Shown: in pieces, positions 1 through 64,000 of the stretch
How the letters are laid out: each line of letters opens with the position of its first letter
Numbering within the stretch: position 1 is the stretch's first letter
Source: an uncultured delta proteobacterium
GTDB lineage: Bacteria; Myxococcota_A; Polyangia; Fen-1088
NCBI GenBank assembly: GCA_963767925.1
Contig: CAVYGB010000008.1
Span: 2,176,001-2,240,000 of the forward strand
Direction: 5' to 3'
Length of the DNA: 64,000 bases
Translations under genes and position numbers: made by a program
The notes under the pieces: model-generated
Seen by the model: the letters and a program-made list of their open reading frames with translations, nothing else
Database searches by the model: none
What the model was told of the DNA's origin: nothing

Positions 1-282
1 GCGACCGGCCTTCTCCTCGTCCTTGAGCCCCTCGGCCTGCACGGCGCCCAGGTGCAGGTACACCTGCGCCATGACGGCGTGGGTCTCGAGCCCATTCTCC
101 TTGCCGATGACGATCGCCTCGAGGAGCTGGTCCTTGGCCCGGGTGGCGTCGCCGGCCTGATAGGCCGCCAGGGCCGCGCTGTCGGCGGCCTCGATCTTCT
201 TCACCGCCCGCTCGTCGGCGCGGCCGGTCCCGACCAGCGAGATCGACAACAGAATCCCGGCGAACCATGCACGAACCGTCAT
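1..282 (-). CDS. Secreted TPR-like protein, 5' part (runs off the window edge)
   Basis: Hand translation MTVRAWFAGILLSISLVGTGRADERAVKKIE...AQVYLHLGAV; signal-peptide-like N-terminus; GGAGG upstream of the ATG; not in the ORF track because it is truncated. Confidence 0.7.
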   Translation of the reverse strand, partial: MTVRAWFAGILLSISLVGTGRADERAVKKIEAADSAALAAYQAGDATRAKDQLLEAIVIGKENGLETHAVMAQVYLHLGAVQAEGLKDEEKAGR

Positions 283-418
283 CAGCGCCTCCGTCAGGGT
301 TTCCTGTGGGTGAAGGTTTCAGAGGTATATCCCGGGCTCCCGCCAGGCGATAGGGGGCCAACCCTGCGTTTCGCGCCGCCTCCGGCGCGTCCGCGGATGG
401 TAAGCTGTTCCGTCACAC

Positions 419-1837
419 ATGGTCAGGCGGGCGGTCGCGATCCGGGCTCGGTCCTTGCTGCGCCCCTGGCACGTGCTGGCGCTGCCGCTGCTCGTCGGGG
501 GCTTGCTTTCCTGCGACGAGCCGTGCTGCTCGATCGACAGCCGGCCCATCCCCCTCGAGAAGGGACCGGCCGGCGAGCTGCTGGTCCGGGTGGCCGGGCC
601 GGGGGGACCCGATCGAGCCGCCTTCGACACGGGCACCCCGATCACGATCTGGCGCGCGGACGATCCCCTCGCGCCCGGACGGGTGCAGCGGCGTGACCTC
701 GTGCTGCTGGGTCCGCCCGCCGCCCTGCAACCGGCGCCGACCCGGGCCCTGCTGCGCGGCGTGCTCACCATCGAGGCGCCCCTGGGGCCCCTCGGCACCG
801 AGGCCAGCCCGATCACGCCGCTCGCCATCTTCGGCGGCGACCTCCTGAGCATGTTCTCGGTCGAGCTGGCCTTTGCCGCGCCGGCCGTCACCTTCTGGCG
901 CTATCAACCGACCGGAGACGGGTTCCTGGCGGCGGCGGGCTACGCCGTCTTGCACCTACCCCGCCGGGGCGGTGGCCAGCTCGACGCCCTCGATCCACCC
1001 GACCGCCTGGGCCAGCGGGCACCCCATCGCTTCCCCTCGAGCCGCCTGCTGGTGCGGGCCTGCGCCGCCCCCGCTCGCTTCGCGCCGGAGGATCCGCTTC
1101 CCCTGCGCTGCTGCGCCGCCGACGAGGGGCGCCTCAGCTCGGGCGCCGACCTGTCGCTGGTGCTGGCCACCGGCCTCGGTCCGGTCGTGCTCGGGCGCTC
1201 GGCCTGGCAACGGGTGCTCGCCCGCTTGCCGATCGAGATCGAGCCCCTGCTGGTGGAGCGACCGCTCTACGTGGCCAACTCGGCCCGGCCGATGCCCGCC
1301 TCCTGGACGCGCTTGCCCGGCCTGGCCCTGGTCGACCGGGAGGCGGAGCTGGCCGACGATCCCGGCCCCTGCGCCGAGCTGGCGCGCGCGCGACGCCTGG
1401 AGCAGGTCGCCTTCCGCCAGCGCCTCTCCGAGGAGCGAGCGGCCTGCGCTCTGCCCTGCGACCTCGATCCCCGCGACCCCACCCGGGCCCAGAACAGCGC
1501 CGCCTACCTCGAGCTGGCCGCCGAGGTCGACGTCGCCATCGTGGACGATACGAACTTCCTCCTGCACGCTGCCCGCACCGAGGTCCGGCCGGCCGGCCCG
1601 GAGATCGACGGCTTCCTCGGCGCCGCCGCGCTGGCGCAGGCCCGCGTGGAGCTCGACTACGTCTCTCCCCAGCCGCGCGGCATCTTCTCCTGCGAGCCGG
1701 GCGCGCCACCCGCGCAGTGCCGCGCGGTCGCCCGCTGTCCGCGCCTGCCCGGAGCGGGCCAGCGCCGCGCTTGTTTCGGGCTGCCCGCACACGGATTGCC
1801 CAACCTGTGCGAAAATGCCAGTACGTGCGCAGACTGA
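419..1837 (+). CDS. Lipoprotein with aspartyl-protease-like fold, Cys-rich
   Basis: Lipobox-like GGLLSC; AFDTGT motif; IFGGDLL and DGFLG psi-loop-like motifs; second site reads LATG. Confidence 0.6.
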   Translation: MVRRAVAIRARSLLRPWHVLALPLLVGGLLSCDEPCCSIDSRPIPLEKGPAGELLVRVAGPGGPDRAAFDTGTPITIWRADDPLAPGRVQRRDLVLLGPPAALQPAPTRALLRGVLTIEAPLGPLGTEASPITPLAIFGGDLLSMFSVELAFAAPAVTFWRYQPTGDGFLAAAGYAVLHLPRRGGGQLDALDPPDRLGQRAPHRFPSSRLLVRACAAPARFAPEDPLPLRCCAADEGRLSSGADLSLVLATGLGPVVLGRSAWQRVLARLPIEIEPLLVERPLYVANSARPMPASWTRLPGLALVDREAELADDPGPCAELARARRLEQVAFRQRLSEERAACALPCDLDPRDPTRAQNSAAYLELAAEVDVAIVDDTNFLLHAARTEVRPAGPEIDGFLGAAALAQARVELDYVSPQPRGIFSCEPGAPPAQCRAVARCPRLPGAGQRRACFGLPAHGLPNLCENASTCAD

Positions 1838-2679
1838 TAGCTCTCGTGGGAGCGTTTCTGGTGGCCGGCCCGTGCGGGCCTGAGGCAGCGGCCCAGAGCT
1901 CAGCCCCCCCGGCGGGGTCCGAAGCGGCGGCCGCGGGCGCCGCCCCGCCGCCAGCCGGCCCGACCGGAGCGGCCACCCTCTCCGCCCGCAGCGCCCGGCC
2001 CCGCATGGCCCTCGCGGAGTTCGCCCTGGAGGGCGACGGCCAGTCGCCGGGGATGGCGATGCAGCTCCGCGACGGCTTCCTGATCGGTCTGGTCCGCGAG
2101 GGAATCGACGTCATCGATTCGACCGACGTCGCCAAGCAGCTCGCCGGGTCCCCCGAGCTCAAGGGATGTGAGACCTCCCCCTGCCTCAAGCGGCTGGGGG
2201 AGATGCTCTCGGTCCGCTACGTGCTGCGGGTGAAGATCTCCCTGTCGGGCAACAGCTACCGGATGAGCGCCCGGATGTTCTCCACCGAGGGCGCGGCCCC
2301 CGCCGCCTTGCCGGTCGCGGTGCTGTTCCGGCCTTGCGACGTCTGCACGGTCAACGAGGCGCGTGAGCACATGATCCGCCTCGCCGAGGGGATCCGGTCA
2401 GGGCTCGACGAGCAGAACGCGCCCGCCCCGACACCGCCCCCCCCTCCCCCGCCGCCTCCCCGATCGCAGACGCCCGCCTTCGTCACCATCGCCGCCGGGC
2501 TGGCCGCCATCGTGGGCGGCGCCTTGCTGATCGCGTCCAGCCCCGAGGTCGGGCGGCGCCGCCCGGCGATCGGCGGCGCGGTGGTGGGGCTGGGGCTGGC
2601 CGCCTCGTTGATCGGCGCCCGCGCCACCTTCGAGCTCCGCTCGGCGTCGGCCGCCCCGCGGCGCCCGCCCGAACCGTGA
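1825..2679 (+). CDS. Hypothetical exported/membrane protein
   Basis: GTG start overlapping the upstream gene; signal peptide; CETSPC and CDVC motifs; Pro linker; two C-terminal hydrophobic segments. Confidence 0.65.
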   Translation: MRRLIALVGAFLVAGPCGPEAAAQSSAPPAGSEAAAAGAAPPPAGPTGAATLSARSARPRMALAEFALEGDGQSPGMAMQLRDGFLIGLVREGIDVIDSTDVAKQLAGSPELKGCETSPCLKRLGEMLSVRYVLRVKISLSGNSYRMSARMFSTEGAAPAALPVAVLFRPCDVCTVNEAREHMIRLAEGIRSGLDEQNAPAPTPPPPPPPPPRSQTPAFVTIAAGLAAIVGGALLIASSPEVGRRRPAIGGAVVGLGLAASLIGARATFELRSASAAPRRPPEP

Positions 2680-2874
2680 GGTCACCGCCCTCGGCGCGGG
2701 GTCGCAGGGCAACCTACGTTGTCGCCATCGGTCGCCGGCAGTCGCAGACACCCGCCGATGCGCCCAGGTTCACCTCGATGTGGGAGACAGGTGGCGTCGC
2801 AGGCGCGTACTTGACGGACCTGGGGCCCGCCGCGAAAGCTTGAAGAGGAGGCACGGGTTCGCCGCCTCTGCATC

Positions 2875-4506
<1,632 letters not shown>

Positions 4507-4515
4507 GCTCGCCGC

Positions 4516-5388
4516 ATGCGCGCGACCATGGCTTGCGCCGCCGGCCTGCTGCTCCTCCTGGAAGCGGCGGAGACGCAGGCGCAGACGGAGACCTGTCCCA
4601 CCGACATCCCCGCCGCCTCCCAGGAGCGGCGGGCCCGGGCCAAGGAGTGGTTCGGCCGCGCCGAAGCGGCCGAGAGCGCCGGCGAGCCGATCGCCGCGGT
4701 CAAGGCCTACCAGTGCTCGCTGCGGATGGTGCCGCACGCCTTCACCGCCTTCAACCTGGCCCGACTGGCGGAGAAGACCGGGGATCTCGAGCTGGCGGCG
4801 GAGTCGTACGACGCCTATCTCAAGCTCGCGCCCGAAGCGCCCGATCGAGCGGTGGTCAGCGGCAAGATCAAGATCCTCTCGGATCGGATCGCGGAGCTGC
4901 GCCGCAGCCAGGTGCCCGACCCTCCGCCACCCGATCCCCTCCCCGCCGAGGGCACGCCTCCCGTCGGGCAAGGGCCCACGGTCACCTCCGAGCCGCCGAC
5001 CGACCTGCCCTTGCCCCCGCCGAGCCCGCCCGACACCGAATCGCCGCCTGGGCTGGCCGAGACGCGCCGGCCGCATCCAGCGGTCTACGTGCTCGGCGGC
5101 GTGGCGGTGGGCGCGCTCACCGGCGGTGTCATGCTGAACCTCGGGGCCCGCACCAAGATGGACGAGTGCCGGCGCCTGGCACGCGAGGGCCAGAGCCAGG
5201 CCGCGGGGACCGCCTGCGATGCGGCCAGGCCCCGGGCTTACGCCTCGTACATCCTGCTGGGCGTGGCGGGGGCGACCGCCGTCGCCGATGCCATCTTGCT
5301 GCTCATGAGCACGCGCCCGTCAGAGAACCGGATCACCCTGGTGCCGCTTCCGGACGGCGCCACCTTCCTGGCCCGCCTCAAGTTCTGA
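4516..5388 (+). CDS. TPR-containing exported protein with C-terminal hydrophobic segments
   Basis: Signal peptide; TPR-like AFNLARLAEKTGDLELAAESYDAYLKLAP; Pro-rich linker; ends FLARLKF. Confidence 0.8.
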   Translation: MRATMACAAGLLLLLEAAETQAQTETCPTDIPAASQERRARAKEWFGRAEAAESAGEPIAAVKAYQCSLRMVPHAFTAFNLARLAEKTGDLELAAESYDAYLKLAPEAPDRAVVSGKIKILSDRIAELRRSQVPDPPPPDPLPAEGTPPVGQGPTVTSEPPTDLPLPPPSPPDTESPPGLAETRRPHPAVYVLGGVAVGALTGGVMLNLGARTKMDECRRLAREGQSQAAGTACDAARPRAYASYILLGVAGATAVADAILLLMSTRPSENRITLVPLPDGATFLARLKF

Positions 5389-5419
5389 GCCCGCGAGCGC
5401 CCTCGCGCCTCCGCGGCAC

Positions 5420-6409
5420 TCAGGGAGCCGCCGCGGCGGGCTCGCCGCGAGATCGCAAGGCGGCGGCAAGGACGGCGAGGCGCTGCGAGACCTGCTCGCG
5501 TTCCTCCGGGGAGATCGCCAGCTCGACGACGACGCTCGCGCCGAGAGCCTGGACCTGGGCCCGCTCGAGCACCGATCCCAGGCCCAGGGCCCGGACCGAC
5601 CGGCGCGCGCTGAGCGCCTCGAGCAACTGGGCAAGCTTCATCGCCAGGGCGGCGGCTTCCCCGTCCGCCCGCGTACGCGCCACCGCGATCGCGCGCGCCT
5701 CCGCGGCCAGGGTGAGGCGGGCCGCGATCCAATCGACGCCCTCGGCGTCGCCCACCAGGGCGGTCAGCTCGGCCCGGGTGCTGTCGTCCAGGCGCAACCA
5801 GAGCTCGACCGCGGCCCGGGGGCGGTCCCCGGCGGCTCCCCGGCGGGTGGTCTCCTCGAGCGCGGCCACCGCCTGGGCCAGCCAGGGCTCGGCCTTCGGC
5901 GCGCCGGTGCCCGCCGGCTCGGCCGCCCGCACGGCGGCCTGCACCGCCCAGATCGGCCCCAGCGCCACCGTGCCGCCCAGCGGGAAGGTGACCGCCGCCT
6001 CGGCGTCGGCCAGACCGGCGGCCCGGCCGAAGCGGCGCTCCTGGGCCGAGGGGTGGCGGTCGCGGAAGGAGGCCTCCACCCGCCCGCGATCGAAGCGCCC
6101 CCGCCCCAGCTCGAGCGTGCCGGTGCCGCTGCCCGCGGTCCGCACGTTCGCCAGCAGCCAGCGGTCGACGTCGCCGATCTCGTCGAAGCCCCGGCGCGCG
6201 CGGCCCTCAAGGGGCGCCGCCGTCTCGAGGACCGGCTGGGCCCAGGGCGACCCCCGGAGCTGGGCCACGTCGACCGCCAGCAGCGACTGCAGCGGCCCGG
6301 GCACCAGCGCCATCAGCTCGTCGCGCGGCGTCGCCACCTCCACCGGACGCGGCGGCAGCGGCGCGCAGGCCCCCGCGATCAGCAGGGGCAACAGCGGCCC
6401 GACCCTCAC
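5420..6409 (-). CDS. Hypothetical lipoprotein
   Basis: Lipobox LIAGAC; 4-bp overlap with the prephenate dehydrogenase gene. Confidence 0.7.
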   Translation of the reverse strand: MRVGPLLPLLIAGACAPLPPRPVEVATPRDELMALVPGPLQSLLAVDVAQLRGSPWAQPVLETAAPLEGRARRGFDEIGDVDRWLLANVRTAGSGTGTLELGRGRFDRGRVEASFRDRHPSAQERRFGRAAGLADAEAAVTFPLGGTVALGPIWAVQAAVRAAEPAGTGAPKAEPWLAQAVAALEETTRRGAAGDRPRAAVELWLRLDDSTRAELTALVGDAEGVDWIAARLTLAAEARAIAVARTRADGEAAALAMKLAQLLEALSARRSVRALGLGSVLERAQVQALGASVVVELAISPEEREQVSQRLAVLAAALRSRGEPAAAAP

Positions 6410-7296
6410 GGGAAGACCTTGCGGCGCGTGGCCTGACCCTGCGCGAGCAGGGCATGCAGGGCATCGGCGTCATCCCGTTCGAGCGCCGAGCGCAGCTCGC
6501 CCACGCAGGCCTCGAGCTGCTTGACCAGGGGGAGCAGGTGGCGGCGGTTCTCGAGCAGGATGTCCCGCCAGACCATCGGGTTGGAGGCGGCCACCCGGGT
6601 GGAGTCGCGCAGGCTGGTCGGGGGATAGGCGGCCGGCCCGCGCGAGACGAGCAGGTCGGCCTTCTCCTGCAGGCTCGCGGCGAGGGCAAAGGCACCGACG
6701 TGAGGCAGGTGGCTCCCCGCCGCCATGATCACGTCGTGTTCCTCCGCGCCGAGGGTCAACACCCGCGAGCCGAGCGCCTCCCAGAACCGCCGCGCCCGGG
6801 CGACGGTCGCGGGCGCCGCCCCCGGACCCGGGCAGAGAAAACAGGTCTTGCCCTGGTACAGCGTCTCGTCGGCGGCGCCGGGGCCCGAGGCCTCGGTCCC
6901 CGTGAGCGGATGGCAACCGACGAACCGTCCGGCCAGCACGGTCGCCTCGATGGCCGACACAACCGGCGCCTTGACGCTGCCGATGTCGATGACGAGCGCG
7001 TCGGGCGCCACCTCGCTGGCGACCGCGGCGGCGAGCGGCGCCAGGCTGCGCACGGGGCCGGCCAGCACCACCACCTGCGCGCCCCGGACCGCGTCGCTCG
7101 CCCGCGACGCCACCTCGTCGACGATGCCGCGCCGGCGGGCCACCGCCGCCGCCTCGCTGCTCACCTCGTACCCGACCACCCGCAGGCCGGGGAGCGCCCG
7201 CCGGGCCGCCAGGGCCAGCGAGCCACCCATGTACCCCACCCCGAGCAGGGCGAGCGGCGACCAGCTCTCGGCGCGATCGGAGGGCGGGGCGGTCAC
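6406..7296 (-). CDS. tyrA: Prephenate/arogenate dehydrogenase
   Basis: GVGYMGGS Rossmann motif; DIGSVK; HPLTGTE; HD...SHLPH; RVAASNPMVWRDI. Confidence 0.92.
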   Translation of the reverse strand: MTAPPSDRAESWSPLALLGVGYMGGSLALAARRALPGLRVVGYEVSSEAAAVARRRGIVDEVASRASDAVRGAQVVVLAGPVRSLAPLAAAVASEVAPDALVIDIGSVKAPVVSAIEATVLAGRFVGCHPLTGTEASGPGAADETLYQGKTCFLCPGPGAAPATVARARRFWEALGSRVLTLGAEEHDVIMAAGSHLPHVGAFALAASLQEKADLLVSRGPAAYPPTSLRDSTRVAASNPMVWRDILLENRRHLLPLVKQLEACVGELRSALERDDADALHALLAQGQATRRKVFP

Positions 7297-7307
7297 GTCG
7301 GGCGCTC

Positions 7308-8027
7308 TCAGGTCGCTTCCCCGAGGAGCGCCTCGAGGCGGGCCTTGTCGAAGCCGATCAGCAGGCGGCCGCGCACGTCGAGGATGGGGACGCGATCGGC
7401 CGGGACGCCAAGGCGGCCAGCCTTCTCACGCAGCTCGCGCGCCGCCGCCGGGTCCCGCTCGATGTCCTTGTCGGCGAAAGGAATGCGCCGTTCCCGGAGG
7501 TAGCTGCGGGCGGATTTGCAGGCGCCACACCAGGACGTACCGTAGAGCGTCACCACGGCGGTGCCGCTGGCGGGAGCGGGAGCGGGCGAACCGGCACCCG
7601 GCGGGGCCGCTGGCGCGGGTGTCCCCGGCGGGGGCAGGACCGACGACGCGCCCGGGGCGAGCTGGGCCAGGGCGCCGGTCTCGAACGCCTGCCGGGACAT
7701 CCCCTTGGCCGCGACCTTTTCTTCGCGGCTCAGCCGGTCCAGGTCCAGCACGTAGACGGTGACACCGTCGCGCCGTTCGTGCGCGGCGCGCGACGGATCC
7801 ACAACCCGCACCAGGCGGCGCGAGCCGGCAGGCACCGCGCTGGCGTCGTCGGTGGTCACGAACCGGCCCGCTTCGTCGGCAAAGGTGAACAGCCACTTGC
7901 CCTGCCGATCGACCTGCAGCTCCGGCAGCGTCCGCTCCTGCACCGGAGGAACCTCCGGAGTCGGCTTCCGGCAGCCACCCAGCGCGGCGGCGAGGAGCAC
8001 GAGGACCAGGGCCCGATCGAGTCGCAT
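7308..8027 (-). CDS. Lipoprotein with C-terminal glutaredoxin (NrdH-like) domain
   Basis: Lipobox ALGGC; LYGTSWCGAC (CxxC) and VP...IGFD glutaredoxin motifs. Confidence 0.85.
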   Translation of the reverse strand: MRLDRALVLVLLAAALGGCRKPTPEVPPVQERTLPELQVDRQGKWLFTFADEAGRFVTTDDASAVPAGSRRLVRVVDPSRAAHERRDGVTVYVLDLDRLSREEKVAAKGMSRQAFETGALAQLAPGASSVLPPPGTPAPAAPPGAGSPAPAPASGTAVVTLYGTSWCGACKSARSYLRERRIPFADKDIERDPAAARELREKAGRLGVPADRVPILDVRGRLLIGFDKARLEALLGEAT

Positions 8028-8047
8028 GCCGGCCATCTTAGCGCGCG

Positions 8048-8638
8048 TCACGGTGCGCGGCGCTGCCGGCGGCTCTCGTCGATCGGTTTGGCCCGGGGCT
8101 GCGAGAGCTTCCGCACCGCCTGGTCGACGGCCAGCTTGACCGCCTGCACCAGAGCGTCTTTCGTCAACGCCGCCGTCTCCTCGGGCAGGCGGCGCTCGAT
8201 CACCTCCGCCTCGACGGTGGCCTCCCCGTCACCCCCGAAGGCCAGCTTCGCCTCGGGGATGGTGGCGCCGAACACCGAGAGCTTGACCCCCACCGCGAGC
8301 TGCTTGAGCCGGCCGCCGGGCCGGGGCGGCTTGGGCTCGGTCCGGAGGTCCTCGAGCTTCATCGAGACGTTGAATCCTTGCAGCTTGCGACGCTTGAGCT
8401 CCGCAACCAGCGCGGGCTCGTCGGACACCTCGCCCACGTCGGAGGTGAACTCCTTGCGCCGGGCGAGCTCCTGATGCAGGACCGCCTTCGCCACCTCGAG
8501 CGTGGCCGCATCCGTCTGCGCGGCTGCGTTGACGTCGCGCACGTGAAAGTAATACCTCGGCCTGGGCGCGGCCAGCGCGGGCGCCGCCAGCGTGCTCAGG
8601 AAGCCGGCGAGCAAGGCCAGCGCGACCCCGATTCTCAT
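8048..8638 (-). CDS. Hypothetical secreted protein
   Basis: MRIGVALALLAGFLSTLAAPALA signal peptide; GC3-rich codons; start trimmed from ORF 8048..9010. Confidence 0.7.
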   Translation of the reverse strand: MRIGVALALLAGFLSTLAAPALAAPRPRYYFHVRDVNAAAQTDAATLEVAKAVLHQELARRKEFTSDVGEVSDEPALVAELKRRKLQGFNVSMKLEDLRTEPKPPRPGGRLKQLAVGVKLSVFGATIPEAKLAFGGDGEATVEAEVIERRLPEETAALTKDALVQAVKLAVDQAVRKLSQPRAKPIDESRRQRRAP

Positions 8639-8668
8639 GCGTGGCAGATTGTATACTCCGGCCGCCCC

Positions 8669-8869
8669 ATGGCCGCCCAGATCGCTCCCGCCCCACCTCC
8701 GCCTCGAAGAGATCGCACCACCCTGGTGGTCCGGCTCGGTCTCCTCGCTCTGTTCTTGCTGGGCGTGTTGACGGTCTTCGGCGAGTCGCTCGTCGCGGCC
8801 GTGTTCCCGCCGGGCGAACCGGCCACCACGAACGCCCCCGCCACCGTCGGAACAGAGCCCGGTCGCTGA
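8669..8869 (+). CDS. Small single-pass membrane protein
   Basis: 66 aa with hydrophobic LVVRLGLLALFLLGVLTVFG; fills the intergenic gap. Confidence 0.45.
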   Translation: MAAQIAPAPPPPRRDRTTLVVRLGLLALFLLGVLTVFGESLVAAVFPPGEPATTNAPATVGTEPGR

Positions 8870-8963
8870 GGGCGAACCCGATCGCGCGCAAGGTGCTCGC
8901 GCACCCCTCGATCCGTCGAGCGCCGACGGGAAATGGAGGGTCAAGGCGCGATTCTCAATTGAC

Positions 8964-8992
8964 TTGACCGGGCTGATCGCCCGGCTTAGCGT
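8964..8992 (+). promoter_or_regulatory. Sigma70-like promoter for the FHA gene
   Basis: TTGACC-17 bp-TAGCGT, 8 nt before ATG 9001. Confidence 0.5.
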
Positions 8993-9000
8993 CAAATTCC

Positions 9001-10746
9001 ATGGTGACATTGGTCCTCACCGAAAAGGGCGGCGAGACGAAGCAATTGAGCTTCGACAAGGACGAGGTAACGATTGGACGGGTCCAGGGCAACGATTTAG
9101 TTCTCCCGAAGGGAAATGTATCGAAGCGGCACTGCCGGATCATGGTCCAAGGTAGTCGCTTCTCCGTCGAGGACCTGAAGAGCACCAACGGCACCTACAT
9201 CAACGGCCGCAAGATCGGCGAGCCCACCGGGATCACCGGCGCCGACAAGATCTACGTGGGGGACTTCGTTTTGAAGGTGGAGAACGCCGAGATGGACGGC
9301 GGCGGCGTCAGCATCGCGGAGGCCGGTGCGCTCAGCACCGCCATCCCCCGCCGCCCCCCCCCGCCCCCCGCCCCCGGGCGCCAGACGGCCACCATGCGGG
9401 CGATGGACGAGGAGGCCCTGGCGGAGATCCAGGCCCGGGCCAGCGCGCGCGCCAACCTCCCCCCGCCCCCGCCGCTGGGCCGCCGGGACAGCCCGGTGTC
9501 ACTGCCTTCGCTCGGCGACGACCTCGGCGAAGACAACGACCTGGCCCCGCCGCCTCCCTCGGAGGTCGACCTCGACGAGGAGGCGCTGTCGCCGCGCCCC
9601 CGGCTGCCGGTCCCTCCGCTGAAGTCGCCCCGCCCCCTGCTGGGCGACGACGACGACCACCGGGACGAGCTCGGGCTCGAGGAGCCACGACCGCTGCCCC
9701 GGCGGGTGCCCACCCCCAAGCGGGCCCCCTCCCCGGTGCCGAGCTCGCCGGACGGGATCGCCGCCTGGATGCGCGAGCAGCTCGCCGGCGAAGGCGCCTC
9801 GGCGATCTACGTGACCGGCTCGCAGGTCGAGATCGAGCGCAACGGCCGCCGCGATCCCACCGACCTGCCGCCCGGCATCTCCCTCGAGGCGGCGGTGCGC
9901 GCGCTGGCCGCCGGGGGCAGCCCCCGCCCGGCCGCCGACACGCGGGTGGTCAACGTGCTCTTGCCGGAAAATGCCAGGCTGGCTGCGATCTTTCCCCCGG
10001 TCGCGACCGAGCTGTGCGCCACCATCCAGAAGCTCGCCCCCTCGGGCCACACGCTCTCCGACCTGGCCCTGAGCGGGGTGCTGTCCCAGGACGCGCGCGA
10101 GCTGCTCGAGGCCTGCGTGGCCACCCGGCGCAACATCCTGCTGGGCGGCGACGGCCGCGCCCTGCATGCGCTCGTGCAGGCCACGGCCGCCGCCATCCCG
10201 CCCCGGCTGCGGGTGGTCTCGCTGGCCGACGCGGTGACGCCGCCCCCCGAGGCGAACTGGATCAAGCTGAGCACCGAGACCCGCGTCTCGGACATCGTGC
10301 TGGCGGCGGCGTCACTCCGGCCCGACTACCTCGTGGTCGAGGTGACCGCGCCCGCGCTGGCGACGGACGTCCTCACCCAGTGTGTGCTCGGCCAGGAGGG
10401 CACCATCGTCGCGGTGGCCGCGCGCTCGGCCTCCGACGCCGTCCAGCGGCTGGCCGCCCTGGCCGGCCCGGCGCTCGGCGGCACGGCTCAGGCCCGTGAG
10501 CTGGCGGCGGACGCCTTCGACCTCGTGGTCTGCGCCGGGACGCTGGCCGACGGCAGCCTGCGGGTGCTGGAGATCGGCGAGCCCAAGTCCGACGGATTGG
10601 GCCACGTCACGGTGGCGCCGGTGATCGTCTGGGCCTCGGAGAAGGGGCGCGGCGGACAGTTCGAGGTGGCCGGCAAGCTCTCTCGCCTCGCGGGAACCCT
10701 GGGGTCGCGCGGCGTGCAGTTGCCGCGCAGCCTCGGCCGCAAGTAG
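9001..10746 (+). CDS. FHA domain fused to a degenerate CpaF/TadA-like ATPase domain
   Basis: FHA motifs IGRVQGND, VSKRH, STNGTYING; Pro/acidic linker; CpaF-like RLAAIFPPVA and LRPDYLVV, but no Walker A. Confidence 0.85.
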   Translation: MVTLVLTEKGGETKQLSFDKDEVTIGRVQGNDLVLPKGNVSKRHCRIMVQGSRFSVEDLKSTNGTYINGRKIGEPTGITGADKIYVGDFVLKVENAEMDGGGVSIAEAGALSTAIPRRPPPPPAPGRQTATMRAMDEEALAEIQARASARANLPPPPPLGRRDSPVSLPSLGDDLGEDNDLAPPPPSEVDLDEEALSPRPRLPVPPLKSPRPLLGDDDDHRDELGLEEPRPLPRRVPTPKRAPSPVPSSPDGIAAWMREQLAGEGASAIYVTGSQVEIERNGRRDPTDLPPGISLEAAVRALAAGGSPRPAADTRVVNVLLPENARLAAIFPPVATELCATIQKLAPSGHTLSDLALSGVLSQDARELLEACVATRRNILLGGDGRALHALVQATAAAIPPRLRVVSLADAVTPPPEANWIKLSTETRVSDIVLAAASLRPDYLVVEVTAPALATDVLTQCVLGQEGTIVAVAARSASDAVQRLAALAGPALGGTAQARELAADAFDLVVCAGTLADGSLRVLEIGEPKSDGLGHVTVAPVIVWASEKGRGGQFEVAGKLSRLAGTLGSRGVQLPRSLGRK

Positions 10747-10761
10747 CGCTGGCAGGCCAAG

Positions 10762-11790
10762 GTGGCCGGCCGGCGTGCAGGAACCCCGCTCTACTTCGAG
10801 CCGCTGCGGACCGCCGCCGCTCGCCTCGCCGACGGGCTGGTGCGGCTCGCTCCGCCCGCGACCCGCGCCGAGCTCGCCGCCGCGGAGCGGGAGCTGGGAC
10901 GCCCGCTGCCCCCGGTCTACGCCGAGCTGCTGAGCTCGTTCAACGGGCTCGATCTGTTCGGCGAATCGATCGTCGTGCTGGGCGTCGGGGCGGCCCCCTT
11001 CGGCTCCCTCGTCGCCGCCAATCGACCGCCCCAGCCCGATCGGCTGGCGCCGGGAGAGCTCGTGTTCGGCCAGACCTCCGAGGGGGACCTGCTCGCGCTC
11101 GATCCGGAGCGGGTCATTCGCCTGCGCCCCGACGCCGACGAGCGCTGGCTGGAGGGGACCGATCTTCCCTGCTGGCTCGAGGCGAGCATCGCCCGCGAGG
11201 AGGTCGTCTACGACCGGGAGGGCGAGTTCAAGCTGGAGGCGTTCGAGCCCGACGGGGAGGTGACGGCCGCGTACGGGCTCAAGCAGGCCGAGCGCGCGGT
11301 CCGCAAAGATCCGGGCTCGGCCTTTGCCCAGTACGAGCTGGGTCAGGCCCTCCGGCGGCTCGACCGGCTGGACCGGGCGCAGGCCGCTCTCGCCCGGGCC
11401 GGGGCCCTCGATCCCGACAACCCCTGGCCCTGGTTCGACCTCGGCCGCACCCAGCACGCCCTCGAGGAGCACGGGCCGGCGGCGCAGTCGTTCCAGGAGG
11501 CCGCCCGCGCGGCGCCCGGACCGGCGGGCGCGCGTTTCCTCCTCTGGGCGGCCCGCTGCCTCGTCGCCCAGCGCGACCGCGCCTCCGCGGCGGCCGCCGA
11601 TGGGCTGCTCGCGGAGGCCCGCCGTCGTCACCCCGCGCTCGTCGATGACCTGCGCCTGGCGGCCGAAGCGGATCCCGAGAGCGACGCCCAGGAGCTGCTC
11701 CGCCTGGTGGAGGCCGACGTGCCACAGCGGCGCCGCTTGCCCCTGCTGGCCGACCCGCCGAAGCCACCGAAGCCGCCCACCCGCCGCTGA
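10762..11790 (+). CDS. SMI1/KNR4 (SUKH) domain plus TPR protein
   Basis: PPATRAELAAAERELGRPLPPVYAELLSSFNG; TPRs QYELGQALRRLDR and WFDLGRTQHAL. Confidence 0.85.
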   Translation: MAGRRAGTPLYFEPLRTAAARLADGLVRLAPPATRAELAAAERELGRPLPPVYAELLSSFNGLDLFGESIVVLGVGAAPFGSLVAANRPPQPDRLAPGELVFGQTSEGDLLALDPERVIRLRPDADERWLEGTDLPCWLEASIAREEVVYDREGEFKLEAFEPDGEVTAAYGLKQAERAVRKDPGSAFAQYELGQALRRLDRLDRAQAALARAGALDPDNPWPWFDLGRTQHALEEHGPAAQSFQEAARAAPGPAGARFLLWAARCLVAQRDRASAAAADGLLAEARRRHPALVDDLRLAAEADPESDAQELLRLVEADVPQRRRLPLLADPPKPPKPPTRR

Positions 11791-11794
11791 GCGG

Positions 11795-13255
11795 TCAGGG
11801 GACCGGAGCTTCGCCGATCGCGACGAGCGATCCGGCGGCGTCTTTGCCCCGCAAGACCGCCGCCACCCTCCGCACACCCGCTGGCAGCGCCACCTGGAAC
11901 AGGCTACCCGCCTCGAACGACCGGCGCTCCGATCCGGTGGGCACGGCGAGCGCGGTCCGCTTGCCGTCGACATCCTCGGTATAGAGGGTGAGGGTCCCCT
12001 CGGCCTTGCCCCCCGCCGGCCCCTCCAGGGTCACGTTCACGCGTCCGCCCTGGAAGCTGAAGGAGAAGCCCCCACGCAGCAGGTGATCGACCATCCCGGC
12101 GGCGTAGCCGGCGACCTCGGGCAGGAGTGCCTCGGCCGCATCGGCGTACACCCGCTCGTCGAGGAAGAAGTGCACGCGGTTGGGCAGCCGCTCGTAGGCC
12201 AGCGCCCGCCGGCCTTCGATCAGCATGTGCTGCGTGCCCGGCTTGCGCAGCTCCAGGCGCCCCAGGGTGGGATGGGGATATTCGAGCGAGGCCCGGGCTG
12301 CCTCCACCACATCCCGGGGCGTGCTGGCGGCGTCGACCGGGACGTCCTCGGGCAGGGTCCCCTCGGAGAAGAACCGGCGCTGCGTCCGGTCGGCCAGCCC
12401 CTCCCCGTCCCGGGCGGAGAAGAAGCCCTCGAAGCTCGGGCGCCCCACCACCTGGCGAGGCCCGGGCACCCCGATGCGTCCGAACCGATCGGCGACGAAC
12501 CGCTGGAAGGTCGAGGTCTCGTCCCCGTCGCCCCCCCGGCCCAGGTAGGCGGCCCGGAAGTCGTTGCGCACGTGGGCCGGCTCGCCCACGTCCTGCAGCG
12601 CTGCCAGTAGACCGCCCAGGGCCATCAGGGACCGCACCAGGGCCGCCTCGCGGGCGGTCGGATCGGGCGCCGACACGGCCTGGGCGAGCTGCTCCTCGAA
12701 GACCGGTAGCCCCTGGTCGTTCTGGGGCGCCTTGACCCACTCGAGGGCGGCCTTGCCCGTCAGATCGAACACCGTGCCGGAGGCCAGGCCCCGCAGGCTG
12801 CCCCCATCCTCGAGGGCCAGCCGGACGGCGTGGGCCGGCCCGGAGAGGCCGCCGCCGTCGTCCAGGCCCTGGCCGCTGCGCGGATCGAGGAAGTGGTTGC
12901 GCCCGCGTTCGGGCGGCGTCTCGGCCAGGACCGCGCCGGCCGTGACCCAGGCCAGGGCGGGGGCCATCCCGTCGGCGTCGGGCCGGTAGCCGCCCTCGGG
13001 ATCGAGGGCCATCAGCCGGGCCCAGAGCCCGCGGCGGCGCCCCGGCTCGAGCAGCCGGGAGTGCAGGCCGAGCGGCTCGAACCCGCCCAGCGATCGCCCG
13101 AGCCGGCGCGACAGCACCTTGTGAAAGCTGGAGGCAGCGAGCGCGCGCTGGGTGAGCCCGGCCTGGGTGGTGGCCGGGTCCCAGGCAAACGCGGGCGGGG
13201 CCGTCAGGCTGGCCGCCAGCCAGGTCGCCGCCAGGATCCTCGTCGACTTCCTCAC
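11795..13255 (-). CDS. Secreted protein with phospholipase C/P1-nuclease-like fold and degenerate metal ligands
   Basis: Signal peptide ending AFA then W-D-P; NHFLDP; LQDVGEPAHVRND; GTG start overlaps the upstream stop. Confidence 0.6.
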   Translation of the reverse strand: MRKSTRILAATWLAASLTAPPAFAWDPATTQAGLTQRALAASSFHKVLSRRLGRSLGGFEPLGLHSRLLEPGRRRGLWARLMALDPEGGYRPDADGMAPALAWVTAGAVLAETPPERGRNHFLDPRSGQGLDDGGGLSGPAHAVRLALEDGGSLRGLASGTVFDLTGKAALEWVKAPQNDQGLPVFEEQLAQAVSAPDPTAREAALVRSLMALGGLLAALQDVGEPAHVRNDFRAAYLGRGGDGDETSTFQRFVADRFGRIGVPGPRQVVGRPSFEGFFSARDGEGLADRTQRRFFSEGTLPEDVPVDAASTPRDVVEAARASLEYPHPTLGRLELRKPGTQHMLIEGRRALAYERLPNRVHFFLDERVYADAAEALLPEVAGYAAGMVDHLLRGGFSFSFQGGRVNVTLEGPAGGKAEGTLTLYTEDVDGKRTALAVPTGSERRSFEAGSLFQVALPAGVRRVAAVLRGKDAAGSLVAIGEAPVP

Positions 13256-14409
13256 GGGCGGGGCCCCTGGGGCGCCGGGTTGGCCGGCGTGGGCGGGGCC
13301 GGGGTGGCCGGCGCCGGCGCAGGTGGGGCGGGGGTCGCCGGCCCTGGCGCCTGCAAGTCGGGCACGTGGCTCTCGACCAGCTTGGCCAGCCGGAGCACGG
13401 CCGCCGGATCGGAACATTGCCCGGAGCCGCAGCTCAGCGAGGCCACCACGCCGCGCTCCCGCAGCAGGAAGGCCAGGCCCAGCACGTCCCCGGCCCGCGC
13501 CCGCAAGGAGGCATCTCCCACCTCGGTGCCGGGGGTGGCGCCCGGGAGCTCACCGAGCAGCTTGCGGAACTGCGCCTCGGCGCCGGCGGCCGGCAGGCGC
13601 CACAGCCGCAAGGCGACGTCGAAGCTCTCGGGTTGACCGCGCGCCTTGAAGTGGCGGCTGTCGTAGAACTCGGTCCGGGGCAGGTCGATCAACCGCCCCA
13701 CCTCGAACTCGCCGATGTAGCCGGTCACGCCCCGCACCTCCTCCTCGGACAGCAGGGGGGTGGCATCGAGCAGCGCCGGACCGCCCGGGACCGGCGTCCC
13801 GTCCGGGCTGATGGTCGGCCGCTGCCCCTCGAGCTCCATCGCCGCCGCCTGCACCTCTGGAAGGAGGGCGGTCCGCACCGTCGCCCCGCCGCCCAGGAAC
13901 ACGACGTGCTGCTGGTGCGAGAGGCTCTCCCGCCACTTCTCGAGCCGGACGCGGTTGTTGCGCTGGCTGAAGTCCCGGCGCGAGGTCCCCTCGGGGAAGC
14001 GGCGGTCGCTGCGCCAGCCGACGTAGCCCTTCTGGTAGACGATGAGGGTGAACCGGCGCACGCGCATCGACCCGCCCGAGGGCAAGCTGTCGAGGGCGGA
14101 GATGGCGTAACGTCCGTCGGCGCCGGTCTCGGTGGCGACCTCCACCGCGCCGGCGGGGCCCACCAGCCCGAGGCCGCGCTCGAAGGCCCAGGACCCGGTG
14201 ACCACCGCCCCCGGGATGGGCCGGTCGGTCTCGCCGTCGACAACCATGCCCTCGAAGGGGCCCAGCAGATCGCCCGGCGCCATGGTGTCGGGCCGGTAGG
14301 AGAACGGCGCCCGTTCGACCAGAGGACCGCAGCCACCGCTCACCGAGAGCGCGACGAGCGCGACCGCACAGCGAGAGCTCCGAGGGAATTTGCCTTCACG
14401 AACGCGCAC
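13252..14409 (-). CDS. Lipoprotein with carboxypeptidase-regulatory-like (Ig-like) domain; start uncertain
   Basis: LSVSGGC lipobox-like; GMVVDGETDRPIPGAVV and TGADGRY motifs. Confidence 0.7.
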   Translation of the reverse strand: MRVREGKFPRSSRCAVALVALSVSGGCGPLVERAPFSYRPDTMAPGDLLGPFEGMVVDGETDRPIPGAVVTGSWAFERGLGLVGPAGAVEVATETGADGRYAISALDSLPSGGSMRVRRFTLIVYQKGYVGWRSDRRFPEGTSRRDFSQRNNRVRLEKWRESLSHQQHVVFLGGGATVRTALLPEVQAAAMELEGQRPTISPDGTPVPGGPALLDATPLLSEEEVRGVTGYIGEFEVGRLIDLPRTEFYDSRHFKARGQPESFDVALRLWRLPAAGAEAQFRKLLGELPGATPGTEVGDASLRARAGDVLGLAFLLRERGVVASLSCGSGQCSDPAAVLRLAKLVESHVPDLQAPGPATPAPPAPAPATPAPPTPANPAPQGPRP

Positions 14410-14515
14410 GTGCGGACCTGGTCTCAACACGTCTAACAACATCCCAGCAAGATGACAATCCCCATGCAAACCGCCCACCGCGCGCTCTTTTTGCGATAAG
14501 CTCCTCGTCGGAGAC

Positions 14516-15382
14516 ATGTCGAGTTGCCCGCGATGTGGAGGCGTCAACTCCGAGGCCGGACCCTACTGCCAGTTCTGTGGCGCCAGTCTCTCTGGCCCAT
14601 CGGCTCCGGCTGCTGCCGAGCTCGCCTGCGCGAGCTGTGGCAACCCCAATCCGGCCGGCACCAACTTCTGTCACTACTGCGGTAACCACCTGGAGGCCCC
14701 CGCCGCCGAGGCCCCCTCGGCGGGTCCTCGCCGCGACCGTCCTCAGGCCCGTCTGGTGGCGGTCCGGCGGGATGGCAGCGACGGCGACAGCTACAAGGTC
14801 GAAGGGGAGCAGTTCGACATCGGCCGCAGCGAGGGCGACCTGGTCTTCGAGGATCCCCACATGGCCCCCCGCCACGCCCGCATCCTCTTTCGCAACGGGC
14901 AGCACCTGGTGCAGCCCCTGGAGGTACGCAATGGCGTATATGTGCGCATCCGGCAGCCGGCGGAGCTGTTCGACGGAGATCAGTTCTTGATCGGCAAGCA
15001 GGTGCTCCGGTTCGAGGTCCCCTTCGAGGTGGAAAAGACGTTACGTCCTGCGGTAGAACACGGCGTAGTGTTTTTCGGAACCCCGGTGCTCCCCCCATGG
15101 GGCCGGCTGCGGCAGCTCACGGCAGCCGGGACCAGTCGGGACGTCTACCATCTCACCCGGGTGGAGGTGACCCTGGGCCGCGAACAGGGCGACATCGTCT
15201 TCGGCGACGACGAGTTCCTGTCGCGCCGACATGCCCAGGTTCACTACATCAGCAACCGTGTGACCCTCGTGGACCTGGGTAGCTCGAACGGTAGCTTTGT
15301 ACGCCTTCGCAGCCAGCACATGTTGACTCCGGGAGAACAGATCCGGATTGGCGACGAGCTGCTCCGCTTCGAGATAGGATAG
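14516..15382 (+). CDS. Double zinc-ribbon plus tandem FHA domain protein
   Basis: CPRC/CQFC/CASC/CHYC; FHA1 IGR...MAPRHA...NGVY; FHA2 LGR...LSRRHA...SSNGSF. Confidence 0.92.
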   Translation: MSSCPRCGGVNSEAGPYCQFCGASLSGPSAPAAAELACASCGNPNPAGTNFCHYCGNHLEAPAAEAPSAGPRRDRPQARLVAVRRDGSDGDSYKVEGEQFDIGRSEGDLVFEDPHMAPRHARILFRNGQHLVQPLEVRNGVYVRIRQPAELFDGDQFLIGKQVLRFEVPFEVEKTLRPAVEHGVVFFGTPVLPPWGRLRQLTAAGTSRDVYHLTRVEVTLGREQGDIVFGDDEFLSRRHAQVHYISNRVTLVDLGSSNGSFVRLRSQHMLTPGEQIRIGDELLRFEIG

Positions 15383-15419
15383 AAAGAGGCTCGGAGCATG
15401 CTCTCGTCCCGGGCCCTGC

Positions 15420-16684
15420 ATGGATAGCCCCCCGGACATCAGGATCGCGGCGTTCGGCAAGACCGACGTGGGGTTGATCCGCGAGCACAACGAGGACAAC
15501 CTCCTCATCGCCGACGTCAGCCGGTCGCTGCGCCGTGGAAACACGAGCGAGCCGCTGGCCATGGACCTCGGGTCCAAGGGGGCGCTGTTCCTCGTGTGCG
15601 ACGGGATGGGCGGGGCGGCCGCGGGCGAGGTCGCCTCCCAGATGGCGGTCGAGGTCATCGCCGGGACCCTGGAGGCCGCCGACCCCATGGATCGGGACCG
15701 CTTCGCCCGCCGGATGCGCCAGGCGATCGAGGAGGCCAACGACCGCATCTTCGCCCAGTCCCGGGACAACCAGAACGAGCGGGGCATGGGCACCACCTGC
15801 ACCGCCGTCGGCCTCGTCGACGGCACCCTGGTGGTCGGGCAGATCGGCGACTCCCGCTGTTACGTCATGCGGGGGGGCCGGCTGGCCCAGGTCACCAAGG
15901 ACCAGTCCCTCGCCTGGCAGCTCATGGAGGCGGGGGCCATGACCGCCGAGGAGGCCAAGGGCTTCGAGCACGCCAACATCATCCTGCAGGCGCTCGGCGT
16001 GCAGGAGCGGGTGGAGGTGGTCATGTCCCAGGTCGAGCTGCGGCGGGGCGACCTCGTGCTGGTGAGCTCCGACGGGCTGCACGGCCCGGTGAGCGACGAG
16101 GAGATCCTGCAGGTGCTGCAGGAGGAGCGGGACCTCAAGCGGGCCTGCGACCGGCTCGTCGGGCGGGCGCTCGAGCGGGAAGGCCCCGACAACGTGACGG
16201 TGGTTGTGGCGCGCTTCGACGGCCCCGGTCTGCCCGACCCCCGCCCGGAGGAGCTCGTCGACTTCGTCCCCTACGACCCGGGCTACGATCCCTCGGAGCC
16301 ACCCCGCCTCCGCAACGACCTCGCCGAGAAGGTCACGGTCGAGGTCACGGTGCCGAAGGAGGCCATCCGGCTGACCGGAGGCGGACACGACGCCATCGGG
16401 GCCTCCCCCTCGGGCACGCAGCGGGGCCGGGTCGGCGAGGCGGCGGGAGAGGCCAACGCCATGTTGAGCTTCTTGCTGGTGACCCTGCTGGCGGCGACCG
16501 CCGCCGGGGCCTTCGTCCACTGCGATCGCAGCCGCACCCGCGAACGCGAGGAGCAGGCCGCGGCGGCCGGCGAGCAGGTCAAGGCCCAGGAGATCCGGGA
16601 GCGGGGGAAAAACGACCGCCGGCCAGCGACAAGCCGGCGACCGACACGGCGCCGGAAGCCAAGGCTCCGGATCCGGAGCCCTGA
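15420..16684 (+). CDS. PP2C-family Ser/Thr phosphatase with C-terminal TM helix (probable frameshift near 16605)
   Basis: REHNED, VCDGMGG, GDSRCY, SSDGL, DNVTVV; the tail continues in another frame to TGA 16684 across a GGGGGAAAAA run. Confidence 0.9.
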
Positions 16685-16698
16685 GCGCACCACCGGCC

Positions 16699-17856
<1,158 letters not shown>

Positions 17857-17868
17857 GCCGGGGGGCGC

Positions 17869-18830
17869 TCACTCCACGAGGGAGAAGAACCGGCGCCAGC
17901 GGATCGCGGAGAACCACTCCTTGGCCGCCGAGACCGAGGCCCCGCCGTTGGTGGGACCGCGCGACCACCAGACGATCAGCGCCCGTCCCTTGATCAGCTC
18001 CTGGGGAACCGTGCCCCACACCCGGGAGTCGTTGGAGTTGTCCCGGTTGTCGCCCATCACGAAGACATGGCCTTCCGGCACCACCTGCCCGCCCCAGTCC
18101 CCGCCGCCGTGGGGGTTGTGGATGGTGTTGTGCAGGCGCCCGTCGAGGTTCTCCAGCCAGCGCTCGCACTCCCGCTCGTGGCGGAGGCCGTCGACGGGAG
18201 GACCGTCCTCGTAGCGGCAGACCTCCTTGACGAACTCCCGGGACATGGGCCGGCCGTTGATGAAGATCTCGTTCTTGCGGACCTCCACCTTCTCGCCCGG
18301 GAGGGCCACCACCCGCTTGATGTAGTCGACGTCGGGATCGAGGGGGAAGCGAAAGACGATGATGTCACCCCGCTTGGGCTGACCGAACCGCACCAGCCGC
18401 TTATGGGTGAAGGGGATGCTGATGCCGTAGGAGAACTTTGAGACGAAGATGTGGTCGCCGATCTCGAGCGTCGGGATCATCGAGCCCGAGGGGATCTGGA
18501 AGGCCTCCACCACGAAGGCCCGCAGCAGCAGGGCGATGGCCACCGCCACCCCGATCGATTCGGCATATTCGCGCAGCGACGACTTGCGGGCGAAGGCCAG
18601 GTGCTCGTCCATCTTCTCGTCGAGGCGAGAGAGGGCCTGGCGGGTCCGCTCGTGGTCTTCGCCCTTGAGCGACAGCTCCACCTCGTTGACCGCCGACTCC
18701 ACCTCGCTCACAACGGCGTCGGGGATGCGGTAGCGCTTCTTCTTGATAATGCGCCGCGCTTCGTGCGCCAGATGACGCGCTTCTGCCTGCGCCCGCCGGC
18801 GGAGCCGCTGCTGCTTCCACTTTTCGAACA

Positions 18831-18834
<4 letters not shown>
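17869..18834 (-). CDS. lepB: Signal peptidase I with N-terminal helical extension
   Basis: [28 protein letters not shown]. Confidence 0.96.
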
Positions 18835-20645
<1,811 letters not shown>

Positions 20646-20652
20646 GGGGGGC

Positions 20653-20838
20653 TTACTTGCGAACGACGTCCAGGCTCAGCTGACCAGGCAAGCGGTCGCG
20701 CTCCCGCTCGAGGACGAGATCGATGCCCTGCCGGATGTATTCGGCCACGGGAACCTTCGTCTTCTCGTGCAGCAGCTTGAGCAGCTCGTTCTGCTCCGGT
20801 GTGATGTACACGGTGGTCGAGATCTTCTTCCGCGCCAT
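20653..20838 (-). CDS. cdbA: Ribbon-helix-helix protein, CdbA-like (c-di-GMP-binding nucleoid-associated protein of Myxococcus)
   Basis: [43 protein letters not shown] closely matches my recollection of M. xanthus CdbA. Confidence 0.8.
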
Positions 20839-20853
20839 CGGTTCGATGCCGAG

Positions 20854-20882
20854 ACCATGCATGACCATATGTGGCTAGTCAA
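20854..20882 (-). promoter_or_regulatory. Sigma70-like promoter for cdbA-lepA-lepB
   Basis: Minus strand TTGACT-17 bp-CATGGT. Confidence 0.5.
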
Positions 20883-21075
20883 TGACCGATGTCCCGGGCA
20901 GGAGCAAGGGCCTGCCCCGACCTCGCCCGACCGACGGTGCCGGGGTAATCCCCGAATCGCAGCTCTGCCCGCAGCCCTCCACACCCCCTCGCCCAGCTCG
21001 CCACCAGCGTGCCGGTGAAGCCCGGCCGGGCACGCGCCTACTCCCTTGAGTGAATTGCGATTTGCGTCTAACCTA

Positions 21076-21837
21076 ATGGTCATGATTCAATCCGCCCTTT
21101 TTGTGTCCGGGCTCCCTGCGAGGCGCCCCGCAGCCTGGTTGCTCGCTGGGCTGGGATCCCTCCTGGCCGCTCAGCTCGGCTGCGGCAGCTCCAGCGCCAA
21201 GGGCGGCGACTCCACCGCCGCCTCCGCCGCCGGCATGACCACCTCGGTGGACAAGTCCCGCTGCGACGACCGGGGCAAACAGGTGATCACCGCCGACACG
21301 AACGGAGACAAGAAGCCGGACGTGCTCAAGCTGTACGCCAGCGGCAAGGACACGCAGCAGCTCGTTTGCAAGCAGGTCGACCTCAACGGGGATACCAAGG
21401 TCGACATCGTCTACCACTACGGGGACGACAGCGCCTTGACCTTCGAGGAGTTCGATCTCGACTTCGACGGCCGCTTCGACCTGCGGGCGTTTTACCAGGC
21501 CGGTCGCAAGGTGCGCGAGGAGCTCGACACCAACTACGATCAGCGGGTCGACTTCACGAAGTACTACGAGGGCGACAAGCTGGTCCGGGTCGAGCGGGAC
21601 GCCAACAACGACGGCCGCGTCGACGAGTGGCAATATTACGAGGCCGGCAAGCTCGACCGGATCGGCTTCGACAGCACCGGATCGGGACGCGTCGACCGCT
21701 GGGAACGGGCCCCCGACGAGGCGGCCGCGGCCAGCGCCGCCGAGAGCGGCGGCGCCCCGCCCGCCGGCACGGTCCCCGCCGGCACGCCCCCCGCCGGGGC
21801 GCCCACCGCACCCACCGCGCCCCCACCTTCGAACTGA
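21076..21837 (+). CDS. Lipoprotein with repeated Dx[DN]xDG (Ca-binding-like) motifs
   Basis: AQLGC lipobox-like; DTNGDKKPD, DLNGDTKVD, DLDFDGRFD, DTNYDQRVD, DANNDGRVD, DSTGSGRVD. Confidence 0.8.
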   Translation: MVMIQSALFVSGLPARRPAAWLLAGLGSLLAAQLGCGSSSAKGGDSTAASAAGMTTSVDKSRCDDRGKQVITADTNGDKKPDVLKLYASGKDTQQLVCKQVDLNGDTKVDIVYHYGDDSALTFEEFDLDFDGRFDLRAFYQAGRKVREELDTNYDQRVDFTKYYEGDKLVRVERDANNDGRVDEWQYYEAGKLDRIGFDSTGSGRVDRWERAPDEAAAASAAESGGAPPAGTVPAGTPPAGAPTAPTAPPPSN

Positions 21838-21957
21838 GCGGCGTTGCCCCCAGGTGGGCGGCGGTGAGAGATCCGCCTGCCAGGTAGGGGCCCTCCCAGC
21901 TTGGTGTGAGTCAGTGTGTAACTGGCATTACAATCGAAAATAGAGATAATAAACGGG

Positions 21958-22311
21958 ATGTCCACCATGACGAAGGCGAGCGATCGGCGGTCGGCCCCCC
22001 GGATGGCGCTGGATGCGGCCGCGGTGATTCGGTTCGAGTCGGTGGGACCCGAGTTCCGCTCCCGGATCATCAATGCCAGCCGCAACGGCATCCTCCTGGC
22101 TATGCCCGAGCAGCGACCCCTGGGCACGCGGATGCACGTAACCGTGCGCATCGGAGATCCACCTTTCGAGATCAAGTTGAGCGGGCTGGTGGTGCACGTG
22201 GCCGACAACCCCTCGGCGCCGCCCGGCTTCACCACCCAGGTGGGTGTGTTCCTGACCGAGGTGGGCCCGGCCTGGGAGTCGCTCTGCCGACGGATCAGCG
22301 AGAGCCAGTAG
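21958..22311 (+). CDS. Stand-alone PilZ domain protein
   Basis: RRSAPR (RxxxR) and NASRNG ([DN]xSxxG) motifs. Confidence 0.88.
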   Translation: MSTMTKASDRRSAPRMALDAAAVIRFESVGPEFRSRIINASRNGILLAMPEQRPLGTRMHVTVRIGDPPFEIKLSGLVVHVADNPSAPPGFTTQVGVFLTEVGPAWESLCRRISESQ

Positions 22312-22331
22312 TCTGGGTCGATGTGGGTGGG

Positions 22332-22405
22332 TGGCGGATCAGGGAATCGAACCCCGGACCCGGCGCGTATGAAACGCCTGCTCTAACCATCTGAGCTAAT
22401 CCGCC
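22332..22405 (-). tRNA. tRNA-Met(CAT), probably elongator; CCA not encoded
   Basis: GGCGGATTAGCTCAGATGGTTAGAGCAGGCGTTTCATACGCGCCGGGTCCGGGGTTCGATTCCCTGATCCGCCA; paired G1-C72; TTCATAC loop; Ile2 not formally excluded. Confidence 0.93.
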
Positions 22406-22546
22406 GTGCTTCGCGACCGGTGCTTCCAGGGCATCCTGGCTTCACCGTCGGGTTGTGTGGAGCCCGCCGATTTTGCTCAGCAGCGCGGATCTGTCAAGCA
22501 CGCCCTTGCACAGTTGCGCCTCCTTGACTTTGTCAGCTTCGCCTTC

Positions 22547-22576
22547 TTGACTGTCCGCACAGCCTCCCCGTATAAC
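22547..22576 (+). promoter_or_regulatory. Sigma70-like promoter for the DUF507 gene
   Basis: TTGACT-18 bp-TATAAC, 12 nt before ATG 22589. Confidence 0.55.
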
Positions 22577-22588
22577 CCCCGCCAGTCG

Positions 22589-23101
22589 ATGAAGCTCTAT
22601 GCGGGCAAGATACCGGTCATCGGCGCTGAGCTCGTGCGGTCGCTGATCGCAGACGGAGACATCGCCGTTCTCGACCGCGCCGAGGCCGAGCTGGACGTTC
22701 AGGCCGTGCTCAAGGAGTACCTCCGCCTGGACAAGGAGATCACGGAGAAGTCCAAGGACCTGCTCCAGAAGCGCAACCTGCCCTACGAGCAGTTCGGCAA
22801 GGTCAAGCGGTCTATCGCCCAGGAGAAGGGCTTCGGCCTCGGGGACGACGCCCTCGACTGGATGACCAACCAGATGATCGAGTCGTTCATGCAGTCCTCC
22901 CACATCGAAGAGGTGTTCGCGGAGGACGGCGTCTTGCGCCGGAAGATGACCGACGTGCTCAAGAAGCACATGATGGTCGAAGAGGAGCTCGACGCCGAGG
23001 TCCGCCGCCGCATCAAGAACCTGGAAGAGGGGACCTCCACCTGGGAGGTCGAGTACCAGCGGGCCCTCGAGCAGATCAAGCGGAACCGCGGCCTGGATTA
23101 G
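22589..23101 (+). CDS. DUF507 family protein
   Basis: MKLYAGKIPVI start; ELDAEVRRRIKNLEEGTSTWEVEYQR tail typical of myxobacterial DUF507. Confidence 0.75.
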   Translation: MKLYAGKIPVIGAELVRSLIADGDIAVLDRAEAELDVQAVLKEYLRLDKEITEKSKDLLQKRNLPYEQFGKVKRSIAQEKGFGLGDDALDWMTNQMIESFMQSSHIEEVFAEDGVLRRKMTDVLKKHMMVEEELDAEVRRRIKNLEEGTSTWEVEYQRALEQIKRNRGLD

Positions 23102-23855
23102 CCCGCGGCGGCCCCGCGGACCTCCGGCCACCGCCGGGCGGGGCGCCCGCTTCGGGCGAAGGCGGACCGGGGGGCCGGTCCCGGTCGCGCGCCAGGTGGA
23201 CCACGGTGCGCACCAGCTTGTCGATGGCCTGACCGGCCTGACCGAGGTGGAGCTCCTCGTGGAGGAAGCCGCCGGTGCTGATGACCCGGCTCTTCTTGTC
23301 GATGAAGATGTCGTTTATCGCGCTGGGGCGAATGTCGGCGCCCATGACGGCGGCGTGTTTCGTGGCGGTCACGGTGCGGGGCCCCAGCGTGAGGCGCACG
23401 CCCGCGACCGGCCCCAGCACCCGCGCCGCCAGGACCGAGGCCAGCCCGATGAACCCCATCGGCCGGTGGGTGCCCAGGGCCGCCTTGAGCAGCCGGACAA
23501 CGTCGGGGTGGATGTCGCAGAGCTGGGCCTTCAGGGCATAGTTCGAGAGGATGGTGCCCACCCCGGCCCCACCGGGCACGATGAGGGCGTCGAACTGGTC
23601 CACCGCCGTCGCCCCGAGATCCAGGATCGGCCCTCGGGACAGGCGGGCCGCCTCGACCAGCGGCTGCCGGGTGGCCCCCGCCACCACCTGGTTGAGCAGG
23701 TGATCGAACACCGGCGCCAGCGGCTGCGCCGGCGCGGCACAGATACCCCGCGCACCGCTTCGCTCGATCGAGAGCAGCGTCAGCAGCGCCTCGTGGGGAT
23801 CACTGCCGTCGCCAGCGCCGCACCCCGACAGAAGCACGAGCACGCGCTTGGGCAT
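23076..23855 (-). CDS. elbB: ElbB/DJ-1 family protein
   Basis: VLLSGCGAGDGSDPHEA, EAARLSRG, DALIVPGGAG; the usual nucleophile-elbow Cys reads GFIGLA. Confidence 0.8.
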   Translation of the reverse strand: MPKRVLVLLSGCGAGDGSDPHEALLTLLSIERSGARGICAAPAQPLAPVFDHLLNQVVAGATRQPLVEAARLSRGPILDLGATAVDQFDALIVPGGAGVGTILSNYALKAQLCDIHPDVVRLLKAALGTHRPMGFIGLASVLAARVLGPVAGVRLTLGPRTVTATKHAAVMGADIRPSAINDIFIDKKSRVISTGGFLHEELHLGQAGQAIDKLVRTVVHLARDRDRPPGPPSPEAGAPPGGGRRSAGPPRANPGRGSA

Positions 23856-23902
23856 CTCTCTTGGCTATCAGATGGGGCTTCGGCCGCCAAGCGGCGCCGC
23901 GC

Positions 23903-25021
<1,119 letters not shown>

Positions 25022-25025
<4 letters not shown>

Positions 25026-26149
25026 GCGTGCGCTCCTCCCCGCAGCAGCAACATCGCGTCGCCGTAGCTGTAGAACCGGTAGCCGGAGCCGATGGCCTCG
25101 GCGTAGGCCTCCATCACGCGCTCGCGCCCGGCGAAGGCCGCCACCAGCATCAGCAGCGTGGAGCGCGGCAGGTGGAAGTTGGTGATGAGGTCGGTGACGA
25201 CCTGAAACGGGCTGCCCGGCAACAGGTAGAGGTCGGTCGTGCCGCTGCAGGCCCGGACCCCGCCGGTGCGCGCCACCGCCTCGAGCGTGCGCACCACCGT
25301 GGTCCCGACGGCGACGATGGGTCGTCCCTCGCTCCGGGCGCGCAGGACCGCCGCCGCGGTGGCCTCGGGGATCTCGTAGGCCTCGGGGTCCATCTGGTGC
25401 TCCCTCGGGTCTTCGGCGGTCACCGGGCGAAACGTCCCGGGTCCGACGTGCAGCGTGAGGCGGGCCAGCTCGTGCCCGTCCCGCTCGAGGTCGGCCAGCA
25501 GCGACTCGGTGAAGTGGAGGCCCGCGGTGGGCGCGGCCACCGCCCCGGGCGCCCGGGCATACACGGTCTGGTAACGCTGCCGGTCGGCCGCGCCAGCCGC
25601 CGGGACGGGCTCTGCCGGGTCAGTCCGCTTGCGGGCCGCCTCTATGTAAGGCGGCAACGGGACCGATCCCAGCCGTTCACAAAGCCCCAGCACCCCGCCG
25701 GCACCGTCTCCGCGGATCCGGGCGAAAGCGGATCCGCGCGCACCCTTCTCGACCACGACCGCTTCCGCCCCATCTTCGAAGAGGATGCGCCCTTTCGCAC
25801 CGCCCCCCATACCTCGGAGCAGGACCTCCCACATTTCCTCCCAACTTTCTCCGGAGTGATTAAGATGCGGCGTGTTCTGGCCCTGCACCCGTCTAACGAG
25901 CAGCAACTCAGCGCGTCCTCCGGTTGGTTTTTTTCCCACCAGGCGCGCCGCGATGACACGGGTATCATTCAGGACCACGAGCGACCTTGGCCTCAGTAGC
26001 CCCGAAATATTACGAAAACTAGCGTGCCGCCTAGCGTTGGTGGGAATATCCAGGGTGAGCAGCTTGGCCGCGTCGCGATCAGCCATCGGGTGGGTCGCAA
26101 CGCAGCCCGCAGGTAATTCGTAGTTAAAATCTTGGATTCGCAGGTACAC
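25022..26149 (-). CDS. queA: S-adenosylmethionine:tRNA ribosyltransferase-isomerase
   Basis: [59 protein letters not shown]; start GTG 26149 or CTG 26143. Confidence 0.96.
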
Positions 26150-26172
26150 TTCCTTGATCGGGGAACTGCAGA

Positions 26173-26863
26173 ATGCCTGGCATTCCTTCAAAATCAAGCG
26201 CCGAGGGCCGGGGGCAAAACAGTGCCCCCGTGGAGCTAGTCCTTCGGAGCCGGCAAGAGTTCCTCGCCGGTTACGACGCCACCTTGCCGTACGGAGGGGT
26301 CTTTTGCCCTACCCGCCGCAAGGCCAACAAGGGTGCTCCCGCCACCGTCAAAGTCAATCTGGGCCGCCGCCAGCCACCGCTGGTGATCGCGGGCCGGGTG
26401 GTATGGCGTCGGCCCGGCCGGCACCTGCAGAAGATCCGCGCCGGCATCTGTGTGGAGTTCTCGGCCACCGAGAAGGCCAAGATCGACTACCTGCTCGACC
26501 TGGCCAAGGCCGGCGAAGCGGTGCGCAGCCGGCGCCGGCACGAGCGGTTGCCGGTCGAGATCCCGGTCAACTGGCATCTGCCCGGGGTGGGCGCGCCCGC
26601 GCGGGGCGTCCTGCGGGACATCGGTCGGGGGGGCGCCTTCGTTCGCTCGAGCTCGCCGGTCGCCGAGTGACGCCGAAGTGGTCCTCGAGCTGTCGCCCCC
26701 GGGCGCCCAGGTAGCCATGGCGTTCACCGCCCGGGTGGCCTGGACCGCGGCGCAGGGGCCCGAGGCGGGCTTCGGCGTGGAATGGCGGGCCCGGGACGCC
26801 GGCGGCGGCAAACGCATCCGCGAGCTGGTCCGACGCCTGACCTCCGCGGTCGGCATCGTCTGA
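26173..26863 (+). CDS. Tandem PilZ domain protein (frameshift near 26665; start 26173 or 26230)
   Basis: GGVFCPT...GRVVWRR...GICVEF; second domain RRHER, DIGRGGAFV; continues ARVAW...GFGVEW in the next frame. Confidence 0.82.
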
Positions 26864-26898
26864 CCGTCCGATCCGGGTCGAGGCGGGCGTCCCGCGCG

Positions 26899-28077
26899 TC
26901 AGAAGTTGATCCCGAGGGCGTAGACCGTGCCGCTGTTGGCCAGCGCGAACACGGTGCGGCCATCGGCGCCCAGGGTCGCCCCCGCGCACATGCCCCGCCC
27001 GGGGTTGAAGATCTCCAGCAGGCGCCCGTGCTCGCGGTCGACGATGAACAGGCCGGCGCGGCTGCCCGAAAACAGGAGGTAGGGTCCCACGCCGAAGGGC
27101 GGCGTCAGATCGCCCGCCTCGGCGAGCGCCTGGCGCCACAAGATGTCTCCCGAGGTCGTGAGCGCGGTGAGGCCGTCGCGCGGCGCGGAGAAATACAGCC
27201 GGCCATCGATCACCCGCACGCTGCTGGCACCCTCGACACCCAGTCGCCAGCGGACGTCCCCGTTGCCGACCGTCAGGGCATACAGCCCGCCCGAATAGGA
27301 GGAGGCCAGCAGGAGGTCCTCGCCGAACAGCGCGGGCGTCGCGTCCACGTCGACGTATTGCTCCGAGGCGGTGGCCAGCGAACGGGCCCACACCAGGTCG
27401 CCGGTGCCGGCGTTGAGCGCCACCAGGTAGCCGTCGGAGAAGCCGGTGTAGACGAGGCCCCGGTGCAGCTTGGGACCGGCGTGACCGTGGATGGTGAAGC
27501 CCTCGGGCGAGTCGCGCTCGTATTGCCAGAGCAGGCGGCCGCTCCGGGGCTCCAGGGCGACGACTCGGTCGGTGGCGGAGGCGACGTAGATCGCGTCTCC
27601 GCCCAGCTCCGGCCGGCGCTCGATGGCGCCCTGGCCCTTGTACGACCAGCGGACCGCGCCGCTCTTGGGATCCAGGGCATAGACGAGGCCGTCGTCGGTC
27701 CCGAGATAGACCTGCCGGTGGACGTCGTCGTAACGCGCCTCCGAGTCGATCCCACCCGACAGCGGCGTCGACCAGATCTGGTGGCCGTCCCGGAGATCGA
27801 GGGCCACCACGTTCCCGGCGCGCGAGCCGATGACGAGCTGATCGCCGATGATCACCCCGCTGGCGCACTCCTCCGGCCGGGGCTCGAACAGGCCCCGCTG
27901 GTGGATGGCGGTCCGCCAGCGCAGCGTGGTCACGCCGGCCGGGTAGTCCCGCTCGGGAGCCTCCGCCCGCCGGGCGGTGGCGCCCGCACATCCGAAGCCA
28001 GCGGCGACGAGGAAGGCCAGCAGCCCGCTGGCCACCGCACGAGGGGAACGCAGCAGCCGGCGCGCGTTCACGGTCAC
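26899..28077 (-). CDS. BamB-like PQQ-repeat beta-propeller lipoprotein
   Basis: LVAAGFGC lipobox; repeated VYALDPKSGAVRW-type blades; follows the yfgM-like gene with a GTGA overlap. Confidence 0.85.
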   Translation of the reverse strand: MTVNARRLLRSPRAVASGLLAFLVAAGFGCAGATARRAEAPERDYPAGVTTLRWRTAIHQRGLFEPRPEECASGVIIGDQLVIGSRAGNVVALDLRDGHQIWSTPLSGGIDSEARYDDVHRQVYLGTDDGLVYALDPKSGAVRWSYKGQGAIERRPELGGDAIYVASATDRVVALEPRSGRLLWQYERDSPEGFTIHGHAGPKLHRGLVYTGFSDGYLVALNAGTGDLVWARSLATASEQYVDVDATPALFGEDLLLASSYSGGLYALTVGNGDVRWRLGVEGASSVRVIDGRLYFSAPRDGLTALTTSGDILWRQALAEAGDLTPPFGVGPYLLFSGSRAGLFIVDREHGRLLEIFNPGRGMCAGATLGADGRTVFALANSGTVYALGINF

Positions 28078-28829
28078 TTGTTCTCGAGGACCGCCAGGCG
28101 GGCGTTGATCTCTTCCTTGAGCGCGCTCTGGGGGACCTCGCTCAGGATGCTGCGGTAGAGCTTCTCCGCGTCCTTGGGCGAACCCTTCCGCTCGAGGACC
28201 CGGGCCTGGTTGAACAGCGCCCGGTCGCGCAGGAAGTTGCCCTCCTCGCGCGCGTGGTCGGCCAGGCGGGAGAACCCCGCTACCGCCTTGTCGAGCTGGC
28301 CGCTGGCCTCCTGGGCGTAGGCCAGGCCCTCGAGCGCCAGGAACCGCAGCCGCGTGTCGATCGATCCGACGAGCTCCGAGTAGATGGTGACCGCCTCGCC
28401 GGCCCGATCCAGCCCGACCAGGTAACGCGCCTTGAGCAGGAGCGCCTCGTCGCGCAGGGAGCTCCCGCCGTATTGGCCCAGGAAGGTGTCGGCCTCCTTG
28501 AGGGCCGCCGCCAGCCGCTCCCGTTCCGTCTTGAGCGTCGGCAGATCGGGATCCGGCGCCGACTCGGCCGGAGCCGCCGTCACGCCGTCGGCCGGGGCCA
28601 GGGGCGCGTTGGCGATCCGGTGAATCCGGGAGAAAGCCCGCGAGGCGGCCTCCGCCTTGCCCGTGCGGAAGGTCTGGGCCCCCCAACCGAGCGCGCAGAG
28701 CGCCGCCAGCCCCACCAGGCCCAGGGCGACCGCTTTCTTGCGCTCACCCAGCCAGGTGCCGGCCCGGCCCCAGAAACTGACGAACTGGTCCGGGCCCTTG
28801 AGCTCCTTGTTGATCTTCTTGGACGCCAC
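28074..28829 (-). CDS. YfgM-like membrane-anchored TPR protein
   Basis: KELKGPDQFVSF N-terminus, one TM helix, TPRs; lies between der and the bamB-like gene. Confidence 0.8.
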   Translation of the reverse strand: MASKKINKELKGPDQFVSFWGRAGTWLGERKKAVALGLVGLAALCALGWGAQTFRTGKAEAASRAFSRIHRIANAPLAPADGVTAAPAESAPDPDLPTLKTERERLAAALKEADTFLGQYGGSSLRDEALLLKARYLVGLDRAGEAVTIYSELVGSIDTRLRFLALEGLAYAQEASGQLDKAVAGFSRLADHAREEGNFLRDRALFNQARVLERKGSPKDAEKLYRSILSEVPQSALKEEINARLAVLENK

Positions 28830-28835
28830 GGCCTG

Positions 28836-28864
28836 GAGATAACAAAGCGCAGGGGTCCGGTCAA
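28836..28864 (-). promoter_or_regulatory. Sigma70-like promoter, probably leaderless
   Basis: Minus strand TTGACC-17 bp-TATCTC, 6 nt before GTG 28829. Confidence 0.5.
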
Positions 28865-28890
28865 TGTGGCCCTCCCACCTCCGGGCCTTC

Positions 28891-30432
28891 CTAGTCGCGG
28901 CTCGGCTTCTTGTGGGGCCGCAGGATCACCCGGATCGGGCTGCCGGCGAAGCCGTAGATGTCGCGGAGCTGGTTGACCAGGTAGCGCCGATAGGGAGAGC
29001 CCACCGCGGCGGGGGCGTTCGCGCTCACGTAGAAGGTGGGGGGGCACACATCCGCCTGGGTGGCGTAATACAGCTTGACGTGACGGCCTCCCGGGCCCGA
29101 CGGGGGCGGCCGCCGGGTGACGATCTCCTCGAAGCGTTTGTTTAGATCCGAGGTCCCAACCCGGCGGCACCACTCATGAAAGGCCCGCTGACAAGCGCCC
29201 GGGAGGTCGACCACGCCCCGGCCGGTGCGGGCCGAGGTCAACACCGTGGTCGCGTAAGACATGAAGGCCAGCTCTTTCCGGGCAGCCTCGATGCGGGCGT
29301 CCAGCTCGGCGCGCGGGATGAGGTCGCTCTTGTTGAGCACGATGACCGTGGCCCGGCCCGACTCCTCGATGATGTTGGCCAGCTTGGCGTCCTCGGCGGT
29401 GGCGCCCCGCTGGATGTCGATGACCAGGGCGGCCACGTCGGCCCGGGCGAGCTGATCCCGCGCCATCTTGGCCGCGACCGCCTCGGTGAGGGTGTCGATC
29501 GACCGGCGGCGCCTCACCCCGGCGGTGTCCACCAGGACGAAGTCCTGCTCGCCGATCCGGAAGGGGGTGTCGATCGGGTCGCGGGTGGTCCCCGGCTCGT
29601 GGTGGACTAGCACCCGCTCCTCGCCGAGCAAGCGGTTGACCATCGAGGACTTGCCCACGTTGGGCTTGCCGACGAAGGCCACCCGGATCGGGCCGTCGGG
29701 GGGACGCCGGGGGGCGCGTCTGCCCGCCCTTTCGGCTTGCTCCTCGCCTTCCCCGGCTTGCTCCTCGCCTTCCCCAACCTCCTGGCCCTCGGCGGTCTCT
29801 TCGACCTCCGCTTCGCCAGGCTCCGCGTCGTCCGCCGGCGGTTCGCCGTCGTCACCCTCGAATTCGTCCTCGGCGGGGGCGGTCTCCTGGACGATGGCCG
29901 CCGGCCCCAGCTCGGCGACGAGGGCGTCGAGCAGATCGCCAATGCCACGGCCGTGGCTGGCGGAGACGGGATAGACCCGCTGAAAGCCCAGCCGGTACAC
30001 CTCCGCGACAGCGGCGGTCCGGGCCTCGGAGTCGGCCTTGTTGGCGGCGATGAAGACCGGCTTGCCAGTCCGGCGCAGCACCTGCGCCACGTCCTCGTCG
30101 ACCGCGGTGAGGCCCTCGCGGACGTCGACGACGAACACGAGGATCGCCCCCTCGTCCACCGCCCGCAGGGTCTGGGCGCGCATGGCCCCGAGGATCCCGA
30201 CCGCCGAGGGATCGAGGCCCCCGGTGTCGACGATCCGGAAGCGGGCCCGATCCCACTCGCAGACCCCGTAGCGCCGGTCGCGGGTGACGCCCGGGACATC
30301 TTCCACCAGCGCGGGTCGGCCACCGACGAGCCGGTTGAAGAGGGAGGACTTGCCCACGTTGGGGCGGCCGACGAGGGCCACCAGGGGGCGGTCCTTCGTG
30401 TCGGGCGCTTCGGGTTTGTGACGGCGGCCCAC
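28891..30432 (-). CDS. der: Ribosome biogenesis GTPase Der
   Basis: Two G domains (GRPNVGKSS, GKPNVGKSS; DTGG, DTAG; NKAD, NKSD) and KH-like tail FAGSPI. Confidence 0.97.
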   Translation of the reverse strand: MGRRHKPEAPDTKDRPLVALVGRPNVGKSSLFNRLVGGRPALVEDVPGVTRDRRYGVCEWDRARFRIVDTGGLDPSAVGILGAMRAQTLRAVDEGAILVFVVDVREGLTAVDEDVAQVLRRTGKPVFIAANKADSEARTAAVAEVYRLGFQRVYPVSASHGRGIGDLLDALVAELGPAAIVQETAPAEDEFEGDDGEPPADDAEPGEAEVEETAEGQEVGEGEEQAGEGEEQAERAGRRAPRRPPDGPIRVAFVGKPNVGKSSMVNRLLGEERVLVHHEPGTTRDPIDTPFRIGEQDFVLVDTAGVRRRRSIDTLTEAVAAKMARDQLARADVAALVIDIQRGATAEDAKLANIIEESGRATVIVLNKSDLIPRAELDARIEAARKELAFMSYATTVLTSARTGRGVVDLPGACQRAFHEWCRRVGTSDLNKRFEEIVTRRPPPSGPGGRHVKLYYATQADVCPPTFYVSANAPAAVGSPYRRYLVNQLRDIYGFAGSPIRVILRPHKKPSRD

Positions 30433-31497
30433 TCATTCCCCCTGTTGGTAGCCGACGCGGGCCAGGCCCTGCGGCGTATCGGTCCAGTCGGGAGCCACCT
30501 TCACGTGCAGGCGCAGGTGCGCCGGGCGCCCCAGCAGGGCGGTGATCTCGGCCCGGGCGGAGGTCCCCACCTCGCGGACCATGGTGCCCCCCCGGCCGAC
30601 GACGATCGCCTTCTGGGGCTCTCGCTCGACGAGGATCGAGGCGTCGATGACCACGTCGCCGCCCGACCGCTCCTCCCACTGATCGATCACCACCGCCACC
30701 GCCCCGGGCACCTCCTGGCGCAGGCGCAGGAAGAGCTGCTCCCGGATCAGCTCGGCGGCGAGAAAGCGCTCGCTCCGATCGGTCAGGGTGCTGGGATCGT
30801 GCTGGGGCGGGCCCACCGGCAACACGCCCAAAAGCTCGGCGATCAGGTCGTCGACGCCCACCCCCTGGGTGGCCGACATCGGCACCAGGGCGGCGAAGGG
30901 GCCCCGGGCCGACCAGGCCTGCAGCGCCGGCAGCAGCGCCTGCTTGTCGCGAACCCGATCGACCTTGTTGAGGGCGAGCACGACCGGTCTACCCGATCGG
31001 AGGCACTCCGCGAGCAGGCGGGCCTCGCCCGGGTCCTTGGACCGGGCACCCTGGGCATCCACCACCATGAGGATGGCGTTGGCGTCGCTGAGGGCGGCCA
31101 TCGCCTCCTGCACCATGAAGCGGCCCAGGGCCGAGCGGGGATCGTGCATCCCGGGCGTGTCGACGAAGGCGATCTGGCCACCCCGACCGCCAGGGAGCTG
31201 GCCGTTCCAGACGCCCACCAGCCGGGTGCGGGTGGTCTGGGCGCGCGGGCTGACGATGGCGAGCTTCTCGCCCAGGATCCGGTTGAGCAGAGTCGACTTG
31301 CCCACGTTGGGCAGCCCGATGATTGCAACAGAGCCCGCGACCGAACCGGCGACCGATCCAGCATGCCTGGCAGCGGGCGGAGCTGCAGCGGGCGCAGCGA
31401 CCGGGCCGGGCTCCCTGCCGGCGTGCGTCTGGTCGGCGGGCCCGGCCGGTGCCGCGGGGTGAAGGGGACGGTTTTTCGGCATCGGGCGCGCTTTCAT
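30433..31497 (-). CDS. era: GTPase Era
   Basis: GLPNVGKSTLLN, QTTR, DTPG, NKVD, ELIREQ, QKAIVVGRGG. Confidence 0.97.
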   Translation of the reverse strand: MKARPMPKNRPLHPAAPAGPADQTHAGREPGPVAAPAAAPPAARHAGSVAGSVAGSVAIIGLPNVGKSTLLNRILGEKLAIVSPRAQTTRTRLVGVWNGQLPGGRGGQIAFVDTPGMHDPRSALGRFMVQEAMAALSDANAILMVVDAQGARSKDPGEARLLAECLRSGRPVVLALNKVDRVRDKQALLPALQAWSARGPFAALVPMSATQGVGVDDLIAELLGVLPVGPPQHDPSTLTDRSERFLAAELIREQLFLRLRQEVPGAVAVVIDQWEERSGGDVVIDASILVEREPQKAIVVGRGGTMVREVGTSARAEITALLGRPAHLRLHVKVAPDWTDTPQGLARVGYQQGE

Positions 31498-31600
31498 AGC
31501 ACGCCGCCGCCGTCCACATCGTGACGCGTGGGCGTTCCGCCTTCACCGTCGGTGAAAAATCAGTAAGCTCGGCCCCTTCCACTGCCGACGAGGCCCGACG

Positions 31601-32512
31601 ATGCCAACGCCCGACGATCTCCGCAGCCGACTCACCGGGGTGCTCGCCTTCCCGGTCACGCCCTTCGCCCCCGCCGGCCTTGCGGTCGACCTGGATGGCC
31701 TGCGCAAGAATCTGCGCCACCTCGCCCGCTTCCCGTTCTGCGCAGTTGTCGCCGCCGGGGGGACGGGCGAGACCTACTCCCTCGACCCGGACGAGCACCT
31801 GCGCGTGGTCGAGGAGACGGTGGCCGCTTTCGAGGGGCGCTGTCCGGTCATCGCCGGGGTGGGCGGCAGCCTGCCGGTGGCGACCGCGATGGCCCGGCGG
31901 GCGGCCAAGGCCGGCGTCCAGGGCATCCTGGCCCTGCCCCCCTATTACCCGGGCGCTCCCGACGAGGGCCTCGTCGACTACTACCGCGCGATCGGCCAGG
32001 CCACGCCGCTGGGGATGCTCGTGTACGGCCGGGACTGGTTCAACCCTGGACCCGAGCTGGTGGCCAGGCTGGCCGCCGCCATCCCTACCCTGGTCGCCTG
32101 GAAAGACGGCATCGGCGACCTCCGGCGCTACCAGATGATCCGGCAGCGGGTCGGCGATCGGCTGGCCTGGGTGGGCGGGGCCGGCGACGACATGGTGCCG
32201 GGGTATTACGCCATGGGGCTGCGGGCCTACACCTCCAGCATCGCCACCGTCTCGCCCGCGCTGTCGATCGCCCTCGACAAGGTCGCGGCCGCCGGAGACG
32301 CGCCCGGGCTGGCCCGGCTCATGAACGACTACGTCATCCCGCTTTATGCCCTGCGGGCCCGCAAGAAGGGCTACGAGGTCTCGGCCATGAAGGTGGCGAT
32401 GGACGCGGTTGGGCTGGTGGGAGGCGCCGTCCGGCCGCCGCTGACCGCCGTCAAGCCCGAGGAGGCCGAGGAGATCCGGGCCATGATGACCCGCTGGACA
32501 GCCTATCTCTAG
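31601..32512 (+). CDS. kdgD: 5-dehydro-4-deoxyglucarate dehydratase (DHDPS family)
   Basis: GVLAFPVTPF, AAGGTGE, LPPYY, WKDGIGD, GYEVSAMK, GAVRPPL. Confidence 0.85.
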   Translation: MPTPDDLRSRLTGVLAFPVTPFAPAGLAVDLDGLRKNLRHLARFPFCAVVAAGGTGETYSLDPDEHLRVVEETVAAFEGRCPVIAGVGGSLPVATAMARRAAKAGVQGILALPPYYPGAPDEGLVDYYRAIGQATPLGMLVYGRDWFNPGPELVARLAAAIPTLVAWKDGIGDLRRYQMIRQRVGDRLAWVGGAGDDMVPGYYAMGLRAYTSSIATVSPALSIALDKVAAAGDAPGLARLMNDYVIPLYALRARKKGYEVSAMKVAMDAVGLVGGAVRPPLTAVKPEEAEEIRAMMTRWTAYL

Positions 32513-32521
32513 GCGGTCCGG

Positions 32522-34144
32522 TCAGAGGGACAGGCGGGGCTGGGCCCCCTCGGAGAGGGCGCGGATCTCGGTCGTGTCGAGCTTGCGGTTGTAGACGACG
32601 AGCTCGTCGATCACGCCCTGGAACAGCTCGTTGACGACGCTCGGGTCCGAGCCATTGACGCCCCCTCCGATGATGAGCGGGTTGGTGCCGCCGCCCAGCG
32701 GGGCCTGGCCGTCGCGGCGCCGCTGCATCACCTCCTCGCCGTCGATGAACAGGCGGGTCCGACCGCTGGCGTCGAGGGTGGCGGCCAGGTGGTGCCAGGC
32801 CCCCCGCTGGCGGGGAAAGGCAGCCAGGGTGGCCTGCCCCCGGAACCGGGTGCGCATCCAGAGCTCGTCGTTGCGGAAGCCGAGGTGGAAGTTGTCGAGC
32901 TCGCCCGAGCCGTATTGTTGCGACACCACCGCCCGCACGTGTTGCTGGTTGCCCACCCGCCGCAGCCACAGGCTGATCGATAGATCGCTGCCGAGGCCGG
33001 AGAGGGCCTCCACCTTGGGGCACTCCAGCCAGCCCTTTCCGTTGAGCGACACCGCGCCCCCCAGCCGTCCATCGGTCCAGGCGCCCTGGGGATCGAGGCC
33101 CCGCAGGAGGCAGTCGTTGCCGTGGCCCGACAGGTCACGGGCCGAGCCGCTCCCGGTCGCTTCGTCGAAGCGCCAGTAGCCGACCAGCCCCCGTCCCAGC
33201 GCGGATCTTCCGGGTGCCGGCGGCGGGGCCGAGGCGAGCCGGACCGGCGAGATCGCGACGAAGCTGGGGGCCAGGTTGCGCAGCGCCGGCGCGGGCACGG
33301 GTGGCGCCGCCTGGGCGCTGGCGACCGACATCGTGGAGGGCTGCGGGAACCCGCGCGAGAGCGAGCGGGCGTCGCCGCAGATCAGAACCAGGAGCAGCCC
33401 GGCTGCGCCGACGAACGCCGCCCCACCGACCGGGAGCCAGCTCGCCCCCGAGGCAACTGGAGGTCGGGAGGCGGGCCGGGGGGAGAGCCCGAAGCCGGGG
33501 ACCAGGGCCAGGCGGCGGGCCCGCGAGACCGCTCGGCGGCGCCGCTCCGCCTTGGCGTCGGCAACCGCTGGCTCCGGCGCCTCCACAGGCGCGCTGGCGG
33601 CCAGGTAAGGCGCGAGCTGGGCCCGCGTCGACCGCACCGTCTGGAGCTGCTTGAGCGCCTTGCCGAAGGCCTTGCGAGCCGCGCGCAGGCGGGTGTGGGC
33701 GGTCGGGACCGGGACCGCCAGCGTGTCGGCGATCTCGCGCACCGAGACGCCGTCTACGTCGTGGCTCAGGACGAGAAAGCGGTGCTTCTCGGGCAGCGCG
33801 TCCAGCACCCGCCACACGAGGGACCGGGCGCTGTCGGCGGCCAGCGCCTGCTCCGGGTCGGGGCGCGCGTCCTCGAGATCCAGGAAGCCACCCGGGACCT
33901 CGCGCGCGGCCCGCTGGCGGTGGTTGTAGGCCACGCGGAAGGCGATCCCGGCCAGCCAGGGGCGGATGGGCCGGGCCGGGTCGTACTGGCGCCAGCGCCG
34001 CCACATGACCAGGAAGACCTCCTGCGCCAGATCCTCGACGTCGGAGACCGTGGCCCCGTAACGCCGGAGGACGTGGTGTACGTAATCGAACTCGGCTTCG
34101 AAGACACCGACGCAGGCGGTGAAGTCGGCGGCCGTGGGGTGCAT
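32522..34144 (-). CDS. ECF sigma factor fused to a TM helix and a LamG-like jellyroll domain
   Basis: Sigma2 DVEDLAQEVFL...WLAGIA; sigma4 SVREIADTLAVPVPTAHTRLRAAR; TM helix; LamG GLVGYWRFDE...WHHLAAT...FQGVIDELVVYNRKL. Confidence 0.9.
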   Translation of the reverse strand: MHPTAADFTACVGVFEAEFDYVHHVLRRYGATVSDVEDLAQEVFLVMWRRWRQYDPARPIRPWLAGIAFRVAYNHRQRAAREVPGGFLDLEDARPDPEQALAADSARSLVWRVLDALPEKHRFLVLSHDVDGVSVREIADTLAVPVPTAHTRLRAARKAFGKALKQLQTVRSTRAQLAPYLAASAPVEAPEPAVADAKAERRRRAVSRARRLALVPGFGLSPRPASRPPVASGASWLPVGGAAFVGAAGLLLVLICGDARSLSRGFPQPSTMSVASAQAAPPVPAPALRNLAPSFVAISPVRLASAPPPAPGRSALGRGLVGYWRFDEATGSGSARDLSGHGNDCLLRGLDPQGAWTDGRLGGAVSLNGKGWLECPKVEALSGLGSDLSISLWLRRVGNQQHVRAVVSQQYGSGELDNFHLGFRNDELWMRTRFRGQATLAAFPRQRGAWHHLAATLDASGRTRLFIDGEEVMQRRRDGQAPLGGGTNPLIIGGGVNGSDPSVVNELFQGVIDELVVYNRKLDTTEIRALSEGAQPRLSL

Positions 34145-34182
34145 CGGTCGGGATCCTACACCGGCGGGGCCGAAACGGGGCC

Positions 34183-34211
34183 TTGACGGTGGGCGGCTCG
34201 AACGGTATCCC
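34183..34211 (+). promoter_or_regulatory. Sigma70-like promoter for the HEAT gene
   Basis: TTGACG-17 bp-TATCCC, 9 nt before ATG 34221. Confidence 0.45.
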
Positions 34212-34220
34212 GCCACCCTG

Positions 34221-36869
34221 ATGGCCGCCGCCAAGCTCGCCGCGCTCCTGGTCTGCCTCGCGTGGCAGGGGCCGGCGCACGCGCAGCCGCCGGCGGCCTC
34301 ACCAGCGGCCGCGCTGCGCGTGGTGTCAGGCGCGAACGGCGCGCTCGAGCTGCGGGCCGGCGAACGCCGGCTCGCCGAGATAAAGGTCGTGACGCCGGTC
34401 GCAAAGCGCGGCGAGCCGCGGGTCAGAGAGGCCCATGTCGAGGGCCGGCGGGTTGTCGAGGTGCAGGTCCCGATCCGGGACGAAGACGCCGCCGAGGCCT
34501 GGGTCGGGGCGATCGGATCGGGCGGCGCCAGCCCGATCTGGACCGGACGGCTGGGCGCGGTCGACCCCGACGGGGAGGTGGCCCGGCACCTCGCGCTCGA
34601 AGCGGGCGGCCTTTCGCTCTACCAGGCGGCCGGTCGGATCGCGGGCTGCGATGGGCAGCGGGTGCGGCTGTTCGAGCGTCGCTACGACTTCGCCAGCCGC
34701 CGCTTCAAGGCGGTCGCGACGCTGCCGCCGCCCGGGCCGGGCCCGGTGATCGTGGTCCGGCGGGGTGGCGGCGAGGTGCCGGCGGGACGACCCCGGATCT
34801 CCTTCCCCTTCACGACGACCTCGGCGCCGCCGGTCGACGCGGGCGAGCCAGGCGACGTCGGTCACCTGGTGGCGCCGCTGGCGCTCAACGACGGTGACCC
34901 GGAGACGGTCTGGGCGGAGGGGGACGCCGGCGATGGCCGCGGCGAGGTCCTGACGGCGCGATCGGGGACGGCCGGGCACGCGGTTGTCGGGTTGCGGGTG
35001 TTGCCCGGCGACACCCGCTCGGCCGAGCTGCTCGCCCGCCGGGCCCGCCCCCGGGCGCTGTCGCTGATCCTCGGGCCGGCCCCCGAGCAGCGCTTCGAGG
35101 TGGTGCTCGAGGAGCGCGAGCCGCCGGGGCCGGAGCGCTACCGCAAGCCGTTCTGGATCCCCCTGCCCCGCCCGGTCGTCTCGTCCTGCGTGACGATCGT
35201 GGTGCGGGAGGTGACGCCGGGGACCGGGGCCCGGGATCGGACCACCTCCGCCTGGGGGGACATCGACGTGTTCACCGACCTCGACGGCGAAAAGGGGGTC
35301 GAGCGGCTGGTGGCGGCGATCGAAGGTCCCGACTGCGAGCCGCGCGTCGCCGACGTGGTAGCGGTGGGGGCCCAGGCCCTGCCCGGCCTGGCCCAGTCGC
35401 TGGGGCGGGTCCAGGGCGGCGCCCTCGACTGCGTGCTCGAGGCGCTGGGGCGGCTCGCCCAGGCCCAGCCGCTGCCCGACGAGCAGGGCCGGCTGACCGA
35501 GAGCCTGCTCGCGGCGCTGGGGGCCGCCACCCCCGAGCAGGAACGCCCGATCTTGACCTTGCTGGCGCGCCTGCGCGAGCCGCCGGTCGAGCGCCTGGCC
35601 GCGCGGCTGCGCGACGGCGCGGCCAGCGGCGAGGAGCGGGCCCGCGCCGCCCGCGGGCTGGCTGCCCTCGACCGCACCGACGCCTGGCCGGTCCTGCTGG
35701 GGCACCTCGGCGAGGGTCCCCCGGAGCTGCGGGCCATCCTGCGCGGGCTGTGCGGGGCGGCGCCGGATTCCCTGGTGGCACCGATCCAGTCGGCCATCCG
35801 CTCGGCCCCGCGCGACGAGATCGGCCGGCGCGCGGATCTGGTCTGGGTCCTGGGCGCGCTGGCGGGCCGCGCCGGCCGGCCGCCCAGGCCCGAGGTGGGC
35901 GCGCTGCTCGCAACCCTGGCCGGCGAACGGGACGAGGCGTTCGAGGTTCGAGCCCGGGCGCTCGCGGTGCTCGGCCACTGGCCCGACGAGGGCGCGGTCG
36001 GCGCCCTGGAGAAGGTGCGGGCCGCGTCGCCCGATGCGGCCCTCCGCCTGGTGGCGGTCCGCGCCCTGGCTGCCCGGCCCGAGGCGGCCGCCACGACGGC
36101 CCTGCGGGCGGCGATCGCGGACGCCGATCCGGGCGTGCGGCAGGTCGCCGCCGAGCGGCTGGGCGCTCGCCGCGATCGGGAGGCGACGCCGCTGCTGATC
36201 GGGGCGGCCAAGCAGGAGCCCTGGCCGGCCGTGCGGCGGGCGGAGATCGCCGCACTCGGTGAGCTGTGTGGCCCCGGCGCGAGCGACCTGATCGTGCGGG
36301 CCATCGAGCGCGACGTCGACGACGTCCGCCGGGCGGCCCTGCGGGGCCTCGTCTCCTGCAAGGACGGCCGGGCCCCGGCCCGCCTCCTGTCGGTGCTGTC
36401 GCAGCCGCGCGAGAAGAGCGCCCTGCGGAACCAGGCCGCCCTCCTGCTGTTCGATCTGAAGGACCGCAGCACGGCCCCCGGCCTGGCGGGCGCCCTGGAG
36501 CGGCTGCTCGTCGAGGCGCAGGCCGACCTGGCGCTGGAGGCGACCGCCACCGCTACCTTGCGGGCGCTGGCCGAGGTGGGCGGCCCGGTGGCCCTGCAAG
36601 CGGCCCTCAAGCTCCGCTCGGATCCCCGCCCGGTGGTGCGACGAAGCGCCAGCGAGGCGCTCGGCCGGCTGTGCGACCCGGGCGCCGGCGCCCAGGCCCT
36701 GCGCGCCGCCACCCGCGACCCCGACGCGGCGGTGGCAGCCGCCGCCGCCGCGGCCCTGCGCCGCTGTGGCGCGGCCCAGGGGCGAAATTCTGGTAACGGT
36801 GGTCAATTCTCGCCAGGTGCGGGACTTCGCCAAGGCCACGGGTGTGCTGGCCAAGACCGACAGGATTGA
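34221..36869 (+). CDS. Secreted protein with discoidin-like region and C-terminal HEAT repeats
   Basis: Signal peptide AHA; LNDGDPETVWAEG...GRGE; repeats such as DADPGVRQVAAERLG and DPRPVVRRSASEALG. Confidence 0.85.
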   Translation: MAAAKLAALLVCLAWQGPAHAQPPAASPAAALRVVSGANGALELRAGERRLAEIKVVTPVAKRGEPRVREAHVEGRRVVEVQVPIRDEDAAEAWVGAIGSGGASPIWTGRLGAVDPDGEVARHLALEAGGLSLYQAAGRIAGCDGQRVRLFERRYDFASRRFKAVATLPPPGPGPVIVVRRGGGEVPAGRPRISFPFTTTSAPPVDAGEPGDVGHLVAPLALNDGDPETVWAEGDAGDGRGEVLTARSGTAGHAVVGLRVLPGDTRSAELLARRARPRALSLILGPAPEQRFEVVLEEREPPGPERYRKPFWIPLPRPVVSSCVTIVVREVTPGTGARDRTTSAWGDIDVFTDLDGEKGVERLVAAIEGPDCEPRVADVVAVGAQALPGLAQSLGRVQGGALDCVLEALGRLAQAQPLPDEQGRLTESLLAALGAATPEQERPILTLLARLREPPVERLAARLRDGAASGEERARAARGLAALDRTDAWPVLLGHLGEGPPELRAILRGLCGAAPDSLVAPIQSAIRSAPRDEIGRRADLVWVLGALAGRAGRPPRPEVGALLATLAGERDEAFEVRARALAVLGHWPDEGAVGALEKVRAASPDAALRLVAVRALAARPEAAATTALRAAIADADPGVRQVAAERLGARRDREATPLLIGAAKQEPWPAVRRAEIAALGELCGPGASDLIVRAIERDVDDVRRAALRGLVSCKDGRAPARLLSVLSQPREKSALRNQAALLLFDLKDRSTAPGLAGALERLLVEAQADLALEATATATLRALAEVGGPVALQAALKLRSDPRPVVRRSASEALGRLCDPGAGAQALRAATRDPDAAVAAAAAAALRRCGAAQGRNSGNGGQFSPGAGLRQGHGCAGQDRQD

Positions 36870-36950
36870 CGGACGAATCCTGGCCAGATTCGCGGGAGCC
36901 ATCCGCCCAGAGCCCCGGCACCTGCCGACGCCGGAGGCCAAGGACCTCGG
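36780..36950 (+). mobile_element. IS110-family transposase internal remnant
   Basis: VVNSRQVRDFAKATGVLAKTDRIDGRILARFAGAIRPEPR contains the IS110 AKTDxxD motif. Confidence 0.85.
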
Positions 36951-37118
36951 GGATGGTTTTGGTGCCGGTGGACCCGACACCATTGCGCCAGCCGTCTGAG
37001 CGCCTGCTGTGAAACGCCCTGAGGCGGTCTTACATCCGGCAGCCCGCCGTCCCCTCAGCGTGCCTGTCCGCAAGTGCCTGTGGCCAGGAAGTCGAAGACC
37101 TCCGGCGAACCTCCCACC

Positions 37119-37390
37119 GTAGCCGTCCGGCCGGCGACGGCGTGACGGCTCCGCGGGCCCGGGTTACTCAGGTAACGTGAGGCGGAGGTCGCCGTCAGCC
37201 CGACTGGCGCCACTTGTGGGGCAGCAAGTCGTTGAGGGCGGCAGCGGGGTGGGAGCCGATGCGGCCGAGGACGTCGGTCAGATAGGCGATGGGTTCGACG
37301 CCGTTCGCGTCGCAGGTGGCGGTGAGGGAGTAGAGACCGGCGATGTTGTCGCCCGCCTCCTCGTGCCCGACGAACAAGAAGTTCTTCCTC
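37119..37390 (-). mobile_element. IS66-family 3' remnant (TnpC C-terminus plus right end), copy A
   Basis: RKNFLFVGHEEAGDNIAGLYSLTATCDANGVEPIAYLTDVL...LLPHKW; candidate end GTAGCCGTCCG at 37119. Confidence 0.85.
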
Positions 37391-37421
37391 TTATGCAGAG
37401 CTCCGCATAAGAGGAAGAACT
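37380..37421. repeat. 42-bp near-perfect palindrome joining the two IS66 remnants
   Basis: AGTTCTTCCTCTTATGC-AGAGCTCC-GCATAAGAGGAAGAACT, single mismatch. Confidence 0.95.
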
Positions 37422-37720
37422 ACCTCTTCGCGGGATCGGACACCGGTGGCGAGCGCGCAGCGATCGCGCACACGATCCTCGGCTCCTGCCGCCTGGTCGG
37501 CGTGAATCCCGTCGCGTACCTGACGGACGTCCTCCCGCGCCTCGGCCGCCGCGTGCGGCTACGTGATCTCCCGGCGCTCATGCCCGCCAAGTGGAGGGCG
37601 GAGCGATCCGCGGGCGCCGCGGGGGACGCCGCCGCCGTCCCGGCCGGCTGACCCAAGGTCACCTCAGGGATCAAGAAGGAAACCGCTGGGGCGGCGGGGT
37701 GCGTTTCAGCGGACGGACAC
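37411..37720 (+). mobile_element. IS66-family 3' remnant (TnpC C-terminus plus right end), copy B
   Basis: RKNYLFAGSDTGGERAAIAHTILGSCRLVGVNPVAYLTDVL...LMPAKW; candidate end CGGACGGACAC at 37710-37720. Confidence 0.85.
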
Positions 37721-38150
37721 CCACGCTCTGCTGTCCCGGGCCAGCTTCGCGCCGGACAAGGCGCTGCATCTTCCACAGGATCTGACGGCCCAGGAGGAGC
37801 TGGCCATCCTTCACGACCTCCGGCTCCTCCCGGGTGACGAGCGGGGCCGGGTCCTCTCCATCGTCGCCGCCTTGGGCGTTGACCCCGATCGCCTGCTTGC
37901 CTCGCGGCGGCTGTCGCCCGGGGAGGCGCGCAAGGTGCTACTGGCTCTCGGCCTCGGGCGGAACGTGTGGGCGCTCGTCCTCGACGAGCCGACAAATCAT
38001 CAGGACCTATCCTCTATCGAGCGGATCGAAGAGGCGGTGGAACGTTTCCCGGGCGCCCTGCTTCTCGTGACCCACGACGACCATTTCGCCTCCGCCGCCG
38101 GCACCTCTGTTCGCTGGCGAATCGCGGAGGGACCGGTCTCCGTCGAATGA
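37721..38150 (+). pseudogene. ABC-F-type ATPase C-terminal fragment
   Basis: LSPGEARK signature, LVLDEPTNH, LLVTHD; no start or Walker A; abuts the IS66 end. Confidence 0.8.
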
Positions 38151-38155
38151 GAGGC

Positions 38156-39600
38156 TCAAGCCGGTTCGCTCGGTGCCGGGCTCGAGCTGGACTCGGTGCG
38201 ACCGCTTCGCGGGGCGTTCTGGAGGTCCGTGAGCCGGGCATAGACTGCGTGGTTCTGCAGCAGATCGTCGTGGCTCCCCGTCTCGATGATCTTGCCCTTC
38301 TCCAGCACGACGATCAGGTCCGCGTTCCGCACCGTGCTCAGGCGGTGGGCGATCACCAGGGTGGTCCGTCCCACCCGCAGGCGATCCAGCGTGCACGTAT
38401 TGTTCGCTCTCGCTGTCCAGGGCGCTGGTGGCCTCATCGAGCACAAGGACGCGCGGCTGCCGCAGAATGGCCCGGGCGATCGCGATCCGCTGCCGCTGAC
38501 CACCGCTCAGAGTCACCCCCCGTTCGCCAACGAGCGTATCGAAGCCGGCGGGCAGCTCCCGGATGAACTTGTCGGCGTGGGCCTGCGCCGCGGCCTCCTC
38601 GACCGCCGCGTCGCTGGCATCCGGGACGGCGTACCGGATGTTGTCCCGGACCGTTCCCGTGAACAGGACGGGATCCTGGGACACCAAAGCTAGCTGCCGC
38701 CGCAGGTCGGCCAGGGGAAATTCCCGGATATCGGTGCCGTCGATCAGCAGCCGTCCCTCCGTGGGATCGAAGAAGCGGAAGACCAACCTACCGAGGGTTG
38801 TCTTGCCCGAGCCACTGGCGCCGACCAGCCCGCAGACCTGCCGGCGGGGATCGACAGGCTGACGCGGCTGAGAACAGCTTCGCTATCCGAGCCGTAGCGA
38901 AAGCCGACGTTCTCGAATTCTATCTGGCCGGTCGTGACGCGGACCTTCCCACCCGTCTCGGCCGGCCCCCGCTCGGGCACCTCGTCCAGCAGGTGGAACA
39001 CCTGGCGACTGGCGCCGAGCGCCGCCTGGAGGTCGGCCCAGAGCTGGATCAGCATCCCAGATGCACCCTGGACGTACATCGCATATCCCAGGAGGGCTAT
39101 CAGCTCGCCGGTGCTCGTCGTCCCGGCAATGACCATCCGTCCACCCATCCAGAAGAGCCCGACGATGGCGCCGAATACCAGGAAGGTGGTGACGCTGGCC
39201 AGGGCGGCCTCCTGGGCCGCTTTGCGCTGGTACAGGAGGTACGCCCCCTCCAGCAGGGCTCCAAAGCGCGAGCCCTCTCGCTTCTCCCCGCCGAAGGTCT
39301 TGACGGTCTCGATGCCCGCCACGCCCTCCTGGAACGCGCCCATGGCGCCGGCAAGCTCGCCCTGGGCTCTTTCGCTGGTGTTCTGAATCTGCTTGCCCAG
39401 GGCATGCGCCGCCATCAGCAGGGGGGGAATGGCGGCGAGCATGGCCAGGGTAAGGGTGGGACTGATCACAGTCATCATGATGATCCCCCCGATGAGACCG
39501 AACGGCCCGCGCACCAGGTAAGCCGGCGCCGTGGTCAGGCTCGCCCGCAGCTGGGCGATGTCGTTGGACACCGCGGACTGCAGCTCCCCCGTGAGCGGCG
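38156..39600 (-). pseudogene. MsbA-like ABC exporter (TMD plus NBD), 5'-truncated and frameshifted
   Basis: TM helices; [44 protein letters not shown]; spread over at least three frames. Confidence 0.85.
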
Positions 39601-39951
39601 GTTTTGGGAGCCGAAGGCAAGGCCAACCACCGAGGCGGCCGCCGCGATGGCCGCCCGGTGAAGTCCACCATTTGTGCGGCGGCGAGCACTGAGTTCGGCG
39701 CTCGACGACAACGTCTCGAGGACGCGGACCAGCGCCTTTACGAGCTCGCCTTTGGCCACAGCCTCGACCTCCGAGCCCGTCCGGGGTGGCGCGCAGACGA
39801 GCCAGCTCGGCGACGGGCCGGCGTCCCGAGAACTGTTGCTGGGAAAGGAGGACGGGAGTCGTTTCTCAGCAGCGCCGCGCTCTGAGACGTCGGCCAGCGG
39901 AGGCTGAGCGGGGCCTATGGGCACTAAGAGTGAGCCGCTGAAACCTGTGAA

Positions 39952-40753
39952 TTACGCACGAGAGGCAGCGTTGAAGGCAATCAGCGCACAGGCGAGCCGA
40001 ACGAAGGCTAAGTAATTCTCGGCTTTGCGTTCCCAGCGGATGAGAAGACCTCGATATCGGTTGTGCCAGCTGTTGGTGCGCTCTACCACCCAGCGTCGCG
40101 GCCTACCGTGAACACAGCCGACCAGTGGTGGTTCGCCTCGCCGGCGGATGTGAGGAACGATTCGACGGCGGCGAACCTCCTGCTCACAGTCGGCGTAGTC
40201 GTAGCCTTTGTCGAGGCACAAGTTCTTGGGGCGACGTGGACCACGAGGGCCCCGCAGGACCATGGCATCCAGGGTCTGGCCCACCATCCACTTGTCGTGC
40301 ACGTTCGCCCCTGTGATGGTGACGGCCAGGGGCACGCCGTCGGCGTCGGTCAGGATGTGGCGCTTGGTCCCGAGTTTGGCCCGATCGGTCGGACTGGGGC
40401 CGGTGAGGTCCCCCCTTTTGGTGCCTTGACAGTGGCGCTGTCGAGCGAGCACCAGCTCAGGTCGACGCCAACATGCTGGTCGTAGTAGAGGACCATCTCC
40501 ACGTGCATCATGTGGAACACGCCCGCCGCTCGCCACTGCTGGAACCGGTGGTAGCACACGCTGCCGCTGCCGAACTCGCGGGGGATGGCATCCCATTGGG
40601 CACCCGGTCTTGAGCTTGTAGACGATTCCGGACATGACCTTGCGGTTGTCGTTCGGCGGTCGGCCGCCTTTGGGACTGCGTGCTCGCTTGGGAATCCCAA
40701 ACGCGCGTGCACTCCCAAACCTCTTCGGGGATGTCTTCGAATTGTGCCGTCAT
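39952..40753 (-). CDS. IS5-family DDE transposase (probable programmed frameshift at AAAAGGGGGG plus two extra indels)
   Basis: GIVYKLKTGC, QWDAIPREFG, LDSATVKAPKGG, GTKRHILTD, DKGYD, RRWVVERTNSW. Confidence 0.92.
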
Positions 40754-40898
40754 GGACAGTAGAGATCACGACCTGACGGGCTCGGCAAATTTTCGCTTGA
40801 ATTGGCACTCGCGCACCGTCGGTTGCAGCCACTGCGATGTCCCGGTCGCTGGTCTGGTCGGGCGCAACCAAGCCCCAACCGCCGCCGATAACCTGGTC

Positions 40899-41268
40899 AT
40901 GTCGCCGGGGCCCCGCACCTTTGACCATCATCGGCTCGACGCTTTCTGCGTGGCCCGCGATGCTCTACGCTTGGGCGACGCTCTTGCGCGGAGAATGCCA
41001 CGCGGGTATGCGACGTTGCAGGACCAGCTTCGGCGCGCTGTTGTCGGCATACCTGGGCATCGCCGAGGCATCCAGCCGAACGGGCGCCGACAGGATCTCA
41101 CGGTTCCGCACCGCCAGAGGCGAAGCGTCCGAGGCGGCAGCCGCCTTGGAGGCGGTTGCAATCCTGGGACTTGCTCCCGATACCGAGATCGAAGCGGTGA
41201 TGTCTCTGCTCGACCGGCTGTGCGCGATGCTCACTCGGCTCGCCGGCATGCACCGCCACCAACCCTGA
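40899..41268 (+). CDS. Four-helix-bundle protein (23S rRNA IVP/Avd-like fold), frameshift near 41037
   Basis: FDHHRLDAFCVA, LQDQLRRA, then S.YLGIAEASSR...RFRTARGEASE...LDRLCAMLTRL in the next frame. Confidence 0.85.
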
Positions 41269-41283
41269 TGACTGCCGCGGCTG

Positions 41284-41461
41284 TCGTGGTCGTGCTCGTG
41301 TGCGAGCCCGTGTTCGAGTTCGTGTCCGTGTGTGGTGAGCGTGTTCGGCCCGCGGGCCTCGGCTCGCGTGATTTACGCGCACCGAGAGCCGCCTGGCCGC
41401 TCAACGCTCGCCCCACACGAACTCGAACACGAACACGCGCTCGAACACGCCCACGAGCACG
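41284..41461. repeat. Long imperfect hairpin with arms made of CG(T/A)GNN hexamer repeats
   Basis: Left CGTGCTCGTGTGCGAGCCCGTGTTCGAGTTCGTG... pairs with right ...CACGAACTCGAACACGAACACGCGCTCGAACACGCCCACGAGCACG; apex GCGTG-ATT-TACGC. Confidence 0.9.
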
Positions 41462-41527
41462 CGTCCCGCCCTCGATACCTCGTTTCGCCCATCGGCGCAA
41501 ATTCTCCACAGGTTTCAGCGGCTGGCT

Positions 41528-44500
41528 CTAAGTCCGGGGCAAGCTGGCCAGCGCCTGGCGCAGGTCCGCGTTTTTGGGGTCGGTCTCCAGGCCCCGCTCG
41601 AAGAGGTTGCGGGCCTTGGGGACCTCGTTGGCCGCCAGGTGCAGGCGTCCGAGGGACAGGTAGACCTCGGCCTTGGTGATGCCTGCCGCCTTCTCGTCGA
41701 AGCTCTGCAGCAGCAGGGCCCGGAAGTAGCGGCGCGCCTTCTCGCTGTTGCCCTCGGCCAGGGCCAGCCGCCCCAGCGAGGCCACCACGGCCGGCTGGGC
41801 CGGGTCGAGCTGGTAGGCCGCCTCGAACCGCTGCAGGGCCGCCGCGTTGTCGCCCCGGCGCTCGGCCAGGCCGCCGAGCGCACGTTGCACGCGGGCCAGC
41901 GCCCGGTTCTGCTTGGCCTTGCCGAGCTTCTGGGCCAGCTCGAGCAGGATCTTCTCGGCCTCCTCGGTGCGGCCGGCGGCCGCCATGGCCGCCGCCAGAT
42001 CCTCCTGGACCTGGGGGTCGCCCCCGTCCTGGGCGGCCAGCTCCGAGAGGGCCGTCACCGCGCGGTCGGGCGCCGCCAGCGGCCCCCGATAGAGGGCGGC
42101 GATCTCGCTCAGGAGCGCCTTGCGATCGCTCGCCGGCGTGTGCTTGAGCCGCTGCTCGAGCAGCTTGACCAGCCGGGCCGAGTCGCCCTGCTTGCGCGCC
42201 CGCTCCTCCGCGGCCCGGGCCCCTTCGGGGTGGTCGGGATCGGCGTCGAGGGCCGCCCGCAGCGCGGTCTCCACCTCCGTGTCGGAGGCACCCTGCGCGG
42301 CGAGCACCCGGCTGCGCCGGAAGTGCACCTCCGCCCGATCACGGTTGGTCCCGGTGGCCCGGGCGGCCCGCTCGAGCACCGAGGCGGCCTCACCCCACTG
42401 CTCGTCCTGCTCGTGCAGGGCGGCCAGCGCCAGCAAGGCGCCGGCGTGGTCCTCCTTGCGGGCCAGGATCTTGTCCACCGACTCGCGGGCGCTCTGCTTG
42501 TCGCCCAGCCGCCGGCTCCAGATGTCGGCGATGGCCAGCCGGCTGGCCAGCTCGGCCTCCACGTCCTTGGCCCCCTCCAGGTTGGCCCGCCGCTCGTGCA
42601 GCTCGATCAGGTCGTACCAGCGCTCGTGCTGCTCGAGCAGGCGGGTGAGCCGGTCGGTGGCCCCCCGGTTGACCGGGTCGATGTCCAGGATCTGGTGCAG
42701 GTAGCTGGTGGCCCGCTCCACGTCCGTCAGGCGCTCCTCGGCGTTGCGAGCGAGCGCGAGCAGGGCGTCCACCTTCTCCCCACCCTCCGCGACGGACAGC
42801 CGGCGCAGCAGGACCTCCTCGAGCGCCGAGTAGTCCCCCCGCCCCTCCTCGAGCGCGGCCAGGGCGGCCAGCGCCGACCGATCGGCCGGCGAGATGTCGA
42901 GCACCTCACGGAAGGCCGCCGCGGCGCCGTCGTTGTCCTGCAGGGGGCCCCGCCGCAGCTCTCCGATCCGGAAGAACAGGGAGGCCCGCTCCTCCTTCAC
43001 CTCGCTCACCCGGGCCCGGTCCTCGAGGACCGCGACGAGCTGGGCGGTGTTGCCCTGCTGCTCGAGCAGCCGGGCCAGCTCGTCGAGCGCCTCGGTGTTG
43101 CCCTGATCGTCGTCCCGGATGGCCTGCCAGGCCGCGGTGGCGGAGGCCGCCTCCCCCAGGCCCTCGAACAGGCGCGCCGCCTCGGCGTAAAACGTCCGCC
43201 GGCGCTCCGACTCCATCTCGACCGCCCCCCGCTGCTCGAGCACCTTGGCCAGCTTCTCGTTCTCGTTGCGGCTGCGGTAGAGGTTCTCCAGGGCCTCCAG
43301 GGCCCGGCCGTTCTCCGCCTCCTCGACGAGGACCCGCCGGTACAGGCGCTCGGCCTCCGCGTGATAGGCGTTCTTGGGGGTGGCCGCCCGCTCGTACAGG
43401 GCGGCGGCGCGCAGGCTCAGCTCGACGAGCCCCCCACCTCCGGCCTGCTGATCGAGGGCCGCCTCCATGGCCCGGGCCGCGGCGATGGGCTGGTTCTGGG
43501 CCAGGGCCACCCGCTCGAGGGCCTCGGCCGTGTCGGGCACCGAGGGGTCCTCCTTGAGCGAATGCCCGAGCGCCTCGAGGGCCCGGGTGTGATCGCTCAG
43601 CTTGGTCTCGGCGATCTCGGCCACCCGCTTCCACCACATCCCCCGCTCGGGCCCCCCGCTCTCGAGCGCCACCCGCACCTGGTAAAGCGAGGCCAGCTCG
43701 GCGTAGTCGCCCCGGCTCTCGGCCAGCGGCTCGAGGATGTCGACCACCTCCCGGCGCAGCTCGACGTCGGACAGCAGGTCCCGCAGGGCGGAGAGCGCCT
43801 TGGGGTGGGTGGGCAGCCGCTCGAGGGCGTCCCGGAAGGCGGTGACCGACCCTTCGCGGTCGGCCAGCTTGCCCAGGCGCAGCTCACCGAGCGAGGCCAG
43901 CAAGGTGGCCTGCTGGGTGGCATCGTGGGTCACCTCCACCTCGCGCTCGAGCACCTCTTCGAGGTCCTTCCAGCGCCCCAGCTTCGTGAGCAGCACCTCC
44001 AGCCGGGCCAGCGCCGCGACCTCCTGGCCGGGCACGCTGGCAATCCGCCGCAGGAAATCTGCCGCCCGGCTCGAGTTGTCGAGCCGCTCCTCGTACAGGC
44101 CGGCGACCTGCCAGGCCAGGCTCTGCTCCAGCTCGGGGTCGATGCTCTGGGAGAGCTGGGCCTCGTACACCTCGGCCAGGCGGGCGTATTCGCCGCTGGC
44201 CGCCGCCAGGCGGTCGAGCGCCTCGCGGGGGACCGCCTCCCGGGGATCCTCGGCGAAGGCGGCGCTCCAGGCCTCGAAGGCCAGCCGGCTATCGCCCTGC
44301 TCCTTCTCCCGGATGCGCGCGATCTCGGTGAGGATCTCGATGCGCACGCCGGGCGTCTCCTCCACCTGGAGCCGGAGCTCGAGCAGCTCGACGAGCTGAG
44401 CCCACTCGCGCTGAGCCCGCAGCACCGGCTCGAGGGCGGCGACCGCCTGCAGCCGGAAGGCCTCGGCGCCGGCGATCCGCCAGAGGGCCTCCCGGGCGGT

Positions 44501-47500
44501 CTCGTGCCCCGGGCTGCGGGTGAGGATGTCCCGGTAGCGGGCGATGGCGCCGCTGGTGTCCCCCAGGCTCTCGACCAGGTCGGCGGCCCGGAAGGCGAGG
44601 ATGTCCTGCTCGGGGCCCTTGGCCCCCGCCACCCTCAGATCGAGGACCTCGAGCAGCTCGATGTGGAGCTGCTCGCGGGTGAAGATCCGGTCGAGCATGG
44701 CCAGGGCGTCCGGATCGCCGGGGTTGGCGTCGAGCACCGCCCGGAGCTGGCTGGCCGCCTCGTGGGGCTCTTCCAGCTTCTCCTCGTAGACCCGGGCGCT
44801 GAGGAAGCGCAGGTAGCGCAGCGACTGGCCGTCCCGGGCCAGCTCGATCTTGCGCTGGTAGATCTCGACGAGGTTGCGCCACTGGCTGGAGGCCACGTAA
44901 AGCCGGGCCAGGGCATCGAGCGCCTCCTCGTCGGAGTCGTCGATGTCGAGCACCCCCCGCCAGCCGTCGATGGCCTTGGCCGGGTTCTTGAGGGCGTCCT
45001 CGAACAGGACCGCCATGCGCTTGGTGAGGGCCTTGCGGCGCTCGGTGTCGCTGACGATCTCGAGGTGCTGCTCGAGCACCTCGGCCAGCTCGGTCTGCCG
45101 GCCGGCCTGGGCCAGCAAACGCTCCAGGGCGACGAACGACTCCTCGTCGTCGGGGCGGGCGGCGATGGCCGAGCGCCAGGCCTCGATGGCCCCCGGCGCG
45201 TCACCCAGCCGGGCCTCCCGGACCGAGGCGATCATCGACCAGAGCGCCGAGCAGAGGGCGGTGTCGGCGGCCCGTTCGGTGCCGCTGGTCAGGATCTCGA
45301 CCAGGGGCTGGTACAGGCGCCCGCTCGCCGCCAGCGGCTCCAGGGCGGCCAGGTTGCGGGTCGAGGAGACGTCCTCCAGCCAGGCTCGCCCCCGGGCGGC
45401 CAGCGCCCGGTCCAGCCGGCCGAGCCGCTCTTCCAGGCCCGCGATCTCGATTAGGACCTCGGCCCGCCGGTCCGAGTCGTCCTGGGTCTCCAGCGAGACC
45501 TCGAGCACGTCGGCCAGCCGGCGCCACTCCTGGGTGCGCCGGAAGTGGGGCTCGAGGATGCGCGCGGCCCGCACCCGCTGCTCGGGGTTCGAGAGCAGGC
45601 GCTCGAGAGCCCCCAGGGCCCCCGCGTGGCGGGGCATGCGCCCCAGGATCTCGCCGTAGCGCTCGACAGCCGCGTCGACGTCCTCGAGCTTTTGCTCCTC
45701 GACCTCGGCCAGCCGGAAGGCGATGCCGTTGAGGTCGCCGCCCATCTCGCTGACCTGCTCCAGCATCCACAGGAGGTGCTCGCGCAGGTCGGGCCAGCGC
45801 TCGTCGGCCCGCAGCAACGCCTCCAGGTCGGTGGCGGTGCGGGCGTCGCTGGCGTCGATGTCGAGCAGGCTGCGCAGGGTCGAGGCGGCCCGGCCCCGAT
45901 CGCCGAGGCTCTCGGCCGAGAGGGCCGCGCTCCGCCGCAGGTAGGGGATGCGGTCACCCGGCGAGGGGATGCGGGCGGCGTGCTCCTCCAGCAGATCGCG
46001 CAGCTCCTGCCAGGCCTCCCAGCGCTCGAGCGCCGTCTCGTAGAGGCGACAGGCCACGGCGTCGCCGGGCTGAGCCTCCACGTAGCGCCGGTAGTGCTTG
46101 CGGGCCGCCTCCCGGTCGCCCAGCCGCTCGTCGGCCACGATGGCGCACAGGCGCACCAGGGCCAGGACCTCGTCGCTGTTCGACGACTCCTGCTCGAGGT
46201 AGCGGGCGAACCAGTCGGCCACGTCGCGCCAGCGGTCCAGCTTCGGCGCCAGGCGCAGGAGCTGCTCCTGGGCGGTGCGGTCGAGCGGGGTCTCCCGGAA
46301 CAGGCGGCCGTACCAGCGAAAAGCCGCCTCCAGATCCTCGATCTGCTCCTCGTAGACCCGGGCGATCCGCTGGGTCAGGGCCAGGCGGCGCTGGGGATCT
46401 TCGCTGCGCTCGAGGCGCAGCTCATCGATGGCCACCAGCCGGCTCCAGGCGCTGCGGCGCACGTAGACCGGCTCGAGCAGATCGGCGGCGGCCACCTGGG
46501 TGTCGGGGTCGCTCACGAGCTGCTCGAGCTTCTGGATCGAGGGCTCGTGGTCCTGGTCGATCTGCAGGGCCGCGCTGATGTGCACGATGGCCTGCTGGCG
46601 GTCGCCCAGCTCGCCGAGGTGGATCTCGGCCAGGCGGTGGTGCAGCTCCACCGCGTCCTTGCTGGGCAGCCCCCGGGCGAGCTGCCGATCGAGCAGACCA
46701 ACCAGATCCCGCCACTGGCGGGACTCGCCGTACAGGCGATCGAGGGCGGTGTAGGCCTCCTCGTCGCCCGGCTTCAGGGCGAGGACCCGCTCGTAGGCCG
46801 CGACGGCGTCCTCGCGGTTGCCCAGGGTCACGGCCAGGGCCCCGATCTGCAGGCGCAGGGGGGCCTCGCTGGCCGGGCTCTCGCGCAGCAGCTCCGAGCG
46901 CCGCTGCAAGACATCGAGCAGGGCCGGCTTGTCGTCGGCCTTGCGGTACAGCCGGTCGAGGGCCATCAGCGTGTCGCCGTCCTCGGGCGCGCGCTCGTGA
47001 ACCTTGCGGTGCCACTCGGTGGCCAGCGCGTCGTCGCCGACCTCCTCGGCCCGCCGGGCCAGGGTGCGGGCCAGGCGCAGGCGGACGCCGTCGTCGAAGA
47101 TGTCCCCTTCGATCAACCGGTAGAGGTCGATCACCCGCCGGGCGCTGTCGCCGGCCGCGTCGCTGAGCCGCTCGTAGGCGTCGAGCAGCTCGCCGAGCTG
47201 GGGCTCGCCGAGCCCATCGAGGATGGCCGAGCCGTACGACTCCAGGGCCGCCGGGGAATCTCCCAGCCGCTCTTCCTGCAGGCGGGCCAGGCGGACCCGA
47301 TGGTTCATGCGGGCCCGGGGGTCCTCGTCGGTGGCGATGTAGAGCTCGACCAGCCCGGCCAGCTTGGCCCACTGGCTGGCCCGCTCGTAGAGCGGCTCGA
47401 GCACCTGGGCCGCCACCAGGCTGAGGGGATCGTCGGGGCGGGCGAGGTGGGCCTCCATCCGCTCGAGGGCCAGGGCGTCGGTGGGCTGGAGGTTGAGCAC

Positions 47501-50500
47501 CTCGTGCCAGCGATCGAGGGCGTCCTGCGGGCGGGCCAGGGGGCCTTCGAGGAGCTGGGCCATCCCCTGCAGGATGTCCACCCGCGCCTCCGCCCCGGTG
47601 GCGAGCTGCAGCCGGCGCTCGAGCACCTCCAGCCGCTCGGGGACGGCGCCCTTGCGCTCGTAGAGCGAGGCCAGCATCTCGAGGGCGGGCACGTTGTCCG
47701 GGTTCTCGTCGAGGATCGCCAGCGCGGTGGAGATGGCCTCGTCGACGTCCTCGAGATCGCGCTCGAGGATGACGGCCATGCGGAAGCGCAGCGCGCGGCG
47801 GCTGTCGGCGTCGCTCGACAGCTCCAGCCGGCGGCGCATGATGTCGATGCGCTCGCGCTGCTGCCCCAGCCGTTCGTAGAGGCGCTCGAGCTCGGCCAGG
47901 GTGGCCAGATCCTCGTCGTTGGCCTCGAGCAGCGAGCGGTAGGTGGTCACCGCGGCCGGCAGATCACCGAGGGACTTCTCCTCGATCTCGGCCACCCGGC
48001 GCAGGATCTCCATGCGCTCGCGGTCGTCGCTGGCCCAGTCGGCCTTCATCCGCAGGATGTCGACGAACCCCCGGAACTCGGCGATCTGGGCGTAGAGGAT
48101 CTCCAGGGCGTCGGCCGCCGGGCGCACGGTGTCGGCGTTCGACGAGTCGAGCTCGAGGATGCGCCGCCAGGTGCGGATGGCCGCCTCCCGATCTCCCAGC
48201 AGCGAGACCTGCAGCTTGGCGGCGCGGGTGAGCAGCTCGACCGCCGCCCCCAGGTGGGTGCCGGCGTTCTTGGCCGCCAGCTCCTCGTAGAGCGGGATGA
48301 GCTCGGCCTGCTTGCGGAGCTTGCCGGCGAGGCGCTCGACCTCGGCCAGGGCCGACAGGTTGTCGGGCTCGATGGCCAGGACGCGCCGCCAGGTCTTCGA
48401 GGCGGCCGTGTCGTCGCCGAGGCGGGTCTCCTCGAGGGCGGCGATCCGCCCCAGCAGCGCGGTGGCGGACATGCCCTCCCGCGACTCGATCTGGGCCTCC
48501 AGCACGCCCACCAGCTTGGTCCAGTCGCCGTTGCGCTCGTAGAGCGGCTCCAGGATGGCGGCGGTCCGCTGCCGGTGCTCGGGCAGGGGCAAGATGCGCC
48601 TCGAGCAACACGCGGGCCTCGCGCGTGCCCGGGCGCTGCGAGACCACCTCCTCGAGCAGGTCGAGGGCGCTCGAGGTCCGGCCGAGCTTCTCGTGGGCCA
48701 GCTCGGCCCGCCGGTACATCATCACGGCGGCGTCTTCGGGCGAGACCAGGGCCTGCTCCCGCTCGAGCAGGGTCTCCAGCTCCTTCCAGCCCTGGGCCGC
48801 GGCGTAGTGCTTCTCGAGGGCGCGGTAGGCCTTGAGGTCGTGCCGATCGACCTCGGTGATCTGCTGCAGGGTCGCGATGGCGTGGTGCCGATCTTCGACC
48901 AGGGCCTCGTCGATCTCGGCGATCTGCCAGAGCAGGGTGAGCCGCTCCTTGGGCTCGGGCAGGTTCTCCTGGCGCACCTCCAGCAGGTGGCGCAGATCGA
49001 TCCAGCGCTCGGCGTCGCGGTACAGGCGGGTCAGCGAGCGGTAGGCCCCGAAGTGCAGGGGGTCGAGGGCCAGGATCTCCAGATACACCCGCTCGGCCTC
49101 GGCCCCGCCGCCCGGCCGCTTCTCGTCGATCTCGGCCTGGTAGGCCAGCAGCTCACGCCGGAAGCCGCTCTCGTCGACCCGCTCGAGCACGCGGCGCACG
49201 GCCCCCAGCAGGTCCTCGAGCCCCTGGGCCTCGGGGGCCATGGCGAGCAGCCGCTCGCGGATCGAGGGGTCGTGGGGCTCGAGCTCGAAGATGCGGATGG
49301 CGGTGAGGAAGGCCGCCCTCGTGTCGTTGAGGGGGCCGGAGTGGAGGTCGACGAGGGTGCGCAGGTGGCCGAGGCGGTCGGCGGCCGACATCCGCTCGAC
49401 CAGCATCTCGAGGGCCTGGGCCCACTTCTTGTACTCCTCCTTGAGCTCGAAGTACGGGATGAGCCGGGTGACCACGTCGGACACCGCCGCCTCGTCGATG
49501 ACCTTGGACTCGAGCAGGCGCTCGAGCCCCGCCACCGCCTCCGGACAAACGGGGTCCATGTCGAGCGCCTCGATGTAGGCGGCCCGGGCCCGGTCGGGAT
49601 CGACGAGGGCGGTCTCGTGGAGCTGGGCGAGCCGGAGGATCGCCGACAGGGGATCGTTGGTCAGGCGATCGTCGATCTGCTTGCGGACGATCTCGGCCAC
49701 CGTACGCATGTCCCCGGTGGTCTCGGAGACGCGGGCCAGGGCGGTCAGCGCCTTGGCGTTGCGGGAGTCCTGCTCGAGGATGGTGCGCAGGGTGCGGCTG
49801 GCGGCCGGGAGATCCTTGAGCTCCTCCTCCTCGGCCTTGGCGATGCGGAACCTCAGCTCGGTCTTCTTGCTCCGGTCCTCGTAACGGGCCTCCCGCCGCC
49901 GCCAGATCTCGACCAGGCCGCCCCACTCCTTGCGCTCCTCGAGGATGCGGGCCAGCGCCCGCTCGGCCTCCTCGTCATCGGACAAGATGGCCAGGATCTG
50001 CTCGGAGCAGCGGCGGGCCTCCTCGACCCGGCCCAGGCGGGTGACGTAAACCCGCAGCAGCCGGCGCAGCACATCGACCCGTTCCTGCTCGCCCTCGATG
50101 CCGGCCGACAGGCGCCGGGTCAACAGCTCGGCGTAGGCCGCCCACTCGTCGGCGTCGCGGGCCAGCCGCTCGAGATCGGAGGCCACCCCCACGTCGATCG
50201 GCGCCAGGACGTAGGCCCGCGCGCACCACTGGAAGGCCACCGTGCGCGAGCCCAGCTTGTCCTCGCAGACCAGGCGGGCGTCGGCCAGCAGGCTGAGCCG
50301 CTCGGGCAAGGTCAAGGGCGCCTCGTCGGGATCGGTCACGTCGGGATCGGCGGGCGCGTCGAGCATCGACTCGTAGAGCGCCAGCAGCCGCCCCCAGCGC
50401 TCGGTCTCGCGGTAGAGCCGCATCAACATCCAGGCGGTGGCCCGGCTGCGGGGCCGCAGCGAGAGGATCCGCTCGTAGGCCTTGGTGGCCCGTTCGGGTT

Positions 50501-52765
50501 GCCCCAGGTCGTGCTCCGCCACCTCGGCGGCCCGGGTCAGCAGCTTGATCTGGGTGGGGACGTCGGTGGCCCGCTCCGCCACCACCGAGAGCGCCTCGTA
50601 GAGCTCCTCCCAGGATCCCCGGTCGGCGTAGAGCGCCTCCAGGGCGGCGAAGTTTCCGGTGAGGGCGTGGATCTCGCGCAGCGCGCGCAGCACCCGGGGG
50701 TTGTCCGGCTCGGCGGCGTGGACCTTGCGCAAGGTGGCCTCCGCCGCGGCGGTGGCCCCCAGCTTCTCCATGAGGACGATGCCCCGCCGCTCGAGCAGCT
50801 CGCTGCCGTTGGGGGTGTCCTCGCCCGCCACCACCGCCTGGCGGCCCAGGATCTCGGCGAGGGCCGCCCAGCGCCCCTCCTTGTCGTAGAGCTTCGCCAG
50901 GGCGGCCAGGGCTACCGGGTCGCGGGGCAAGATCTCGAGGACCTCGTTCTGCAGGCCGATCGCCTCGCGGGGGCTGCCCAGGCGGTCGGCGGCGATCTCG
51001 GCCATCGCCGCGAGCTGGGCGGCGTGCTGGGCCCGGGGCAGCAGCTTGAGCTCCCGCCGCAGCAGATCGAGCAGGGGCCGCCAGGAGCGGCCCCGGGTGT
51101 AGATCTCCCGCAGGCGCCGGCGGGCGGTCTCCTCGCCCGGCTCGATCTCGAGGATCTTCTCGAGCGCGCCCACCGCGTTCTGCTGCTTGGCCAGCTTGTC
51201 GGTCCAGAGCACGGCGATGCGGTGGTAGAGGCGAGTCCGCTCCGCCTTGTCGGTGGTGACGGTGGCCTGCCGTTGCAGGACGTCGATCAGGTCGGCCCAG
51301 CGACCATGGACCTCGTGGCGCTCGGCCAGGGCCTTCAGGGCCTCGGGGTGATCCGGGCGCAGCGACAGGATGGCGGCGAAGGTGTTGGTCACCATCACGT
51401 CGAGGCGGAGCCGATCCCGATAGATGGGGATCATCTCGAGGTAGCGGGCGATCTTCTCGTCGACCGCCTCCTTGGGCAGCGCCTCGAGGTCGTCCTTGAG
51501 CATCTCGAGCAGCGCGTTCCACTTCTCGGTCTTCGTGTAGAGCCGCCGCAGGGCCGCCACCGCTTCTGGCAGACCGGGCTGCAGGCGCAGCAGGCTCTTC
51601 CAGACGTCGATGGCCTTCTCTGCCGACTGGGGCCGCTGCTCGGCGAGCAGGGCCATCTCGATGCCGATACGCACCCGTTTGTCCGGGTCGGTCTCGGCCC
51701 GCTGGGACTGGGCCAGCAGGGCCAGGAGCTGGGGCGTCTCCCCCCGGCGGGTGTGGTAGTCCCGGTAGAACTCCATCAGCACCGGATGGGTGGGCTCGGC
51801 CTTTCGGATCCGGCGAAAGTACAGCTCCGCCTGATCCAGGGTGTCGAGCTTGCGCCAGGTGACGGTGGCGAGCGGCACCAGGATGGCCAGCTCGCCCTGG
51901 CCCGCGTTTTGTCACCCGCAGGGCGCTCTCGTAGACCTTGGCCAGCTCGCTCCAGTTCTCCTCCTGGGCCAGCGCCGCCACCACCCGGTGCAGGGCCCGT
52001 GGCTCGGCGGGGCTGGCGGTGAGGGCGCGCTTGAAGTGATCGAGCGCCTCCTCCTCCCGGCCCCGCTCGAGGGCCACCTCACCCGCGAGCACCTCGGCCA
52101 GCGCGCGTTCTTCGTTGTTCACCGCGGTGGCGATGCGCCGCAGGTAGAGCGCGGCCAGGTCCTCGGTCCGGCCGGCGTTCCGGTAGTGCCGCTCGAGGAG
52201 CTGCTCGGCGCGCTTCTGGCGGGGGTCGATCTCGAGGGCGCGCGCCAGGAGGGTCTCGCCCTCCTTGGATTCGGGGCGGTACTTAAGATAGAGCTCACCC
52301 GCCACCGCGTAAGTGGGGCGCCGCCGCCGGGCGACCGCCGCCGTCCTTGCCGTTTTTCACCCGGGTCTGGGCGGTCTTCTCCCACTCCGCCGACTCGTCC
52401 TGCAGCCGGCGCAGCAGCTCGCCGGCGGCGACGTGGCCATGGGCCAGATCGAGGGCCTCGCGCAGACATTCGATGGCCTGATCGGCCCGGGCAAATTCGT
52501 GGAACAGGAGGCGGGCTTTTTCCACCAGCAGGTCGGCGCGCACCCGCTTGTCGGTGGTGACGGCCAGCTCCCGGTCGACCAGCTCCAGGCACAGGTCGAC
52601 GTTGCCCCGCTCGGCGTGGAAGGTCCGGGCCGCGGCCAGGGCCGCCGCGAGCTTCACCTTGTCGACGTCGCCCGTCTCGGTGTGACGGGAGATGGCGGCT
52701 CGCGCGTCCTTGTTCTGCGGATCGAGCTCAAGCGTGGATAAGGCGGAAGAAACCTCGGTGTCCAT
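41528..52765 (-). CDS. Giant TPR protein (~3,740 aa), GltI/AgmK-like, split by frameshifts near 52310, 51900 and 48595
   Basis: Four consecutive ORF segments with the same ALxxLExLY TPR repeats; C-terminus YFRALLLQ...GITKAEVY resembles myxobacterial GltI/AgmK-type proteins as I recall them. Confidence 0.85.
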
Positions 52766-52831
52766 AGTCTGCGGGTCCACTCCCTCGGGCTGGCCACAGC
52801 TAGCCACCGGGCCAAGCAGCCAAAAATGCTC

Positions 52832-52859
52832 ATCGACTATAGACCTTCCGATAGTCGAT
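52832..52859. promoter_or_regulatory. Inverted repeat, candidate operator between divergent genes
   Basis: ATCGACTAT-10 bp-ATAGTCGAT in an AT-richer intergenic region. Confidence 0.5.
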
Positions 52860-53020
52860 TCAAATCGGGAATCAGGTGTCAGACCGGGACTTTGCAGCGG
52901 AGGCCTCGCCTGCTATGAGTCGGTGGGTGCGGGTCGGGCGACGTCCTTCCGGTTCGTCCTCGTCCCGTCCCCTGGGCCCCTGTCACTCGCTCCATCCCGC
53001 CCCGACCTGGAGGTTGCACC

Positions 53021-54018
53021 ATGGAATCGTGTCGCTTCGGTAGCGTCGGCCTGACCTGCGTCATGGCGGCGGGTTTCGCGCTCGGGGCCTGCGCGACCGA
53101 CAAGCCTGCCGCGCCTTCTCCCTGCTGCCAGCAGCCCGAGATCCCGGCCGGGGTGCCACCGTTCAAGATCGTCGCCGACGAGGCCAGCGGCTCGTCCGAC
53201 GGGCAGAAAGTGATCCTGCGCGCAGCCCTGCTTGCAGCCGGTGAAGCGGGAGGCGGTGTACCCGGTGCTCCACACCCTGTACCGCCACGCCATGAAGCGG
53301 GGGCCCTTCGAGCCGATCCATTTCATCGCCGACGTCTACCCGGCCGAGGCCGCGGCCGCGGCGGGCAGCGACTCCCAGGTGATCGCCCGGATATCGCGCG
53401 AGCAGTCGCAGATCGCGCCTCGCTGTGACAACCGGGTCCCCTACGACTTCGGCGAGCAGGTCGACCGCGCCTTCGCCGCCAGCCTCGCACGGGCCCCGGA
53501 AGAGAACCTCGACGACACCTGCCGCCTGGACCCGCCCAAGGCCCTCGCCCGCTTCGACGACACCTTCACCCACAAGCCGGCCTACAAGATAGACGCGTCG
53601 CGCCAGGCGGTGGAGGTGACCTTCCCCTACCTCGAGATGGGCAAGGACGAATACGTCGAGACCCTAAAGCTGACCTCGGCCCTCACTTACTGGATCGAGT
53701 TCGTCACCAGCCTGTTTCGACGGGTGCCGGACCTCAAGGAGGTAGGCTACGTCGGCCTGCATGGCGACGAGCCCGTCGTGCAAGATCACCGTGACCCGCG
53801 AGCAGTTCGAGCGAGAGCTTCGCCCGGCTGCAAGAAGACATCGCCGCCCACGCGGCGGTCACCTTCCAGGCGGTCGGCAGTGGCCGTTCCAGCGACAAGG
53901 CGGCCGAGCGGGAACAGGAGACGTTCCGGCTGAAGACCTACAGGAGGCGCTCGCCCTCCTGCCGAAGGCCCAGGTCAGCATCGCGCCCCGGCTCGCCCAG
54001 GGTCAGATTGGCAAGTGA
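53021..54018 (+). CDS. Hypothetical lipoprotein (several frameshifts)
   Basis: GGAGG RBS; FALGAC lipobox; coding-like segments chain through frames to ...RLAQGQIGK stop. Confidence 0.6.
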
Positions 54019-54072
54019 CCGCTCGTCGTCGCAGCAAGCCCGCGCCAGCGAGCCGATCCGATCAACCGCAGC

Positions 54073-54994
54073 ATGACAGGTAAGCCCGTGAGTCAGAACC
54101 GGTCCCAGAGCTATCGAATCGGCCTCGTTCAGATGCGGATGATCGGCCGATCCGCACGACAACCTCACCCGCGCCGTGGCGAAGGTGGAAGAGGCCGGAC
54201 GCAAGGGAGCCCAGGTGGTCTGTCTGCCCGAGCTGTACCGGTCACCCTACTTCTGCCAGCGCGAGGACCCCGATCTGTTCGACCTGGCCGAGTCGATCCC
54301 CGGTCCCAGCAGCGAGGCCATGTCGGCCGTCGCCCGGCGCGCGGGCGTGTCGGTGCTGGTGCCGGTGTTCGAGCGACGGGCGCCGGGCCTCTACCACAAC
54401 AGCGTGGTGGTGGTGGACCAGGACGGTGAGATGCGCGGGACCTACCGGAAGATGCACATCCCGGACGATCCCGCCTTCTACGAGAAGTATTACTTCACCC
54501 CCGGCGACCTCGGCTTTCGCGCCTTCGACGTCGCCGCCGGGCGCATCGGCACGCTCATCTGCTGGGACCAGTGGTACCCCGAGGGGGCCCGCCTGACCGC
54601 CCTGCAGGGGGCCGGCGTCCTGTTTTACCCGACCGCGATCGGCTGGCACCCCCACGAGAAAGCAGCAATACGGGGCGCGCCCAGCGCGACGCCTGGAAGA
54701 CCATCCAGCGCAGCCACGCCATCGCCAACGGGGTGTACGTGGCGGCGGTCAACCGGGTGGGGCACGAGCCGGGGACGGCCGGCTCGGCCGGGCTCGAGTT
54801 CTGGGGAACGCAGCTTCCTGTGCGACCCCTTCGGCATCGTGCTGGCGGAGGCCTCGGTCGACCAGGAGGAGATCCTGATCGGCGAGGTCGACCTCGCCCG
54901 CATCGAGGAGGTCCGGCGCAACTGGCCCTTCCTGCGCGACCGCCGCATCGACGCCTACCAGGGCATCGATCAGCGCTTCCTCGACCGCCGCTGA
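54073..54994 (+). CDS. aguB: N-carbamoylputrescine amidase (nitrilase family), frameshifted
   Basis: IGLVQM, CLPEL, YRKMHIPDDP, EKYYFTPGD, LICWDQWYPE, WPFLRDRR. Confidence 0.9.
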
Positions 54995-55008
54995 AACAGG
55001 CTGACGGG

Positions 55009-56090
55009 ATGGACGAGCTCGCGGCGAAGCCGCGCCGGCGGATGCCGGCGGAGTGGACGCCCCACGCGGCGACCTGGCTGGCCTTCCCCCACAACGTCTC
55101 CGACTGGCCGGGCCGCTTCGGCCCCATCCCCTGGGTCTACGCCGACATCATCAAGAAGGTCACCGCCGGCGAGCGGGTCGAGCTGCTGGTCAACGACGCC
55201 GCCCACGAGCGCAAGGCCCGGGGCGTGCTGGCCCGGGTGAAGGTCGACCTGACACGCGGGTGACCTTCCGGCGCTTCCCCACCAACCGGGTCTGGACCCG
55301 CGACTTCGGCCCCCTCTTCGTCTTCGAGCGGGAGGGCGAGCGCGAACGGCTGGCCATCGCCCGGTTTCGTTTCAACGCCTGGGCCAAGTACCCCGACTGG
55401 AAGCGGGACGTCCGCATCCCCGAACGGGCGGCGGCCGCGCTGAAGCTGCCCCTGCTGCCCGTCCGCGCAGGGCGAGCGGGAGGTCGTCCTCGAGGGCGGA
55501 TCGATCGACGTCAACGGGGCGGGGACCATCCTGACCACCGAGGAGTGCCTGCTCGACCCGGAGGTGCAGGTGCGCAACCCCGGCCTCGACCGGGGTGGAT
55601 ACGAGGCGGTGTTCGCCGAGCAGCTCGGGGCCACCCGGACGATCTGGCTGGGCAAGGGCATCGCCGGCGACGACACCCACGGCCACGTGGACGACCTGGC
55701 CCGCTTCGTGAACGAACGCACCATCGTGCTCTGCGCGGAGGCGCGCGCCGGCGACGCCAACCACGCCTGCTGGCGGAGAACCGCGAGCGGCTCCAGGCGG
55801 CCCGCCTGGCCGACGGGAGCAAGCCGGAGGTGGTGGCCTTGCCCATGCCCGACCCGGTGGTGTTCGCCGGCCAGCGCCTGCCGGCCAGCTACGCCAACTT
55901 CTACTTCACGAACGGGGCCCTGCTGGTCCCGACCTTCAACGATCCCCGGGACCGGGTGGCGCTGGGGATCCTCGCCGAGCTGGTCCGCGATCGTCCGGTC
56001 GTCGGCATCCACGCCCTCGACCTGGTCTGGGGGCTCGGCACGCTCCATTGCCTGAGCCAGCAGCAGCCGGCCGCGCCGGCGGGCGCCTGA
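55009..56090 (+). CDS. aguA: Agmatine deiminase family protein, frameshifted
   Basis: MPAEWTPH, WTRDFGP, LEGGSIDVNG, DDTHGHVDD, ASYANFY, GTLHCLSQQ. Confidence 0.9.
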
Positions 56091-56096
56091 ACGGGC

Positions 56097-56677
56097 TCAG
56101 CGCCCGGCGGGGGCGGCCAGCAACCGCTCGACCGTGACGAAGCGGGCTCGATGTCGACCGGGAAGGCCTCGTCGCGGAGCGTGACGAAGGCCTCGAACGC
56201 CGCCTTGGCGTTGAACCAGCCGTCCTCGTAGACCTCGTAAGGACCGATGGTCGGCTCGATGCTGGCGTCGAGCTTCATCCAGACGACGTCGCTCTCGTAG
56301 TAGTCGTTGCTGAGGAAGGCGGCCGCCCGCGTCTCGAGGTACAGGCGCACTCTGGGCTGGCTGGTCAGCGCGGCCGCCTCGCGCAGGAGCTGGGCGGCCC
56401 GCTCCAGCTCCGGCTGGTACGCGAGGCTGCAGGGCACCGCCAGCAGCTTGCCCTTCGCCTCGACGATCTTCGCCAGGGCGGCGCGTTCGCTGGCCGCCAG
56501 GGGGCCGAGGTCGACGACGAGATCGACGGGCGCCAGCCGGGCCGACAGGCGCTTCAACGCGGCGGCATCGGGGATGGGGACCGCGGGGCCGGGCTCCGCC
56601 GCGGTGAACGCGGCCGGCGCACCAGTCAGGAGCGCGGTGACCAGCGCCAGCGGCGCCGCTCGTCGTTCCATCGACAT
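56097..56677 (-). pseudogene. Internally deleted peptidase M49 (DPP III)-like gene
   Basis: Signal peptide; RLAPVDL; AFLSNDYYESDVVW; TIGPYEVYEDGWFNAKAAFEAFV joined directly to the C-terminal PVDIEP; no HExxH region. Confidence 0.7.
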
Positions 56678-56764
56678 GGTGCCATTGTGCCACGTTCCCC
56701 TCGATCCACACCGGCGGCGCCGGTTGGCCTTGCAACCGCCGCCGCAGGACGCGAGGATCTTCCC

Positions 56765-57610
56765 ATGGACCCCAAGGCAGAATCCGGGCGCCCGCTCGCG
56801 GGCGTGCGGGTGGCTCTGGCAGAGACCCGGGAGCTCGATCGGCTCGCCTCCATGCTGGAGGCCGAAGGCGCCGAGCCCGTGCGTTGCCCCCTCGTCGCGA
56901 TCCTCGACACGCCCGACACCGGGCCGGTCGACGCCTGGCTGGCCGAGCTCGCCGGGGGACGGTTCGACGACCTGATCTTCCTCACGGGCGAGGGGCTGCG
57001 CCGCCTGCTGGCCCGGGCCACCCGGATCGACCTCCACGAACCGGCGCTGGCCGCCCTCGCCCGCGCGCGCAAGATCACCCGGGGGCCCAAGCCGGCGCGG
57101 GCCCTGCACGAGGTCGGGCTGTCCACCGACCTGCCGGCGGCGATCCCCACCTCGCAGGGGGTGATGGAGGCCCTCTCGGGCGAGGATCTCACCGGCCACC
57201 GCATCGGCCTGCAGCTCTACGGCAGCCAGCCCAACGAGCCGCTCGTGCGCTTCCTGCGGGGGGCGGGCGCGGCCGTGCACACCGTGTCCCCTTACATCTA
57301 TGCTCCCGCCTCCGACACCCAGCGGGTGGCCGACCTGGTCGGCGACCTGGTGGCCGGGAAGGTGGACGTCATCGCCTTCACCAGCGCCTCCCAGGTCGAT
57401 CGCCTCTGGGACGTCGCCCAGGAGCGCGGCATCGAGCCGGATCTGCGCCAGGGGCTCAAGCGCGGGAAGGTGGCGGCCATCGGGCCCGTGGTGCGAGAGA
57501 CCCTGGAGGATCGGGGCATCCGCATCGACATCATTCCCGAGGAGCCCTTCATCATGCGCCGCCTGAGCGCCGCCATCGCCGCCGCCCTGGCCCCGGCCAG
57601 CAAGGGTTGA
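56765..57610 (+). CDS. Uroporphyrinogen-III synthase (HemD family)
   Basis: LIFLTGEG, RGPKP, IAFTSASQV, AAIGPV; next to the siroheme-dependent nirB operon. Confidence 0.85.
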   Translation: MDPKAESGRPLAGVRVALAETRELDRLASMLEAEGAEPVRCPLVAILDTPDTGPVDAWLAELAGGRFDDLIFLTGEGLRRLLARATRIDLHEPALAALARARKITRGPKPARALHEVGLSTDLPAAIPTSQGVMEALSGEDLTGHRIGLQLYGSQPNEPLVRFLRGAGAAVHTVSPYIYAPASDTQRVADLVGDLVAGKVDVIAFTSASQVDRLWDVAQERGIEPDLRQGLKRGKVAAIGPVVRETLEDRGIRIDIIPEEPFIMRRLSAAIAAALAPASKG

Positions 57611-57637
57611 CCGCCCGAGGGCGGCGAGAGCGCCCGA

Positions 57638-59874
57638 CTATTGCTCTGCGACCGCCTCCCAGCCGCAGGAGACGCGGACGGCGCAATGTTTGTAGCTGGG
57701 CTGGCGGGAGTGGGGGTCGAAGGCCGGGAAGGTCAGGCTGTTCACCGCAGCGGCGTGCATGGGTAGGAACACCTGGCCGAGCTTGACCCCTTCGCTGACG
57801 AAGGCGCGGGCCCGGAGGCTGCCCCGAGCCGAGCTCACCGTCACGCAGGCCCGGGGCGCGATGCCGAGCGCCTCGGCGTCGGCGGGGTTGATCTCGAGGT
57901 ACAGCTCCGCCGGGGACAGCCCGCGCAGGACCCCGGACTTGTCGGTGCGGGTCCCCGTGTGCCACTGGCTGGAGCTGCCCCGCCCGGTGAGCAAGGTGAA
58001 GGGGTAGGCCGGTGAGGGGCGCTCGGGCGGCGGGCGGGGCGCATCGAACAGCAGCCGCGCCCGCCCGTCGGGGTGGAAGAACAGGCCGTCCTCGAACAGC
58101 CGCCGCTGCCCGTCGGCCGGGTCGGCCCCCGCGGGGAAGGGCCACTGGATGCCGCCGGCCTCGTCGAGCGCCTGGTAGTCGCCGGATGCCGGTGATGTCG
58201 CAGGGCCGACCCCGTGACAGCGCCTTGATGATCTGGAAGACGGCCTCGGGGCTGCTCCAGGCGCCGGAACAGCTCGCCGCAGCCCCAGGCGTCCGCCACC
58301 AGGCGAAAGATGTGGAAGTCGGCCAGCGCCTCGCCGGGGGCGTGGGCCACCTTCTTGGTCAGGCCGATCCGCCGCTCGGAGTTGATGAAGGTCCCCTCCT
58401 TCTCCCCCCACCCGGCCGCCGGCAGGACGAGGTCGGCCAGCTCGGCGGTCTCGGTGCTCGTGTACATGTCCTGCACCACCAGGAAGTCGAGCCGGGCGAG
58501 CACCTCCCGGGCGTGGCGCCTGGTTGATCCAGGAGTGGGCGGGGTTGGTGGCGACGATCCAGAGGCCTCGGATCTGGCCGGCGGCGATCCGCTCGAGGAT
58601 CTGGTCGTAGGCCAGGCTGCCCTGGCGGGGGATGCGCCCCTCGTCGATGGCCAGGACCTCGGCCACCGCCCGGCGGTGTTCGGGGTTGGCGAAGTCGCGC
58701 CCCCCGAGCAGGCCGGTCGTGTTGCTGAAGAGGCGCGAGCCCATGGCGTTGCATTGCCCGGTGATCGAGTTGGCGCCGGTGCCCGGGCGGCCGATGTTGC
58801 CGGTCATCAGGGCGAGGTTGATGATCGCCTGGGCGGTGCGGGTGGCCTCGTGGCCCTGGTTCACCCCCATGGTCCACCAGAACGAGACCCGCTTGCCCGC
58901 GTGGATCAGCTCGGCCAGGGCCTGGATCCGAGCCTGCGGCAGATCGCAGGCCGACGCCGCCCGCTCCAGGGTGAAGGCGGCGAGCTGGGCGCGCAGCTCG
59001 GCGAAGCCCGCCGGTGTGGGCCTCGACGAAGGCGCCGGTCGACCCAGCCCCGCTCGATCAGCACCCGGGCCAGAGCCGTGAAGCAGGACCAGGTCGGACT
59101 TCGGGGCCAGGGGCGAGATGGTGGCTCGCGGCCATGGCGGTCTCGGTCTTGCGCGGGTCGACGACGACGATGGCGGGCTGGTCGGGGTTGCGGCAGATCC
59201 GCTCCCACATGATGGGGTGGGCGATGCAGAGGTTCGAGCCGACGAGCACGATGACGTCGGACTGCCTCGAAGTCGGCGTAGGTGAACGGAGGCGCGTCGA
59301 AGCCGAACGATTGCTTGTAGGCGACCGCCGAGGTGGCCATGCACTGGCGGGTGTTGCCGTCGCCGTGGATCATGCCCATGCCGAACTTGGCCAGGGCGCC
59401 CAGCAAGGCCAGCTCCTCGGTGACGATCTGGCCGGTGCCCAGCCAGGCGACGGCGTCGGCACCGCAGCGGTCCTGGATCGCCTTCCAGCGGCGGACCAGC
59501 GTCTCGAGCGCCACCGCCCAGGAGACGGGCTCCTGCTGGCCCCGGCGGTTGCGCAGCAGCGGCACGGTGGCCCGATCGGCGGCGGCGCAGCGGGGCCAGC
59601 GCCTCCCAGCCCTTGGGGCAGGCCATCCCGAGGTTCACCGGGTAGTCGCGTGCTGGGGCTGAGGTTGACGGCCGCCCCCGCCCGCAGGTGCACGTCGAGG
59701 CCACAGCCGGTCGAGCAGAAGCCGCAGACCGAGGTCGTCACCTGGTCGGGGGCCAGCCGGTCGGGCACCATGCCCAGGCCGAAGCGGCCGGGGGCCAGCA
59801 GGAGATCGCGGGTGAGCGGGCCCGTTGTCGGCGCGCAGCAGGCGCCGCACCCGCTCCGGCAGCGAGCGGATCAC
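57638..59874 (-). CDS. nasA: Assimilatory nitrate reductase catalytic (molybdopterin) subunit, many frameshifts
   Basis: [48 protein letters not shown]...QWHTGTRT. Confidence 0.88.
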
Positions 59875-61599
59875 CGCAGGGCCCCGGGCATCCGCGAGGC
59901 GGGGGCGGCCTGGAAGAACAGGCGTCGCTCGAGCAGCTCTCCCGCCAGCAAGGCGGCGAGCGCGACGAGGGCGGCCAGCGGGCTGGCCCCGGGCCGCGTG
60001 TCCCCCTCCGCGAGCAGCAGGGCCGGCAGCAGCAGGCCGCCGAGGACCCCGCAGGCGAGCCGGGAGAGGGCCAGCGGCCGGAGCTCACCCACCAGCAGGC
60101 GGGCGACCCGCCGGGGACCGCCGGGCCGACCGCCGCGCAGGTGGCGCAACACCGCAGCCTCGACGGCGAGCTTGCTGGCGCCCACCGCGATCACCGCCCA
60201 CAGCAACCCGCGCAGGAGCGCGGGGTCGCTCGCCGCCGGCGCCATCGCGAGGGCGGCGCCCAGCTCGAGGTTGCCGTGGGTGGCGGCCAGCCCCAGCAGC
60301 ACCGTGGTGGCGAAGAAGCGAAACCCGGTGATGGGCCCGGCCCAGCTGGCGCGGCGGGTGACGACGTAGACCATGACCGAGCAGAACACGCTGGCCAGGC
60401 CGAGCAGGACCGCGACCGCCTCGAGCCAGCCAGCCGCGGGGAGGCCGGGCAGCCGCGCCCGGACGCCCGGGAGGGACGCCGCCGCGAAGGCCGCCGCGGC
60501 CCCCGCGAAGAGCCCGAAGCCGAGGGCCTCCCGGCTCAACCAGGAGGTGCGCAGGCCGATCACGGCCCGGAAGGCGTAGGCCGGGCGGCCCAGGTGAAAC
60601 AGGCTGGCGCCGAGGGCGACGAACGCCACCAGCGCGCTCGCGACCGCCTGCACCGACCGCCACCCGCCCTCGGGCGGCAGGTCGAGCAGCCGACCCACCA
60701 CCGCCTCGGCCGCTAGCGCCCCGACCGCGAGCTGGGTGAGCACCAGCATGACCACCAGGGGAGGATGGGCGGGCTGGGGCGCCACCAGGTCGTGGTCAGC
60801 GGCCCGCAGGTTCGCCGGGGTCTCCCGCTCCGTCCGGTAGACGGTGGTGGGCAGGGTGTGGCCGGGCGCCGGCGCCCCCGGCAGGAACCGACCCGCCTCG
60901 CCGGCCTGGCGCGCCTCCGCCCGCTCCACGACGCGGATGCGGATGGCCTGGTTGGGGCAGCCCTGCACGCAGGCCGGCGCCTCGTCGGCCGCCAGGCGAT
61001 CGCGAGCACATGTCGCACTTGCGCACGATGCCCCGGGCGGCGCTGTACTTGGGGGCATCGTAGGGACACATCAGGGTGCAGTACTGGCACCCGATGCACT
61101 GGTCATCGAGGTGGCGCACGATCCCGGTATCGGGATCCTTCTCGTAGGCCTTCACCGGGCAGCCCGCCAGGCAGGCCGGATCGAGGCAGTGGTGGCAGGA
61201 GGTGGTGACGGTCTGCTGGGTGGGCTGACCGGGCGCCCCGCCGTGGAGCAGGCCCACCGTCCGCCAGACCTCGGGCCCGTCCAGGCCGTTCAGGCTGTGG
61301 CAGGCGGCCACGCAGGCCTTGCACCCGGTGCAGGCGTCGAGGTCGACCTCGAAGGCGTATTGCTGGCCGGGGGCCGGGCGCTCGAGCGGGATGAGGTCGC
61401 GGTAGTACCGGGCCTGGGCCGGGGGGGCCGGCTCTGCTTGCCGGCGGGCGAAGCGGGACACGGCGGTCAGATCCTGCTGCTCGCGCAGCAGCGCCTGCAG
61501 CAGGTCGGGCCCCGAGGCGCGGGTCGGCGGCGCGACCTTCAGGCGCGGGCTGCGGAGGATGGGCGCCGCGCTCGCGCCGCCGGCCACGACGTCTCCCAT
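59871..61599 (-). CDS. Fused 4Fe-4S (DmsB-like) and DmsC/YnfH membrane anchor protein, frameshift near 61000
   Basis: [20 protein letters not shown]...[40 protein letters not shown]. Confidence 0.87.
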
Positions 61600-61607
61600 C
61601 GCCGCCC

Positions 61608-61958
61608 TCAGCGCCCCGGCTCGCTCCCGCGAGCCTCGAGCGAGACCTCGACCCGGCCGCTGCGCAGCCGGACCGGATAGACCCGCACGGCGACCTCCGG
61701 ATCGTCGAGGCAACGCCCGCTGCGCAGGTCGAAGCTGTGCTTGAAGAGCGGCGAGGCCACCTTCGGCGCGCCGGCCCGGTCGCCCACGATCCCCCGCGAC
61801 AGCACGAAGGCCTTGGCGAAGGGGTCGAAGTTCGCGAGGGCGTGGAGCTCGTCGGCGCCCACCCGGAAGATCGCCACCTGCTTGCCGCCCAGCAGGGCGC
61901 AGACGCCCGTGTCGGGCAAGATGTCGTCGACCGCGCAGACGTCGAGCCAGGGCCCCAT
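61608..61958 (-). CDS. nirD: Nitrite reductase small subunit
   Basis: [45 protein letters not shown]. Confidence 0.93.
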
Positions 61959-64000
61959 CAGATCGCCTCCTTCACCAGGGGGGCCTTCTCGCTCCAGCCC
62001 GCCGTCCGGTGCTGGCGGCGCAGGGGCACCGTGACGATGCTGGGATCGACGGCCTCGCTGTTGACGAACGGCCGGAAGCGCTTGAGCTTCTCCGGATCGT
62101 TGATGGTTGTCGTCCACTCGCACTGGTAGCTGTCGACAACCTGCTGCATGTCCCGCTCGAGCTCGGCCCCGATCCCCAGGGCGTCCTCGACGATCACCCG
62201 GCGCAGGTATTCGATGCCCCCCTCCAGCTTGTTCAACCAGGTGGCGGTGCGCTCGAGCCGGTCGGCGGTGCGCACGTAGAACATCAGGAAGCGATCGAGA
62301 TACCGCCGCACACGTCGGCTCGTCGACGTCCGAGGCCAGCAGCTGCCCGTGCTGGGGCTTCATGCCCCCGTTGCCGCAGACGTAGAGGTTGTAGCCCCGC
62401 TCGGTGGCGATGACCCCGAAGTCCTTGCTCTGGGCCTCGGCGCACTCGCGGGCGCAGCCGGAGGCGGCGCCCTTGAGCTTGTGGGGGCTGCGCAGGCCCT
62501 TGTAGCGGTTCTCCAGATCGACCGCCAGGCTGACCGAGTCCTGCACGCCGTAGCGGCACCAGGTGCTGCCCACGCAGGACTTCACCGTGCGCAGGGCCTT
62601 GCCGTAGGCGTGGCCCGATTCGAACCCGGCGGCGATGAGCGCGCTCCAGATGGGCGGGAGCTGGTCCACCCGAGCGCCGAACAGGTCGACCCGCTGAGCG
62701 CCGGTGATCTTCGTGTACAGCCCGAAGCGCTTGGCCACCTCCCCGAGGGCGATGAGCTGGTCGGGTGTGATCTCCCCGCCCGGGACCCGCGGCACCACCG
62801 AGTAGCTGCCGTCCCGCTGCATGTTGGCCAGGAAGCGGTCGTTCGTGTCCTGCAGGCCGACGTGTTCGTCCTTGCCGATGTATTCGTTGAAGGTGGAGGC
62901 CAGGATGGAGGCCACCACCGGCTTGCACATCTCGCAGCCCCGGCCCGCTCCCTGCCGGGCGATGACCTCGTCGAAGGTGCGCAGGTGCTGGACCTTGACG
63001 ATGTGAAACAGCTCCTGCCGGGAGAGGGCAAAGTGCTCGCACAGCCGGTTCGAGACCGCCACCCCCGCCCGCTTCAGCTCCGCCTTGAGGAGGTCGTTCA
63101 GCAGCGGGAGACAGGAGCCACAGCCCGGTGCCAGCGCGGGTGCAGGCCTTGACGTCTCCCAGGGCGCTGAGGCCCTGGCCGGCGATCGCCGCGCAGATGG
63201 CGCCCTTGGCCAGACGTTGTGGCAGCTACAGATGAGGGCGGTCTCCGGCAGCGCATCGACCCCCAACCCGACCGCCCTCCCCCCCTCGCGGCCCGGCGGC
63301 AGGATAAGGTCTTCGGGGCAGGGCGGCAGGGCCACCTTGTTGCGATAGACCCCGTGGAGCTGGCCGTAGCTGCTGGCGTCGCCGACCAGGATGCCACCCA
63401 GCAGGATGCGCTTGTCGGCGCTGACCACCAGCTTCTTGTAGACCCCCGCCGCCGTGTCGGCGACGCTCAGGGTGTGGGCCCCTGGCTCGAGGGCGAAGGC
63501 GTCGCCGAAGCTGGCGACGTCCACCCCGAGCAGCTTGAGCTTGCTGCTCATGTCGAAGGCCGGGGGCAGCCGGGCCCCCTTGCCCAGCAGATCGGCGGCC
63601 GCCACCTCGGCCATCTGGTAGCCGGGGGCCACCAGGCCGTAGGTCCGCCCGTCGTAGGAGGCGCACTCGCCGATGGCGTGGATGTCGGGCCGGGAGGTGC
63701 GGCAGCGGTCGTCGACCGCGAACCCGCCCCGGGGACCGATCTCCAGGCCGCAGGCGCGACCGAGCTCGTCGCGGGGGCGGATGCCCGCCGAGAAGACCAG
63801 CAGGTCGGTCCGCAGCTCGCCGCCGTCGGCGAACAGCAGCGCCCGCACCCGCCCGTCCTCGCTAACGACCTCCTTGCTCGTCATGCCGGTGTGCACCGCC
63901 ACCCCGAGCCCCTCGATGCGCCGGCGCAAGATGGCGCCACCGAGGTCGTCCACCTGCAGCGGCATGAGCCGGGGAGCCTGCTCGACGATGTGGGTCTCGA
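61958..64000 (-). CDS. nirB: NAD(P)H nitrite reductase large subunit (5' end outside the window; frameshifts)
   Basis: [57 protein letters not shown]. Confidence 0.95.

What the first reader, a model, noticed from the sequence alone, without database searches (positions are those of the whole stretch)
40785..41503. Candidate transposase-free mobile cassette (four-helix-bundle gene plus hairpin) nested inside an IS5
Seen: GCAAATT occurs at 40785-40791 and again at 41497-41503, between the transposase start and its upstream TIR. The 712 bp delimited this way contain only a ~120-aa four-helix-bundle gene and a ~170-nt repeat hairpin, with no TIRs and no recombinase. Removing it leaves an 889-bp IS with the TIR ~63 nt from the ATG. 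Established: that is the usual size and layout of short IS5-family (IS427/IS1031-like) elements. The four-helix-bundle family (23S IVP-like, same fold as DGR Avd) has no assigned function. Inference: the cassette entered a pre-existing IS with a 7-bp duplication or crossover, so the IS records the empty site of an uncharacterised mobile unit. Alternatively, the IS captured it as a passenger.
Basis: partly seen in the sequence, partly recalled or inferred. Interest (0 to 1): 0.82.

Follow-up and report, generated by a model that had tools for sequence, protein, structure and literature searches.

The report
Four-helix-bundle hairpin module inside an IS
A small insertion sequence carries an extra 700-base module (one small gene plus a long hairpin) that a related genome's copies lack, and close relatives of that gene sit in the same spot in unrelated insertion sequences, so the module looks like a portable add-on that rides on jumping genes.

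Summary
The element is an IS5-family (IS427-like) insertion sequence, 39928-41528. Between its transposase start and right inverted repeat lies a 702-nt segment (40795-41496). It holds a 123-codon four-helix-bundle gene (PF05635/TIGR02436), broken here by a 2-bp deletion, and a ~190-nt hexamer-repeat hairpin.

The direct repeat is 10 nt, not 7 (40785-40794 and 41497-41506, 9 of 10). Five homologous IS copies of ~0.89 kb in a related genome lack the segment and carry that 10-mer once, abutting the inverted repeat.

In this genome all 28 right ends carry the segment. It therefore entered before the IS diversified and now travels passively (4 full copies, about 25 derivatives).

- In a sister lineage the duplicated stretch is recognisable over ~29 nt, so a classical short target duplication is not certain.
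- Among 80 metagenome loci holding the gene's closest relatives, most show the same layout in an unrelated IS family. Single loci show PF13701-type and IS481-type transposases, and others have housekeeping neighbours.
- All 19 PF05635 matches in this genome lie in three IS families.

How the module enters is unknown. Earlier notes of this scan describe similar hairpin-armed cassettes on other DNA. I found no paper describing them.

The parts
39928..41528 (-). Whole insertion sequence (IS-A), 1601 bp, flanked by a 3-nt TNA target repeat inside a CTNAG context (39925-39927 and 41529-41531). The window copy is defective.
   Evidence: Four full-length copies are 98.9-100% identical exactly between these limits, with unrelated flanks. 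Terminal inverted repeats were found.
39923..39949 (.). Left terminal inverted repeat (arm as reported, flanking target letters included).
   Evidence: pair I5: 27 nt, 89% complementary to 41507-41533.
41507..41533 (.). Right terminal inverted repeat.
   Evidence: pair I5. Conserved in 28 right ends in the genome.
39952..40753 (-). Transposase: OrfA plus OrfB joined by a -1 frameshift site near 40411-40420. In the window copy it is also broken by private 1-nt insertions at 40598 and 40696.
   Evidence: The intact version in copy L001 gives OrfA with PF13340 (81.7 bits) and OrfB with PF01609 (64.7 bits). Both halves match NF033580, profile positions 4-105 and 111-257 of 258. Private insertions.
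40785..40794 (+). Left copy of the 10-nt direct repeat. It is the end of the IS's native subterminal segment.
   Evidence: It is present once, abutting the inverted repeat, in the three aligned empty homologues of G016.
40795..41496 (+). Inserted module, 702 nt: leader, four-helix-bundle gene, hairpin and a 3' tail.
   Evidence: Absent from the aligned empty IS copies. Present before all 28 right ends of this IS in the genome.
40899..41268 (+). Four-helix-bundle (23S-rRNA-IVS-protein family) gene, 123 codons. It is frameshifted in the window by a 2-bp deletion near 41036.
   Evidence: Window ORF: PF05635 24.5 bits, below the cut-off. Intact allele P0001 from a truncated copy: PF05635 40.6 bits (cut-off 33.8) and TIGR02436 44.3 bits (cut-off 24). 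The deletion is seen.
41277..41469 (+). Long imperfect hairpin whose arms are runs of 6-nt units.
   Evidence: arms of 58 nt, 83% complementary. (MFE -127.1 kcal/mol, z -8.4, 0 of 200 shuffles as stable). The arms are conserved in two IS lineages and in metagenome locus L113.
41497..41506 (+). Right copy of the 10-nt direct repeat (9 of 10 identical to the left copy), abutting the right inverted repeat.

Best explanation
This is an IS427-like IS5-family insertion sequence that acquired a portable ~700-nt accessory module before it diversified in this genome. The module is one four-helix-bundle gene followed by a long hexamer-repeat hairpin. It entered at the A/T-rich inner edge of the right inverted repeat and duplicated at least 10 nt of IS sequence.

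Since then the module has been carried passively. The IS transposase moves the whole 1.6-kb composite and its many deletion derivatives.

The module is not specific to this IS. Close relatives of its gene sit between the transposase start and the nearest inverted repeat of an unrelated IS family (DUF772-type). Single loci show the gene divergent from PF13701-type and IS481-type transposases. Others lie at sites without any IS.

Shown: the insertion, the flanking repeat, amplification by the IS, the recurrence in other IS families, and purifying selection on the protein.

Inferred: the module is delivered by a function supplied in trans that makes a target duplication at A/T-rich DNA. It persists only in the one non-coding gap of an IS where an insertion is tolerated.
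For: Empty site:
- Genome G016 holds 5 homologous IS copies (72-74% nt identity over the transposase) spanning 892-902 nt, without the segment.
- In the alignment, the three aligned G016 copies carry the 10-mer once, directly before the inverted repeat. The window has it on both sides of a 702-nt block.
- A 9-of-10 match in this register occurs at 16 of 63276 control positions.

Age and passive carriage:
- There are 4 full-length copies and about 25 derivatives.
- All 28 right ends are preceded by module sequence (25 of lineage A1, 3 of A2) and 0 are of the empty type.
- All 4 full-length copies share the 2-bp deletion in the gene, while truncated copies keep the frame.

Portability:
- Of 80 metagenome loci with relatives of the protein (37-91% aa identity; most 60-91%), 0 have the IS-A transposase.
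- 42 of 80 have a DUF772-type (IS-C) transposase. In 40 of the 68 loci with room, it is divergent and upstream.
- 24 of the 47 loci with room have the IS-C inverted-repeat core 130-250 nt past the gene.
- In IS-C the module starts directly at the inner edge of the inverted repeat, and a G033 copy is empty.
- L113, at 85% aa identity among the closest relatives and the only locus whose DNA match extends into the hairpin, has a PF13701-type transposase divergent upstream (31 bits, below the 34.7 cut-off, at a contig end). L148 has an IS481-type one.
- Other loci have housekeeping neighbours: DnaB/SDR, Crp, Rieske, GH3.
- A related cassette in G023 sits between a porin-like gene and der. The same intergenic region in same-genus G033 and G008 lacks it.
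- G040 has 7 copies (87-91% identical) of a ~700-nt four-helix-bundle cassette with unrelated flanks.

This genome: all 19 PF05635 matches lie in three IS families.

Selection: median dN/dS is 0.12 against 37 relatives.
Against: - No enzyme that could move the module was identified, and its ends show no inverted repeat.
- In the sister lineage A2, the stretch between hairpin and inverted repeat matches the native IS subterminal segment over 27 aligned nt (24 identical, one 2-nt gap, 0 of 2000 shuffles). The duplication may therefore have been about 29 nt. That is longer than the duplications I recall for DDE transposases, and it fits replication or recombination errors as well.
- That stretch is closer to the G016 sequence than the left copy is, which a simple duplication does not predict.
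- Only one entry event into this IS is on record, because the left junction is identical in both lineages.
- Boundaries of other copies could not be fixed. The G023 orthologous regions are too diverged, and the G040 3' ends are blurred by arrays.
- The metagenome loci are not independent. Many are the same element from several samples.
- IS-borne copies are over-sampled because they are multi-copy.
- dS is saturated, so the dN/dS ratio is rough.
Confidence: 0.5

Rival explanations
1. End-module exchange between insertion sequences by recombination or replication template switching. The long hairpin stalls replication, and short A/T-rich similarity next to the inverted repeats of different IS families lets the segment 'gene + hairpin' be copied from one IS end into another. 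The flanking repeat is a by-product of the switch, not a transposase footprint. The module has no mobility of its own.
For: - In most metagenome loci with room (40 of 68), the gene's relatives lie in another IS family in the same position and orientation.
- The duplicated stretch is about 29 nt in lineage A2, which is long and of irregular length.
- No inverted repeats or recombinase are present in the module.
- The genome holds at least 10 right-end-only IS fragments, which shows frequent rearrangement at these elements.
- In both IS families the module abuts the inner edge of the inverted repeat.
Against: - Cassettes of the same design occur at IS-free sites between housekeeping genes.
- A 7-copy family without transposase exists in G040, which exchange between IS ends does not explain.
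- No donor IS-C copy carrying this gene subfamily is present in this assembly. The single IS-C copy here carries a different four-helix-bundle gene in the other orientation.
- Similarity between the module ends and the IS-C inverted repeat was seen only by eye. The scripted test was not run.
Confidence: 0.3
2. RNA-mediated insertion. The segment is a reverse-transcribed copy of a monocistronic transcript (leader, gene, 3' hairpin). The Avd-like four-helix-bundle protein binds its own hairpin RNA and recruits a reverse transcriptase, which primes at a nick in A/T-rich DNA and leaves a duplication of variable length.
For: - The segment runs from ~104 nt before the ATG to ~28 nt past a 3' hairpin, the shape of a transcript.
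- It lacks the upstream repeat arm that the G023 relative has, as a 5'-truncated copy would.
- The duplication is 10 to about 29 nt long at an A/T-rich site.
- The protein family includes the DGR accessory protein, per the Pfam bAvd hit on a relative and PMC10053308, of which I saw the search listing and abstract start only.
- Group II introns, which encode reverse transcriptase, are active in this genome and sit in these very hairpins.
Against: - No reverse transcriptase is linked to the module in the window or in the 80 metagenome loci. Of these, only ORFs upstream of the gene in the 28 loci without an IS-C hit were scanned.
- There is no 3' tail signature.
- Every feature cited has a DNA-level explanation.
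Confidence: 0.08
3. The segment is an original part of this IS, and the G016 lineage lost it by deletion between the direct repeats.
For: - Deletion between 10-nt repeats would leave exactly the single copy seen in G016.
- All copies in this genome carry the segment.
Against: - The three aligned G016 copies, including variants 88-89% identical to each other, lack it, as do the two near-identical further copies by their span.
- From recall of ISfinder, IS427-group elements are about 0.8-1.3 kb without passenger genes.
- The gene's relatives lie in unrelated IS families and in IS-free sites, so the module is clearly exchanged horizontally.
Confidence: 0.05

Closest known systems
IS5-family insertion sequences of the IS427/IS1031 kind (NCBIfam NF033580); the group name is recalled from ISfinder
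   Same: - Two-ORF DDE transposase with a -1 frameshift site.
- Terminal inverted repeats of ~25 nt.
- TNA target repeat in a CTNAG context.
- Multi-copy, with deletion derivatives.
   Different: It carries 712 extra nt with a gene and a hairpin between the transposase start and the inverted repeat. The homologue in G016 has the usual ~0.89-kb layout.
ORF-bearing intervening sequences of 23S rRNA (Coxiella burnetii IVS with S23p; PMC4990558, passages read)
   Same: - Same protein family (PF05635).
- A small gene tied to a long stable stem.
- Sporadic distribution.
- Origin and mobility are stated as unclear in that paper, which cites the old ideas of a transposition remnant or a mobile element whose ORF aids mobility.
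   Different: - It is not in rRNA; it lies inside an IS.
- The stem lies 3' of the gene and does not enclose it.
- Here an empty site and a flanking duplication are visible at the DNA level.
- RNase III cutting was not tested.
Passenger-carrying IS and mobile insertion cassettes (tIS, MIC, MITE; names recalled, not from a call)
   Same: - A non-transposase gene rides between IS ends.
- Transposase-less derivatives are multi-copy: the 617-nt IS-A derivatives in 4 copies and the 1426-nt family-B element in 4 copies.
   Different: - The passenger is a discrete module with its own hairpin.
- It recurs in several unrelated IS families and at IS-free sites.
- It shows no inverted repeats of its own.
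Avd accessory protein of diversity-generating retroelements
   Same: Related four-helix-bundle fold family. One relative's locus (L073) is a real DGR with bAvd and a reverse transcriptase.
   Different: There is no reverse transcriptase, template repeat or variable repeat in or beside this module.

Membership tests
IS5 family, IS427-like (NF033580) | DDE transposase matching the family models | tested here: met
   Intact copy L001: OrfA gives NF033580 94.8 bits over profile 4-105, OrfB 132.5 bits over 111-257. Pfam gives PF13340 and PF01609. Each half alone is below or near the 110-bit whole-protein cut-off; together they cover the model.
IS5 family, IS427-like (NF033580) | Terminal inverted repeats, short target repeat and several copies with unrelated flanks | tested here: met
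   The inverted repeats are 27 nt and 89% complementary. CTNAG/TNA flanks are present in 4 full copies, with one copy mismatched at N. There are 4 full copies and about 25 partial ones.
IS5 family, IS427-like (NF033580) | Compact size (~0.8-1.3 kb, recalled) with no passenger gene | tested here: not met
   The IS is 1601 bp here because of the 712-nt block. The feature is met by the G016 homologue, at 892-902 nt.
PF05635 / TIGR02436 four-helix-bundle (23S rRNA IVS protein) | Profile match above the curated cut-off | tested here: met
   Intact allele P0001: PF05635 40.6 bits (cut-off 33.8) and TIGR02436 44.3 bits (cut-off 24). The window's frameshifted ORF reaches only 24.5 bits.
PF05635 / TIGR02436 four-helix-bundle (23S rRNA IVS protein) | Four-helix-bundle fold | not tested
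   No structure was predicted. The only solved relative by sequence is 2gsc_A (E 3.6e-5).
23S rRNA intervening sequence (IVS) | Lies in a 23S rRNA helix and is cut out of the precursor by RNase III | tested here: not met
   The module lies in an IS between a transposase gene and an inverted repeat. No rRNA family was reported in the locus holding the window IS (L007). RNase III cutting is not testable here.
23S rRNA intervening sequence (IVS) | Terminal inverted repeats form a stem that encloses the ORF | tested here: not met
   Both hairpin arms lie 3' of the gene. Enclosing arms are present in the G023 relative, in 7 of 14 relatives' loci and in 8 of 36 metagenome loci.
DGR Avd | Adjacent reverse transcriptase with template and variable repeats | tested here: not met
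   The ORF list and Pfam scan of the IS show only the transposase and the four-helix-bundle gene.
MITE / mobile insertion cassette | Own terminal inverted repeats matching a transposase-encoding IS, and that IS's target duplication | tested here: inconclusive
   No inverted repeat joins the module's ends. A resemblance of its ends to the IS-C inverted repeat was seen by eye only, and the scripted comparison was not run. The flanking repeat (10 to about 29 nt) differs from the CTAG flanks seen at the IS-C copy and the four family-B copies in this genome.
Integron gene cassette | attC site with conserved core sites, and an integrase nearby | not tested
   No motif search was made. No integrase ORF lies in the IS.

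The most novel reading that the evidence does not exclude
The four-helix-bundle gene plus repeat hairpin is a parasite of parasites. On this reading it is a self-contained mobile module without a transposase of its own that homes to the A/T-rich inner edge of the inverted repeats of many unrelated insertion sequences, and to other A/T-rich spots such as terminator tails and rRNA helices. The Avd-like protein would recognise its own hairpin and direct a borrowed enzyme. The classic 23S rRNA intervening sequences would then be the ribosomal landing sites of the same element class.
Probability: 0.2. Interest if true: 0.85.

Novelty: new variant of a known kind. Interest (0 to 1): 0.62.

Why it matters
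The 23S-rRNA-IVS protein family is large and has no known function. How its hairpin-linked genes spread has been open since the 1990s (PMC4990558, discussion passages read).

This locus gives a rare clean before-and-after picture at the DNA level:
- the same IS with and without the module;
- the exact entry point, at the inner edge of an inverted repeat;
- a flanking duplication.

It also shows that the module recurs at the same place in unrelated IS families. That makes concrete experiments possible: binding of the protein to the hairpin, insertion traps using an empty IS end, and the effect of the module on transposition.

If the module targets IS ends, it would be a hyperparasitic element class. 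If it does not, it is a recurrent IS accessory module whose benefit to the IS is unknown.

My literature searches found no paper that describes four-helix-bundle genes as IS-borne modules. Most subscription journals are not in the library searched.

Tried and rejected
- Significance of the 7-mer alone: rejected (11933 of 20000 random pairs share a 7-mer).
- Empty copies in this genome: none among 28 right ends, and no 40794|41507 junction.
- Closer empty or filled relatives: a DNA search of 400 genomes of the class with the module gave only G023 and G398. The genome-contig scan with OrfA gave only distant hits. Other IS relatives (L009-L011) are fragments.
- Exact boundaries of the G023 cassette: the orthologous G033 and G008 regions are too diverged.
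- Orthologous empty site for the same-genus G001 cassette: its flanks are not syntenic in G000.
- Genome-wide census of hexamer hairpins with TRF: too noisy in this GC-rich genome, so dropped.
- Promoter and terminator scan: nothing above shuffles.
- Upstream homology between the module and IS-C-borne relatives: not alignable beyond ~20 nt before the ATG.
- Covariation in the hairpin: only 6 of 58 pairs show compensatory change because the arms are conserved in sequence, so this is no independent proof of structure.
- Second batch of 11 of the 25 relatives' loci was not scanned for transposases. One search covered 14 loci (111 ORFs) and found no transposase domain.
- Scripted comparison of the module ends with the IS-C inverted repeats: not run, so it remains open whether the module carries remnants of that repeat.

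Full report
**What is at the coordinates**

The window is G000:C8:2176001-2240000. The stretch 39928-41528 is an insertion sequence, here called IS-A.
- Its terminal inverted repeats are 27 nt long and 89% complementary (39923-39949 and 41507-41533).
- Four full-length copies in the genome are 98.9-100% identical exactly between these limits and have unrelated flanks.
- They are bordered by a TNA repeat inside a CTNAG context. One of the four copies is mismatched at N.

The transposase runs on the minus strand.
- In copy L001 it is intact, as OrfA (133 aa) and OrfB joined at a slippery site near 40411-40420.
- It matches NF033580 (IS5 family) over profile positions 4-105 and 111-257 of 258, plus PF13340 and PF01609.
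- The window copy has two private 1-nt insertions, at 40598 and 40696, and is therefore defective.

**The segment**

Between the transposase start (40753) and the right inverted repeat lie two features.
- A four-helix-bundle gene on the plus strand (ATG 40899, stop 41266-41268).
- A long hairpin at about 41277-41469, with arms made of 6-nt units. Its RNA MFE is -127.1 kcal/mol, z -8.4, and 0 of 200 shuffles are as stable.

The gene is split over two frames in the window and in two other full copies by the same 2-bp deletion near 41036. The fourth full copy shares that deletion and has a further small change nearby.

Several truncated copies keep the undeleted frame. One of them gives an intact 123-aa protein, P0001. 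P0001 passes PF05635 (40.6 bits, cut-off 33.8) and TIGR02436 (44.3 bits, cut-off 24). Its only solved relative by sequence is 2gsc_A (E 3.6e-5).

**The repeat**

On its own it means nothing, because random pairs of window stretches of the same sizes share a 7-mer in 11933 of 20000 draws.

The decisive evidence is an empty homologue.
- Genome G016, in the same family, holds 5 copies of an IS that is 72-74% identical over the transposase. They span 892-902 nt and have their own TNA flanks.
- I aligned three of them, which are 88-89% identical to each other, to the window. Each carries the 10 nt equivalent to 40785-40794 once, directly before the inverted repeat.
- The window has this 10-mer, then 702 nt (40795-41496), then the 10-mer again with one change (41497-41506), then the inverted repeat.
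- A 9-of-10 match in this fixed register occurs at 16 of 63276 control positions.

**History inside this genome**

BLAST finds 4 full copies and about 25 deletion derivatives or one-ended fragments.
- These include four 617-nt transposase-less copies.
- All 28 recognisable right ends are preceded by module sequence, and none is of the empty type.

Two lineages exist, A1 (25 right ends) and A2 (3 right ends). They are about 87-89% identical, differ in matching fashion in both inverted repeats, and share the identical left junction. The module therefore entered once, before the lineages split, and has since been moved by the IS.

The four transposition-competent-looking copies all carry the broken gene, so the gene is not needed in cis for recent moves. 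Help in trans from intact alleles is not excluded.

**A complication for a simple target duplication**

In lineage A2, the stretch between hairpin and inverted repeat matches the native subterminal segment of the empty G016 IS over 27 aligned nt. There are 24 identities and one 2-nt gap, and 0 of 2000 shuffles reach the score.
- The duplicated IS sequence may therefore have been about 29 nt, with the right-hand copy eroded in lineage A1 to 10-13 nt.
- The A2 stretch is closer to G016 than the left copy is, which a plain duplication does not predict.

I therefore treat the length, and with it the mechanism, as open.

**The module elsewhere**

A scan of metagenome contigs with P0001 returned 80 loci, at 37-91% aa identity (most 60-91%).
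- None has the IS-A transposase.
- 42 of 80 have a DUF772-type transposase, 75-78% identical to the single such IS in this genome (here IS-C). In 40 of the 68 loci with at least 300 nt of room, it lies upstream and divergent.
- In 24 of the 47 loci with room, the core of the IS-C inverted repeat lies 130-250 nt past the gene's stop.
- Aligned to an empty IS-C of genome G033 (two identical 1741-bp copies), the module again begins directly at the inner edge of the inverted repeat.
- L113, at 85% aa identity among the closest relatives and the only locus whose DNA match extends into the hairpin, has a PF13701-type transposase divergent upstream. The hit is 31 bits, below the cut-off, and is cut by the contig end.
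- L148 has an IS481-type transposase in the same arrangement. L181 and L182, with distant genes, have another DUF772 transposase.
- Other loci have housekeeping neighbours: DnaB and a dehydrogenase, Crp, Rieske, GH3, hydrolases.

Many of these loci are the same element from different samples, so the counts overstate independence.

**Other relatives**

- The G023 relative (71% nt identity over the gene) lies between a porin-like gene and der, with repeat arms on both sides. The same intergenic region in two same-genus genomes is 128 and 255 nt long and lacks it.
- In 14 of 25 four-helix-bundle loci from related genomes, none of 111 ORFs of 170 aa or more within 1.5 kb has a transposase domain. 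One locus is a true DGR.
- In a partly overlapping set of 14 loci, 7 have inverted arrays of 6- or 7-nt units bracketing the gene.
- Genome G040 has 7 copies, 87-91% identical, of a ~700-nt cassette with unrelated flanks and no room for a transposase.

**This genome as a whole**

All 19 PF05635 matches lie in repeated elements.
- 12 lie in IS-A copies.
- 6 lie in a 1426-bp element, family B. It has 4 complete copies, CTAG flanks, hexamer arrays near both ends, an intact gene at 80 bits, and a PF13701 transposase reduced to profile positions 4-39 and 331-430.
- 1 lies in IS-C, a 2270-bp element with 30-nt inverted repeats, in the order arrays, gene, transposase.

A G049 relative of IS-C has gene-less arrays at the same place, and G033 has nothing there.

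**Selection**

Against 37 relatives, the median dN/dS of the gene is 0.12. dS is saturated, so the figure is rough. The protein is under purifying selection across hosts even though the active IS-A copies here carry a dead allele.

**Reading**

The insertion into a pre-existing short IS is well supported, and the module is clearly exchanged among unrelated IS families and IS-free sites. Its constant position, in the only sizeable non-coding gap of an IS next to the inverted repeat, can be explained by tolerance alone.

How it enters is not shown. I put odds as follows:
- about 0.5 on a trans-mobilised unit making a target duplication;
- 0.3 on recombination or template switching between IS ends, promoted by the hairpin;
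- under 0.1 each on an RNA-mediated copy and on loss in the G016 lineage.

**Literature**

- PMC4990558 (passages read) states that the origin of rRNA intervening sequences is unclear. It cites the transposition-remnant and mobile-element ideas.
- PMC10053308 is the only paper in the library naming PF05635, and it concerns DGRs (listing and abstract start only).
- Searches found nothing on such genes as IS modules.

Earlier notes of this scan describe hairpin-armed cassettes of this gene family on other DNA, one with an 8-bp A/T-rich duplication. I used them as leads. The arrays around relatives and the filled/empty states were checked here.

Noticed in passing
L005:1306-3334 (G000:C2:1846951-1848979); also ends at G000:C2:1148914, C2:~1092594-1094770 and C2:504797: A ~2-kb group II intron (Rfam RF02005 118 bits and RF00029 42 bits) is inserted in the hexamer arms of the module's hairpin in at least four IS copies. 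Twice it sits at the position equivalent to window 41431/41432, and once on the opposite strand in the other arm. The intron seems to home to the repeat units of this hairpin.
   Followed up: partly
window 41528-41532 and ORF 41528-48592 (-): The stop codon of a 2354-aa TPR-repeat gene overlaps the CTNAG target at the right end of the IS. The insertion may therefore have altered the last codons of that gene.
   Followed up: no
G000: C2:715617, C2:568863, C2:1712970, C4:81012, C6:335536, C8:2748854, C10:1777635 and others: At least ten copies keep an intact right end but are cut off at different internal points, with no left inverted repeat beside them. Two of these abut the end of another repeated element. 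One-ended truncation at this frequency is unexplained.
   Followed up: partly
G000:C2:~1095050 (copy of lineage A2), equivalent to window ~41036: A ~35-nt GC-rich palindromic insert sits in the four-helix-bundle gene exactly at the short GC repeat where the full-length copies have their 2-bp deletion. This looks like a local hotspot for slippage.
   Followed up: no
L025 (G049:C211), between the inverted repeat and the transposase: An IS-C relative carries ~330 nt of hexamer arrays without any gene at the place where other copies carry array plus gene. This may be a gutted module.
   Followed up: partly
L063 (G001:C802) ~1380-1960: In the same-genus genome, a four-helix-bundle gene bracketed by 58-nt arms of a 6-nt unit (95% complementary) sits directly after the T-run of a terminator-like hairpin. 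This is another A/T-rich island in GC-rich DNA.
   Followed up: partly
G000:C10:1775105-1778044: A full IS-A copy and a right-end fragment lie 0.9 kb apart. The fragment ends 49 nt before the G000 match (74% nt identity) to the gene that flanks the G001 cassette. This may be coincidence.
   Followed up: no
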